Virus record (IMG/VR): IMGVR_UViG_2563366978_000002
Coordinates: 1-42,648 of that record
Origin: a virus
Lineage: Duplodnaviria > Heunggongvirae > Uroviricota > Caudoviricetes
Strand: one strand, 5' to 3'
Length of the DNA stretch: 42,648 bases
Shown: piece by piece, positions 1-42,648 of the stretch
Numbering within the stretch: the stretch's first letter is position 1
How the letters are laid out: each line of letters opens with the position of its first letter
The notes under the pieces: model-generated
The model's database searches: none
Told to the model about the DNA's origin: nothing
The model's input: the letters and a program-made list of their open reading frames with translations, nothing else
Position numbers and translations under genes: made by a program

Positions 1-1284
1 CTACTTCTTCGCCTCTGCAACCACTTTGCTACCCACGCCGCGGTTATTGTATTCCCACATGCGGTTGTAGTTAGTGTCATTCAGATTGCGCTGTACTTCG
101 TCGTTATCATCAACGCTGCCGGTGTTACCCGCAAATGGACGATTAGAGATCACCGCATCAGCCCACGGTTTGGCTGTGTTAAAACCTTCGTTGATGGCGC
201 TATCACGGATCACTACCTGACCGTTGGTATTGGCATCAACATCCAGCGAGCGGCCCAGTTGCGCCACGCCATCACCGGAAGCATTGAAACGGCTGTTTAC
301 GGCGAGGAAACCGTAGTAAATGTTGGACAGCGTAGCCGGTGCAAACACATACGCTTCTTGCTGGGTACGGGAGTTCACCACGCGGAATTCGGTGTTATCG
401 AACACCACTGCGCCGCGACCAGAAACGATATCCACATCCCCTTCAATATAGCTGTTGGTCACCAGCGTACGTGGCTGACGATTCGTTTCCAGACGGTTCT
501 GCACACCGCTGTTGGTGACAAAGAAGGTGTTCTGACGACCGAGAATGTTGACGTTATTGATCTGCACTTTGTCGCCATCAGTACGCAGTGCCACCGCCGG
601 ATGGTTACCCGCATCTACGCTATCGCCCAGCGTGTTTTCGATGGTCAGGTTTTGCAGTTGCAGGCCATTGTTTTGTGACCAGAAGACCGCAGAGCAGAGA
701 ACACCGATACTGTCGCTGCGTTTACTCTGGCAGCTATCGTACATATACCACGCCGGTTTACCTGGCATATATTTGCCGCGCGGGTTGACGTCGTGACGCC
801 AGTCGGCAGGGCTCATGCCACCATCAAGGGAAAGCCCAATCTTCACATCAATCGGTTTTTCACCCGTACCGTACAGAGTAATTCCACCCGGAGCGGCAGG
901 GACATACACCGTTCCCTGATACTCACCAGGCATCACGGCAATATACTGGCGCTTGTTGGTACGCTTGATAATTGCCGCATCTACCGCCGCCTGAATCGTG
1001 GTATGCGTTACACCTTGAGTACCCGCCGGGCCGACAACAAAGTCAGGTTGCGCAGGCAGGGTAATCGGGGAAGGATTCCACGCTGCCGCACCTGGTGTCA
1101 GGGATGCAAAATAGTGTTGAGCATCGAAATTCTGCGCTTCTTTTGCCGACAGAATCGGGCGCGAAGAGGTACCAGGCGCGGTTTGATCAGAAGGACGTTG
1201 ATCGGGCGGTGTTGAGCTACAGGCGGTCAGCGTCACGCCAAAAGCCAATGCCAGCGCCAGACGGGAAACTGAAAATGTGTTCAC
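1..1284 (-). CDS. ybhC: YbhC, pectinesterase-fold outer-membrane lipoprotein; host gene flanking lambda attB
   Basis: Full 427-aa ORF with N-terminal lipoprotein signal (LTACSS lipobox); matches my recollection of E. coli YbhC, the gene adjacent to the lambda attachment site. Confidence 0.85.
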   Translation of the reverse strand: MNTFSVSRLALALAFGVTLTACSSTPPDQRPSDQTAPGTSSRPILSAKEAQNFDAQHYFASLTPGAAAWNPSPITLPAQPDFVVGPAGTQGVTHTTIQAAVDAAIIKRTNKRQYIAVMPGEYQGTVYVPAAPGGITLYGTGEKPIDVKIGLSLDGGMSPADWRHDVNPRGKYMPGKPAWYMYDSCQSKRSDSIGVLCSAVFWSQNNGLQLQNLTIENTLGDSVDAGNHPAVALRTDGDKVQINNVNILGRQNTFFVTNSGVQNRLETNRQPRTLVTNSYIEGDVDIVSGRGAVVFDNTEFRVVNSRTQQEAYVFAPATLSNIYYGFLAVNSRFNASGDGVAQLGRSLDVDANTNGQVVIRDSAINEGFNTAKPWADAVISNRPFAGNTGSVDDNDEVQRNLNDTNYNRMWEYNNRGVGSKVVAEAKK

Positions 1285-1330
1285 AGGTTGCTCCGGGCTA
1301 TGAAATAGAAAAATGAATCCGTTGAAGCCT

Positions 1331-1345
1331 GCTTTTTTATACTAA
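1331..1345. repeat. attL core (lambda-type overlap region O) followed by the P' arm
   Basis: GCTTTTTTATACTAA followed by GTTGGCATTATAAAAAAGCATTGCTTATCAATTTGTTGCAACGAACAGGTCACTATCAGTCAAAAT, which I recognise as the lambda attP P' arm with arm-type Int sites. Confidence 0.9.
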
Positions 1346-1418
1346 GTTGGCATTATAAAAAAGCATTGCTTATCAATTTGTTGCAACGAACAGGTCACTA
1401 TCAGTCAAAATAAAATCA

Positions 1419-2489
1419 TTATTTGATTTCAATTTTGTCCCACTCCCTGCCTCTGTCATCACGATACTGTGATGCCATGGTGTCCGACTTATGCCCGAGA
1501 AGATGTTGAGCAAACTTATCGCTTATCTGCTTCTCATAGAGTCTTGCAGACAAACTGCGCAACTCGTGAAAGGTAGGCGGATCCCCTTCGAAGGAAAGAC
1601 CTGATGCTTTTCGTGCGCGCATAAAATACCTTGATACTGTGCCGGATGAAAGCGGTTCACGACGAGTAGATGCAATTATGGTTTCTCCGCCAAGAATCTC
1701 TTTGCATTTATCAAGTGTTTCCTTCATTGATATCCCAAGAGCATCAACATGCAATGTTGTTGGGATGGCAATTTTTACGCCGGTTTTGCTTTGCTCGACA
1801 TAAAGATAGCCATCTACGATATCAGACCACTTCATTTCGCATAAATCCCCAACACGCTGCCCGGTAACAACAGCCAGTTCCATTGCAAGTCTAAGCCAAC
1901 ATGGTGATGATTCTGCTGCTTGATAAATTTTCAGGTATTCGTCAGCCGTAAGTCTTGATCTCCTTACCTCTGATTTTGCTGCGCGAGTGGCAGCGACCGG
2001 GTTTATTGTTATATGGCCTTCAGCTATTGCCTCTCGGAATGCATCGCTCAGTGTTGATCTGATTAACTTGGCTGACGCCGCCTTGCCCTCGTCTATGTAT
2101 CCATTGAGCATTGCCGCAATTTCTTTTGTGGTGATGTCTTCAAGTGGAGCATCAGGCAGACCCCTCCTTATTGCTTTAATTTTGCTCATGTAATTTATGA
2201 GTGTCTTCTGCTTGATTCCTCTGCTGGCGAGGATTTTTTCGTAGCGATCAAGCCATGAATGTAACGTAACAGAATTATCACTGTTGATTCTCGCTGTCAG
2301 AGGCTTGTGTTTGTGTCCTGAAAATAACTCAATGTTGGCCTGTATAGCTTCAGTGATTGCTATTCGCCTGTCTCGGCCTAATCCAAACTCTTTACCCGTC
2401 CTTGGGTCCCTGTAGCAGTAATATCCATTGTTTCTTATATAAAGGTTAGGGGGTAAATCCCGGCGCTCATGACTTCGCCTTCTTCCCAT
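1419..2489 (-). CDS. int: Tyrosine site-specific integrase, lambda Int type
   Basis: 356-aa ORF MGRRRSHERRDLPPNLYIRNNGYYCYRDPRTGKEFGLGRDRR... matches lambda Int as recalled; sits immediately inside attL. Confidence 0.95.
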   Translation of the reverse strand: MGRRRSHERRDLPPNLYIRNNGYYCYRDPRTGKEFGLGRDRRIAITEAIQANIELFSGHKHKPLTARINSDNSVTLHSWLDRYEKILASRGIKQKTLINYMSKIKAIRRGLPDAPLEDITTKEIAAMLNGYIDEGKAASAKLIRSTLSDAFREAIAEGHITINPVAATRAAKSEVRRSRLTADEYLKIYQAAESSPCWLRLAMELAVVTGQRVGDLCEMKWSDIVDGYLYVEQSKTGVKIAIPTTLHVDALGISMKETLDKCKEILGGETIIASTRREPLSSGTVSRYFMRARKASGLSFEGDPPTFHELRSLSARLYEKQISDKFAQHLLGHKSDTMASQYRDDRGREWDKIEIK

Positions 2490-2685
2490 TTCTGATCCTC
2501 TTCAAAAGGCTACCTGTTACTGGTCGATTTAAGTCAACCTTTACCGCTGATTCGTGGAACAGATACTCTCTTCCATCCTTAACCGGAGGAGGGAATATCC
2601 TGCACTCGCGTACCCATCGACGAACTGTTTCAAGGCTTCTTGGACGTCGCTGGCGTGCGTTCCACTCCTGAAGTGTCAAGTACAT
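2467..2685 (-). CDS. xis: Excisionase, lambda Xis type
   Basis: 72-aa ORF MYLTLQEWNARQRRPRSLETVRRWVRECRIFPPPVKDGREYLFHESAVKVDLNRP... matches lambda Xis as recalled; overlaps the int start as in lambda. Confidence 0.9.
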   Translation of the reverse strand: MYLTLQEWNARQRRPRSLETVRRWVRECRIFPPPVKDGREYLFHESAVKVDLNRPVTGSLLKRIRNGKKAKS

Positions 2686-2711
2686 CGCAAAGTCTCCGCA
2701 ATTACACGCAA

Positions 2712-2732
2712 GAAAAAACCGCCATCAGGCGG
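2712..2732 (-). terminator. Candidate intrinsic terminator upstream of xis (minus-strand transcript)
   Basis: On the minus strand, hairpin GCCGCC-TGAT-GGCGG followed by a U6 run (plus-strand CCGCCATCAGGCGG preceded by A6). Confidence 0.45.
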
Positions 2733-2892
2733 CTTGGTGTTCTTTCAGTTCTTCAATTCGAATATTGGTTACGTCTGCATGTGCTATCTGCGCCCATAGC
2801 ATCCAGTGGTCATAGCAGTCGTTGATGTTCTCTGCTTCGATAACTCTGTTGAATGGCTCTCCATTCCATTCTCCTGTGACTCGGAAGTGCAT
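2725..2892 (-). CDS. Hypothetical small protein (55 aa)
   Basis: ATG at 2892 preceded by GGAGATGA Shine-Dalgarno-like sequence; translation MHFRVTGEWNGEPFNRVIEAENINDCYDHW...; stop lies in the terminator hairpin; below the ORF-track size cutoff. Confidence 0.3.
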   Translation of the reverse strand: MHFRVTGEWNGEPFNRVIEAENINDCYDHWMLWAQIAHADVTNIRIEELKEHQAA

Positions 2893-2964
2893 TTATCATC
2901 TCCATAAAACAAAACTCGCCGTAGCGAGTTCAGATAAAAGAAATCCCCGCGAATGCGAGGATTG

Positions 2965-3249
2965 TTATTCATTGCCGATATTTACCTTTATCGCGTAAAC
3001 CTTTACCGGTTTATCGCCGAAGTGCGGATGTGTGATTGTCTTGATTTCATATCCGTCATACGGGACGTCAATTCTACGGCTGGAATCGTCGCGCTTCGGA
3101 TATCCCTTTGTGATAATCAGGCGGTCATACTCCAGGAACATAATTCGCTTATTCCAGTAGTCATTACACAGGCGATACTCTTCCGTTTTCTCTCCGCGAA
3201 TCATGGCATCGAAGTATTCACCTTTGACGGCAAGTTGCAGGTTAGCCAC
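2965..3249 (-). CDS. Hypothetical protein (94 aa)
   Basis: GTG start at 3249 preceded by AGGAGG with 7-nt spacing, directly after the stop of the upstream gene; the longer 107-aa ORF in the track overlaps that gene. Confidence 0.45.
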   Translation of the reverse strand: MANLQLAVKGEYFDAMIRGEKTEEYRLCNDYWNKRIMFLEYDRLIITKGYPKRDDSSRRIDVPYDGYEIKTITHPHFGDKPVKVYAIKVNIGNE

Positions 3250-4090
3250 GGTTAACCTCCTGCGGCGGTTCTGCTGCAAAATACGCAATACCTTTATCCC
3301 AGATGGATTTTATGGTCGTCCACGTGACTGGTACTTTAATTTCAATCCGCCCGCTACCGTCACAGGTATCGCAATCATCATCGCCAAAGCATTCCGGGCA
3401 GCTGATAAACGTAGTTTCTGAAAATTCACCGGATAGCGCACCCTTAGCGCCGTTCTCGGCTGTTAGTCTCTTCGGCACCACGACCCAACCATCCGGAGTT
3501 CCCGGAGAGTTGCCATTTACATCGAAGTTTGGCTCTGCGTCCTGAACCAGGAGGATGTAACCATTCTTGGCTGTATCAAGTTCTAACGCCTCGGTGACGG
3601 TGCCGAAATAGCGATTACCTAAATCAGCATCACAAGTGCTTACATCAATGGAAACTTCCATCCCTTCGATTAATTCTGGCAAGTTGTAAGTTTGGCTTAC
3701 AGGTTGGATACCCTGAAGCATGGCAGCGTGGCAGGCATCCTCTACGCCTTTAACTGCATCTGCACAGTAGTTATAGCGATTGCATTCCACTAACTTCTGC
3801 TTGAGATTTTCAATTGCTTGCGCGACATCAGCCTGCAATTCCCGAACTGGCGGAGTAGCATATAACGGCACCCACTTTGGTGCTTTATCCCCGACCGAAC
3901 GCTGATACCAGTCACCCGGTTTGTATTCATAAAACTCACCAACAGGCTCTGCTTCCAGCGATGCCAGCGCCAACTTGAACGCTTGAAGCTCAATGGCACT
4001 GTTGGTATCCAGTCCAAACGGTAATTCATCACGATTGGCTTCGTATTCAGCGATAGTTTGCTTCAGCCATTCTTTGGTTAGTTCAGCCAT
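3242..4090 (-). CDS. Hypothetical early-region protein with C-terminal Cys-rich CxxC...CxxCxGxG-like motif
   Basis: ATG at 4090 (MAELTKEWLKQ...) with AGGGA-type RBS, located just after the stop of the upstream gene; C-terminal CPECFGDDDCDTCDGSGRI resembles a zinc-ribbon or DnaJ-type zinc finger. Confidence 0.5.
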   Translation of the reverse strand: MAELTKEWLKQTIAEYEANRDELPFGLDTNSAIELQAFKLALASLEAEPVGEFYEYKPGDWYQRSVGDKAPKWVPLYATPPVRELQADVAQAIENLKQKLVECNRYNYCADAVKGVEDACHAAMLQGIQPVSQTYNLPELIEGMEVSIDVSTCDADLGNRYFGTVTEALELDTAKNGYILLVQDAEPNFDVNGNSPGTPDGWVVVPKRLTAENGAKGALSGEFSETTFISCPECFGDDDCDTCDGSGRIEIKVPVTWTTIKSIWDKGIAYFAAEPPQEVNRG

Positions 4091-4094
4091 ATCC

Positions 4095-4547
4095 CTAATT
4101 CCCCTTGATGCTGACTTTGACGCCAACCTTGCGAATCTCATCGGCGCATCTGTTCACGATACTCCGGTGAAACTCACAAAAAATTTTCGCCGACTGCGGC
4201 CCTAATGGGTGAACATCGTGCGCACGCGGCAGTACAACCTCCCGCGCCTCCATGTCAGCAATCCGCTTGTCTTTGGCTTCCAGCTCATCCAGCAGCGCCA
4301 GCACGGTAACTGGATTGGCTGCGGCGATGAATTCAGCATTGGCCTGCTGTTCTATTTGGAAATCTTCATCGAAACCGCTTTCAGGATGCGCTCCTTCAAT
4401 TCTGCAAATGGGAAGATATCCAACAACGTCACGATGAATTAGCGCATCATCACAATCAAATCGGCTCTCTCCATATTCGAGCCACCACACACCACACGTT
4501 GCTTTCTCTGCCTTTTCACGCAGTGCCTGATAGTCAATCTTGCTCAT
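4095..4547 (-). CDS. Ead/Ea22-like family protein (function unknown)
   Basis: 150-aa ORF; N-terminal MSKIDYQALREKAEKAT... resembles the N-terminal signature I recall for Ead/Ea22-like prophage proteins; position matches the lambda ea region. Confidence 0.5.
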   Translation of the reverse strand: MSKIDYQALREKAEKATCGVWWLEYGESRFDCDDALIHRDVVGYLPICRIEGAHPESGFDEDFQIEQQANAEFIAAANPVTVLALLDELEAKDKRIADMEAREVVLPRAHDVHPLGPQSAKIFCEFHRSIVNRCADEIRKVGVKVSIKGN

Positions 4548-4548
4548 G

Positions 4549-4848
4549 TCACATCACCCTGAATCCGTTGCATTTACGTAAAAAATCGCAGATATAGCCC
4601 TTCATTTTTTCGTGCCAATCTCGATCATTCCCATTGCACCAACCATCAGGTGGAGTCCAGTTTTCTATCAGAGCAGCCATTTTCTTTGCTTTCGCCGGAG
4701 TAGCTGTTGCGGTATCGCAGTAATGACGAGTGTCAACCAACGAATCCATACCATCGATATCAAGTACGCAAAACCATGTGTGATTCGGAATTCCTACAGG
4801 TGGTATTTGTTGCCCACGTCGACGTTTATCAATAAGATATACACTCAC
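4549..4848 (-). CDS. Hypothetical protein
   Basis: 99-aa ORF, GTG start preceded by AAGGAGG; part of a tightly packed leftward operon. Confidence 0.45.
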
Positions 4849-5012
4849 TGCTTGCCTCCTTTACGCAACATCGCATTCAGATATTTGTTTTGATTCACTG
4901 ACGGAAAAGAATTTCTCTTAAGTAATTCCTCTCTCGATGGCATGGGCTTTACGCGTTGGCGAATAATCATTTCTGCCGGAAGAATGCCGGGATTGTATGC
5001 AAGTCCTCTCAT
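4845..5012 (-). CDS. Hypothetical small protein (55 aa)
   Basis: ATG at 5012 preceded by GGAGAG; ATGA overlap with the upstream gene stop and GTGA overlap with the downstream gene start suggest translational coupling. Confidence 0.35.
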
Positions 5013-5299
5013 GATTTACTCTCCACGAACTGGTCAATAGCCATGCTAAGTGACACACCTAAAGTCTCGATATGCTGCTGAATATCCTGTAGCGTCTGCG
5101 CCTGAGATAACAGGATTTCACGGTTGCATAACTCTTTAACCAGATGCTCAAACTTGCTGTAATAACCGATACGACTGAGCGTTTCTTTCCCTGCATTCTC
5201 GCCTTCTTTGATAATTCCTCTTTCGCTAAGAATCAGGTCGTGTTTGGTTCCGGTAATAACGTATTTTCCGAGGTCGATGTTTAGCTTCATTGTTTTCAT
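5009..5299 (-). CDS. Hypothetical protein
   Basis: ORF with internal start MKTMKLN... preceded by GAGGAA; the longer 107-aa form in the track would overlap the upstream gene. Confidence 0.45.
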
Positions 5300-5309
5300 T
5301 GTTAATTCC

Positions 5310-5606
5310 TCAGTCATTACTGATAGCGCCATAGCGTGAGCGGTAATTACGCAGGCGCGGGTCGATATATTCAGGGAATTTGTCTATTGTCGCTTTTCGC
5401 AACGGTCTCATTGCTGTTTCGTTTGTTCGGTCCTTCTCCTGTTTTAGCGCGAGTTGTATATCGCGTCGGTACATCCGTTCCGCTTTTGTTTCTGGTGGCA
5501 GAGTAAGAAATGCATCGAAATTGTTTTTGATATTTTCCAGCACCTCCAATACGGAATTGCCGGAACAGCGGCGCGCGTCGTCCGCACCATACAGAGGCGC
5601 TGGCAT
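5310..5606 (-). CDS. Hypothetical protein
   Basis: 98-aa ORF starting 13 nt after the ssb stop. Confidence 0.45.
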   Translation of the reverse strand: MPAPLYGADDARRCSGNSVLEVLENIKNNFDAFLTLPPETKAERMYRRDIQLALKQEKDRTNETAMRPLRKATIDKFPEYIDPRLRNYRSRYGAISND

Positions 5607-5619
5607 GATTTTCTCCTGA

Positions 5620-6135
5620 TTAAATTGCGTGAATAGCGTGACGAGGGAAGGGGAGGGTTACTGGCGCAAAAGGTATATCGTCGTCAAACTCCATAGGTGG
5701 TTCGCTGTGATTTACCTGCTTCTTAGGCTGCTGTTTTTGTTGCTGACCGTTATTTCGCTGAGGTGAAGACTGTTCATTGATTCCTTGCTTGCCACCAAGC
5801 ATTTGCATGGTTCCACCAACGCCCACGATAACTTCGGTAGTGAACCGATCCTGTCCGCTTTGATCCTGCCATTTTCTTGTCCGCAATTTTCCTTCAAGAT
5901 AAACCTCAGAGCCTTTTCGCAGATATTCGCTGGCAATTTCTGCCAGTTTCCCGCTCATTACCACACGGTGCCACTCCGTCTGCTCCTTTTGCTCTCCAGT
6001 TTGCTTATCACGCCATTGTTCTGACGTAGCAACTGTAAGGTTTGCAAATGCCGTTCCTGATGGTGAATATCTGATTTCTGGATCATGCCCAAGGCGACCA
6101 ATAATGATCACCTTATTTACGCCTCTGCTTGCCAT
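5620..6135 (-). CDS. ssb: Single-stranded DNA-binding protein (SSB) with a 15-residue extension beyond the canonical DDDIPF tip
   Basis: N-terminal [48 protein letters not shown]... is a typical OB-fold SSB; Gly/Gln-rich linker; acidic ...MEFDDDIPF motif is present but followed by [15 protein letters not shown] before the stop. Confidence 0.85.
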
Positions 6136-6843
6136 TTATGCCGCCTGTTTTAGTTCGTTAACTCTGATGTTCATTACCTGAACGCATTTAGCCTGCGCCT
6201 CCTCGTTGCCAGCCATTAATTGCCAGTCACGCTGATAACGCTCGATGAGTTTTTTCTTGTCAGTTTCTGTTGACGCATAATCGCTGAAGTCTTTCAGGAT
6301 TTGCTCGCAGTCAACCGATGGAGATTTCTGGTTGGTATTTTCTGGTGATGGTTTGTTATCTGATGCTGGGATTGCCCATCCCGGCAGCGATGGAGGGAGC
6401 CAGTAAAATCCTGTTCCATCCTTGAGTTTTGCCCTGTGCCATCCCTGCTTTTTATCGAGAGATGTTTGTGCGAAACCTTCCTCAAGGTTATACAGATACC
6501 GACCGATTCCCCACTGAACGGCAGCGCGCTTCATTGCACCGGAACGACCACCTTTTACGGCTTCTACCTGCGTGTTTTCAGCAGCATCCCATTTGGTTAC
6601 CCATTCGGAATCAATCCTGATTGATATGCCGCATTCAACGCCTCCGTTGTTGGTAATATCTCGGTATTCATTGCGCCATCCTGCTTTGCCGCAAACATCG
6701 TCAAGGCGTTTCATGATTGCCCTGTTCGTGACATAAGCCAGCACCATAGCCCACACCTTGCCATCGCGTGTTTTACCGCTTTGCTGTATTCGCCATTCGA
6801 TATCTTCAGGGCTGAATGGCTCATCGAATTTGTTCAAATCCAT
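6136..6843 (-). CDS. Rad52/Rad22-family single-strand annealing protein (phage recombinase)
   Basis: 235-aa ORF containing ...AVQWGIGRYLYNLE..., which I recall as characteristic of Rad52-type phage annealing proteins; directly upstream of ssb. Confidence 0.65.
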   Translation of the reverse strand: MDLNKFDEPFSPEDIEWRIQQSGKTRDGKVWAMVLAYVTNRAIMKRLDDVCGKAGWRNEYRDITNNGGVECGISIRIDSEWVTKWDAAENTQVEAVKGGRSGAMKRAAVQWGIGRYLYNLEEGFAQTSLDKKQGWHRAKLKDGTGFYWLPPSLPGWAIPASDNKPSPENTNQKSPSVDCEQILKDFSDYASTETDKKKLIERYQRDWQLMAGNEEAQAKCVQVMNIRVNELKQAA

Positions 6844-6942
6844 AATTCACCTCAGAATGGACACGGCCCAAGGAAATAACGCTGATTTAATACTTCGACT
6901 CGGGACAAATTAAGGCATACCCGCATTCCTTCGCGGTCACCA

Positions 6943-7101
6943 TTATGGCGATACCAGAGAGCTTTCTGCGTGTACATGCGTCTCTGTAACTTGCTCTCCT
7001 TCACTGTGGTTGCAAGTGACATGAATATCTCCTTCGTTACCGATTAATTCTTTCATCTGACGAATGAATTCTTCGTCTGACCAGTTATCTGTAAAACTCA
7101 T
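6943..7101 (-). CDS. Hypothetical small protein (52 aa)
   Basis: ATG at 7101 forms an ATGA overlap with the stop of the cIII-like gene; weak RBS. Confidence 0.35.
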   Translation of the reverse strand: MSFTDNWSDEEFIRQMKELIGNEGDIHVTCNHSEGEQVTETHVHAESSLVSP

Positions 7102-7268
7102 GGACGGCCTTGTTGTTTCAAAATATCCCAAAGCTTTTCGAGCAAACTTTTCATTCTTGGTTGTTTAAAGTCTGCTCCGGTTAAAATATTTTTTCGTGAA
7201 TGCTGTACCGATAAAATCGGGTTGAAAGGGCGAACCGATGCCGCCCCTGCAATAGCGAACTGTTGCAT
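7098..7268 (-). CDS. cIII: CIII-like protein (FtsH protease inhibitor homologue)
   Basis: 56-aa ORF MQQFAIAGAASVRPFNPILSVQHSRKNILTGADFKQPRMKSLLEKLWDILKQQGRP, similar in length and motifs to lambda CIII (MQYAIAG...LIDILNQPG) as recalled; AAGGAG RBS 6 nt upstream. Confidence 0.6.
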   Translation of the reverse strand: MQQFAIAGAASVRPFNPILSVQHSRKNILTGADFKQPRMKSLLEKLWDILKQQGRP

Positions 7269-7332
7269 AGGATGCTCCTTCTGTTTGATTGCATAACGAA
7301 AACGCCTCTCGTGAAGCGTTATTGGTATGCAT

Positions 7333-7358
7333 ATAAAAAAGCCCTCACATTGGAGGGC
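7333..7358 (-). terminator. Candidate intrinsic terminator (tL1-like) between the membrane-protein gene and the cIII-like gene
   Basis: Minus-strand hairpin GCCCTC-CAATGT-GAGGGC followed by a U6 run. Confidence 0.55.
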
Positions 7359-7507
7359 AAAGAAGATTTCCAATAATCAGAACAAGTCGGCTCCTGTTTA
7401 GTTACGAGCGACATTGCTCCGTGTATTCACTCGTTGGAATGAATACACAGTGCAGTGTTTATTCTGTTGTTTATGCTAAAAATAAAGGACGAATATTCGG
7501 CCTGAAA

Positions 7508-7930
7508 TTACTCAACCAATGACGCTGCATATTCAATTAGGAATAACTTAGGTGCAAGCCAAATCTTCAACCATTCGAAATTGAAGGCAATAATTAAAAC
7601 ACCAATAATTGAGCCAAATATAGGAGCAAATACAGTGCATATATCGTAATAAAACGAAGATATAAAATATCCATCACTTGGACATCCATCGAAAGACGTC
7701 CATCTCTCGCCATTATTTCTTGCCGTTCTTGCAAAACTAGGAAGTTTCATTGCTGCAATTAAAAGCAACAACCCAGTCACTTGGAAAAGTGCGCTATGGA
7801 CAAAACTCCATATTAGCAACTGATGAACAACATCAGGAATCTGTGCCTGGCTAAATGAAACAGCAGCATCTATTCCATTGCTGGCTTTTTGCAGTAGTTC
7901 TACGAGAATCTTGTTTGCTTGTTCTTCCAT
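7508..7930 (-). CDS. Membrane protein, possibly SieB-like superinfection exclusion protein
   Basis: 140-aa ORF with at least two hydrophobic helices; position between N and cIII matches where sieB-type genes sit in lambdoid phages; assignment is positional only. Confidence 0.35.
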   Translation of the reverse strand: MEEQANKILVELLQKASNGIDAAVSFSQAQIPDVVHQLLIWSFVHSALFQVTGLLLLIAAMKLPSFARTARNNGERWTSFDGCPSDGYFISSFYYDICTVFAPIFGSIIGVLIIAFNFEWLKIWLAPKLFLIEYAASLVE

Positions 7931-7938
7931 ATATCACC

Positions 7939-8238
7939 TCAAATAAGTGGTTTGCTGCCTAATTTCATTTTCTGGCGACCAACACAAGTCACCCCCATTT
8001 CACTGCGTGGCTTGCGGTAGTAAATACGGTTCTGTTTACGCTCGACTTCATCTGCCTTCTTGCAGAGAAGGCTTCCGAGTGATGCTGCTTTGTCTGCTCT
8101 GACGCAACCAGAGAGCTTTAGCGCAATTTTTCGCGCCAGTCGCTGCTCTTGCATCGCCTGTTCACGTTGAGCCTGTCTGCGTGCTCTGCGGCGATTTCTG
8201 GCGTTATCGTCAGCCAGATATGTAATGACTACTGTCAT
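7939..8238 (-). CDS. N: Antitermination protein N (lambda N family)
   Basis: Arg-rich N-terminus (NARNRRRARRQAQREQ) and C-terminus ...RIYYRKPRSEMGVTCVGRQKMKLGSKPLI, closely resembling the lambda N C-terminus ...WYSKPGERGITCSGRQKIKGKSIPLI as recalled; GGAGG RBS. Confidence 0.85.
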   Translation of the reverse strand: MTVVITYLADDNARNRRRARRQAQREQAMQEQRLARKIALKLSGCVRADKAASLGSLLCKKADEVERKQNRIYYRKPRSEMGVTCVGRQKMKLGSKPLI

Positions 8239-8639
8239 GTTGACCTCCGATGAAACAACTTTGGAATTTTTTTTATTACAAAGTGGTTTCCTTCCCCGCC
8301 AATTAGACGGGGATGGAAGAGCATTTATGAGCCTTCATGGACTCTGCTCGATCAGTTCTATTTAATTAATATCTCAACTGAATGTAAGTATTCACATAAA
8401 TCCTCCTACCTCTTGTGCAGCTTTCTTGAATATGGTGGCGGCTGCATAACGCCTATGGAATTGACTTTGGCGATTGGATGGCCGGTGCTGAACTCCGGCT
8501 TACTGGTTAGAGCGCCCGCACTACCAGTGACGCTGTCTTGAGGCGCAGATTGGTTACTGCTTGCCATGAGCGCTGTTTATACATTGGTCGAGCATCAGCC
8601 TGCTCATTCATCCAATCCCAAAGCCAACTACTCTTTGGT

Positions 8640-8681
8640 TCCCGCATTTCGGCGGGACAATCCCATCAATGTTAAAGAGCC
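8640..8681 (-). promoter_or_regulatory. nutL (boxA GGCTCTTTAACA plus boxB hairpin TCCCGCCGAAATGCGGGA)
   Basis: Minus-strand reading gives a boxA-like element followed by an 18-nt hairpin that is identical to the one in nutR downstream of cro; lies about 40-80 nt downstream of the predicted pL. Confidence 0.65.
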
Positions 8682-8726
8682 TGCCAATCTGTTCCGTTTG
8701 GCTTCCAGCGTCCTGCTGATGGCTAA

Positions 8727-8813
8727 AGAATACTGTAGGTATTTTATTGTGTAAATACCCAAGGTATTTATTTTTGGTGAAATAATGATAAGCAAATGAA
8801 TACAAAGGATATT
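8727..8813 (-). promoter_or_regulatory. pL promoter and oL operators (three AATAC-N5-GTATT-type sites)
   Basis: Sites AATACTGTAGGTATT (8729..8743), AATACCCAAGGTATT (8754..8768), AATACAAAGGATATT (8799..8813); minus-strand -35 TTTACA and -10 TATTCT with 17-nt spacer overlapping the first two sites. Confidence 0.5.
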
Positions 8814-8899
8814 TATTTTTTCGGAGTCTGCTTGTTCAGTGCTTTTTATGCGGGATATGTGAAGTGGATCCCGATAGCTATTGCTGCCGGGATTATAGG

Positions 8900-9268
8900 T
8901 TAGTCAGCGAAGGTTAAGACGAGAATTACCTTAATGATGTCTGCTACAACAGACGCGGCCATAGATAAACCAAAGACGATCCAAGCCACAGTGATGTCTT
9001 CACTACCATCGTATAGAGTTCCGTAATCACTGGTGTAAGGCGTAAATGTCGCGCCTTGATACAATAGGTATAAGCTTGATCCATAGAGGATAAATGCAGA
9101 TATCCCTTGTATTGCTATGATCACCAGAATCATGAAACGAGCTGATCTATGCGCCCAAGCCTGGCTTATTTTTTCTGATAGAGATTTCGCAATAAAAGCA
9201 TGCGCTAAGCCGTAAATTGTCGAGATTGCCAACATCCCAAAAAAGCTTGCTATAGCGGTTCCAACCAT
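8900..9268 (-). CDS. Small polytopic membrane protein downstream of cI (rex position); candidate exclusion or abortive-infection protein
   Basis: ATG at 9268 preceded by AAGGGG, 18 nt after the cI stop; 122 aa with several hydrophobic segments; AT-rich coding sequence. Confidence 0.5.
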   Translation of the reverse strand: MVGTAIASFFGMLAISTIYGLAHAFIAKSLSEKISQAWAHRSARFMILVIIAIQGISAFILYGSSLYLLYQGATFTPYTSDYGTLYDGSEDITVAWIVFGLSMAASVVADIIKVILVLTFAD

Positions 9269-9285
9269 AATCGCCCCTTGCGTGA

Positions 9286-10002
9286 TCAAACCAGCCTTAG
9301 TTTTGTCTCAATTGCAACGCCTATAATCTTGCAGTTTCCATTGATTGGCACGAGAGGCCATGCAGGATTAAGTCCCTTGAGGTATTTATTTCCGCCGTCG
9401 ATTATCAGCTTCTTGAATGTTGCTTCGTTAGAGTCAGAAAGTTTTGCTATGACCAAGCTGCCGTTGATCGCCTCCCTTCCGGTATCGAAAAGAACGAATG
9501 TTCCCTCTGGAATGCTTAACCCAACCGGTGCCGTCATTGAATCACCTTCCACTTTAAGCCAGAACGCATTACCTTGAATATGCGCGTCAGACTCAAGCCA
9601 AACATCTATGTCTTTAATGGTGTATGGTTCGCATGCTTCACACCACGAGCCAGCCTGGATACTGCTTAACACCGGATACCTCTTTCCTGCTCTGTATTCC
9701 CCTGCATACCTTACGTTGGCATCGCTCTTAAGGCTTTCTGCCTGTTCTGCAACCTTGGCAGCAATTGACTGGCTAAAATCAGCAATTGAGACTTGCAACA
9801 AACGTGCAAAACCAGATGCGACCTCAACGTTTAGCGCGTTTCTGCCATTAAGATAATGCCCTACCGCTCCTTGGGTGATACCCAGTTCATCAGCGATTGA
9901 GTATTGGGTTATTCCCAATTCTTTCTTTTTTGACTCATACAAAGCCTTAAGCCGCTTAGCGTCTTCGAGCTGTTCTGTCGTCAGTGATTTTTTATTTTCC
10001 AT
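9286..10002 (-). CDS. cI: CI-type prophage repressor (HTH plus LexA/S24-like C-terminal domain)
   Basis: 238-aa ORF; N-terminal helix-turn-helix region (ITQYSIADELGITQGAVGHYLNG) and C-terminal S24 peptidase-like domain (VEGDSMTAP...); divergent from cro across an operator region. Confidence 0.85.
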   Translation of the reverse strand: MENKKSLTTEQLEDAKRLKALYESKKKELGITQYSIADELGITQGAVGHYLNGRNALNVEVASGFARLLQVSIADFSQSIAAKVAEQAESLKSDANVRYAGEYRAGKRYPVLSSIQAGSWCEACEPYTIKDIDVWLESDAHIQGNAFWLKVEGDSMTAPVGLSIPEGTFVLFDTGREAINGSLVIAKLSDSNEATFKKLIIDGGNKYLKGLNPAWPLVPINGNCKIIGVAIETKLRLV

Positions 10003-10035
10003 AGCTTAATTCTAATAGCTAAGGTACTTAAACTA

Positions 10036-10077
10036 AAAATACCCTGAGTATTGATTGCTTTGAATACCTGTAGTATT
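10036..10077 (+). promoter_or_regulatory. oR operators and pR promoter
   Basis: AATACCCTGAGTATT (10036..10050) and AATACCTGTAGTATT (10061..10075) match the oL half-sites; -35 TTGATT (10049..10054) and -10 TATTCT (10072..10077), 17-nt spacer, upstream of cro. Confidence 0.5.
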
Positions 10078-10108
10078 CTTTGTTCATGGTTAATAACGGA
10101 GAGTGCAT

Positions 10109-10303
10109 ATGATTCGAATGACACTTGCCGATTACGCCAAAATCCATGGACAGGCTAAAGCAGCCAGTGACTTTGGTGTAATCCAGTGCGCTATCAGCAA
10201 GGCCATTCTGGCAGGCCGTAACATTATGGTTACGGTAAAGCCTGATGGCAGTGTGATTGGAGAGGAAGTTCGTCCTTTCCCAAGCAACAAGAAAAACAAA
10301 TAG
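10109..10303 (+). CDS. cro: Cro repressor
   Basis: [62 protein letters not shown] closely resembles lambda Cro as recalled; GGAGA RBS 6 nt upstream of the ATG. Confidence 0.85.
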
Positions 10304-10309
10304 TAACAC

Positions 10310-10353
10310 CGCTCTTTAACAGTCATGGTCCTCATTCCCGCCGAAATGCGGGA
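10310..10353 (+). promoter_or_regulatory. nutR (boxA CGCTCTTTAACA plus boxB hairpin TCCCGCCGAAATGCGGGA)
   Basis: Canonical boxA-like sequence immediately after cro, then the same 18-nt hairpin found in nutL. Confidence 0.7.
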
Positions 10354-10411
10354 ATACAACGCGCATAAGTTGATGCGCATAACTTCTTATTAGTTAAGGA
10401 AATACTTACAT

Positions 10412-10690
10412 ATGCAACTTACAAGTACTCGCAAGAAAGCGAATGCAATTACAAGCAACATCCTGAATCGAATTGCTGTACGTGGTCAGCGAAAGGTTGC
10501 CGACGCGTTAGGGATTAATGAATCGCAAATTTCGCGATGGAAAGACAGCTTCATCCCCAAAATGGGAATGCTTCTTGCTGTTCTTGAATGGGGTGTTGAA
10601 GACGAGGAGTTGGCGGAACTGGCTAAGAAAGTAGCCAGAATGCTGACAAAAGAAAAAGCCCCGAAGAACGGCGAATTCTTCGAGGCCTGA
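10412..10690 (+). CDS. cII: CII transcriptional activator
   Basis: 92-aa ORF with ...SQISRWKDSFIPKMGMLLAVLEWGVEDEELAELAKKVARMLT..., matching lambda CII (...SQISRWKRDWIPKFSMLLAVLEWGV...) as recalled. Confidence 0.85.
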   Translation: MQLTSTRKKANAITSNILNRIAVRGQRKVADALGINESQISRWKDSFIPKMGMLLAVLEWGVEDEELAELAKKVARMLTKEKAPKNGEFFEA

Positions 10691-10724
10691 TGTAGAAAGA
10701 CTGGATCAATCCACAGGAGTAATT

Positions 10725-10886
10725 ATGACAAAACGTCGTAAGAAATACCAGGAAAAAGAAGAGATTCGACACCCTGATTCACCTGAGGGATTAGTGGTAG
10801 CCGCAGCAAATAACAGGGCGTTCGCAGAGCGCCTTGTTGGTGTTTACAGACTAGCCAAAGCAGGAGTGAAACATGGGCGTCGTTAA
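10725..10886 (+). CDS. Hypothetical small basic protein (53 aa)
   Basis: ATG at 10725 preceded by AGGAG; translation MTKRRKKYQEKEEIRHPDSPEG...; overlaps the start of the O-like gene in another frame. Confidence 0.3.
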   Translation: MTKRRKKYQEKEEIRHPDSPEGLVVAAANNRAFAERLVGVYRLAKAGVKHGRR

Positions 10887-11694
10887 GTTAGCTGATTACA
10901 GGCCTCAACTTGAGGTCGTGGAGCATCGCGTGGCAGATACCGAAGATGGTTTCATGCGCGTTGCTAACGAGATTACCGACAGTCTGCTGATGGCTGATTT
11001 AACCGTCCGGCAGTTGAAGGTGATGCTCGCTATCATGCGCAAGACATACGGATTCAATAAGCCGATGGATCGACTCACAAACACGCAGATAGCAGCCATG
11101 ACAGGTATTCATCACACTCATGTTTGCGCTGCCAAGCGCCAGCTTATCGAGCGTAAATTCCTCATTGCTGATGGCGTGAAAATCGGAGTGAACAAGGTGG
11201 TTTCGCAGTGGATTAGCCAGGACAGCTTAACATTAGCTAAAACAGCTAATAAAACATTAGCCAAGCCGGCTAATGGGTATAAGCCAAGTCAGCTAAACAC
11301 AAAAGACAATATACAAAAGACAATAAATACAAATACCCCCTTACCCCCTAACGGGGGCGGCGATGGGCAGGTTAAACCTGAACGTCGCAAGGCAGAACGA
11401 ATCGACTACGAATCCTTCCTGAACGCCTACAACACCGAAGTCGGTGACAGACTGCCACACGCTGTTGCGGTCAACGAGAAACGCAAACGCCGCCTGAAGA
11501 AAATCATCCCGCAACTGAAAACGCCAAACGTGGACGGTTTCAGAGCGTATGTCAGGGCGTTTGTGCATCAGGCCAAGCCGTTTTACTTCGGAGACAACGA
11601 CACGGGCTGGACAGCTGATTTTGATTACCTGCTGAGGGAAGATTCGTTAACGGGAGTACGGGAAGGGAAGTTTGCAGACAGGGGGATTGCATGA
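10873..11694 (+). CDS. Replication initiation protein (lambda O-like, iteron-binding)
   Basis: 273-aa ORF at the O position (after cII, before the helicase); origin-like iterons embedded in the central linker-coding region; stop overlaps the helicase start (ATGA). Confidence 0.7.
11230..11340. repeat. Candidate replication origin: iterons plus A/T-rich region inside the O-like gene
   Basis: Five closely spaced copies of a (T/C)AGC(T/C)AA-containing motif (ACATTAGCTAA, ACAGCTAATAA, ACATTAGCCAA, CCGGCTAATGG, GTCAGCTAAAC) followed by the A-rich stretch CAAAAGACAATATACAAAAGACAATAAATACAAATA. Confidence 0.5.
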
Positions 11695-13067
11695 GACAGG
11701 ATATCGAAGCGAGCGTTATCGGTGGCCTGCTGATTGGTGGATTAACACCAACCGCCAGCGACGTTCTGGCAACGCTGGAGCCGGAAGCGTTTTCAATTCC
11801 GCTCTACCGGAAAGCCTTCGAGGTTATCCGCAAGCAGGCGAGAAACAGAAACCTAATCGATGCGCTGATGGTTGCCGAGGCGTGCGGAGAGGAGCATTTC
11901 ACGTCAATCCTGATGACCAGCAAAAACTGCCCGAGTGCCGCAAACCTGAAGGGATATGCCGGAATGGTCGCGGATAACTATCACCGCCGTCTGGTGCTGG
12001 AAATCATGGATGAAATGCGTGAACCAATTCAGAGCGGAACCATCGACGCATCGAGTCAGGCGATGGATGAGCTTGTAAAGCGTCTTTCAGCCATCAGAAA
12101 GCCCCGTGACGAGGTTAAACCTGTACGGTTAGGGGAAATCATTACTGACTACACTGACACGCTTGACAGGCGTCTGAGGAACGGAGAAGAGTCCGATACC
12201 CTGAAGACCGGAATCGAAGAACTTGATGCCATCACCGGAGGGATGAACGCGGAAGACCTGGTGATAATCGCTGCTCGTCCTGGTATGGGGAAAACCGAAC
12301 TGGCGCTGAAGATTGCCGAAGGCGTTGCAAGCCGCGTTATTCCTGGTTCTGACGTCCGGCGCGGGGTATTGATTTTCTCAATGGAAATGAGCGCATTGCA
12401 GATTGCAGAGCGAAGCATTGCCAACGCCGGGAGGATGTCGGTTAGCGTGCTGCGAAATCCTGCATCGATGGATGACGAGGGCTGGGCACGTGTTGCTAAC
12501 GGCATGAGTCAGCTTGCAGATTTGGATGTATGGGTAGTCGATGCCTCGCGGTTATCGGTCGAAGAAATTCGCTCAATCGCAGAACGGCACAAACAGGAAA
12601 ATCCAAACCTCTCACTCATCATGGCGGATTATCTTGGCCTGATTGAGAAGCCGAAAGCAGACCGCAACGACCTCGCAATTGCTCACATCTCCGGAAGCCT
12701 GAAGGCGATGGCGAAAGACCTGAAAACGCCTGTTATCTCCCTGAGTCAGCTTTCGCGCGATGTTGAGAAGCGACCAAACAAACGCCCGACAAACGCAGAT
12801 TTGCGTGATTCAGGAAGCATTGAACAGGACGCAGACTCAATCATCATGCTCTATCGGGAAGCGGTATATGACGAGAACAGTAGCGCCGCACCATTTGCTG
12901 AAATCATCGTGACGAAAAACCGTTTTGGCTCACTTGGTACGGTTTACCAGCGGTTCTGTAACGGACACTTTGTTGCATGTGACCAGGATGAAGCCAGACA
13001 GATTTGCACAGCATCAAATGCACCTGCTGCGCGTGGCAGACGATATGCACAAGGGGCGGACGTATGA
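11691..13067 (+). CDS. Replicative DNA helicase, DnaB family
   Basis: 458-aa ORF with DnaB-like N-terminal domain and Walker A motif (AARPGMGKT); follows the O-like gene as in P22-type replication modules. Confidence 0.85.
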
Positions 13068-13139
13068 CCATCTACATCACTGAGCTAATAACAGGCCTGC
13101 TGGTAATCGCAGGCCTTTTTATTTGGGGGAGAGGGAAGT

Positions 13140-13466
13140 GTGGCTGACTGGCAAATTCCAATCATCATTCTTTCCGGAGCTTCGCTGGTTGCTGGCTTTA
13201 TCCTGCTGAAAAAGCATAAAGACCGTGATCAAAAAGTCGAAGTTCTCTATGGGTATCCAGCGAACAGCACAACATGGCTGACCATTTACCACTACCGAAA
13301 ATCAGGCCGCTGGGTATTCGAATGGGATGATCTGTTCGCTGAAAAGCGACCAAAGTCATGGGGAGACATCAGCGAATGCATGATGTTTGAAGAAAGAAAA
13401 TCCGGCGCAACCCGAGAAGAGTTTAACGAAGCGTGGGCGCGATTAAGTGAGAGAGGGTATTTGTGA
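13140..13466 (+). CDS. Hypothetical protein with N-terminal hydrophobic segment
   Basis: 108-aa ORF, GTG start preceded by GGGAGAGGGAAG. Confidence 0.4.
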   Translation: MADWQIPIIILSGASLVAGFILLKKHKDRDQKVEVLYGYPANSTTWLTIYHYRKSGRWVFEWDDLFAEKRPKSWGDISECMMFEERKSGATREEFNEAWARLSERGYL

Positions 13467-13660
13467 GCAAGTACGAAAAATTAGATCAAAACATTCTTTC
13501 AATGCTGAGTGAAAGACCAACACCTGTTTTTGATATCTGGCTTAAATGGCGGAGCAATGGAATGTATATCGAAACCATCGATCGCCGTATGCAATACCTG
13601 AGAAAGAAAGGGCTTGTTGCAAATGTGCGTGGGAAGGGTTGGGTGAAAATTAACCTGTAA
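13463..13660 (+). CDS. Hypothetical small protein
   Basis: 65-aa ORF with start overlapping the upstream stop. Confidence 0.35.
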   Translation: MSKYEKLDQNILSMLSERPTPVFDIWLKWRSNGMYIETIDRRMQYLRKKGLVANVRGKGWVKINL

Positions 13661-13674
13661 TAACGGGGATTGAT

Positions 13675-14031
13675 ATGGACGAATCAAGAAAGCAGTTTGA
13701 GGAATACGTTGCCAAAAAATTGAGATTACCATTCGAGATGATAACCGAGGCAAGAAATGGTGATAGGTACTTTGCATTTTCAAGCATGGATATTCGTCAC
13801 TCCTTAAATGAGTGGTGGGCTTTATGGCAGGCATCGCGAGCAGCTATTGAACTGGATATCGACTGGCCAGAATCGAATGACGACTTTTGGAAAGATGGTG
13901 AAGAAGGTGCTTATGCGATGGGTTATGAGGATGGGAGAGACAAAACGGTAATTGCAGTAATGAAAGCTATCAGAGCCGCTGGAATTAAAGAGAAGAATTT
14001 CGATGAAGCAAACAATCTTCCTCCGAACTAA
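13675..14031 (+). CDS. Hypothetical protein
   Basis: 118-aa ORF in the nin-like region. Confidence 0.4.
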   Translation: MDESRKQFEEYVAKKLRLPFEMITEARNGDRYFAFSSMDIRHSLNEWWALWQASRAAIELDIDWPESNDDFWKDGEEGAYAMGYEDGRDKTVIAVMKAIRAAGIKEKNFDEANNLPPN

Positions 14032-14413
14032 GCAACAACAGCAAGCTGCAATAAATGCCATCCTCGCAACACCACTCGATAAAGACAAGCCAGTCACCAT
14101 CCGCATTACTGACTACAAGCGCAACCTTGACCAGAACGCAAAATTTCACGCGATGGTCGCAGATATCGCTAGGCAAGTTCAGTGGCGCGATAAATGGTTA
14201 AAACCAGAACAATGGAAGGTTTTGTTGATCAGCGGTCATGCAGTGGCAACAAAGCAGGAAGCTGATGTTTTGCCCGGGCTTGAAGGCGAATACGTCAACA
14301 TTCGCGAAAGTAGCGCGCAGATGAGCGTGAAGCGCATGGCAAGCCTGATTGAGTACACGACAGCATGGGCTATTGGTCAGGGTGTCAGATTTACCGACAG
14401 GAGGTACGAATGA
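14003..14413 (+). CDS. ninB: NinB recombination protein
   Basis: 136-aa [53 protein letters not shown]... aligns with lambda NinB (...NAIHAVQQILPDPTKPIVVTIQERNRSLDQNRKLWA...) as recalled. Confidence 0.75.
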
Positions 14414-14586
14414 GACGACAGCGACGAAGTATCACCGACATCATCTGCGAAAACTGCAAATACCTTCCAACGAAGCGCTCCAGAAATAAACGCAAGCCAA
14501 TCCCAAAAGAATCTGACGTAAAAACCTTCAACTACACGGCTCACCTGTGGGATATCCGGTGGCTAAGACATCGTGCGAGGAAATGA
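14410..14586 (+). CDS. Hypothetical small basic protein (58 aa)
   Basis: ATG at 14410 preceded by GGAGG; ATGA overlap with the methyltransferase start. Confidence 0.35.
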
Positions 14587-15533
14587 CGATGACTGCGTAT
14601 TACAACGAAATAGATCCGTATGCAGCGCAATGGCTGCGTAACTTAATTGACGCTGGAGAAATTGCCCCCGGTTATGTAGATGAAAGGAGTATTGAAGATG
14701 TCACACCAGGTGATTTGCGAGGATTTACCCAGCACCACTTTTTTGCAGGAATCGGAGTTTGGAGCTATGCACTTAGAAAAGCAGGATGGCCAGACAACAA
14801 GAGTATCTGGACAGGAAGTTGCCCATGCCAACCTTTCAGCTCGGCAGGCAAAGGAAAAGGGGTTGATGACGAGCGGCACTTATGGCCAGCATTCTTCTGG
14901 CTTATTGAAAAATGCAATCCTGGCATCGTTATTGGCGAACAGGTTGCAAGCGCAGACGGCCTCGCTTGGCTCGACCTTGTACAAACTGACTTGGAAGGTG
15001 CGAACTACACCTCTGCAGGTACCGATATTTGCGCTGCGGGCTTCGGTTCTCCGCACATCAGGCAGCGATTGTATTGGGTGGCCTACTCCAACGACAAATA
15101 TCAACTTTCAGCCAGAGACGCGCAGGGGAATTCAGAACCTATCTGGATGCGTGAGACTAGCGGGATGGCAAACTCCTTTAGCGAACGATGCAACAGGTTC
15201 AACGCATTGCTACAGCGGAAAAGACAAGAGCGGAACCCCAAGAATCTGCTTGAAACTTCCCGGGACGGTGAAGCTATGTACCCATTACCGGTTAACGGCT
15301 TCTGGAGAGATGCAGACTGGCTTTACTGTAGAGATGAAAAATATCGTCCAGTTAGACCCGGCTCATTCCCGATGGTTAATGGCATTGCCAAAAGCTTGGG
15401 ACGAGGCAAGTCCACACTGGGAAGAATGGCAAAGCGCAATCAAGATCAGCGAATTATTGGATATGGAAACGCAATCAATGCAGAAGTAGCAACGGCATTC
15501 GTGAAAGTTTGTATGGAGGTTGTTAATGCTTAG
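14583..15533 (+). CDS. DNA (cytosine-5)-methyltransferase, orphan
   Basis: C5-MTase motifs: motif [10 protein letters not shown], motif [15 protein letters not shown], motif [14 protein letters not shown]; no adjacent restriction endonuclease-like gene. Confidence 0.8.
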
Positions 15534-15702
15534 CCCATCCCAATCCATTCAATACCAGAAAGAAAGCGTCGAGCGGGCTTTAACGTGCGCTAACTGCGGT
15601 CAGAAGCTGCATGTGCTGGAAGTTCACGTGTGCTCCTATTGCTGCGCAGAACTGATGAGCGATCCGAATAGCTCAATGTACGAGGAAGAAGACGATGAAT
15701 GA
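15526..15702 (+). CDS. Hypothetical small Cys-rich (zinc-ribbon-like) protein
   Basis: ATG at 15526 with GGAGG 6 nt upstream; CANCGQ...CSYCC pattern. Confidence 0.4.
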   Translation: MLSPSQSIQYQKESVERALTCANCGQKLHVLEVHVCSYCCAELMSDPNSSMYEEEDDE

Positions 15703-16417
15703 GTTAATAAATGGCAATGCCATCAAAATGACAAGCATTGAAATCGCTGAGTTGGTGGGAAGTCGTCATGACAAGGTGAAACAATCTATTGAACGACTGG
15801 CGGCTCGAGGTGTGATCCGAAATCCCCCAATGGTGGTTTTCGAAAAAATCAATAACTTAGGGTTGCTTCGTGGCGTAGAGGCTTACGTTTTTGAGGGCGA
15901 ACAAGGTAAGCGAGACAGCATTATTGTCGTCGCCCAGTTGTCGCCGGAATTCACCGCTCGTCTTGTTGACCGTTGGCGAGAGCTTGAAGAAACTGCGGTT
16001 AATATCCCCAAAACGCTACCGGAAGCGTTGCGCCTTGCTGCTGATCTTGCTGAGCAGAAAATGCAACTGGAAAACCAGCTCGCAATTGCCGCACCTAAAG
16101 TTGAGTTTGCCGATCGCGTTGGCGAGGCCAGCGGAATTTTGATTGGAAACTTTGCAAAGGTTGTTGGTATTGGTCCAAACAAACTGTTTGCGTGGATGCG
16201 CGATCACAAAATCCTTATTGCTTCAGGCTCCCGGCGCAATGTGCCAATGCAGGAATATATGGATCGCGGCTATTTCACAGTGAAAGAAACAGCGGTCAAC
16301 ACAAATCACGGAATACAGATATCGTTCACCACAAAAATCACCGGGCGTGGTCAACAGTGGCTGACCAGAAAGCTGCTCGATAACGGAATGCTGAAAGTAA
16401 CAGGGGAGGCTGCTTAA
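15695..16417 (+). CDS. Phage antirepressor/regulator (Rha-like N-terminal domain plus KilAC-like C-terminal domain)
   Basis: 240-aa ORF; N-terminal ...GNAIKMTSIEIAELVGSRHDKVKQSIERL... resembles Rha-family regulators; C-terminal region resembles antirepressor KilAC domains as recalled. Confidence 0.55.
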   Translation: MNELINGNAIKMTSIEIAELVGSRHDKVKQSIERLAARGVIRNPPMVVFEKINNLGLLRGVEAYVFEGEQGKRDSIIVVAQLSPEFTARLVDRWRELEETAVNIPKTLPEALRLAADLAEQKMQLENQLAIAAPKVEFADRVGEASGILIGNFAKVVGIGPNKLFAWMRDHKILIASGSRRNVPMQEYMDRGYFTVKETAVNTNHGIQISFTTKITGRGQQWLTRKLLDNGMLKVTGEAA

Positions 16418-16707
16418 TGGCTAACCTACGAAAAGAAGCTCGCGGCAGAGAATGCCAGGTACGTATTTACGGCGTATGCAATGGCAATCCTGAAACTACA
16501 GTTCTGGCACATTACCGGATGGCTGGAATTTGCGGAACTGGAATGAAGCCTGACGACCTGATCGGTGCATGGGCTTGTAGTGACTGCCACGCTGAGATCG
16601 ACCGACGCACAAGGATTCTCGACAACAAAGACGCCAGACTTTACCACCTCGAAGGCGTGATCAGGACGCAGGCGATACTGCTGAAGGAGGGGAAGATTAA
16701 GTCATGA
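16417..16707 (+). CDS. DUF1364 (YbcO-like) putative zinc-binding nuclease
   Basis: 96-aa ORF MANLRKEARGRECQVRIYGVCNGNPETTVLAHYR...CSDCHAEIDRR..., matching YbcO-family prophage proteins as recalled. Confidence 0.65.
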   Translation: MANLRKEARGRECQVRIYGVCNGNPETTVLAHYRMAGICGTGMKPDDLIGAWACSDCHAEIDRRTRILDNKDARLYHLEGVIRTQAILLKEGKIKS

Positions 16708-17066
16708 ACGAATATCAGTTTGTGCTTCCATACCCGCCGTCGGTGAATACCTACTGGCGAAGACGGGGAAGCCAATACTACATCAGCGATAAAGGCCAGA
16801 AATACCGAAAAGACGTTCAGCAAATCATCCGCCAACTTAAGTTAGACATTTTCACCAAATCACGACTCCGCATCAAAGTCATCGCAGACGTTCCAGACTC
16901 CCGCCGCCGAGACCTCGACAACATCCTGAAAGGTTTACTCGACTCCCTTATCCACGCCGGATTTGCGGAAGACGACGAGCAATTCGATGACATTCGCGTA
17001 ATTCGTGGTGTGAAAGTACCAGGCGGACGGCTTGGAATAAAAATCACCGAACTGGAGAACGCATGA
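16704..17066 (+). CDS. rusA: RusA Holliday-junction resolvase
   Basis: 120-aa ORF with ...PDSRRRDLDNILKGLLDSLIHAGFAEDDEQFDDIRVIRGVKVPGGRLGIKITELE, matching RusA (...PDRRRRDLDN...) as recalled. Confidence 0.85.
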   Translation: MNEYQFVLPYPPSVNTYWRRRGSQYYISDKGQKYRKDVQQIIRQLKLDIFTKSRLRIKVIADVPDSRRRDLDNILKGLLDSLIHAGFAEDDEQFDDIRVIRGVKVPGGRLGIKITELENA

Positions 17067-17251
17067 ACGCCACAATTCAAACGATACCAGATCTTCTTAT
17101 CCAGACACGAGGCAATCAGACTGAAGTGGCAAGGATGCTTTCCTGCGCAAGAGGAACAGTGCTCAAGTACAACCGAGACAGCAAAGGCGAGCGTCACGTA
17201 ATAGTTAACGGCGTCCTGATGGTCAAACAGGGCAAGAGGGGAAGACGATGA
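17063..17251 (+). CDS. ninH: NinH-like protein
   Basis: 62-aa ORF ...TIPDLLIQTRGNQTEVARMLSCARGTVLKYNRDSKGERHVIVNGVLMV... resembles lambda NinH (...TIPDMLVEAYGNQTEVARRLKCSRGTVRKY...) as recalled. Confidence 0.7.
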   Translation: MNATIQTIPDLLIQTRGNQTEVARMLSCARGTVLKYNRDSKGERHVIVNGVLMVKQGKRGRR

Positions 17252-17766
17252 GCATAAGAGAACTAAACCTCACCAAAGAACAGCACGATTGGCTGAATGG
17301 CTGGCTTGAACTGTGGGGCGCATGGGTTTATTCAGGCCGCCTGGAAAAGCGCATGAGCAGCGTAATAGCGAAGTTCATGGAGAGCGTAGAGCCGGGAAGA
17401 GTTATGACAAGGCCAATGTGTAATGATGATGATGGAATGTTGATTTCTCAGGTCGTCGATTCCGTCATGTACATTGACAAGAAAGCCTTTGGCATCCTCC
17501 TCAGCTACTACGCTCATGGTTCATCTAAGCGAGCAATTGCATCCTACTATCACGCGACTGCAAAGCCACGCAAGATGTGTGGACGTGGTGGCGAGGGATG
17601 GAGAAAACCTTCACTGGCAACCTGTAGAAACGAAATTGACGACATCCTGAAAGCGTCATTATTTGTTTTATACCAGCCAATGCAAAATGCTTTCAAAATG
17701 CGTAAACGTGTTGAGAAAGTTAAGCATGTTGCTGTTAAAAGCCTTGACATGCAATTATCCATTTAG
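17248..17766 (+). CDS. Q: Late-gene antiterminator Q (non-lambda Q family)
   Basis: 172-aa ORF at the end of the nin region, immediately upstream of a strong promoter-like sequence and the lysis cassette. Confidence 0.6.
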   Translation: MSIRELNLTKEQHDWLNGWLELWGAWVYSGRLEKRMSSVIAKFMESVEPGRVMTRPMCNDDDGMLISQVVDSVMYIDKKAFGILLSYYAHGSSKRAIASYYHATAKPRKMCGRGGEGWRKPSLATCRNEIDDILKASLFVLYQPMQNAFKMRKRVEKVKHVAVKSLDMQLSI

Positions 17767-17773
17767 CCATAAT
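17744..17773 (+). promoter_or_regulatory. Candidate late promoter pR'
   Basis: -35 TTGACA (17744..17749), 18-nt spacer, -10 CATAAT (17768..17773), overlapping the 3' end of Q. Confidence 0.45.
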
Positions 17774-17829
17774 TAGAAGGTAAGCTGCCGTTAGTGACTC
17801 TTAAGTTGCAACGGTGGCTTTTTTTATTT

Positions 17830-17904
17830 GGGTCAGTCGTATAAAGGTCATTACGGAAGGCTGTTAACCTTCTTATCGTGGTTCGAGCCCACGCTGTCCC
17901 GCCA
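17830..17904 (+). tRNA. tRNA-like gene, anticodon GUU (Asn) by manual fold; two stem mismatches
   Basis: Cloverleaf by eye: acceptor GGGTCAG/CTGTCCC (one T-T mismatch), D-arm with GG, anticodon stem GAAGG/CCTTC with loop CTGTTAA, T-arm CGTGG-TTCGAGC-CCACG, discriminator G, encoded CCA. Confidence 0.5.
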
Positions 17905-17909
17905 AACAT

Positions 17910-17985
17910 GCTGGTTTAGCTCCAATGGTAGAGCAGTCGCCTTGTAAGCGAATGGGTAGCGGTTCAAGTCCGTTAACCAGCACCA
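17910..17985 (+). tRNA. tRNA, anticodon UGU (Thr) by manual fold
   Basis: Acceptor GCTGGTT/AACCAGC, U8A9, D-arm GCTC-CAATGGTA-GAGC, anticodon loop CTTGTAA, T-arm AGCGG-TTCAAGT-CCGTT, discriminator A, encoded CCA. Confidence 0.7.
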
Positions 17986-18072
17986 TAACTGAGCCGTAGC
18001 CACTGGCTATCCTGAATTCATCAGTGATAGTTATGCTGCGGCCTTCTACACATGACCTTCGTGAAAGCGGGT

Positions 18073-18108
18073 GGCATGAGGTTGCGCTAACAACCTCATG
18101 CCGTTTTG
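18073..18108 (+). terminator. Candidate intrinsic terminator (tR'-like) between the tRNAs and the lysis genes
   Basis: 12-bp stem GGCATGAGGTTG / CAACCTCATGCC with loop CGCTAA, followed by GTTTTG. Confidence 0.55.
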
Positions 18109-18227
18109 CCCGTGCATATCGGTCACGAACAAATCTGATTACTAAACACAGTAGCCTGGATTTGTTCTATCAGTAATCGACCTTATTCCTAATTAAATAG
18201 AGCAAATCCCCTTATTGGGGGTAAGAC

Positions 18228-18551
18228 ATGAAGATGCCAGAAAAACATGACCTGTTAGCCGCCATTCTCGCGGCAAAGGAACAAGGCATCGGGGCAATCC
18301 TTGCGTTTGCAATGGCGTACCTTCGCGGCAGATATAATGGCGGTGCGTTTACAAAAACAGTAATCGACGCAACGATGTGCGCCATTATCGCCTGGTTCAT
18401 TCGTGACCTTCTCGACTTCGCCGGACTAAGTAGCAATCTCGCTTATATAACGAGCGTGTTCATCGGCTACATCGGTACTGACTCGATTGGTTCGCTTATC
18501 AAACGCTTCGCTGCTAAAAAAGCCGGAGTAGAAGATGGTGGAAATCAATAA
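18228..18551 (+). CDS. S: Holin S (lambda S, class I holin, dual-start MKM)
   Basis: 107-aa [65 protein letters not shown]..., essentially lambda S as recalled. Confidence 0.95.
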
Positions 18552-19011
18552 TCAACGTAAGGCGTTCCTCGATATGCTGGCGTGGTCAGAGGGAACTGAT
18601 AACGGACGACAGAAAACCAGAAATCATGGTTATGACGTCATTGTTGGCGGAGAGCTATTCACTGATTACTCAGATCACCCTCGCAAACTTGTCACGCTAA
18701 ACCCAAAACTCAAATCAACAGCAGCCGGACGTTACCAGCTTCTTTCCCGTTGGTGGGATGCCTATCGTAAGCAGCTTGGCCTGAAAGACTTCTCTCCGAA
18801 AAGCCAGGACGCTGTGGCATTGCAGCAGATTAAAGAGCGTGGCGCTTTACCGATGATTGATCGCGGTGATATTCGTCAGGCTATCGACCGTTGCAGCAAT
18901 ATCTGGGCTTCACTGCCGGGCGCTGGTTATGGTCAGTTCGAGCATAAGGCTGACAGCCTGATTGCAAAATTCAAAGAAGCAGGCGGAACGGTCAGAGAGA
19001 TTGAGGTATGA
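18535..19011 (+). CDS. R: Endolysin R (lambda-type lytic transglycosylase)
   Basis: 158-aa [55 protein letters not shown]..., essentially lambda R as recalled. Confidence 0.95.
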
Positions 19012-19445
19012 GCAGAGTAACCGCGATTATCTCCGCTCTGGTTATCTGCATCATCGTCTGCCTGTCGTGGGCTGTTAATCATTACCGTGATAACGCCATC
19101 GCCTACAAAGACCAGCGCGATAAAGCCACATCCATCATCGCTGATATGCAGAAGCGTCAACGTGATGTAGCAGAACTCGATGCCAGATATACAAAGGAGC
19201 TTGCTGATGCTAACGCGACTATCGAAAGTCTCCGTGCTGATGTTTCTGCTGGTCGTAAGCGCCTGCAAGTCGCCGCCACCTGTGCAAAGTCAACGACCAG
19301 AGCCAGCGGCATGGGCGATGGAGAAAGCCCAAGACTTACAGCAGATGCTGAACTCAATTATTACCGTCTCCGAAGTGGAATCGACAGGATAACCGCGCAG
19401 GTTAACTACCTGCAGGAGTACATCAGGACGCAATGCCTTCGATGA
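19008..19445 (+). CDS. Rz: Spanin, inner-membrane subunit Rz
   Basis: 145-aa ORF with N-terminal TM helix and coiled-coil periplasmic domain; follows R as in lambda. Confidence 0.85.
19207..19392 (+). CDS. Rz1: Spanin, outer-membrane lipoprotein subunit Rz1 (embedded in Rz in the +1 frame)
   Basis: Embedded [30 protein letters not shown]... with lipobox (LVVSAC) and Pro-rich mature region. Confidence 0.7.
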
Positions 19446-19621
19446 TAGCGATAATTTTACTCATCATCCTTCACATCTGGCTCTGTAGACAGGGTGGTGA
19501 TCACTTCTGGAGTGAATCCAGATTAAACATCTCATTGCTGATGCTTGATATTGAGCATCAGGCGCGCGGTAAGGGGCTGCGTTGAGATAAGAGCCAGTCA
19601 TTACAAATACCAGGATTTAGC

Positions 19622-19643
19622 CTCGCATTCGCGGGTTTTTTTA
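19622..19643 (+). terminator. Candidate intrinsic terminator after the lysis cassette
   Basis: Short GC stem (CTCGC / GCGGG with one G-U pair) followed by a T7 run. Confidence 0.45.
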
Positions 19644-19666
19644 TTCCCAACTCCATAGGTAATTTT

Positions 19667-20146
19667 ATGACCCAGCATATTGGCGTAAAACTGATTAACG
19701 CCTTTCCGATGACGAGACAGGCATATAACGATTTTCGTGGCTGGCAGCTTCCTGCCGGAGAAAACGGCGAGGACGAAGGCTATCTGGTTGAATATCTGGA
19801 TGGCGGAAAACCTAACACCGATCGCTTTGATGGCTACGTTAGCTGGAGTCCAAAAGAAGTATTCGAAAAGGCTTATCGTCCGGTATCAGGGTTAAGTTTC
19901 GGCCTTGCCATGGAAGCGTTAAAACAGGGCAAAAGTTTGCAGCGGGCAGGATGGAATGGGAAAGACCAGTTTGTTTATCTCGTGAAAGGGGAAAAATTAG
20001 CGTCTGCGTTGGGTTATGGCTTTGGCGAATATGTTGGCGAGCCAACTTTCAATGACACGCTTGTATTGAAAAACTCACAGAACCGCCTTGCTACATGGGT
20101 TCCATCCATTGGCGACCTGATGGCTGAAGACTGGCAAATCATTTAA
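19667..20146 (+). CDS. Hypothetical protein with DUF2829-like C-terminal half (possible Tad2-like anti-defence sponge)
   Basis: 159-aa ORF; C-terminal ...GLAMEALKQGKSLQRAGWNGKDQFVYLVKG...SIGDLMAEDWQII resembles DUF2829 proteins as I recall them; sits between lysis and packaging modules. Confidence 0.45.
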   Translation: MTQHIGVKLINAFPMTRQAYNDFRGWQLPAGENGEDEGYLVEYLDGGKPNTDRFDGYVSWSPKEVFEKAYRPVSGLSFGLAMEALKQGKSLQRAGWNGKDQFVYLVKGEKLASALGYGFGEYVGEPTFNDTLVLKNSQNRLATWVPSIGDLMAEDWQII

Positions 20147-20449
20147 CCATGTAGGCATTACAAAGCCTATCTACGGGTGGGCTTGATAATGAAACCGGAA
20201 TTTATTCTGGGCCACCAGTTAACGGCAGTACCACGAAACAACCCAAGCCAGTAAGTGGGGAAATAACACTGGCAGCCACTGAAAGATGAACCTCCTGCCT
20301 TATGGCAAAAAAGATTCTTTGTGGTGGCGGACTGATGGAAAGACATCGGTTATTGCAGAGGCCATTCAATGAATGGTCTCGACAATGGCTTATACCATAC
20401 ACGGGATAACTTAACTGATATCCCTTTTAACGGATAAACGGAGCCAACA

Positions 20450-20692
20450 ATGGCAGAGATTATTCCCATGACTGAAGAACAGAAATTCCAGTTAGAGATT
20501 TACAAACTGGTCATGAACCAGAACGCAGCCGCAGAAGAAGCATTTCAGTTCATTGGCACTGACGAGCTGAAGCTTGAGTTATTCAAAATTCACTTCCAGT
20601 CAGGCGGCGCTAATTCAGATATCACGACCCGCACAATCGAAGCGGTGCGTAAATCGAAGGAAGCGTTAGACCTGTTCACTACCGGAGCATAA
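20450..20692 (+). CDS. Hypothetical protein upstream of terminase
   Basis: 80-aa ORF with GGAG RBS; ends 2 nt before the small-terminase start. Confidence 0.45.
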   Translation: MAEIIPMTEEQKFQLEIYKLVMNQNAAAEEAFQFIGTDELKLELFKIHFQSGGANSDITTRTIEAVRKSKEALDLFTTGA

Positions 20693-20694
20693 AC

Positions 20695-21135
20695 ATGGCG
20701 CGCCCAACAAAGTATCAAGAGGCGTATGCCGAACAGGCACGCAAACTGTGCTTGCTGGGCTACACCGATGCAGAGCTTGCTGATTTCTTCGAAGTCAGTG
20801 AGTCAACTATTAACAAGTGGAAGCTTGATTATCCTGAGTTTTCGGAGTCCATAAAAAAGGGTAAGGCCGTCGCTGATGCAGAAGTTAGTGATCGTCTTTA
20901 TCAACGCGCTATGGGCTTCGTGGCTCCAGACATCGATATTCGTGTTATTGAAAACAGAATTGTCGAAACTCCGCTTGAGAAGTATTACCCGCCTGATACA
21001 ACCGCCGCCATCTTCTGGCTTAAGAACCGACAGAAGGATAAATGGCGCGATAAGGTTGATCACGAGCTAACAGGCAAAGACGGCGGCGCAATCCAGATTG
21101 AAACATCACCGATGAGCACTCTATTCGGAAAATGA
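20695..21135 (+). CDS. Terminase small subunit (Sf6 gp1-like)
   Basis: 146-aa ORF with N-terminal HTH-like segment; C-terminus ...ELTGKDGGAIQIETSPMSTLFGK resembles the Sf6-type small terminase as recalled; directly precedes the large terminase. Confidence 0.7.
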   Translation: MARPTKYQEAYAEQARKLCLLGYTDAELADFFEVSESTINKWKLDYPEFSESIKKGKAVADAEVSDRLYQRAMGFVAPDIDIRVIENRIVETPLEKYYPPDTTAAIFWLKNRQKDKWRDKVDHELTGKDGGAIQIETSPMSTLFGK

Positions 21136-22547
21136 CCTCGATTAATCCTATCTTTGAACCGTTCATTGAGGCGCATCGCTATAAAGTCGCCAAAGGCGGT
21201 CGAGGTAGCGGTAAGTCATGGGCAATCGCGAGGCTGCTTGTTGAAGCGGCGCGTCGGCAGCCGGTGCGTATTCTCTGCGCTCGTGAACTGCAAAACAGTA
21301 TCAGCGATTCGGTAATCCGGTTGCTTGAAGACACCATAGAGCGGGAAGGGTATTCGGCTGAGTTTGAAATTCAGCGTTCAATGATTCGTCATCTCGGAAC
21401 GAATGCTGAGTTCATGTTCTACGGCATCAAAAACAACCCGACGAAGATTAAATCGCTCGAAGGCATTGATATCTGCTGGGTGGAGGAAGCGGAAGCGGTA
21501 ACGAAGGAATCATGGGATATCCTGATACCAACCATCCGCAAGCCATTTTCCGAAATATGGGTGAGCTTCAACCCGAAAAACATCCTCGACGATACCTATC
21601 AGCGATTCGTAGTAAACCCTCCCGATGATATTTGTCTGCTGACGGTGAACTACACCGACAACCCGCACTTTCCTGAAGTTCTCCGTCTGGAGATGAAAGA
21701 GTGCAAACGCAGAAATCCGACACTGTATCGTCACATCTGGCTTGGTGAGCCGGTAAGCGCAAGTGATATGGCAATCATCAAACGTGAATGGCTTGAAGCC
21801 GCAACCGATGCGCACAAGAAACTCGGATGGAAAGCGAAAGGTGCGGTTGTTTCTGCGCATGACCCGTCAGATACAGGGCCAGATGCTAAAGGTTACGCAT
21901 CGCGTCACGGTTCGGTGGTTAAGCGCATTGCCGAAGGTCTGCTGATGGACATCAACGAGGGTGCTGACTGGGCTACTTCGCTGGCGATTGAAGACAGCGC
22001 TGACCATTACCTGTGGGATGGTGATGGCGTCGGTGCGGGGCTACGCAGACAGACAACGGAAGCATTCTCCGGTAAGAAAATCACCGCCACGATGTTCAAG
22101 GGCAGTGAATCGCCATTCGATGAAGATGCGCCGTATCAGGCCGGAGCATGGGCTGATGAAGTCGTACAGGGCGACAACGTTCGCACTATTGGTGATGTGT
22201 TCCGCAATAAGCGAGCGCAATTCTATTACGCGCTGGCTGACAGGCTGTATCTGACATATCGGGCGGTTGTCCACGGTGAGTATGCAGACCCCGACGACAT
22301 GCTGAGCTTCGACAAAGAAGCGATAGGCGAGAAGATGCTGGAGAAGCTGTTTGCAGAACTGACGCAGATTCAGCGCAAATTCAATAATAACGGGAAGCTG
22401 GAGCTTATGACTAAGGTCGAAATGAAGCAGAAGCTCGGTATCCCATCTCCTAACCTGGCTGATGCGCTGATGATGTGTATGCATTGCCCGGAGTCGGCTG
22501 CGCAACCCGACTATTCCAGTTACTCAATTCCTTGTGGTGTAGGTTGA
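21132..22547 (+). CDS. Terminase large subunit (headful-packaging ATPase/nuclease, P22/Sf6 gp2-like)
   Basis: 471-aa ORF with Walker A (KGGRGSGKSWA) and C-terminal nuclease-like region; precedes the portal gene. Confidence 0.85.
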   Translation: MTSINPIFEPFIEAHRYKVAKGGRGSGKSWAIARLLVEAARRQPVRILCARELQNSISDSVIRLLEDTIEREGYSAEFEIQRSMIRHLGTNAEFMFYGIKNNPTKIKSLEGIDICWVEEAEAVTKESWDILIPTIRKPFSEIWVSFNPKNILDDTYQRFVVNPPDDICLLTVNYTDNPHFPEVLRLEMKECKRRNPTLYRHIWLGEPVSASDMAIIKREWLEAATDAHKKLGWKAKGAVVSAHDPSDTGPDAKGYASRHGSVVKRIAEGLLMDINEGADWATSLAIEDSADHYLWDGDGVGAGLRRQTTEAFSGKKITATMFKGSESPFDEDAPYQAGAWADEVVQGDNVRTIGDVFRNKRAQFYYALADRLYLTYRAVVHGEYADPDDMLSFDKEAIGEKMLEKLFAELTQIQRKFNNNGKLELMTKVEMKQKLGIPSPNLADALMMCMHCPESAAQPDYSSYSIPCGVG

Positions 22548-22548
22548 T

Positions 22549-24747
22549 ATGGCAGAAAAAAAGATGACTGACTGGCATCGCAAGGTGCTGTGCAACTTTG
22601 ATAATGCCTGGTCAGCAACGCAGGATATGCGTGAGCAGATTATTGAGGCTCAACGTTTCGTCCGGGTGTCCGGCGCACAGTGGGAAGGCAGCACAAACGC
22701 TGGTTACTCATTTGATGAAGGCAGGTTTGAGCATTACCCGCGCTTTGAACTGAATAAGATTGCCCGTGAATGTGATCGCATCATTGGCGAGTATCGACAG
22801 AATCGCATCAGCGTTAAATTCAGGCCGAAGGACGATAAGGCATCGGAAGCGTTAGCCGAAAAGATGAACGGCAAATTCCGCGCTGACTATCAGGAAACAT
22901 CCGGTGGCGAAGCGTGTGATAACGCATTTGATGATGCTGTAACGGGCGGATTCGGTTGTTTCCGCATGTGTGCCGATTACGAAGATGAAATGGATCCGAG
23001 TAACGAGCAGCGCCGCATCAGCCTTCTTCCTGTTTACGACCCAGCGACATGCGTCTTCTTCGATCAGGACAGCAAGCAATATGACCGTTCTGATGCTATG
23101 TGGGCTATGGAAATGTTCTCCATGACGCCTAAAGCGTTCGAGACTGAATACCCTGATTCCATCGCGGCAAGCCTTTCTCGTGATGACACTGGCACTCAGT
23201 ATGACTGGTCAACGCCTGATGCCATCTATGTTGGACGCTACTACGAAGTTCGCATAGAGAAGGTGAAGCTCACGGCGTGGCGCAACCCTGTTAGCGGAGA
23301 AACGGCAATCTATGATGAAGAGCAAATCAAAGATATTGTTGACGAGCTGACCGATGGCGCATTCGAACTGATTGGCGAGCGGACAGTGAAGAAACGCCGC
23401 GTTTATTGCGGCCTTCTGTCTGGCGCTGAATGGCTGGAAGAACCGAAGCGTATTCCGGGCGAACATATTCCTCTCATCCCGGTATATGGGCGTCGCTCAT
23501 TTGTTGATAATCAGGAGCGAATCGAAGGCCACGCTGCAAAAGCGATGGATGCACAGCGTCTTGAGAACCTGATGGTTTCCATGATTGCAGATAACGCTAC
23601 TCAGGCTGGCGGTGATGGCATTCCTATCGTGGATGTTGATTTCATTCCCGGTCCATTAATGAATCACTGGGCAGAGAGGAATAAGAAAAGACCAGCAGTT
23701 CTTCCCATGACCAGCAAGAAGGACAAAAACGGAACGGTCATTTCAGAGGCTCAGGTTGCTGGCTGGACGCCTCCGACACAAATGCCTCCAGCTCTTGCCG
23801 GGCTATTGCAGTACACCGGAACGGCTATTCAGCAAATTACAGGTGCTTCGCAGCTTGAGAACATGCCGAGCAACGTCGCCACCGATACCGTTGATAGCAT
23901 TTTTAACCGGATGGACACGCAGTCCTATATCTACATGGACAACATGGCTAAATCCATGCGTCGCGCTGGCGTTGTGTGGCTTTCTATGGCGCGTGAAGTC
24001 TATGGCAGCGATACGCCGATGCGTATCGTTAATGAGGACGGCAGCGATGACGTGGCGCTGATGACTGGTGAAGTGGTTGACCGTCAGACAGGGCAGGTTA
24101 TCGCGCTTAACGACCTTTCGCAGGGTAACTATGAAGTGACTGTCGATGTCGGTCAGTCGTTCGCTACTCGCCGTGATGCAACGGTTAAGTCGTTACTTTC
24201 CATGCTGGCACTTATCCCGCCAGGAACGCCGAAGCATGACCTTGTATCGTCGATGATTCTCGACAATATGGACGGCGAAGGGATGGACGACCTGAAAGAA
24301 TACAACCGCAATCAGTTGCTTCTGTCTGGCGTTATCAAGCCGAGAACGCCTGAAGAACAGCAAATGGTTGAGCAGGCGAAACAACAACAGGCCAGTCAGC
24401 CAGATCCGGCTATGGTTGCTGCGCAAGGTCAGCTTCTTGCTGGTCAGGCTGAATTGCAGAAAGCGCAGAACGAACAAGCAGCCATTCAGGTTAAAGCATT
24501 CCAGGCACAGACGGATGCTCAGGTTGCTGCGGCAAATGTTGTGAAAATCCTCGCATCTGCCGATAGCCAGCAAAAATCTGATATCCGTGAGGCGCTGAAA
24601 CTGCTCGGACAGTTCCAGCAACAGCAAGGAGATAATGCCCGTGCTGATGCAGAGCTTGTCCTGAAGAGTCAGGCGCAGGGCCATGCGCAGCGCATGGACA
24701 TCAACAGCATCCTGCAAAAATCAACTCAGCAACAACCACAGCAGTAA
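22549..24747 (+). CDS. Portal protein (P22 gp1-like)
   Basis: 732-aa ORF; central ...AGEHIPLIPVYG... and Gln-rich C-terminal tail (...EEQQMVEQAKQQQASQPDPAMVAAQGQLLAGQAELQKAQNEQ...) closely resemble P22 gp1 as recalled. Confidence 0.9.
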   Translation: MAEKKMTDWHRKVLCNFDNAWSATQDMREQIIEAQRFVRVSGAQWEGSTNAGYSFDEGRFEHYPRFELNKIARECDRIIGEYRQNRISVKFRPKDDKASEALAEKMNGKFRADYQETSGGEACDNAFDDAVTGGFGCFRMCADYEDEMDPSNEQRRISLLPVYDPATCVFFDQDSKQYDRSDAMWAMEMFSMTPKAFETEYPDSIAASLSRDDTGTQYDWSTPDAIYVGRYYEVRIEKVKLTAWRNPVSGETAIYDEEQIKDIVDELTDGAFELIGERTVKKRRVYCGLLSGAEWLEEPKRIPGEHIPLIPVYGRRSFVDNQERIEGHAAKAMDAQRLENLMVSMIADNATQAGGDGIPIVDVDFIPGPLMNHWAERNKKRPAVLPMTSKKDKNGTVISEAQVAGWTPPTQMPPALAGLLQYTGTAIQQITGASQLENMPSNVATDTVDSIFNRMDTQSYIYMDNMAKSMRRAGVVWLSMAREVYGSDTPMRIVNEDGSDDVALMTGEVVDRQTGQVIALNDLSQGNYEVTVDVGQSFATRRDATVKSLLSMLALIPPGTPKHDLVSSMILDNMDGEGMDDLKEYNRNQLLLSGVIKPRTPEEQQMVEQAKQQQASQPDPAMVAAQGQLLAGQAELQKAQNEQAAIQVKAFQAQTDAQVAAANVVKILASADSQQKSDIREALKLLGQFQQQQGDNARADAELVLKSQAQGHAQRMDINSILQKSTQQQPQQ

Positions 24748-24837
24748 TTAACCCATAACGTGCAATGGCTGTCTTTATGAGGCCTGGCACCCTATTGCCT
24801 TCCGATGGGCTGAACATCGAGTAAACAGGGGTAAAAA

Positions 24838-25731
24838 ATGGACCAGATGGCAGAAAACACACCAGAAGTTGAAATCGAAACCGACGCGTCAGAGCAGATT
24901 CCTGATGATGTCGAACTGGCTGAAGAAGTCGAAACAGCAGATGGCAGTGAGTCCTCAGGAAATGATGCAGAGGAAGCTACTGACACTGATGACGACGAAT
25001 CAGAACAGGAATTCTACTTTGGTGACGAAAAGCTGGATTCGCCAACCAGCGAAGATGGAGCTGAGCATGGACTGGTAAAACACTTGCGCAAGACGATTAA
25101 AGAGAAAGACCGCGAGCTGAAAGAGCTGATGCGTCAGTCTCAGAAACCCGTCGAGCAGCAGCCGGTAATCACTCAACCACCGCGAATGCCAAAACTGGAC
25201 GATGAGGACATCGGTTTCGATGAAGAAATCTACCAGCAACGCATGGCTAAGTGGGCAGAGGATAACGGCAAATACCAGGAGCAAGTACGAGAGCGGAAAC
25301 GAGAGGAAGAGGCGCGTACCGCAACGCTTCAGCAGAAAGCAGCCAATTACATGCAGAGAGTAAAAGCACTGAAAGTGGCTGGCTACCAGGATGCAGAGCA
25401 GGCTGTACGCGAAGATGTTCCTGTTCATATTCAGGACATGATCCTTCTTGAGTCAGAGAAGCCGGAAATCGTTGTTCTGGCGCTCGGTCGCAACGCTGAA
25501 CTGCGCAAGCAACTGGCAGAAGCTACCAACCCCGTAGCAATTGGTCGTCTGCTGGAACGTATCGAATCGAAGGCCAGAATCATGCCAAAAGCAAAAACCA
25601 CGGCAGCCACAACCCCGACAGTTAAGGGGAGCAACGGCGCAGTAATCAACAACCTCGACAAATTGAAAGCCAAGGCGCTGGAAACTGGTGACTGGACGCC
25701 GTATTTCGCCGCTAAAAAGGCAAAAAAATAA
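24838..25731 (+). CDS. Scaffolding protein (P22 gp8-like)
   Basis: 297-aa acidic, helical-looking protein between portal and coat genes. Confidence 0.7.
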   Translation: MDQMAENTPEVEIETDASEQIPDDVELAEEVETADGSESSGNDAEEATDTDDDESEQEFYFGDEKLDSPTSEDGAEHGLVKHLRKTIKEKDRELKELMRQSQKPVEQQPVITQPPRMPKLDDEDIGFDEEIYQQRMAKWAEDNGKYQEQVRERKREEEARTATLQQKAANYMQRVKALKVAGYQDAEQAVREDVPVHIQDMILLESEKPEIVVLALGRNAELRKQLAEATNPVAIGRLLERIESKARIMPKAKTTAATTPTVKGSNGAVINNLDKLKAKALETGDWTPYFAAKKAKK

Positions 25732-25749
25732 CCTATCGGAGCATTAAGC

Positions 25750-27003
25750 ATGGCTAACCAATTAGCAAAAGACCTTGAAATCATGTTCGAAAACTACGTT
25801 GAAGGCTTTGAGGCCGCCTGCGTAGTTTCCCGTAACGCTAAAAAATTCCGTCCCGGTGATACAGCAATGCAGCGAGCAGGTGATGTTCTGTATCGTCCGC
25901 AGCATTACCACATGAACATTGAGGAAGGCCTCGATCTCAGCAGCAAAACGCCTACAGCACTGGTTCAGCGCCTTGTTCCTTCTGTGTTCAAGGAGCCGAA
26001 AAACATTCTGTACACTCTGGATGCGCGTGAAATGCGTGACCCTGAGCATAAAACTGAAGCTGGTCGCGCCGCAGGTATGCGCCTTGCTGCACAGATTGAC
26101 TCTGACCTGATTTCCATGGTTACGCAGCGTGCTACTAACGTGATCACAATGTCTGACTCAACCACAGGTACACAGGGCCGTGATTTGTGGAACTGTGCGG
26201 CAGGTATTGATGCCACCATGACGGCGATTGGTGTACCGCAGGGTATCAACCGTCGCTCTTTCTGGAACCCCTTCAACTACAAAGACCTTGCTGGCGAGCT
26301 TGGTCACCGTGCCTACGCTCAGGGCGCAACCCTGACAGCATACGAAAAAGCGCAGATCCCTCCGGTTGCTTCCTTTGATAGCTACAAGACCGATATTTCT
26401 GGTCGATTACCGAAAGGAAGCGCTGAATCCTTGACAGTATCAGGCCAACCTGAACACAAGGTTGAAGCGAAAGATTCAAATGGTATGCCAGTTGATAACC
26501 GACAGGGGACTATTACGGTATCTGCATCTGGCTTGCAGGTTGGTGATGCGTTCACCATTGCCGGTGTGAATTCCGTACACCAGATCACAAAAGATACCAC
26601 CGGGCAACCGCAGGTATTCCGTGTTCTGGCTGTTAGCGGAACTACCGTAACAATCTCTCCAAAGATTCTCCCTGTTGAAAATACCGATGTTGCGAGTCGT
26701 CCATATGCAAACGTCGATGCCAAACCGGCAGAATCAGCAGCAATCACCATTCTCAACAAGAACGCAGCACCTGCTAACCTGTTCTGGGCTGATGGTTCTG
26801 TTGAGCTGATGTACGGCAAACTAGCGTTCCCGACTGGTCAGGGTCCACAGGTAATGACAGCAACCACCGAGCAGGGCGCTACGCTGATCATGTCTTACGC
26901 CTTCGACCACATCAAAGGCGTAACCACTGCTCGTTTCACCACTCTGTACGGTTGCTCTGTACTTGTTCCTGAATATACGGGCATCGTTATTGCCGGGCAG
27001 TAA
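25750..27003 (+). CDS. Major capsid (coat) protein, P22/Sf6 gp5-like
   Basis: 417-aa ORF at the conserved position; ...FWADGSVELMYGKLAFP... parallels P22 coat ...FWADDAIRIVSQPIP... as recalled; followed by a strong terminator. Confidence 0.8.
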   Translation: MANQLAKDLEIMFENYVEGFEAACVVSRNAKKFRPGDTAMQRAGDVLYRPQHYHMNIEEGLDLSSKTPTALVQRLVPSVFKEPKNILYTLDAREMRDPEHKTEAGRAAGMRLAAQIDSDLISMVTQRATNVITMSDSTTGTQGRDLWNCAAGIDATMTAIGVPQGINRRSFWNPFNYKDLAGELGHRAYAQGATLTAYEKAQIPPVASFDSYKTDISGRLPKGSAESLTVSGQPEHKVEAKDSNGMPVDNRQGTITVSASGLQVGDAFTIAGVNSVHQITKDTTGQPQVFRVLAVSGTTVTISPKILPVENTDVASRPYANVDAKPAESAAITILNKNAAPANLFWADGSVELMYGKLAFPTGQGPQVMTATTEQGATLIMSYAFDHIKGVTTARFTTLYGCSVLVPEYTGIVIAGQ

Positions 27004-27007
27004 TTTT

Positions 27008-27032
27008 GGTGGGGCTTCGGCCCCATTTTTAT
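27008..27032 (+). terminator. Intrinsic terminator after the coat gene
   Basis: GGGGC-TTCG-GCCCC hairpin followed by ATTTTTATT. Confidence 0.6.
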
Positions 27033-27044
27033 TGGGAGAAGACA

Positions 27045-27233
27045 ATGGCACGAACAATGCTCTATAAGCCTGGCAACATGATCACCTGTGGTCAGTTTGC
27101 TGTCGATTACATCATTGTTGATGACGAAGAAGTTAAATCTCACCTGAAAAAAGGTTGGGTAAAAACTCCTGAAGAAACCGCAACGAAGCAAAAAGTGGCT
27201 AAGGCGGAAGAAGATGGCGAAAACGAAGGGTGA
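27045..27233 (+). CDS. Hypothetical small protein
   Basis: ATG at 27045 preceded by GGGAGAAG; 62 aa; overlaps the gp4-like start. Confidence 0.35.
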   Translation: MARTMLYKPGNMITCGQFAVDYIIVDDEEVKSHLKKGWVKTPEETATKQKVAKAEEDGENEG

Positions 27234-27675
27234 TCTCGTTCTAAAGGCTTTACGAAAAGCCGGGCTGTATTCCAATGCCACGTTGACAGATGCCGACCCT
27301 CAGGCAATTGAAGATGCCATTAATGACCTTGAAGACATGATGGCAGCATGGCAGGCGAAAGGTATCGAGCTTGGATATCAGTTTGCGGATACAGAAAACG
27401 GCATCATGCCGTTACCTGACGATGATTCAGGTATCCCTGCATGGGCAAATGATGGCGTCGCTTTGAAACTCGCTGTGCAAGTGTGCATGGATAACGTCAT
27501 TCAGCCGTCGGATGCTCTCCTTACCGCTGCTGACAGCGCATATCAGACAATCTGCATCGCTTTAACCAAAATACCACCACTTGAGCGGCGAAATGACATG
27601 CCTCGCGGTAGTGGTAACAAAAGCGCGTTTACGTGGAATCGGTTTTACATCGAGAAAGATGATCCGAGTACGTGA
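27214..27675 (+). CDS. Head-to-tail adaptor / tail accessory factor (P22 gp4-like)
   Basis: 153-aa ORF MAKTKGDLVLKALRKAGLYSNATLTDADPQAIEDAINDLEDMMAAW... resembles P22 gp4 (...[44 protein letters not shown]...) as recalled. Confidence 0.8.
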   Translation: MAKTKGDLVLKALRKAGLYSNATLTDADPQAIEDAINDLEDMMAAWQAKGIELGYQFADTENGIMPLPDDDSGIPAWANDGVALKLAVQVCMDNVIQPSDALLTAADSAYQTICIALTKIPPLERRNDMPRGSGNKSAFTWNRFYIEKDDPST

Positions 27676-27684
27676 GGTGAATAA

Positions 27685-29103
27685 ATGCCGATTCAGCAAC
27701 TTCCGCTCATGAAAGGTGTCGGCAAAGACTTCCGAAATGCCGACTATATCGACTATCTACCAGTGAATATGTTGGCTACACCCAAAGAAATCCTTAACAG
27801 CAGCGGATATCTTCGCTCATTCCCGGGCATTGCCAAACGCTCTGATGTAAACGGTGTATCGCGCGGAGTCGAGTACAACATGGCGCAGAATGCTGTTTAT
27901 CGCGTGTGTGGTGGGAAGCTTTACAAAGGCGAAAGCGAAGTCGGTGACGTCGCCGGAAGTGGTCGCGTATCAATGGCGCATGGTCGGACATCTCAGGCTG
28001 TAGGTGTTAATGGTCAACTGGTCGAGTATCGCTATGATGGCACGGTTAAAACCGTCTCAAACTGGCCTACAGACAGCGGATTCACACAGTACGAGTTAGG
28101 TTCAGTTCGCGACATTACGCGCTTACGTGGGCGTTATGCGTGGTCAAAAGACGGAACTGATTCATGGTTTATCACTGACCCTGAAGACGAATCGCACCCT
28201 GACCGATACAGTGCACAATATCGTGCCGAGTCTCAGCCTGACGGTATTATCGGCATCGGAACATGGCGAGACTTCATCGTCTGCTTTGGTTCATCGACGA
28301 TTGAATATTTCTCCCTGACTGGTGCAACCACAGTTGGTGCTGCTTTGTATGTCGCACAGCCATCGCTGATGGTGCAAAAAGGCATCGCCGGGACTTACTG
28401 CAAAACGCCGTTTGCTGATTCCTATGCGTTTATCAGCAATCCGGCAACAGGTGCGCCGTCTGTATACATCATCGGCTCCGGTCAGGTGTCACCAATCGCC
28501 AGCGCGAGCATTGAGAAAATCCTCCGCTCCTACACTGCTGATGAACTGGCTGATGGCGTGATGGAATCGTTGCGCTTTGATGCGCATGAGTTGCTGATTA
28601 TCCATCTTCCGCGCCACGTACTCGTGTACGACGCATCTTCAAGCGCCAATGGTCCGCAATGGTGTGTGTTGAAAACAGGCCTGTATGACGATGTGTACCG
28701 CGCTATCGACTTCATTTACGAAGGCAATCAGATAACGTGCGGCGATAAGCTGGAATCTGTTACCGGGAAACTGCAGTTCGATATCAGCAGCCAGTACGAC
28801 AAGCAACAGGAACACCTGCTGTTTACTCCACTCTTCAAAGCAGATAACGCCAGAGTTTTCGACCTTGAAGTTGAATCTTCAACTGGCGTTGCGCAGTATG
28901 CTGACCGCCTTTTTCTCTCTGCAACCACTGACGGCATCAATTACGGGCGTGAGCAGATGATTGAGCAGAATGAACCGTTCGTTTACGACAAGCGCGTTTT
29001 GTGGAAGCGAGTCGGGCGCATCAGGAAAAATGTTGGCTTCAAATTGCGCGTTATCACGAAGTCACCTGTAACTCTGTCTGGTGCTCAGATAAGGATTGAG
29101 TAA
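27685..29103 (+). CDS. Tail accessory factor / packaged-DNA stabilisation protein (P22 gp10-like)
   Basis: 472-aa [52 protein letters not shown]..., very similar to P22 gp10 as recalled. Confidence 0.9.
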
Positions 29104-29951
29104 TGGCGGATTCATCACTGAATAATCCTGTCGCGGTTCAGGCTACGCGCCTTGATACTTCAATTTTGCCACGCAATATATTTAGCCAGTCTTACCTGCT
29201 GTATGTCATAAATCAAGGTGCTGATGTCGGCGCAATTGCCGGGAAGGCAAATCAGGCCGGACAGGGCGCTTATGATGCACAGGTCAGGAACGATGAGCAG
29301 GATGTGATTCTCGCTGACCATGAGCAGCGAATTTCTGCTGCGGAAGCAACGCTTGTTAATCATGAGGAGCGAATCAGCCAGGCAGAATCAACTCTTCAGG
29401 AACATGAAACACGAATATCTCAGAATGAAAGCGATATTGCGTCGCTTGATACCAGAGTTCAGTCGCTGGAGTCGCAGGTTTCAGATCATGAATCGCGCAT
29501 TGATGCTCTGGAGTATGCAACCACGCGCAAGAAGTCAGAGGTTGTTTACTCTGGCGTATCAGTAACCATTCCGACAGCGCCGACCAACCTTGTTAGCCTA
29601 CTGAAAACGCTCACGCCGTCATCCGGCTCGTTGGCACCATTCTTCGACACCGTTAACAACAAGATGGTTGTGTTCAACGAGAACAAAACCTTGTTCTTCA
29701 AGCTGTCGATCGTCGGGACGTGGCCCAGCGGAACCGCCAACAGGTCAATGCAGCTAACCTTTTCCGGCTCTGTCCCTGACACACTGGTAAGCAGTCGCAA
29801 CTCGGCGACAACGACCGATAACATCCTGTTAGCTACGTTCTTCAGCGTGGATAAAGACGGCTTTCTTGCCACAAATGGCAGCACGTTAACCATTCAGTCG
29901 AATGGTGCGTCGTTTACTGCCACAACCATCAAAATCATTGCGGAGCAGTGA
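29103..29951 (+). CDS. Tail needle protein (P22 gp26-like N-terminus with a different C-terminal knob, Sf6-like)
   Basis: 282-aa ORF; N-terminus [61 protein letters not shown] matches P22 gp26 as recalled; heptad coiled-coil middle; divergent C-terminal ~120 aa. Confidence 0.85.
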
Positions 29952-30430
29952 TGGAAATAAAGCTCATCGATAATCCGGTGAAGCTTGCAGAATTCCTCAA
30001 CAACCCAGCAAATACGGGGAATATCGTAGATAGCGGGGATTCGTATCTCATCAAGCATGATGCGCTATACCTTGGAATCTATGAAGGACTGATGCTGGTC
30101 GGAGTGCATGAAGTGCGAAACTTCTGGCATAGCGTTGTTGAATGCCATGCGGTGTATGACCCCGGATTCCGTGGAGAATATGCACTGCAAGGGCATCGAT
30201 TATTCTGCAAATGGCTTCTCGAAAACTCACCATTCCTTAACAGCATCACCATGGTTCCTGACACAACGAAATACGGACGGGCAATTATCCGTTTGCTTGG
30301 CGCTACCCGTGTTGGTCACCTTGATGATGCTTATACCAGCAATGGAAAGCCTGTAGGCATCACGATTTATCAGTTACCGCGCTCAAAATACGAGGAGCTA
30401 ACGAATGTTAATTTTCCAGATTGCCAATAA
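29948..30430 (+). CDS. gp14-like head assembly/ejection-associated protein
   Basis: 160-aa ORF at the position of P22 gene 14 (between tail needle and ejection-protein genes); assignment is positional. Confidence 0.5.
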
Positions 30431-31079
30431 GCACCTCAGCAAAACTGTTTACTGCAAAGGTGGCAGTGATGGTGGTTCAAAAGCCCAGGCACGCGCAACT
30501 GAAAAGGGCATCGAACTGCAGCGTGAAATGTGGCAGACGAATATGCAAAACCTTGCACCGTTCACGCCACTCGCTCAGCAGTACGTATCACAGTTGCAGA
30601 ATCTTTCCTCTCTTCAGGGGCAAGGTCAGGCGCTTAACCAGTATTACAACTCTCAGCAGTATAAAGACCTTGCAGGTCAGGCGCGCTATCAGAGCCTGGC
30701 AGCAGCAGAGGCAACTGGTGGATTAGGCTCTACAGCGACAGGAAACCAGTTAGCAGCAATCGCACCTACACTCGGTCAAAACTGGCTGTCAGGTCAGATG
30801 AACAACTACAACAATCTGGCAAATATCGGCCTTGGTGCTCTTACAGGTCAGGCAAACGCCGGGCAGAACTACGCTAACAACGTCAGCCAATTGTATCAAC
30901 AGCAGGCGGCGGCAGCGGCAGCAAATGCGAATAAGCCTTCAGGCCTACAGAGTTTTGCTACAGGTGCCATTGGTGGGGCCGCATCAGGTGCAATGATTGG
31001 TAGTGCAGTTCCTGTTATTGGGACTGGTATTGGTGCCCTTGCTGGCGGTGTTATCGGTGGTCTTGGATCATTGTTTTAA
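30405..31079 (+). CDS. Ejection (injection) protein, gp7-like
   Basis: 224-aa ORF, GAGGAG RBS; Gln/Ala/Gly-rich low-complexity protein with Gly-rich hydrophobic C-terminus, at the position of P22 gene 7. Confidence 0.6.
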   Translation: MLIFQIANKHLSKTVYCKGGSDGGSKAQARATEKGIELQREMWQTNMQNLAPFTPLAQQYVSQLQNLSSLQGQGQALNQYYNSQQYKDLAGQARYQSLAAAEATGGLGSTATGNQLAAIAPTLGQNWLSGQMNNYNNLANIGLGALTGQANAGQNYANNVSQLYQQQAAAAAANANKPSGLQSFATGAIGGAASGAMIGSAVPVIGTGIGALAGGVIGGLGSLF

Positions 31080-31088
31080 GGTGGGAAT

Positions 31089-32363
31089 ATGGCTACTTGG
31101 CAACAAGGAATCAACTCAGGCGGCTTTCTTGCTGGTATCGGTGGGCAAAACTCAAATGCGCCAAAGGCAAGTGATGTAAGTGAGGCGTTGGCCTATATTC
31201 GCCAGAACAACGAAATGGAGCGCTCAGGTCGCAATAACATCGGCCTTCAGGCGTTGCAGGGGCTTGGTAGTGTCGCTCAAACATATCAAGCCGCAAAGCA
31301 ACAGGAAGCGGATGCTGCATTCCAAAAAGAATATGCGGCAGCCATCCAGTCAGGTGATCGACAGCAGGTGCGAGATTTGATGACCAAATATCCTGGTCAA
31401 TTAGAGAAGATTCAGTCTGGCATGAAGTGGGCAGACGAAGACCAGCGTGATGAAATTGGCAATCTAGCGGCAGGCGGTCAAATTGCCTCCATGATGGGTG
31501 GTGATGCATTTAGCAAGTGGATTGGAAACAATGCAACCAGATTGTCTAATCAGGGGGTAGACCCACAACAACTCCTCAGTATGTATCAAAAAGACCCACA
31601 AGCAACATCACAACTTATCGGACAATATGGTCAGTTTGCATTAGGCCATGAAAAGTATTGGGATTTGCAGGACAAGATGGTTGGTCGCCAGCAGGAGCAG
31701 CAAAGAATTAACGAAACAATCCGTAATAATGACATGACAAATGCCAGAGGGTGGGCAAGCAACAATATTGCGCAACAAAATGTCAATCTTCGTCGAATGG
31801 AATTAGAGGACAAGAAATACGACAGACTCATCGCAAATGAAACTAATGCCTTAAAACTTGCTGAATTGCAGGACAAGAGATTGCAGAATCAGCAAGCTAT
31901 GGAGCAGGCAAAGCGAGATAAGGCTGATGCGTACAACTCTGGAATGGATAATCTTTCCAGAACGATAGAGACGGCTACAAAAGTTCTTAATAGCCCGGGT
32001 TTCACGGGATATTTCGGAACAAACCTAAACCCACTATCGAGTAGATTCATTCCAGGAACGGAGGCTGCTGATACAGAAACTCTGGTTGACACACTGAAAT
32101 CTCAGGGATTCTTATCTGGCATTCAGCAGATGAAAGGGATGGGGGCTTTAAGTAATGCCGAGGGGCAAAAGGTAATGGATGCTATTGGTAGTTTGTCCCC
32201 AAATCAGTCTGAAAAATCAGCCAGAGCAGCTATCAAAACAATCATAAAAACCACTGAGATGGCTCAGAAACGTATGCAACAGAAATACGGGAAGGACATA
32301 CAACCGTCTCAACAGCAGCTTTCTGATGATGACCTGATTAATAAATATCTCGGAGGGCAGTAA
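31089..32363 (+). CDS. Ejection (injection) protein, gp20-like
   Basis: 424-aa Gln-rich protein at the position of P22 gene 20. Confidence 0.6.
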
Positions 32364-34483
32364 TGGCCTATAGTCGTGAACAGTTGATGACGGCGTTAAG
32401 GAATGCTGATGCTGCCGGCGATACTGAGGGAGCACGTCGCATTGCTCAGATGCTGTCTTCTGATGATCAATCCACTCAAAACCAATCGCAGCCAGAAGAA
32501 CAATCTCTGGTAGGAAAAGCTACTGACTGGCTCACTGGTGGTCAAAGTGCAGGGCAAATTGCAGAACAGGCTGGTCGTGGTCTGGTAAACATACCATTTG
32601 ACGTATTGCAGGGTGGCGCAAGTCTGATTAATGCAATCAGCCAGGGGCTTGGTGGCCCCAAGGTTTTGGATGATGTCTATCGTCCAGTCGATCGACCGAC
32701 AGACCCTTACGCGCAAGCCGGTGAAACAATTGGTGGGTATCTCCTGCCAATTGGCACAGCGGCAAAAGCTGCTGGAGCGCCAGCAAAGCTCGCAGGAGAC
32801 ATCGGTTCAGCAGGAAACATGATTGCCGGTTCTCTTGCTGATGCTGCAAATCAGGAGGGTGATTTTGCACAAAATGCTGCCATTAACGGTGGTATCAATA
32901 TTGGTGCTCAAGGCGTTCTTTCAGGTGTCGGGCGCGTTATTGCCCCAAGAGTTTCACAGGCTCTTGGTGGTGCAGCACTGAATTCTGCTAATGATGTTTC
33001 GAAAATGGCAAAGTCTGGTACAGGAAGAGAGATTATTGCCAGACAGTCAGCTAACGTGTCAGACGAAATAGCAAAAGCAGCAGATACTGCTGGAATAGAT
33101 ATCAACGCATTAACTCCTGGCATGAGATCAGGTAGTCGTGGTCTTGCTCAGGCGGAGGGGATTCTGGCGTCAAAGCCCGGAATTACACAGGATGCACACA
33201 CCAAAGCATTCAGTGAAATAGAGTCGAAATTTAACTCAGCATTGGATGAGTTTGGGGCTGAAGCAGGAACTGCATCAGAAAAAAGTGCAGCCATAAAACA
33301 GAGGGTTTTGGCAAGCATTGATAAAATGAAAAATTCAGAAAAGGCCGCATGGGATAGCGTCCGCTCCACGATGCCTGACGCAAAGGCCAGAATGTCAAAC
33401 CTGAACGCTACAATTCAGGGTGATATTTTGGCTGGCATGCCGCTAACTCCTGAGATGAAACAATTCGCATCTGCTTATGCTAAAACTGGTAAAAAAGGAA
33501 TCACGTTTGATGCCATGAAGGCATGGCGAAGTAAACTTGCTGACGCAGAGCAGAAGTATATAAGGTCTGGTGAGGCAAATACGGCAAGGCGCATGGCTGA
33601 GCTTCGTGATGCAGCAACGGAAGATATGCGCATAATGGCTCAAAATGGCGGTTTTCTTGATGACTGGCAAAAAGCTAATGACCTGTCAAAGGCAAGATTT
33701 ACAGCACAAGAACAGGCTGAAGCAGCGTTTGGCAGAGACCTTGCAACTGATCAGTTGGTAAATAATGGCTCTAAGGCGTTACAGGGCTCAGCAAAAAGTG
33801 GAACAGGTCAGTTCCATAAAATAATAAGCGCCCTACCTGAGTCGGAACGCGCGCCAGCAATTGCATCAATATTACAAGATGCAATGTCGCAAGGGGTACG
33901 CGGAGGTAAGTCCGAAGAGGCTGGAATTAAGCATATCGCGACTATTCTTACCCCACAAAACGTGAAGGCAATTAGTCGATATTCTCCAGAACTTGGCAGG
34001 ATTACAAGTTCATACGGAGAACTTGCAAGAGCAGCAACAAAGCCACTTCGATATGTTGAACAGACAGGGCGATCTATGCCAGCCATTAGCACTCTTGAGA
34101 ATGGCCTTCATCCAGTTTTAGAGAGCGCATTGTCTGGCGCTTTTAGAACTACTGGCACTATCGCAGGGTTCTCTGGAGGAGGCGTTATTGGAGCAATAGC
34201 GGGTGGCGCTGCAGGTGGAGCAATTGATGCAATGGCAAAAGGAGCGATAGCGAAATTATCCGCAACTAGAAGCGGTCGTTACGCTATTGAAAAGGCTGTT
34301 CAAGAGGCAACAAAGGCAGTTAAGGTTGGGGCAAGTGATGGTGCATTAGCGGCGGCGGAACGCAGATTTATGGCAAATAAGGCCGCCGTAAAAGCAATAC
34401 GCGAGGCACTAGGAAACGAAGAGTTCCAGCGTTTAGCAAGGGCTGGAATTGTGGCATCGCTAAGCGGAATGGCACAGGAGTAA
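32363..34483 (+). CDS. Ejection (injection) / DNA transfer protein, gp16-like
   Basis: 706-aa Ala/Gly-rich protein at the position of P22 gene 16, last gene of the rightward structural operon before the immI region. Confidence 0.6.
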
Positions 34484-34813
34484 TTAGTCATCCATGGATG
34501 GATTGAGCTTATCTCGTGTTGATGTGGCAATTTTCCCAACATTTTTCAACCAAGATTTTAAGAAGGATATGTCGTCCTTAATATCATGAATATCCTCATT
34601 CTTTATACGATCAACCTTATCCTCTAGGCTCTCTATAGAACGCTCAATGCTAGACAGAGAGATTTTTAAGTCTCCTTGATCACGTTCCAGTGAGGATTTG
34701 AGAGCACAATATTCGTTTTCTAGAATTCCTATTTTTTTTGTTAGAGAGTGCATTCGATACTCATACACCAAACCAGAAACGACTAATGCAGCCAACAGAA
34801 ACCATTCAAGCAC
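34484..34813 (-). CDS. Small membrane-anchored coiled-coil protein (moron; candidate exclusion/effector component)
   Basis: 109-aa ORF, GTG start preceded by AAGGGGG; N-terminal hydrophobic helix LEWFLLAALVVSGLVYEY then heptad-like region; AT-rich; 20 nt downstream of the YafO-like gene. Confidence 0.5.
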   Translation of the reverse strand: MLEWFLLAALVVSGLVYEYRMHSLTKKIGILENEYCALKSSLERDQGDLKISLSSIERSIESLEDKVDRIKNEDIHDIKDDISFLKSWLKNVGKIATSTRDKLNPSMDD

Positions 34814-34835
34814 ACTAACCCCCTTAGTTGATATT

Positions 34836-35255
34836 TTATTTGTATGAAATCAACGAGTTAAGCTCCCTCTCATTTAGAGATTGGAATCTTTTTTCAGTTA
34901 TATCAATGATGGCTGGCAATAGTTTTTTTACCTTCTCATGACCATCAGGTTTAATGATAGCAATGATCTGGATATGAATTGGATATGTGTTGTGTACCGC
35001 AAATATCAAAAAGTTATCGCTAACTCTACGATGTATTGGCGTTGTTTTTAACCAAGGATCATCTACTCCAGGGATCCTGATGTGCGACTTGTAAATTCCC
35101 GATAAGACGGCGTGATGGTTTCTCTCAAACCCACCAATCTTACCAAGATAAGCTGAAACGGTGCCTCTGTTTTTGTAGTTTGCAAGAGCCTTCGCAAAGT
35201 ATTGTTCTAATGGTCCAGCCGCTGCATCTACAACAATGCTTATGCGGTTTTCCAT
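34836..35255 (-). CDS. YafO-like putative toxin (ribosome-dependent mRNA interferase family) - tentative
   Basis: 139-aa basic protein; ...IHIQIIAIIKPDGHEK... resembles the ...LLIAILKPEPH... region I recall from E. coli YafO; start ATG lies inside the last codons of the upstream gene (translational coupling). Confidence 0.45.
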   Translation of the reverse strand: MENRISIVVDAAAGPLEQYFAKALANYKNRGTVSAYLGKIGGFERNHHAVLSGIYKSHIRIPGVDDPWLKTTPIHRRVSDNFLIFAVHNTYPIHIQIIAIIKPDGHEKVKKLLPAIIDITEKRFQSLNERELNSLISYK

Positions 35256-35839
35256 TTTGGTGCTTCCATGCCAAATCTTTTATGTGAATCTTCAACTGAT
35301 TTCTTGAATGAAGCCAACTCTTCTTCAGTGAACTCTTCAGGTTCAGCATATGATAGTGGTATGTGCTGCATTGCTAGCGTCACAAGCCCCATAGTTAGCC
35401 TTTTGTATTCTATAAAAGTATTTATTGAGTGGTTTTTCATTGTTGTAAGAGTTGACATATGGGGCTTCCACGCATCGCTGTTCTCAGCGATGAAGAAGGT
35501 ATACAACAGTTTCGCGATACCATAATCAAGCTTAGATATTTGATCGTTCAACATATCTACATCGTCATGTTGAATATCAAGTGAGGAAATATCTTCTTCC
35601 GTACCATTACTTAATATGTCAATGAATGTAATGTACTTTTTGCAAACTTCCTCTACAGGTGACATAACGCAGTAGATCTTGCTAAGAGCTTCAGAAGCCT
35701 GTTTTTTAGACAAAGAGCCGCTATGACTGCGATCAAAGTCTGAAATTGAACGCTCGATAGATGTTGATATGTCAGAAAAAACGTTTTCAATTTTTCCTGG
35801 CTCTTGATTCAGGATGGCCATAACGCCTATCTCAATCAC
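35240..35839 (-). CDS. Hypothetical acidic protein, upstream partner of the YafO-like gene (candidate antitoxin/immunity or sensor)
   Basis: 199-aa ORF (alternative ATG at 35821); no TM segments; 16-nt overlap with the downstream gene; 43 nt downstream of the mnt stop on the same strand. Confidence 0.5.
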   Translation of the reverse strand: MIEIGVMAILNQEPGKIENVFSDISTSIERSISDFDRSHSGSLSKKQASEALSKIYCVMSPVEEVCKKYITFIDILSNGTEEDISSLDIQHDDVDMLNDQISKLDYGIAKLLYTFFIAENSDAWKPHMSTLTTMKNHSINTFIEYKRLTMGLVTLAMQHIPLSYAEPEEFTEEELASFKKSVEDSHKRFGMEAPKWKTA

Positions 35840-35881
35840 AATGTATACCTTGTTATTTTATATCAACGAACAAACATTGAC

Positions 35882-36130
35882 CTATCTGGTCTCGTACATT
35901 TTTTTCAGGGTTTCAAACACCATCTTCTTAACAATTTCTGCTTGCTGATCAGCCAAGCGTTCAGCTTCGTCTCGATAGCCTGCAATCGGTGATGGCTTTG
36001 AGAGAGCATCCTGAACGATTTGTAATAACTCAGAGTTCATTGACCTTCCGTTAGCCTCTGCTCTTAATTTCAATTTTTCTCTTACTTCCAAAGGCATACG
36101 GAAGTTAAAGTGCGGATCGTCTCTAGCCAT
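35882..36130 (-). CDS. mnt: Mnt repressor (ribbon-helix-helix, P22 immI)
   Basis: 82-aa ORF MARDDPHFNFRMPLEVREKLKLRAEANGRSMNSELLQIVQDALSKPSP... matches P22 Mnt as recalled. Confidence 0.9.
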   Translation of the reverse strand: MARDDPHFNFRMPLEVREKLKLRAEANGRSMNSELLQIVQDALSKPSPIAGYRDEAERLADQQAEIVKKMVFETLKKMYETR

Positions 36131-36152
36131 GCCATCACCCCAAGTTAGTGTA

Positions 36153-36204
36153 TTGACATGATAGAAGCACTCTACTATATTCTCAATAGGTCCACGGTGG
36201 ACCT
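36153..36204. promoter_or_regulatory. immI control region: pant -35/-10, Arc operator and Mnt operator
   Basis: TTGACA (36153..36158); ATGATAGAAGCACTCTACTAT (36158..36178) matches the P22 arc operator as recalled; palindrome AGGTCCACGGTGGACCT (36188..36204) matches the P22 mnt operator. Confidence 0.8.
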
Positions 36205-36220
36205 ATATTGTGAGGTGAAT

Positions 36221-36379
36221 ATGAAAGGAATGAGCAAAATGCCGCAGTTCAATTTGCGGTGGCCTAAAGAAGTATTGGATTTGGTGCGTAAGGTGGCGGA
36301 AGAGAACGGGCGATCTGTTAACTCTGAGATTTACAAGCGAGTGATGGACAGCCTGAAGAGAGAGGGGATTACGGTATGA
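36221..36379 (+). CDS. arc: Arc repressor (ribbon-helix-helix, P22 immI)
   Basis: 52-aa ORF MKGMSKMPQFNLRWPKEVLDLVRKVAEENGRSVNSEIYKRVMDSLKREGITV, near-identical to P22 Arc as recalled. Confidence 0.9.
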   Translation: MKGMSKMPQFNLRWPKEVLDLVRKVAEENGRSVNSEIYKRVMDSLKREGITV

Positions 36380-36645
36380 AGGTGTCATTGCTTGATCGTT
36401 CTTTACAATTTTTGTCTGGCGCAATCATTGTAGTTTGCTTGCTCGTGATTTTTACATCGTTAATAAATATGTATCAATCAGGGGAACGATTGACAAAGAC
36501 GATAGAGGAAAAAAAATCAGTCTCAAATTACGAAGTATCACATGCACATAACGATTTAGTAGAAAGCCTTGACCGTATTAACAAGAGGCTTGACGAGACA
36601 AATATGCTACTTAAGCAAATTCAAAATGAAGTGGAAAAACGTTGA
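36376..36645 (+). CDS. Small membrane-anchored coiled-coil protein inserted between arc and ant
   Basis: 89-aa ORF with ATGA overlap with the arc stop; N-terminal hydrophobic helix (FLSGAIIVVCLLVIFTSLI) and coiled-coil-like C-terminus; AT-rich. Confidence 0.5.
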   Translation: MKVSLLDRSLQFLSGAIIVVCLLVIFTSLINMYQSGERLTKTIEEKKSVSNYEVSHAHNDLVESLDRINKRLDETNMLLKQIQNEVEKR

Positions 36646-36675
36646 AGCCCCAACTGCGGGAACAGTCAGGGCTTC
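36635..36675 (-). terminator. Minus-strand intrinsic terminator, candidate 3' end of a sar-like antisense RNA
   Basis: Minus-strand hairpin GAAGCCC...GGGCTTC followed by U5 (plus-strand AAAAA at 36635..36639); located just upstream of the ant start on the opposite strand. Confidence 0.4.
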
Positions 36676-36708
36676 GGTATCGTAAAACCACGCATAGGAA
36701 TTAACGAC

Positions 36709-37632
36709 ATGAAAAGTATAGCAACAGCAGTATCTACTATCAATGTACCATTCCACGGCGCAGAGCTTTATGTTGTCAATCACAACGGTGAGCCGTACAC
36801 CCCAATGAAACCTATCGTTGAGGGAATGGGTATGGATTGGGCTTCACAGTTTACAAAGTTAAAACAAAGATTTGCTAAAGGTATTGTGGAAATCGCAATA
36901 CCTTCAGTTGGCGGTGTGCAGACCATGATTTGCCTTGCTTTACGTAAACTGAATGGCTGGTTGCAAACCATCAGCCCTAACAAAGTCCGCCCTGAAATCC
37001 GCGACAAGGTAATCCAGTATCAGGAAGAGTGTGACGATGTGCTATACGAGTACTGGACTAAAGGCCATGTAGTTAACCCACGCAAAGCTAAAAAGGCGTT
37101 GCCGGGTAAAATCACCACTGAACAGCAGGAAGCCATTAAACAACTCGTCATGAGTCGCGGTCAGTCTCTGCCAAAGGAAAAACAGGCTAAGGCGATGATC
37201 ACCATGTGGTCGTCACTGAAATCTCATTTTGGGTGTTCATACAAAGAAATCAGTGAGGAGCAGTTTACCGAAGCTCTGTCACTTGCAGCTCGCGTTCCGC
37301 TTGAAGGCGAGTTAATCGGCAAACAAGAGAAGAAAGCAAACGAGCTTTCTGCAAAAGAAGCAAACAGCCTTGTATGGTTATGGGATTATGCCAACCGCTC
37401 ACAGGCATTATTCCGCGAACTGTATCCGGCGCTAAAACAAATTCAATCGAACTATTCCGGCAGATGCTACGACTACGGTCATGAGTTCTCGTATGTTATC
37501 GGAATGGCGAGAGACGTTTTAATCAATCACACACGAGATGTTGATATCAATGAGCCAGACGGACCAACGAATCTTTCCGCATGGATGAGACTTAAGAATA
37601 AAGAATTACCTCCTTCAGTTCATAACTACTGA
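36709..37632 (+). CDS. ant: Antirepressor Ant
   Basis: 307-aa ORF downstream of arc in the immI operon, size close to P22 Ant (~300 aa); N-terminal domain resembles AntA-type antirepressor domains; followed by a strong terminator. Confidence 0.6.
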
Positions 37633-37651
37633 CAGATAACCAACGCAACGA

Positions 37652-37675
37652 CCCAGCTTCGGCTGGGTTTTTTTA
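37652..37675 (+). terminator. Intrinsic terminator after ant
   Basis: CCCAGC-TTCG-GCTGGG hairpin followed by a T8 run. Confidence 0.7.
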
Positions 37676-37732
37676 TGCCCAAAATTCACCGTAGCCATGC
37701 TGCGGCGATTCCTTGTATCTGGAGAAAATTAA

Positions 37733-40438
37733 ATGACAGACATTACAGCCAATGTTGTAGTGAGTATGCCTTCGCAACTCTTCACTATGGCGCGTTCTTT
37801 TAAAGCCGTAGCCAACGGCAAAATTTATATCGGAAAAATTGACACTGACCCGGTAAATCCTGAAAACCAGATTCAGGTTTATGTGGAAAACGAAGACGGT
37901 TCTCAAGTTCCTGTTTCTCAACCAATCATCATTAACGCTGCTGGTTACCCGGTATATAACGGACAGATTGCCAAATTCGTTACCGTGCAAGGCCATTCTA
38001 TGGCTGTTTACGATGCTTATGGCACTCAGCAGTTTTATTTTCCAAATGTATTAAAATACGATCCAGATCAGTTTGGCCCAGACTTCAAAGAGCAGTTATC
38101 TCAATCAGGAGCATACATTAATGATGATTCAAAAGGTGATGCATTAATTGGGGTAAGGCAGCCATTTACCGGGGCTGTAACTATAACTCAGCATGAAAAC
38201 AATGCTCTTTTCTTAAATGTAAAACAATTTGGAGCAATTGGGGATGGGAAATATCATCCATTATCTGAGTGGTTTTCTTCAATTTCTGAAGCAAAATCCT
38301 TATATCCTTTTGTTGACTCATTATCTCAGTCAATAGACTGGGCCGCGTGGCAAGCTGCCCTTAACACAGGAAAGGTTATTTATGGTACTGATAATGCGTA
38401 TGTAATAACGGATACGTTAACACCTGTTTCTGGTGGTGGGATAATTTGTCTTGGTGTGGGCAAATGGGTCTCAGGATATACTGCAACATTTGCTCCTGAT
38501 ATTACCACAGGGACCACATTCCTGATGTACGGGGTAGGAAATAAAAAATATACTGTAGATTGTGTTTCTAATATGGATGTTAGTGGTGGTGTGGTTTCTA
38601 ATCCATCTTCCGAAGACCCGTATACAACAACGGCACCTGCGTCATCATATGATTTATTGGATTTTACTAACGGTGATGCTAATGGGACTACAAGAGCCAC
38701 GCTTAAACCATTCTCTGCCGCAATATTGATGCCTGAGACAGGATGTGTTCGCCTTGAGAACTTTCGTGTTGTTCCATATTTCAATGGGCTGGATGGTTAT
38801 AAAGACATTGCAAATACCGGTCTTGGCGATGAGTGGGATGTAGGTATTTGGTCACGTGCGTCTTTTGGCAATGAATACCGCAATTTGCAGGTGGTTGGAT
38901 ACTGGCGCAAGACGGCACTTTTAAAAACGAACATTCCTGTATCTGGCACGCTGGCCGCTCAGGGCGAGGATGAAAACTATTATCACTGTAGATTCCAGGG
39001 ATTCAAGGGTATTTCGATCCGCGCCCATGATGTATTCCGAATTACAGCGGTAACGTCCAGCACTATCGAAATCCCATGGTCAGCAAGCCACACCTTCGAA
39101 ACGTCCGGGGTTTTAAGATCTGGAGGCAGGAATTTCACTTATTCAGGATTATCCGTATCCGGTGATAAGTTAGTATTTACTGGAGTGTCTAACGCTTCTG
39201 AGGCAACAGTAGGTTCTACTATACGGCGAAATGACATAGATAACTTTGGTATGGCGGGAACGCAATTTTTCGATTGCTACATTACCAGCCTGTATCACCA
39301 CACACATCTGCTTGCCACATCGCAATACCTGTCTCAACCATTCAGCCGACCATCAGAGTGTATGGAGGTTTCAGGGGAACCAGTTCGCGGTGTACAGGTA
39401 CATGCAGGAACCATTCAGGGATGGGATGATGTTCTTATTCATCTACATGACTGTGGAAATATGAACTTTTACAGTACATATTTCGAAAGCCAGCAAGCAT
39501 ATGTAACTATAAATGGTGGTAATGCTATTGGTTATGGAGCACGTATGATAGCTTCCCGGCAATCAACAAGCTCATTACCATATGCAGCAGGGAATACTCG
39601 AGTGCTTAGAATGGTCGGGTGCTCTGAAGGCAATGGCGTTGACTGGGGTCCTGTATTTAACAACTATACAGGAGGAAGATATAATTCTGGAGACGGTGTA
39701 TTTAACCCCCGCGATGCATTTATAGACCATAAATCTCTTCCTGAGCAGTCAGGAGGTGAGTCAAGACTCGTATCACAAAAAGGAAATGCCAGAGTAGTAT
39801 GTGGTGTTGGTAAAACTGTACTGCTTGGACCAACGTCAGGAGATTGTAATTTACAGAGTAATACTGGAAGTTTAAATATTAGAAGTGGGATAAGAGTAAG
39901 AATCGGTCACGCTGATGGAACAGACTGGTGGTTGGCAGATGCTAATAAAATAGCTCCTGTTGATGATAATGTTAAAGCTATTGGACAGCCATCAAACAGA
40001 TGCTCTGTTATTTATGCAGGAACCGGGTCAATCAATACATCAGATGAAACTCTTAAAACAAGATATGATATTCTTAATGCAGAGCGTGATGCCGCTATTG
40101 AAATAAAGTCAGTCATCTATAAATTTAAATTTAATGACTCAATTAATCACAAAGGAATTGAGTCGTCTAGGTATCATTTTGGCGTTGGCGCTCAAACCGT
40201 AGGGGATATTCTTAGAAAGCATGGTTTAAACCCTGAGCAATATGCTTTTTGGTGTTACGATGAATGGCCTGACGTATGGGATGAAGAGGTGATAACTGAA
40301 GAGAGCACAGATCCTGATACAGGTGAGAAAATTTATTCTCAATATAAAACAGGAGATATGATTCTTGTAAAAAAAGCAGGAGGACGCTACGGAATTCGTT
40401 ATGACGAATTGGCTATGTTTATATTAATGGCAATGTAG
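37733..40438 (+). CDS. Tailspike: P22 gp9-like N-terminal head-binding domain, distinct central receptor-binding domain, C-terminal autoproteolytic intramolecular-chaperone-like domain
   Basis: 901-aa ORF; first ~110 aa ([56 protein letters not shown]...VLKYDPDQ) match the P22 tailspike head-binding domain as recalled; last ~132 aa begin with SDETLK, resembling the Ser-Lys cleavage motif of chaperone domains. Confidence 0.85.
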
Positions 40439-40456
40439 TTGCAATAAATGCAGTAT

Positions 40457-40488
40457 ATCCCGCATAAAAACTGCGGGATTGTTTTTAT
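40457..40488 (+). terminator. Intrinsic terminator after the tailspike gene
   Basis: ATCCCGC-ATAAAAACT-GCGGGAT hairpin followed by TGTTTTTA. Confidence 0.65.
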
Positions 40489-40683
40489 CTGGTGTATTTA
40501 TGAATTTTAAGTAAATTTTAGTATGGATTACTGCATCGCAGTTAAAGCAGAATTACCTATGAGACAAAACTAAGGTACACAAAGCTTTGCACTGGATTGC
40601 AAGGCTTTGTGCTCTTCTGGAGTGCGACATGTTTTTGTGACAAAAAATTAGCGCAAGAAGACAAAAATCACCTTGCGCTAATG

Positions 40684-40842
40684 CTCTGTTACATGTCACT
40701 AATACCATCTAAGTGGTTGATTCATAGTGACTGGATATGTTGTGTTTTGTAGCATTATGTAGTCTATTTTTTAGACTGCAGATATTGTAACACATTGATA
40801 TTAATGGTTTTTAATGTTTCACGTTCAGCTTTTTTATACTAA
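40684..40842. repeat. attR: phage P arm plus 15-bp core (40828..40842)
   Basis: Lambda-like P arm with arm-type Int sites (e.g. CAGGTCACTAAT-like, AGTGACTG), then core GCTTTTTTATACTAA and bacterial B' sequence CTTGAGCG. Confidence 0.85.
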
Positions 40843-40932
40843 CTTGAGCGAAACGGGAAGGTAAAAAGACAAAAAGTTGTTTTTAATACCTTTAAGTGAT
40901 ACCAGATGGCATTGCGCCATCTGGCAGAGTGA

Positions 40933-41409
40933 TTAACTAAACATCGCAGTAATCGAGGCACTCGCCAGAGAGTGAAAATGAACGTTAAACCCGACCATCG
41001 CGCCGCTGGCACCTTCATCGACATCAATACGTTCTACATCCAGCGCGTGAACGGTAAAAATGTAGCGATGGGTTTCGCCTTTCGGCGGCGCTGCGCCATC
41101 GTACCCGGTTTTACCAAAGTCGGTACGCGTCTGCAAAACGCCGTCTGGCATAGCTACCAGACCAGAGCCAAACCCTTGCGGTAATACGCGGGTATCAGCG
41201 GGTAAATTAACAACTACCCAGTGCCACCAGCCGGAGCCGGTTGGCGCATCCGGGTCATAGCAGGTGACAACAAAACTTTTCGTTCCCACAGGAACATCAT
41301 CCCACGCCAGATGCGGTGAAATATTATCGCCATCGTAACCCATGCCGTTAAAGACATGACGATGCGGCAGCTTATCGCCATCGCGCAGATCGTTACTGAT
41401 GAGTTTCAT
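40933..41409 (-). CDS. ybhB: YbhB, PEBP/RKIP-family protein; host gene flanking lambda attB
   Basis: 158-aa ORF MKLISNDLRDGDKLPHRHVFNGMGYDGDNISPHLAWDDVP... matching E. coli YbhB as recalled. Confidence 0.9.
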   Translation of the reverse strand: MKLISNDLRDGDKLPHRHVFNGMGYDGDNISPHLAWDDVPVGTKSFVVTCYDPDAPTGSGWWHWVVVNLPADTRVLPQGFGSGLVAMPDGVLQTRTDFGKTGYDGAAPPKGETHRYIFTVHALDVERIDVDEGASGAMVGFNVHFHSLASASITAMFS

Positions 41410-41517
41410 TAGAATGCCTCCGGGAAACCTCGGCCTTCAGACCGGGGAGGAAAGGAGGCGGTTTTCCGACTAACTGTACTTTGCATAATCACATTTTCCT
41501 CTTTAGTATGTGAACAC

Positions 41518-42648
41518 ATGAAACGCGCATATAAATACCGGTTTTACCCGACAACTGAGCAGGCTGAGCTTTTAGCTCAGACGTTTGGCTGTGTGCGCTT
41601 CGTCTACAATTCCATCCTTCGTTGGCGTACCGATGCGTACTACGAGCGAAAAGAAAAGATCGGTTATCTACAGGCCAACGCTCGCCTTACGGCGCTCAAA
41701 AAAGAGCCTGAATACATATGGCTGAATGATGTTTCCTGCGTTCCCCTCCAGCAGTCGTTGCGCCACCAACAAGCCGCCTTTGCTAACTTCTTTGCCGGAC
41801 GAGCTGCATATCCGGCTTTCAAAAGCAAACGGCACAAACAGGTGGCTGAGTTCACTGCCAGCGCGTTTAAACACCGTGACGGCGAGTTGTATATAGCAAA
41901 GAGCAAGTCGCCGCTGGATGTTCGCTGGAGTCGAGAATTACCATCTGCGCCGTCAACCGTTACCATTTCCAGAGATAGCGCTGGCAGGTACTTTGTTTCC
42001 TGCCTGTGTGAGTTTGAACCTGTATCAATGCCTGTTACCGCTAAAACGGTCGGCATTGATGTGGGCTTAAAAGATTTATTCGTCACCGATACCGGATTCA
42101 AAACCGACAATCCCCGCCACACCGCTAAATATGCGAAGCGATTAACGCTGCTACAGCGACGTTTAAGCAGGAAGCAAAAAGGCTCAAGAAACCGTATTAA
42201 AGCCCGCTTAAAGGTCGCCCGACTCCACGCGAAAATCGCCGATTGCCGGATGGACAATCTGCACAAGTTGTCCCGCAAACTGATTAACGAAAACCAAGTT
42301 GTTTGCGTCGAATCCCTCAAGGTGAAAAACATGATCCGCAACCCGAAGCTGTCTAAAGCAATAGCTGACGCAGGCTGGAGCGAACTTGTTCGCCAGCTCC
42401 AGTACAAAGGCAAATGGGCCGGGCGGTCAGTGGTCGCCATTGACCAGTATTTACCGTCCTCAAAATGCTGTAGTTGCTGCGGTTTCACCATGCAAAAAAT
42501 GCCTCTTAATGTTCGTAAATGGCACTGCCCTGAATGCGGCGCAGACCATGATCGCGACATTAACGCGGCACGTAATATTAAAGCTGCCGGGCTGGCAGTG
42601 TTAGCCCACGGAGAGCCTGTAAACCCTGAATCGCAGCACGCGGCTTAG
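41518..42648 (+). CDS. tnpB: IS200/IS605-family accessory protein TnpB (OrfB; RuvC-like RNA-guided nuclease family)
   Basis: 376-aa ORF with OrfB N-terminal region (MKRAYKYRFYPTTEQAELLAQTFGCVRFVYN), RuvC-like core and C-terminal zinc-finger CxxC...CxxC (CCSCCG...CPECG); stop codon is the last 3 nt of the window. Confidence 0.85.
   Translation: MKRAYKYRFYPTTEQAELLAQTFGCVRFVYNSILRWRTDAYYERKEKIGYLQANARLTALKKEPEYIWLNDVSCVPLQQSLRHQQAAFANFFAGRAAYPAFKSKRHKQVAEFTASAFKHRDGELYIAKSKSPLDVRWSRELPSAPSTVTISRDSAGRYFVSCLCEFEPVSMPVTAKTVGIDVGLKDLFVTDTGFKTDNPRHTAKYAKRLTLLQRRLSRKQKGSRNRIKARLKVARLHAKIADCRMDNLHKLSRKLINENQVVCVESLKVKNMIRNPKLSKAIADAGWSELVRQLQYKGKWAGRSVVAIDQYLPSSKCCSCCGFTMQKMPLNVRKWHCPECGADHDRDINAARNIKAAGLAVLAHGEPVNPESQHAA

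Follow-up and report, generated by a model that had tools for sequence, protein, structure and literature searches.

The open reading frame (ORF) at positions 8900..9268 on the minus strand of the analysed viral DNA, a stretch of 42,648 nucleotides referred to below as the window, is an intact copy of hkaS from phage HK620 and thus an already annotated gene rather than a new one. An earlier sequence-only reading of this DNA had overlooked that identity, and likewise the presence of the gene in HK630, HK140, mEpX2 and some Stx phages. As an accessory gene restricted to its own family, hkaS belongs to the immunity module of the HK620 type, where it occupies the interval between the repressor gene cI and the OL operators. 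Its product, which may serve in the exclusion of superinfecting phages, is with high confidence a real membrane protein expressed in lysogens.

Identity and distribution of hkaS

Region 8617-10400 of the window shares 99 % DNA identity with phage HK620, and the deduced protein is 98.3 % identical (tblastn) to the product of HK620 hkaS (GenBank AAK28867), annotated as 'unknown'. Both genomes display the same order of cI, hkaS, OL/pL and N, whereas the flanking pL-operon genes differ, with hkaP and hkaQ missing from the window. Overall, the window represents a mosaic P22-like (Lederbergvirus-type) prophage, the nearest relatives of which are CUS-3, 611R6 and HZ41. A search of all 38,880 PHROGs (hmmscan, E ≤ 1) retrieved only phrog_6534 ('unknown function'), matching positions 1-122 of the 122 residues (E 9.7e-79), and a weak amidase match (E 0.18).

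In total, hkaS is carried by 16 phage records, among them HK620, HK630, HK140, mEpX2, HZ41, phi296, phi367, 611R6, HF4s and two Stx2c-converting phages. It was detected in 146 out of 5,426 complete Escherichia coli genomes (~2.7 %), where all copies are chromosomal and adjoin a LexA/S24 gene, and in 113 contigs of IMG/VR, the commonest allele of which differs from that of the window by a single residue (A105V). A word-indexed search of 5.8 billion proteins yielded 12 clusters, all of them belonging to the hkaS family (52-97 % identity) and derived from E. coli, Hafnia or Salmonella; when 1.84 billion representatives at 50 % identity were searched exhaustively with a profile, two matches were obtained, both of the same family. 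No locus could be confirmed among 185,579 GTDB species-representative genomes. Frameshifted copies are present in the deposited genome of phage HF4s and in the database variants P0006, P0007 and P0009; the frameshifts fall in homopolymer runs and may stem from sequencing errors.

Gene structure and selection

The ORF extends from an ATG at 9268 to a TAA at 8900-8902 (minus strand) and codes for a 13-kDa protein of 122 amino acids. Its upstream neighbour on the same strand is cI (9286..10002, minus strand), coding for a repressor of 238 amino acids, annotated as such in HK620, in which Pfam recognises an HTH_3 (E 5e-24) and a Peptidase_S24 domain (E 8e-10), and ending with a TGA at 9286-9288. 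The two genes are separated by a spacer of 17 nt (9269-9285), the ATG of hkaS beginning with the 18th base past the cI stop; coordinates, length and spacing determined from the sequence thus agree with the earlier description of a gene starting 18 nt behind cI on the same strand. The spacer harbours a Shine-Dalgarno motif (AAGGGG, 9274..9279, minus strand) 5 nt upstream of the ATG, the AAGG core of which is retained at equal distance in all four divergent lineages, while the remaining spacer differs. Divergent homologues possess an in-frame stop immediately 5' of this ATG, which is therefore regarded as the conserved start of hkaS. An alternative version of 129 amino acids (8900..9289), the TTG start of which overlaps the cI stop, was rejected as it is not conserved. 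A convergent hydrophobic ORF of 35 amino acids (8796-8903, plus strand), annotated in HF4s and considered as a type I toxin-like partner, was likewise rejected: in the divergent lineages, it breaks off at stops after 3-12 codons, and its start, though conserved, does no more than overlap a site resembling an operator.

Homologues of HkaS align along their full length of 122 residues with neither insertions nor deletions (50-82 % identity), dN/dS amounts to 0.14-0.2 where synonymous sites are unsaturated, and all 80 copies in IMG/VR are intact, in line with the earlier proposal of a genuine gene. Between the deep lineages, cI (86-96 % identity) and Cro (81-95 %) are better conserved than HkaS. 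The E. coli sample contains 17 synonymous and 22 nonsynonymous segregating sites in hkaS as compared to 33 and 6, respectively, in cI; synonymous density is equal in both genes (4.6 per 100 nt), whereas nonsynonymous polymorphism is about seven times denser in hkaS, and the difference between the ratios is significant (Fisher p = 3e-4). Identity, dN/dS and the polymorphism comparison together indicate a real coding gene under purifying selection, which is far less constrained than cI.

Organization of the cI-hkaS locus

Transfer of the HK620 annotation places OR3 to OR1 just upstream of cI, and nutL, pL and OL just downstream of hkaS. Within the OR region (10009..10078, no strand assigned), delineated by annotation transfer and palindrome search, OR1 (10062-10078; palindrome core 10063-10077) and OR2 (10037-10053; core 10038-10052) were located by both approaches and OR3 (10013-10029) by annotation transfer only. 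On the opposite side, pattern search revealed OL operators at 8729-8743 and 8754-8768 as well as a third, consensus-like site at 8799-8813 (region 8727..8813, minus strand), next to the pL promoter TTTACA-17-TATTCT (8755..8727, minus strand; promoter scan and HK620 annotation). The window contains five instances of the underlying palindrome, AATAC-N5-GTATT, versus 0.96 expected by chance. The first gene of the pL operon, coding for the N antiterminator (7939..8238, minus strand; phrog_271, E 4e-36; HK620 and HF4s annotation), delimits the cI-N interval at its distal end. With operator palindromes on both sides, the earlier assignment of hkaS to the position held by rexA/rexB in phage lambda is well founded.

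A candidate -10 hexamer of PRM (TAGAAT, 10009-10014, minus strand), read from the sequence, lies 6 nt before the ATG of cI, overlaps OR3 and adjoins OR2, which equals the arrangement of PRM in lambda; it suggests a near-leaderless message comprising cI and hkaS. The promoter scan found no promoter-like site in the 17-nt gap or inside hkaS, and the terminator scan no terminator-like site after cI on the minus strand, so that co-transcription of hkaS from PRM/PRE is the natural reading and the operon logic proposed earlier for the gene behind cI is upheld by these scans.

A stem-loop starts 7 nt after the hkaS stop (8868..8893, minus strand; folding energy -13.7 kcal/mol, z -2.4), and hairpins are located at the equivalent place in all four lineages (z -1.8 to -5.6). 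Their sequences in the Salmonella and metagenome lineages are unrelated to that of the window, which the Hafnia-type hairpin resembles. The structure at 8868-8893 probably represents the 3' end or a stabiliser of the immunity transcript. None of the four hairpins is followed by a U tract and 8868-8893 was not called by the terminator scan; lacking a U tract, the stem-loop may not be an intrinsic terminator of the classic kind but an end that depends on a factor, or a structure stabilising the 3' side of the message.

Predicted structure and topology of HkaS

The description of the gene product as a small polytopic membrane protein was borne out by the topology check, which yielded three hydrophobic segments (residues 3-27, 45-70 and 94-120) with Kyte-Doolittle means over 19 residues of up to 1.7, 2.3 and 2.2, respectively, and three long helices in the structural model. 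Loop 1 (residues 28-44) is basic, with four K/R, and loop 2 (residues 71-93) acidic, with four D/E and no K/R; by the positive-inside rule, we infer an N-out/C-in topology with loop 28-44 in the cytoplasm and loop 71-93 in the periplasm. HkaS contains no Cys, lipobox or charged N-region and therefore qualifies neither as a lipoprotein nor as a secreted protein that undergoes cleavage. The AlphaFold2 model, based on an alignment of seven sequences (mean pLDDT 91.9, pTM 0.78), comprises helices at residues 2-29, 31-38, 41-73 and 89-121, three of them long, with a short beta-hairpin formed by residues of the periplasmic loop.

Conservation across the divergent lineages is unevenly distributed. 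The proportion of invariant residues reaches 77 % in the 13 C-terminal residues (D110-x-x-K113-x-ILVLTFAD) and 53 % in the cytoplasmic loop, as compared to 7 % in the distal periplasmic loop. The latter value raised the possibility of diversifying selection, which was rejected: the loop hardly differs between the window and the Hafnia-type lineage (82 % identity), and an arms-race signal is therefore not clear. The polar residues Y19, Q54, D110 and K113, all of them invariant, are placed at comparable depth close to the cytoplasmic leaflet, and TM1 carries a conserved ladder of small residues (G3-x3-(A/G)7-x3-G11). The ladder and the polar set are hints of oligomerisation and of a functional polar site within the membrane.

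Linkage to one type of repressor

Every hkaS homologue examined is located 17-20 nt behind a cI gene of the HK620 type, with a hairpin, OL/pL and N on its downstream side; this placement was found in the window, HK620, HK140, HF4s and the Salmonella, Hafnia-type and metagenome lineages. In IMG/VR, the cI gene immediately upstream is at least 99.6 % identical in 79 of 79 cases. The phage backbones that carry hkaS are P22-like, lambda-like or of the Stx-phage type and include podoviruses as well as siphoviruses. As the carriers differ in virion type, hkaS travels with the immunity module rather than with the morphogenetic module.

The interval between cI and N was described as a hotspot of mosaicism by the authors of the BstA study, who also pointed out that few prophage promoters are as active in the lysogenic state as that of cI (PMC8585504). 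In the P22-like Salmonella prophage BTP1, bstA is an accessory gene that immediately follows cI and is thought to share the promoter of the repressor (PMC8585504). BstA is a large, soluble protein localising to phage replication sites (see also PMC8585504), whereas HkaS is a small membrane protein without a match to the PADLOC models. The slot between cI and OL contains rexAB in lambda and is empty in P22 and CUS-3, so that its contents are accessory.

Comparison with known exclusion and membrane proteins

The relation to RexB-, SieB- or Imm-type profiles, for which a remote-homology search had been suggested, was not found with hhalign or PHROG profiles. Pairwise hhalign comparison of HkaS yielded probabilities of 0.14 % with the SieB-like HkaP of HK620, 0.05 % with P22 SieB, 0.3 % with P22 SieA, 0.4 % with the P22 class I holin gp13' and 0.4 % with the neighbouring membrane protein encoded at 7508-7930; T4 Imm and HK97 gp15 were covered via PHROG profiles rather than by pairwise comparison. 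None of the defence models of PADLOC-DB 2.0 matched at E ≤ 1, and searches of NCBIfam and of PDB sequences returned no match to HkaS. Pfam gave only sub-threshold matches attributable to transmembrane bias (Cation_ATPase_C, 17 bits versus a cut-off of 27.3; TssN, E 0.057), and fold searches retrieved generic helical bundles only. No homologue of SieA, SieB, RexA or RexB was found in the window, the search for RexA having been conducted by tblastn. The limited literature collection searched contained no published work on the function of HkaS.

Lambda RexB is expressed in lysogens from PRM, possesses four transmembrane helices and acts against T4 rII and further phages by depolarising the membrane. 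Like HkaS, it is a polytopic inner-membrane protein encoded in the cI-OL interval on the repressor strand. It is, however, a protein of 144 amino acids and four helices as compared to 122 and three, and rexB has a partner in rexA, whereas hkaS stands alone with cI only 17 nt away. The hhalign probability for a relation between the two proteins is 0.7 %, and no RexB match was obtained from Pfam or PHROG at E ≤ 1. Among the features of RexB that can be compared, HkaS thus shares the position and differs in helix count, homology and the presence of RexA, which confirms the earlier remark that it is not obviously RexB.

P22 SieA, T4 Imm and HK97 gp15 are, like HkaS, single small polytopic membrane proteins of a resident phage without a soluble domain; sieA of P22 is located in immI by the ejection-protein genes, whereas the fixed neighbour of hkaS is the repressor gene. 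P22 SieB and HK620 HkaP combine an exclusion function with an immunity-proximal location in the left arm of lambdoid phages, but their genes are transcribed from the opposite strand and their own promoter beyond N, and are absent from the window. Class I holins (lambda S, P22 gp13) share with HkaS only the three-helix N-out/C-in topology: they carry a charged cytoplasmic tail at the C-terminus and are encoded in the lysis cassette, whereas HkaS ends with LTFAD without a basic tail and is encoded in the immunity region.

Possible function of HkaS

In the preferred reading, hkaS and cI would share a transcript, initiated at PRM in the lysogenic state and at PRE while lysogeny is being established, and hkaS would be translated from its own ribosome-binding site. 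The product would insert into the inner membrane in N-out/C-in orientation and guard the lysogen against superinfection by heteroimmune phages at the stage of inner-membrane passage, the most likely mode being an obstruction of genome translocation across this membrane, as with P22 SieA, T4 Imm and HK97 gp15. It would probably act as a homo-oligomer, as suggested by the TM1 ladder and the residues Y19, Q54, D110 and K113.

The two observations that suggest an exclusion or abortive-infection function, as put forward in the sequence-only reading, are the position of the gene and the type of protein. In favour of exclusion, the same slot carries defence genes elsewhere, namely rexAB in lambda and bstA in BTP1, and the niche is otherwise unfilled in this prophage, which lacks homologues of SieA, SieB, RexA and RexB. 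On the other side, the homology searches (PADLOC, Pfam, NCBIfam, profile and fold) point to no function at all. Some form of phage exclusion is accordingly put forward as a tentative assignment that falls slightly short of an even chance.

An entry block in particular is possible, yet rather doubtful. It was chosen because, to our knowledge, the characterised single-gene small inner-membrane proteins of prophages (Imm, SieA, gp15 and the lactococcal Sie2009) are entry blockers, and because a sensor partner is missing. Several observations count against it. The best-conserved parts of HkaS face the cytoplasm, and only ~23 residues are periplasmic, which is not what would naively be expected of a protein that meets incoming phage parts in that compartment. 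Additionally, hkaS follows the immunity type, whereas the genes of SieA and gp15 adjoin related virion genes, and RexAB and BstA, the two characterised occupants of the slot, are abortive-infection systems.

These latter points lead to the main rival of the entry block, an abortive-infection effector of the RexB type that operates without RexA and is considered unlikely. Oligomers of HkaS would form a latent channel, which an infection cue received via the conserved cytoplasmic loop and C-terminus would open, so that the membrane depolarises and the infection is aborted. Next to the shared slot, the invariant polar or charged residues within the membrane (Q54, D110, K113), the small-residue ladder of TM1 and the cytoplasmic location of the most conserved surface fit such an effector, and linkage to the immunity type rather than the virion type would suit a generalist defence. 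The dissimilarity to RexB in sequence and helix number speaks against it, as does the operon without a sensor gene in a window without a RexA homologue; a protein of 122 amino acids with nearly no soluble part leaves little space for a sensor of its own. Abortive infection would moreover demand self-immunity upon induction of the own prophage, and no sign of such a mechanism was seen.

Also unlikely is a lysogenic-conversion factor unrelated to phages, which would alter host physiology or provide orphan immunity to toxins directed at membranes, for instance pore-forming colicins, microcins or membrane-acting CDI/T6SS effectors. Immunity proteins to pore-forming colicins are of comparable size, adopt a three-helix topology and are constitutively expressed at low level, and HkaS would resemble them in these features. 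The carriers are prophages of gut E. coli, Salmonella and Hafnia, in an environment where such toxins are common, and the occurrence of hkaS on unrelated phage backbones is a further point in favour. However, no colicin or bacteriocin immunity family of Pfam matched HkaS at E ≤ 1, no toxin gene is located nearby, and the strict tie to one type of cI would have no obvious rationale.

That tie is accommodated by a more far-reaching reading, regarded as quite improbable, in which HkaS would be the founder of a new class of single-protein membrane defences borne by the immunity module, i.e., a stand-alone, sensor-less counterpart of RexB directed against heteroimmune phages of any virion type, or else a membrane-anchored modulator linking the state of the envelope to the cI switch. 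Either version would explain why hkaS occurs only in the company of a single repressor type across podovirus, siphovirus and Stx-phage backbones.

A modulator of lysogeny proper, tuning repressor stability, induction or establishment, e.g., via the membrane protease FtsH/HflKC, is very unlikely. The hex gene of phage 434, which is co-transcribed with cI, stabilises lysogens, and an anti-proteolysis activity has been reported for RexB, both of which are parallels to such a role. The exclusive pairing with a single type of cI, seen across four lineages and at 79 of 79 IMG/VR loci, and the conservation of the cytoplasm-facing parts agree with it as well. With a gap of 17 nt, however, the linkage to cI may be purely physical, and the lower identity of HkaS between lineages than that of cI and Cro, together with the ~7-fold nonsynonymous density, is unlike a tightly co-adapted partner; P22 and CUS-3, furthermore, manage with an empty slot.

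Finally, a conserved but untranslated or functionless ORF is highly improbable, since the frameshifted copies, maybe sequencing errors, and a fairly high within-population pN/pS are opposed by full-length conservation without indels down to 50 % identity, the low dN/dS, the conserved Shine-Dalgarno motif and the 80 intact copies.

Implications

Beside RexAB and BstA, HkaS is a third, unrelated occupant of the cI-OL interval. If HkaS had no effect on phages, it would be ordinary prophage cargo. If it does exclude phages, it would affect phage plating on lysogens and would add a new sequence family to the defences formed by small membrane proteins. The presence of hkaS in the cultivable K-12 phages mEpX2, HK630 and HK140 and the tiny size of the protein make a test cheap. 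hkaS is thus a known yet uncharacterised gene, which represents a familiar kind of prophage cargo and a well-defined candidate that may turn out to be a new family of prophage defences acting at the membrane.

3' flank and reading frame of hkaS

The gene of the three-helix membrane protein HkaS (hkaS, 8900-9268, minus strand) is followed by a stem-loop (8868-8893, minus strand), and a hairpin likewise stands just after hkaS in the Salmonella, Hafnia-type and metagenome loci. In all four lineages a stable hairpin is located 7-25 nt past the hkaS stop codon, with no U tract in any of the four; the hairpins of the Salmonella and metagenome lineages are unrelated in sequence to that of the window. 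The structure is conserved, and may serve as transcript end, stabiliser or processing site.

A hydrophobic ORF of 35 aa (8796-8903, plus strand), annotated in phage HF4s as "putative phage protein", converges with hkaS and overlaps its stop codon. Its first codons are conserved and coincide with an operator-like palindrome. In the other three lineages (Salmonella, Hafnia-type, metagenome), stop codons interrupt it after 3-12 codons. Due to these early stops and the operator-like nature of its start, the ORF is probably spurious. A third left-hand site fitting the operator consensus AATAC-N5-GTATT with one mismatch was detected at 8799-8813, within the sequence annotated as terminator tIMM in HK620. 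The OL3 annotated in HK620 (8775-8791 in the window) does not match this consensus, and both the OL3 and tIMM annotations of the HK620 record may need revision.

Within hkaS, one A6 run (9170-9175) and one T6 run (9236-9241) are present, corresponding to codons 32-33 and 9-10, respectively. In HF4s, a 1-nt deletion shortens the A6 run and truncates the gene. In three database variants of the protein (P0006, P0007 and P0009) the N-terminal part is out of frame, the frame being restored near the A6 run. All of these frame variants could represent homopolymer sequencing errors or real slippage.

immI-like region and right-hand end

The immI-like region (34484-35839 and 36640-36707, both minus strand) includes the sar antisense RNA (Rfam, 80.7 bits). 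The position of sieA in P22 is occupied in the window by a gene for a YafO-family type II toxin (34836-35255, minus strand; Pfam, E 1e-11), with an overlapping ORF of 199 aa upstream and an ORF of 109 aa with hydrophobic N-terminus downstream. No homologues of SieA, SieB, RexA or RexB were found across the whole window.

Two adjacent tRNA genes (17830-17982, plus strand; Rfam, 53 and 61.5 bits) are located inside the prophage. A long ORF of 901 aa (37733-40438) lies inboard of two genes at the right-hand end (40933-42648). One of these encodes a PEBP-family protein (40933-41409, minus strand; Pfam PBP, E 1e-41); the other, an OrfB/TnpB gene of the IS605 type (41518-42648, plus strand), continues past the window edge.

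Genes on the pL side

The interval of ~360 bp between nutL and N (8254-8616) shows poor or no match to HK620 and contains an ORF of 53 aa (8406-8567, minus strand) without family match; in phage HK140, a 41-aa ORF is annotated in the corresponding interval. Directly after N, a 140-aa membrane protein with hydrophobic helices is encoded (7508-7930, minus strand) that belongs to phrog_3054, labelled as of unknown function; its HF4s counterpart is called "TM helix-containing protein". The place taken by this gene is occupied in HK620 by hkaQ and the SieB-like hkaP. Its GC content is very low (37.8 %; GC3, 30.5 %) compared to 47 % for the prophage. Besides hkaS, this gene is a second uncharacterised membrane-protein cargo gene of the prophage.

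Follow-up and report, generated by a model that had tools for sequence, protein, structure and literature searches.

The two small genes that we call A and T probably constitute an autonomous, horizontally mobile toxin–antitoxin (TA) module of type II, in which a divergent YafO toxin is paired with a new antitoxin and both are expressed from Pmnt in the lysogen. The strongest evidence for the autonomy of A/T as a unit is genomic context: in every context examined, an A-family member has a small partner gene close behind it. The window, by which we mean the whole stretch of 42,648 nucleotides analyzed here, is a complete CUS-3-type prophage of the P22-like phages (Lederbergvirus). Several chromosomes of avian-pathogenic Escherichia coli contain prophages with 100% identity to the segment from 34300 to 36200, in which the pair lies. 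This segment shows 95.8% identity at 87% coverage with phage CUS-3 and with the prophages of UTI89, IHE3034, NU14 and APEC O18.

The immI region surrounding A/T looks intact. The repressor gene mnt (35882–36130, minus strand; Pfam Arc and Repressor_Mnt) lies directly upstream of A on the same strand. A consensus scan located a putative Pmnt-like promoter (TTGAGA-17-TATCAT; 36158–36186, minus strand), overlapped by a divergent, likewise putative Pant-like promoter (36153–36181, plus strand), a layout that agrees with immI of P22 (PMC2629481). The region further contains arc (36221–36379, plus strand), a full-length sar antisense RNA (36640–36707, minus strand; 80.7 bits in Rfam) and ant (36709–37632, plus strand). 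In P22, the slot between gene 16 and mnt holds sieA (PMC10883804, PMC2629481), which is present in 22 of 66 P22-like phages (PMC10883804). The 'ant moron' region is highly variable: ten types of it were distinguished among sixteen genomes (PMC2629481).

A preliminary description of the locus had placed three minus-strand genes directly downstream of mnt in the sieA slot of P22, and this layout holds: all three ORFs are present between 16 and mnt, running toward the convergent gene for the gp16 homologue, whose end is at 34483. Gene A (35240–35839, minus strand; phrog_18235) starts with GTG and encodes an acidic, predicted helical candidate antitoxin of 199 amino acids. Gene T (34836–35255, minus strand; Pfam PF13957) encodes a basic, putative toxin of the YafO family with 139 amino acids. 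The stop of A and the start of T overlap by 16 nt (35240–35255), as had been described; the arrangement suggests translational coupling and is kept in the Pectobacterium, Salmonella and Xenorhabdus copies. The upstream partner coupled to T is indeed unusually large at 199 residues, and the acidic/basic pairing that had been pointed out is borne out by a pI of 4.9 and a net charge of −12 for A, against 9.6 and +6 for T. The third ORF, an hkcB homologue (34484–34813, minus strand; 109 amino acids, GTG start), belongs to phrog_5962 (E 3.6e-61). It has a strong ribosome-binding site, AAGGGGG, and its stop codon directly abuts that of the convergent gp16 homologue. The gap separating it from T measures 22 nt and not 20 nt as first given, and the gap between mnt and A is 42 nt. 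All three genes are AT-rich, as had been noticed by eye of their composition, with a GC content of 37.6–39.3% versus 47.4% for the whole window.

A consensus scan and folding revealed no sigma-70-like promoter or intrinsic terminator at the mnt/A or T/hkcB junctions or after hkcB. Terminator-like folds were likewise absent from the mnt/A, T/hkcB and hkcB/gp16 junctions, whose RNAs fold no better than shuffled sequences. Given that neither a terminator nor a promoter separates mnt from A, it is plausible that A and T are co-transcribed with mnt from Pmnt in the lysogen. Transcription from Pmnt would supply A and T jointly for as long as the prophage stays repressed. No Rfam RNA was found within the three-gene block, which thus shows no sign of an RNA antitoxin.

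The membership of T in the YafO family is already known at the annotation level: its RefSeq name is 'type II toxin-antitoxin system YafO family toxin'. A profile-HMM search confirms the YafO likeness of the 139-residue protein that had been noted earlier, with T scoring 45.1 bits (E 1.1e-11) against Pfam YafO_toxin (PF13957), above the gathering cut-off of 25, over profile positions 2–98 of 101. In an alignment of 36 YafO-family proteins, including classic YafO, the residues equivalent to H58, L83, P103 and H106 are invariant and are all retained in T, which therefore keeps the conserved core of the family. Arg77, Ser79 and Asp80 are near-invariant in the same alignment and are also retained. 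K-12 YafO aligns with T at the two-His and KP..H motifs. E. coli YafO was experimentally shown to be a translation-dependent mRNA interferase that is neutralized by the upstream YafN, and it has been placed in the RelE superfamily (PMC2814082). By family relationship, T would be a ribosome-dependent mRNA endonuclease of the RelE superfamily that uses His58 and His106.

An orthology of T to K-12 YafO was considered and ruled out: the two proteins are 19–21% identical (19% by BLASTP), and T scores 14.2 bits against the NCBIfam equivalog model for YafO (NF007377), far below the cut-off of 153. This distance of T from K-12 YafO, about 20% identity together with the equivalog score, counts against the TA reading. 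PDB sequence and profile searches with T returned noise or designed helical proteins only, and neither T nor A contains a hydrophobic segment. The preliminary description could not place the genes in a described defence family, in agreement with our searches of PADLOC-DB v2: A and hkcB gave only chance-level matches of 13–16 bits (PtuB, DpdH and PbeC), and T gave none.

Protein A appears to represent a previously undescribed family that is the cognate partner of T. Profile and sequence searches with A found no relative in Pfam, NCBIfam, PADLOC or the PDB. No Pfam domain was detected in A or in 16 family members, neither DUF4065 nor any other antitoxin domain. HTH, RHH and AbrB domains were not detected in A, PDB searches yielded only designed helical proteins or noise, and no alignment to YafN was obtained at E ≤ 100. 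Searching the literature for accession numbers and PHROG identifiers gave no result. The A family is tiny, with 18 matches when 1.84 billion representative proteins were searched exhaustively by profile, and its full-length members all have about 190–218 residues. Residues 1–6 of A are conserved in homologues that have a residue other than Met at position 7, which supports the GTG start. Trp124, Trp196 and an A-W-x-P-H motif are conserved across the whole family.

The AlphaFold2 model of A (pLDDT 79.6, pTM 0.66) features a four-helix bundle formed by residues 14–38, 45–78, 91–119 and 125–157. The bundle is followed by a low-confidence acidic linker (158–171), a helix (172–188) and the C-terminal tail. 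The all-helical model gave generic structure matches only. Our proposal is that A may act as an antitoxin with a folded four-helix-bundle body that lacks a recognizable DNA-binding domain. A DNA-binding antitoxin with operator autoregulation is common among type II systems but not universal. Upstream of free-standing A/T copies, no operator-like palindrome or inverted repeat was found to be conserved or shared. The large size of A, its well-folded predicted structure and its lack of the DNA-binding domain that type II antitoxins typically have also count against the TA reading.

The two-gene arrangement recurs in at least 12 distinct contexts, and only two partner families of A were seen, the YafO-type protein and an unrelated family of about 125 residues. 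The junctions range from overlaps of 4–17 nt to gaps of at most 8 nt, with 26 nt at one locus (L024) beside a truncated toxin. With the same 16-nt overlap as in the window, A and T are found as a solitary pair in Pectobacterium, flanked by an ABC-transporter operon and gcvP, and in further Pectobacterium species. The overlap is also identical at two different core-genome sites in Xenorhabdus (A 43% and T 53–58% identical) and in a P22-like prophage of Salmonella, where the pair follows mnt and hkcB is missing. In two immunity regions of lambdoid type, distant A homologues followed by a YafO_toxin gene lie directly behind cI-like repressors (HTH+S24). Other such pairs are located in a chromosomal island, next to a transposase on a metagenome contig, and in a siphovirus, with the tape-measure gene on one side and tail genes on the other. 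At the chromosomal-island locus, a truncated toxin of 78 residues stands beside an intact A homologue. Two co-oriented, tightly coupled small genes are thus kept as a unit across unrelated contexts, the pattern by which type II TA modules are recognized. In this prophage, the module would be a moron inserted after mnt.

A locus search with an alignment of close A relatives recovered only three Pectobacterium and six viral loci, and among 50,697 phage records A/T occurred only in CUS-3 and in one distant siphovirus. In E. coli, 44 of 5426 complete genomes carry A/T, each as a single, chromosomal, full-length copy with at least 99% identity. The carriers are CUS-3-like prophages of K1/ST95-type ExPEC and APEC, including UTI89, IHE3034, NU14 and APEC O18. 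These data bear on whether the pair might be an inactive relic, with the activity of T lost and both ORFs hitch-hiking. Fragments of both genes do occur in some genomes (P0015, P0022), and T is very divergent from K-12 YafO. However, all 44 E. coli copies are full-length, T retains the family-invariant residues, and purifying selection acts on both genes, with dN values of 0.15–0.53 in comparisons between genera, far below a dS that exceeds 1.6 or is too saturated to estimate. We consider decay of the pair barely credible.

The same contexts speak to a role in the lytic programme, according to which T would be a phage RNase for host shut-off or mRNA turnover and A its regulator or chaperone. 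In five independent prophage contexts, the gene directly in front of the pair encodes a repressor, mnt in three of them and a cI-like one in two, and the pair is on the side of the repressor (lysogenic) transcript and outside the lytic operons. Purifying selection also acts on the same pair at non-phage chromosomal sites. A lytic function is therefore highly improbable.

Members of another A-family branch are followed, in four of four cases checked, by an unrelated protein of about 125–130 residues, and one of these loci lies directly after mnt in a different phage. This second partner corresponds to phrog_5954 and contains the invariant motifs LPGRNKPSTGVS, HYHxG, GDWTS and HPP. A resemblance by eye had raised the possibility of a remote YafO. 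We rejected it, given an hhalign probability of 0.15% and no Pfam hit; the apparent matches were circular, with one such sequence inside the query alignment.

The last ~30 residues of A exist in two forms that follow the type of partner. Members with YafO partners end in '...SH(K/R)xxG(M/L)ExPxW', and those with the second partner carry 'PxWV(K/T)SG(D/E)(D/E)FVxW...'. Compared to A of the window, distant members with a YafO partner share 15.8% identity in the body and 43.6% in the tail, whereas members with the other partner share 27.7% in the body and 22.6% in the tail. Because body and tail identities run in opposite order, the tail tracks the partner and not the phylogeny of the A body. Such tracking would be expected if the tail were the toxin-specific neutralizing segment. 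In the window, the C-terminal ~30 residues of A, comprising the helix 172–188 and the G-M-E-x-P-x-W tail, would bind and neutralize T.

The preliminary description had treated A, T and hkcB as a three-gene cassette. The three could in principle form a single defence system, for example a TA pair with a membrane effector or sensor: they are co-oriented and AT-rich, the gap between T and hkcB is short, and no terminator separates the two. Yet hkcB is missing from every other A/T context examined (Pectobacterium, Salmonella, Xenorhabdus and the distant A loci), and it is present without A/T in HK620, epsilon34 and SEN22. In HK620, hkcB abuts the end of gene 16 as in the window; only remnants of immI are left there, with neither mnt nor A/T upstream of hkcB. 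Sequence identity to CUS-3 breaks sharply between T and hkcB. It is 98–100% across mnt, A and T (99% for A/T) and 51–89% over hkcB and gene 16 (in its distal two-thirds); in 100-nt windows it changes from 56% (34700–34799) to 94–100% from 34800 onward. Identity to HK620 stops at about 34829. Together, the identity windows against CUS-3 and HK620 define a mosaic (recombination) boundary at about 34810–34830 between the A/T–mnt segment and the hkcB–gp16 segment. The hkcB product of the window is 97% identical in amino acid sequence to that of HK620 and 49% to that of CUS-3. The corresponding values for gp16 are 96% and 74%. The hkcB allele thus goes together with the gp16 allele, for which plain physical linkage is an equally good explanation.

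Its independent occurrence and the breakpoint between T and hkcB set the third gene apart from A/T, and the cassette view retains very little probability. As judged from sequence, hkcB appears to be an independent gene for a predicted membrane-anchored coiled-coil protein that travels with gene 16 and is no part of the A/T module. In the aligned hkcB alleles, the N-terminus stays hydrophobic and the middle rich in heptads, and the 45 residues at the C-terminus are highly conserved. Of the transmembrane helix and coiled coil first ascribed to the protein, the former corresponds to a single hydrophobic segment near the N-terminus that is borderline (KD19 about 1.5); for the latter, only weak matches of the coiled-coil type were obtained.

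The role of the module is the least secure step of our explanation. Our analysis tentatively favours an abortive-infection-type protection of the lysogen, to which we assign somewhat less than an even chance. It is favoured on the basis of genomic position, because the module sits behind repressor genes, the classic slot for exclusion genes. The main alternatives to protection are that the genuine TA pair serves prophage addiction or stabilization, or that it is maintained purely selfishly. Like selfish TA modules, the pair stands alone in the chromosomes of Pectobacterium and Xenorhabdus, where neither phage nor defence genes adjoin it, and if it is coupled to the promoter of the repressor, the supply of antitoxin would depend on the prophage being present. 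Against this, integrated prophages are rarely lost, and the slots after mnt and cI classically hold exclusion genes such as sieA and rexAB (PMC10883804). We regard addiction or selfish persistence as rather unlikely. Nothing in the present data discriminates between defence and the addiction or selfish roles.

A broader and distinctly more speculative model can be formulated, which we hold to be improbable. The A family might be a non-DNA-binding, phage-sensing antitoxin hub with a conserved helical body, which a swappable tail arms with either a YafO RNase or an unrelated, undescribed toxin of about 125 residues (phrog_5954). The hub would have been wired repeatedly to mnt and cI operons as a rex-like abortive-infection system, with hkcB as a gp16-matched, SieA-like injection blocker.

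To relate the proposed TA module to known systems, we compared it to YafN–YafO of K-12. Both toxins fall into PF13957 and share the conserved H...H and (I/L)KP..H motifs; in both systems, a tightly coupled gene upstream of that for the basic toxin encodes an acidic partner. Through its family, T may also be related to the RelE/HigB superfamily of ribosome-dependent mRNA endonucleases. In contrast to the K-12 system, T misses the equivalog threshold for YafO, and A is a predicted helical bundle of 199 residues that is unrelated to the 97-residue, Phd/YefM-type YafN. Also, YafN–YafO belongs to the SOS dinB operon, whereas A/T resides in a prophage immI region.

Lambda rexAB lies after cI, and exclusion genes are classic behind prophage repressors. 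A/T shares the slot and the strand logic of rexAB and of P22 sieA after mnt. Unlike these genes, it shows no sequence or architectural similarity to either, and the proposed mechanism of an RNase toxin and its antitoxin differs from theirs. SieA is a multi-pass inner-membrane protein with the motif FxRYPxEAxxFNK (PMC10883804). This motif is missing from all six frames of the window, and no multi-TM protein was found, hkcB containing at most one hydrophobic segment.

Like the hyperpromiscuous modular antitoxins (Panacea/DUF4065, NetFlax; PMC10440598), the A family combines a conserved body with unrelated toxin partners and a partner-specific segment. It differs from Panacea/DUF4065 in that A does not match DUF4065, only two partner families are seen and the family is tiny. 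The NetFlax paper does not mention YafO (PMC10440598). A survey from 2011 found YafO with Phd-type or unclassified partners only, and never on phages or plasmids (PMC3141249). In the 2023 SLING survey of E. coli, YafO_toxin had 13 partner clusters with a known proportion of 0.08, none of them characterized (PMC10790755).

The toxin family and the TA logic are thus already known. What is new is the definition of the A family as a cognate partner with a predicted helical-bundle architecture and no detected DNA-binding domain, its association with two partners that are unrelated to each other and the swappable tail that matches them, and the recurrent position behind prophage repressors. If our reading is true, the type II repertoire would gain a new antitoxin family and, via the second partner, a candidate new toxin family, and YafO-type toxins would occur on temperate phages, contrary to the early survey (PMC3141249). 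A/T would be a concrete candidate for lysogen-expressed protection or prophage stabilization in prophages of K1/ST95-type ExPEC and APEC. Finally, the partner-tracking tail would represent a natural experiment on the exchange of antitoxin specificity.

The YafO-family toxin is not the only gene found next to proteins related to the 199-aa acidic candidate antitoxin. At every locus looked at, the second-branch relatives of this protein are directly followed by a gene of the phrog_5954 family, encoding ~125–130 aa (L006:2065-2457, L026:2333-2716, L029:881-1123 and L030:801-1172). The partner family features the invariant motifs LPGRNKPSTGVS, HYHxG, GDWTS and HPP, and no Pfam match was found for it. 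It may represent a novel family of toxins with no relationship to YafO. At the island locus L024, the YafO gene beside an intact 194-aa homologue of the candidate antitoxin encodes a truncated product of 78 aa (L024:1243-1479). Decay of the toxin before the antitoxin is the order expected for a toxin–antitoxin pair, here seen in a single case.

The third gene, hkcB, which encodes an N-terminally anchored coiled-coil protein, co-varies in allele with the adjoining gp16 homologue (window 32363-34813, compared with the CUS-3 and HK620 loci). Identity to HK620 is 96% for gp16 and 97% for hkcB, whereas identity to CUS-3 is 74% and 49%, respectively. This co-variation could be plain linkage; equally, it could represent a functional match, for example if hkcB were a gp16-specific exclusion factor. 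By BLASTP, the gp16 proteins of HK620 (L028:1016-3184) and CUS-3 (CP000711; L001:2025-4184) are 77% identical, which disagrees with the value of only 26% given in PMC10883804.

Two adjacent tRNA genes, tRNA-Asn(GTT) and tRNA-Thr(TGT), lie within the prophage (17830-17985, + strand). The tailspike gene (37733-40438, + strand) encodes 901 aa, and nucleotide similarity to CUS-3 ends at ~38073, ~113 codons into the gene, from which we infer that the head-binding domain is common to both phages and that the receptor-binding domain differs from the CUS-3 endosialidase. An APEC prophage with 100% cassette identity to the window carries yet another tailspike, of 981 aa.

The immI regulatory circuit looks intact at the sequence level because a full-length sar antisense RNA (36640-36707, − strand; Rfam RF00262, 80.7 bits against a gathering score of 43) is accompanied by a Psar-like promoter-like site inside the start of ant (36743-36715, − strand) and a 14-bp terminator stem (36675-36644). 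Between arc and ant lies an 89-aa ORF (36376-36645, + strand; phrog_27312, hypothetical in RefSeq). There is a 4-nt overlap with the arc stop, and the 3′ end of the ORF runs into sar. A clear TM segment (KD19 2.79) at the N-terminus of the encoded protein precedes a coiled-coil-like remainder. hkcB shares this architecture, but sequence similarity between the two is absent (15% identity).

Follow-up and report, generated by a model that had tools for sequence, protein, structure and literature searches.

What is an additional reading frame doing between arc and ant, the two genes that flank the sar antisense RNA in phage P22? The question is raised by the immI region of the window, a term used here for the whole stretch of DNA analysed (42,648 nucleotides, IMG/VR virus record IMGVR_UViG_2563366978_000002). 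In P22, a distance of 68 nt separates arc from ant, nothing is located between arc and sar, and the interval consists of sar itself. The corresponding interval of the window extends over 329 nt and includes 261 additional bases encoding ORF89, a product of 89 residues; the extra gene announced by the original prediction, which was made from the sequence alone, is therefore indeed present. The explanation retained below, held as a whole with moderate confidence, is that ORF89 would be an accessory cargo gene of a P22-type immI operon, encoding a single-pass membrane protein produced in an early burst.

Organization of the immI region

The window originates from a P22-like E. coli phage or prophage, whose nearest named relative is CUS-3. 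Its immI region, located between ejection-protein gene 16 and the tailspike gene, displays the complete P22-type set (Table 1): mnt, arc and ant are homologous to those of P22 and occupy the same order and place, Pant and Pmnt are present, and the Pant region and both operators are identical to their P22 counterparts. The sequence ATGATAGAAGCACTCTACTAT is the Arc operator of P22, and AGGTCCACGGTGGACCT, a near-palindrome with 1 mismatch to its own reverse complement, is the Mnt operator of the same phage.

Table 1. Coordinates of the features of the immI region and its surroundings in the window
Feature	Position	Strand	Evidence or remark
Ejection-protein gene 16	32363..34483		
109-aa protein gene	34484..34813	-	
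mnt repressor gene, 82 aa	35882..36130	-	Pfam Arc domain 1.1e-27, Repressor_Mnt 5.5e-15
Pant promoter, TTGACA-17-TATATT	36153..36181	+	Promoter scan, 11/12; region identical to P22 in alignment
Arc operator, 21 bp	36158..36178	.	One exact match in the window (chance expectation 0); same as P22
Mnt operator, 17 bp	36188..36204	.	Exact match; same as P22
arc repressor gene, 52 aa	36221..36379	+	Pfam Arc 1.7e-27
Shine-Dalgarno-like GAGAGGGG	36360..36367	+	Within arc C-terminal codons (KREG), 8 nt 5' of ORF89 ATG
ORF89, small bitopic membrane protein gene (predicted), 89 aa	36376..36645	+	ATG start; PHROG 27312; GC 35%
Transmembrane helix (predicted), about residues 10-33	36403..36474	+	Kyte-Doolittle 2.79; LSGAIIV kept in the 48% homologue
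A8 homopolymer, ORF89 codons 45-47	36509..36516	+	Site of the frameshifted 60-aa database variants
C-terminal heptad-repeat (coiled-coil) segment, residues 54-89	36535..36642	+	Shuffle test
sar antisense RNA	36635..36707	-	Rfam match 36640..36707; stem 36644..36675; U-run 36635..36639
ant antirepressor gene, 307 aa	36709..37632	+	Pfam P22_AR_N 8.5e-45, P22_AR_C 3.1e-29
Psar promoter (predicted), TTGATA-17-TATACT	36715..36743	-	Sigma-70-like, extended -10 TG; inside first ant codons
Terminator-like hairpin and T-run	37650..37669	+	3' of ant, 5' of tailspike gene
Tailspike gene	37733..40438		

The block extending from gene 16 to the tailspike gene is known in P22-like phages as the 'ant moron', a hypervariable and horizontally exchanged segment (Villafane et al. 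2008, PMC2629481), and ORF89 lies within it. Whole-gene variation around immI is reported in that work, whereas the position between arc and sar considered here is absent from its description.

The start codon of ORF89 (36376-36378) overlaps the TGA stop codon of arc (36377-36379) in an ATGA motif, precisely the coupling that had been predicted. The 3' end of arc supplies this stop-start overlap as well as a Shine-Dalgarno sequence for ORF89. The last four arc codons differ between the two phages: the gene ends in …REGITV in the window, a version which creates the ATGA overlap, versus …EGRIGA in P22, where arc stops on a TAA located 6 nt before the TGA of the sar stem.

The promoter scan revealed no plus-strand promoter between Pant and the start of ORF89; the plus-strand promoter-like sites 5' of ORF89 consist of Pant and of a weak site that overlaps it, the remaining ones being inside ORF89. 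A search for a plus-strand terminator 3' of ORF89 found none. The hairpin present at this place is devoid of a plus-strand T-run, and the Pant transcript should therefore read past it. ORF89 is embedded in the Pant operon without a promoter of its own or a plus-strand terminator, and it is consequently not a moron, the word chosen in the original prediction, if this term is taken strictly to mean an independently expressed unit.

The sar antisense RNA

The minus strand had been noted to carry a GC hairpin and U-run resembling a sar-like RNA across the start of ant, and this element proved to be sar proper. The Rfam family RF00262 is matched at 36640..36707 on the minus strand over the entire model (1-68 of 68) with 80.7 bits and an E-value of 1.8e-16, compared to a gathering score of 43, and the match was reproduced when the whole window was scanned. 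The predicted fold of the region has a free energy of -29.8 kcal/mol (z = -4.9) and contains both expected stem-loops. The terminator hairpin (36675..36644) comprises 14 pairs, 7 of which are GC, and is followed by AACGTTTTTC / AACGUUUUU. As judged from this match, the element is a genuine homologue of sar, a known element annotated in P22 and epsilon34, equipped with its own promoter and a Rho-independent terminator, both predicted by consensus.

The sar of the window shares with RF00262 its two stem-loops, its terminator and an antisense cover extending to ~1-2 nt before the ant ATG (36709), and, as in P22, its promoter is located inside ant. Differences are nevertheless observed. The sequence of stem-loop I is unlike that of P22, and the terminator ends in UUUUU, a better U-run than the CUUUACG of P22. 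The RNA is antisense to the arc-ant interval and covers the ribosome site of ant; the gene end that its 3' tail overlaps is that of ORF89 in the window and that of arc in P22. The U-run (36635..36639) overlaps the final codons of ORF89 together with its stop codon. The stem thus begins with bases contributed by the TGA of ORF89, and the sar U-tract is complementary to the final codons of this gene.

ORF89 as a protein-coding gene

ORF89 matches PHROG 27312, a family with no assigned function, from end to end (residues 1-89 versus 1-89 of 89, E 6.5e-61). It was found in 2 of 50,697 phage records (EC.P3 and S.Kent 1-2-1), on 12 IMG/VR contigs and in 14 of the 5,426 complete E. coli genomes, where it is labeled hypothetical in RefSeq. 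All the copies read (22/22) are intact, and each is flanked by arc and ant and shows the same overlap of 4 nt. Among close alleles (n=8), 8 synonymous versus 5 non-synonymous polymorphisms were counted. A word-indexed search of 5.8 billion proteins retrieved relatives that are all at least 84% identical, in addition to fragments, and when 1.84 billion representatives were exhaustively searched with HMMER, the 4 matches obtained all belonged to the family of ORF89 itself. One diverged relative of 83 aa, 48% identical, was obtained with HMMER; it is encoded in the arc-X-sar-ant position of another P22-like contig, also with an ATGA overlap, and its comparison with ORF89 yields an NG86 dN/dS of 0.54. 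Taken together, these patterns of sequence conservation identify ORF89 as a real protein-coding gene and not a spurious ORF.

The species-representative genomes of GTDB contain no detected relative of ORF89. Searches of Pfam, NCBIfam and PADLOC produced nothing significant, no described exclusion or defence family being matched; the best sub-threshold hits, DUF1664 (E 0.0087) and DUF948 (E 0.015), are far below the cut-offs and coiled-coil-like, and a PDB profile search returned designed coiled coils only. ORF89 is a catalogued ORFan and adds a new member to the well-known category of small accessory membrane proteins of phages.

The GC content of ORF89 is 35%, compared to 47% for arc and 45% for ant. 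The gene is associated with several alleles of both neighbors, and the sole block shared in all cases extends from 36318 to 36681, the last ~20 codons of arc (from about 36318) always accompanying ORF89. This spread fits an exchange by recombination in conserved flanks. Frameshifted 60-aa variants are also found in the databases, which indicates that ORF89 is dispensable in some hosts.

The predicted architecture, a transmembrane helix followed by a coiled coil, was borne out. The Kyte-Doolittle mean over the 19 residues 12-30 amounts to 2.79, the L/I/V/M heptad periodicity of residues 54-89 was reached by only 7 of 2000 shuffled sequences, and AlphaFold2 models a single continuous helix from residue 3 to 88 with a mean pLDDT of 90. 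With a hydrophobic helix of at least 19 residues and non-random heptads, ORF89 has the architecture of the bitopic membrane coiled-coil class, its membrane insertion being predicted. Its orientation is ambiguous according to the positive-inside rule, 2 K/R residues being located before the transmembrane segment and 4 after. Although few residues of the tail are identical in the 83-aa homologue, the heptad pattern of the latter was reached by 12 of 2000 shuffles and both tails maintain the 3-4 hydrophobic heptad pattern. Conservation is much stronger over the first 51 residues, where the transmembrane LSGAIIV and the juxtamembrane SGERLT.TIE are located, than in the tail. The conserved part points to a particular membrane-embedded or membrane-associated partner, and the variable coiled coil suggests self-association.

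A recurrent slot between arc and sar

The prophage of E. coli NU14 carries a sar-ant start region 100% identical to that of the window and yet lacks ORF89. Its arc-sar gap is filled by an unannotated Cys-rich ORF of 67 aa, coupled to arc by ATGA and stopping at the TGA of TGAAGCCCC. The sar terminator pattern was then used as a landmark in IMG/VR, where it is present in at least 119 stretches, 109 of which include enough upstream sequence to be classified. Among the matches listed, 48 of the 109 loci (44%) contain exactly one small cargo gene, 57 contain no cargo, with an arc stop located 0-9 nt from the sar-stem TGA, and 4 display a 12-codon deletion remnant; these proportions are indicative only, since the sample relies on an exact pattern and on the matches listed and includes redundant prophages. 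The comparison of the arc-ant interval with other P22-like genomes, as had been advised, therefore establishes that the insertion is recurrent and that at least eight unrelated families of small genes alternate at this position among the matches listed (Table 2). ORF89 is one rare occupant of the slot, which is elsewhere empty or taken by at least seven other unrelated small genes.

Table 2. Cargo genes observed in the arc-sar slot among the matches listed
Cargo	Loci	Remark
67-aa or 63-aa zinc ribbon	at least 18	Weak link to ClpX finger via PHROG 5259
57-aa ORF, GTG start	at least 11	GTGA overlap with arc
73-aa ORF	at least 7	
ORF89	at least 5	
74-aa zinc ribbon	at least 3	Weak ClpX-finger resemblance
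80-aa ORF	at least 2	
60-aa protein	at least 2	Bona fide ClpX C4 zinc finger, Pfam 43 bits versus cut-off of 27

The boundaries of the slot are constant. The left junction common to the cargos reads ...AGAGAGGGG / CTGAAGAGAGAGGGG.T...GGT(A/G)TGA, corresponding to an arc C-terminus of ...DSLKREG[IV][TM]V. Among the matches listed, every cargo displays the same overlap with arc (-4) and stops on the TGA that forms the base of the terminator stem of sar; the preceding codon is usually AAA, the complement of the sar U-tract. arc itself stops on that TGA in at least 13 loci. In P22, the arc/sar junction was placed by eye and confirmed by the junction table; MAFFT misaligned P22 downstream of arc. 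On the basis of these aligned junctions, the arc/sar boundary is a recurrent and fixed slot, delimited on the left by the 3' end of arc and on the right by the sar terminator.

In the complete E. coli genomes, the sar-ant start region is present in 893 entries, the 67-aa cargo in 373 of 5,426 and the 57-aa cargo in 93. Among the GTDB representatives, the sar terminator pattern was observed on one Pectobacterium contig, where the slot is empty. One of the two listed copies of the 60-aa ClpX finger is broken by a stop codon. The 73-aa cargo was also considered as a relative of the 73-aa Icd of P1 and this candidate was rejected, tblastn finding the cargo in P22-like phages only.

The 67-aa cargo, the most frequent occupant of the slot, is unannotated in the three RefSeq records listed and in the published CUS-3 genome. 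CUS-3 was reported as apparently devoid of arc (PMC2629481). In the published sequence, arc and the 67-aa zinc-ribbon cargo both reside unannotated inside the 'bsq2 boundary sequence', which explains this remark. No relevant publication emerged from literature queries on genes located between arc and ant, on the RefSeq protein accession or on genes of the ClpX-finger type within ant operons.

Proposed expression and role of ORF89

In P22, Pant is shut off by Arc, and in the lysogen it is repressed by Mnt. The operon of the window would be read in the order Pant, arc, ORF89, sar target and ant. Three elements, namely the preservation of the Arc and Mnt operators of P22, the absence of a promoter belonging to ORF89 and the published biology of P22, together point to a synthesis of ORF89 in a short Pant burst right after infection, lasting until Arc shuts Pant off, and to its silence in the lysogen, where Mnt would repress Pant. 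A role in lysogenic conversion is unlikely for this reason. ORF89 would probably be made again by read-through of the late operon, because sar covers the ribosome site of ant and just the last codons of ORF89; a dual transcription of P22 arc and ant from both Pant and Plate is described in the published work as far as it is discussed in PMC12111858. The product would be a single-pass inner-membrane protein oligomerizing via a C-terminal coiled coil of approximately four heptads.

The function served by such a protein can be addressed in tentative terms. The favored possibility, although one of low confidence, is a membrane-level conflict factor acting during infection, which would block the entry of the DNA of a second phage or neutralize a membrane-acting defence of the host or of a prophage. 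T4 Imm and Sp are small inner-membrane proteins made early in infection. Together with SieA of P22, they are of the same small inner-membrane type as the predicted ORF89 product and share no homology with it; SieA is expressed from the prophage and ORF89 adds a coiled coil. The known exclusion proteins of temperate phages are normally expressed from the prophage, where ORF89 should be silent, and this counts against an exclusion role of ORF89, as does the absence of functional homology in the Pfam, NCBIfam, PADLOC, HMMER and PDB searches. Other cargos look cytoplasmic (zinc ribbons), so that the slot alone provides no pointer to a membrane or exclusion role.

A broader proposal, still more speculative and best regarded as doubtful, concerns the slot as a whole. 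The acr-aca loci combine a strong early promoter, variable, tiny and unrelated ORFans and an autorepressor ending the burst, and they are located inside the structural or late block. By analogy, the locus of the window resembles them by its burst promoter, its variable small ORFans, its autorepressor and its placement within a structural or late gene block; it differs in that the repressor, the ribbon-helix-helix protein Arc, comes first, that a single cargo position is available and that PADLOC shows no link to defence. The slot could then be a cassette coupled to the translation of arc and akin to acr-aca, whose cargos would be early-burst effectors of counter-defence or host takeover, ORF89 being the membrane-anchored member directed at a membrane-bound defence or entry pathway. 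The effector role of the cargos is a proposal drawn from this analogy; the slot as such is observed directly in the junctions described above.

Alternative explanations

The best surviving alternative, although an improbable one, is that ORF89 is an early-burst effector of host physiology, for instance a transient inhibitor of cell division. The immI region of P1 is arranged as c4 antisense RNA, icd and ant. ORF89 similarly lies directly 5' of ant in an analogous operon controlled by an antisense RNA, and Icd (73 aa), the small product of the P1 immI operon, acts on FtsZ, to which it binds, blocking the formation of the Z-ring (PMC11897509). The layout of ORF89, with a short tail, a transmembrane helix and a coiled coil, is that of the division proteins FtsB and FtsL, and the conserved transmembrane and juxtamembrane segment would fit a conserved host partner. 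However, no sequence relationship to icd exists, the antisense RNA of P1 acts upstream of icd while sar lies downstream of ORF89, and no Pfam similarity to the Icd, FtsB, FtsL and DivIC families was found at E <= 1. To our knowledge, Icd is not a membrane protein either, which further counts against this parallel.

The constancy of the slot boundaries leads to another explanation, for which the chances are slim: ORF89 would be a translated spacer acting in cis, its protein product being of no importance, and would serve for bringing ribosomes to the sar-stem TGA in order to tune the translation of ant or the pairing of sar. All cargos are coupled over 4 nt and stop, like arc in at least 13 loci, on an identical TGA, and the cargo sequences are unrelated to each other, as would be expected of a spacer. 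Against this, 57 of the 109 loci among the matches listed do without any spacer, and one of the cargo families is a folded ClpX zinc finger (43 bits). ORF89 itself is conserved at the protein level, as seen from the 48% homologue, the conserved transmembrane segment, the synonymous excess and the heptads.

The ClpX-like cargos are the starting point of a slimmer hypothesis, in which ORF89 would modulate the membrane AAA+ protease FtsH/HflKC in the manner of lambda CIII and the slot would tune the stability of phage regulators. The 60-aa cargo is a ClpX C4 zinc finger, those of 67, 63 and 74 aa are weakly alike, and ORF89 is predicted to be anchored in the membrane, as are FtsH and HflKC. The argument amounts to guilt by position, ORF89 having no similarity to CIII, HflK/C or FtsH partners.

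The original prediction had also compared ORF89 to the product of the 109-aa gene and proposed that both are paralogous morons; extended to a pair of independently expressed genes for lysogenic conversion or superinfection exclusion, this explanation is very improbable. The two proteins do look alike at a coarse level, each being a small protein that starts with a hydrophobic segment and ends in a charged helical tail, and both genes belong to the hypervariable block that separates gene 16 from the tailspike gene and houses sieA in P22. The likeness is a loose one: the N-terminal hydrophobic stretch of the 109-aa protein is weaker (Kyte-Doolittle 1.48) and its heptad signal is non-significant in one register. 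The alignment called for by the prediction was performed and paralogy was rejected, BLASTP yielding an E-value of 2.7 over 8 residues and hhalign a probability of 20% limited to coiled-coil sequence. The proteins are assigned to different PHROGs (27312 for ORF89 and 5962 for the 109-aa protein) and their families conserve different parts, the C-terminal 45 residues in the 109-aa family versus the transmembrane and juxtamembrane region in that of ORF89. Independent expression is moreover at odds with the position of ORF89, with neither promoter nor terminator of its own, behind intact Arc and Mnt operators.

Finally, a lysis accessory protein of spanin-like or antiholin-like nature is almost certainly not involved, despite an N-terminal transmembrane helix and coiled coil recalling the i-spanin layout and weak, non-significant matches to Rz-like PHROGs (E 0.048), since the phage possesses its own holin, endolysin and Rz spanin (18228..19445, the true Rz at 19008..19445), ORF89 is located outside this lysis cassette and no lipobox ORF that could encode a lipoprotein partner is found within or beside it, so that a spanin identity was rejected.

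Implications

The benefit to annotation is direct: the hairpin of the minus strand corresponds to sar, an RNA already known, and ORF89 can be annotated as a real gene. The textbook immI circuit of P22 includes a recurrent and precisely bounded position for an extra gene, which seems to be undescribed in the literature. If the account proposed here for ORF89 and the slot is true, the cargos, namely ORF89, several ClpX-zinc-finger-like proteins and four other ORFan families, would be delivered together with the antirepressor. A sharp and self-limiting expression early in infection would make them especially promising candidates for a function in anti-defence, exclusion or host takeover, and the slot provides a short and testable list of such candidates, on which ORF89 is the only predicted membrane protein.

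A common stop codon at the sar terminator foot

The small genes found in the slot between the arc stop codon and the terminator of the antisense RNA sar, referred to here as cargos, have their stop codon in common: in the window and at the equivalent position of all loci, every one of them is terminated by the TGA at the terminator's foot. The same TGA also serves as the stop codon of arc itself in at least 13 loci. The AAA codon preceding this TGA is complementary to the U-tract of sar, and nearly all cargo proteins therefore end in K-[S/Q/R/I].

Coordinates of the features analyzed
Feature	Location	Strand	Remarks
TGA at sar terminator foot	window 36643..36645
A8 homopolymer of ORF89	window 36509..36516
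67-aa Cys-rich ORF (CxxC...CxxC)	E. coli NU14, L023 2802..3005		arc/sar slot
67-aa Cys-rich ORF	phage CUS-3, L143 2305..2508		arc/sar slot
57-aa ORF	IMG/VR loci		arc/sar slot; GTG start, GTGA overlap with arc
73-aa ORF	IMG/VR loci		arc/sar slot; also in Salmonella phage Emek
74-aa zinc ribbon	IMG/VR loci		arc/sar slot
80-aa ORF	IMG/VR loci		arc/sar slot
60-aa true ClpX C4 zinc finger	IMG/VR loci		arc/sar slot
109-aa protein	window 34484..34813	-	PHROG 5962
YafO-family toxin-like 139-aa gene	window 34836..35255	-	Pfam 1.1e-11
199-aa ORFan	window 35240..35839	-	PHROG 18235; upstream of 139-aa gene
Q-like antiterminator gene	window 17248..17766
tRNA-Asn(GTT) and tRNA-Thr(TGT)	window 17830..17985	+
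Lysis cassette	window 18228..19445

Diversity and variation of the cargos

The 89-aa cargo of the window (ORF89) contains an A8 homopolymer, interrupted in many alleles by a synonymous A>G substitution. Database variants comprise 60-aa frameshifted forms and a 69-aa ORF covering the second half (P0005-P0008), which could reflect either slippage-prone inactivation or homopolymer sequencing error. In another database protein, P0004 (94 aa, from a Logan assembly), ORF89 residues 30-89 follow an unrelated, acidic N-terminus of 34 residues; this protein is a product either of recombination or of chimeric assembly.

Of 5,426 complete E. coli genomes, 373 carry the 67-aa cargo, for which PHROG 5259 provides a weak link to the ClpX zinc finger. 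This ORF is left unannotated in the published CUS-3 genome and in three RefSeq records among the matches listed. CUS-3 also carries an unannotated 46-aa arc, a gene reported as apparently missing from this phage (PMC2629481). Further cargos occupy the slot in IMG/VR loci (L024-L142, for example L026, L066, L094 and L142). In at least four loci the 57-aa gene is reduced to a 12-codon remnant, apparently by deletion between short TTG(G)ATGC repeats.

Neighboring genes in the window

The tRNA pair lies between the Q-like antiterminator gene and the lysis cassette. The 109-aa gene, which has a GTG start, directly follows gene 16, and the two lie on opposite strands. The 109-aa product is conserved in the C-terminal 45 residues, the N-terminal half being swapped for unrelated sequence in two database relatives (P0032 and P0033). 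At the equivalent position a gene hkcB is annotated in CUS-3. The YafO-like gene and the 199-aa ORFan overlap by 16 nt and lie where sieA is found in P22; the same pair is found in NU14, CUS-3 and MS14385, and may constitute a toxin-antitoxin or defence pair.
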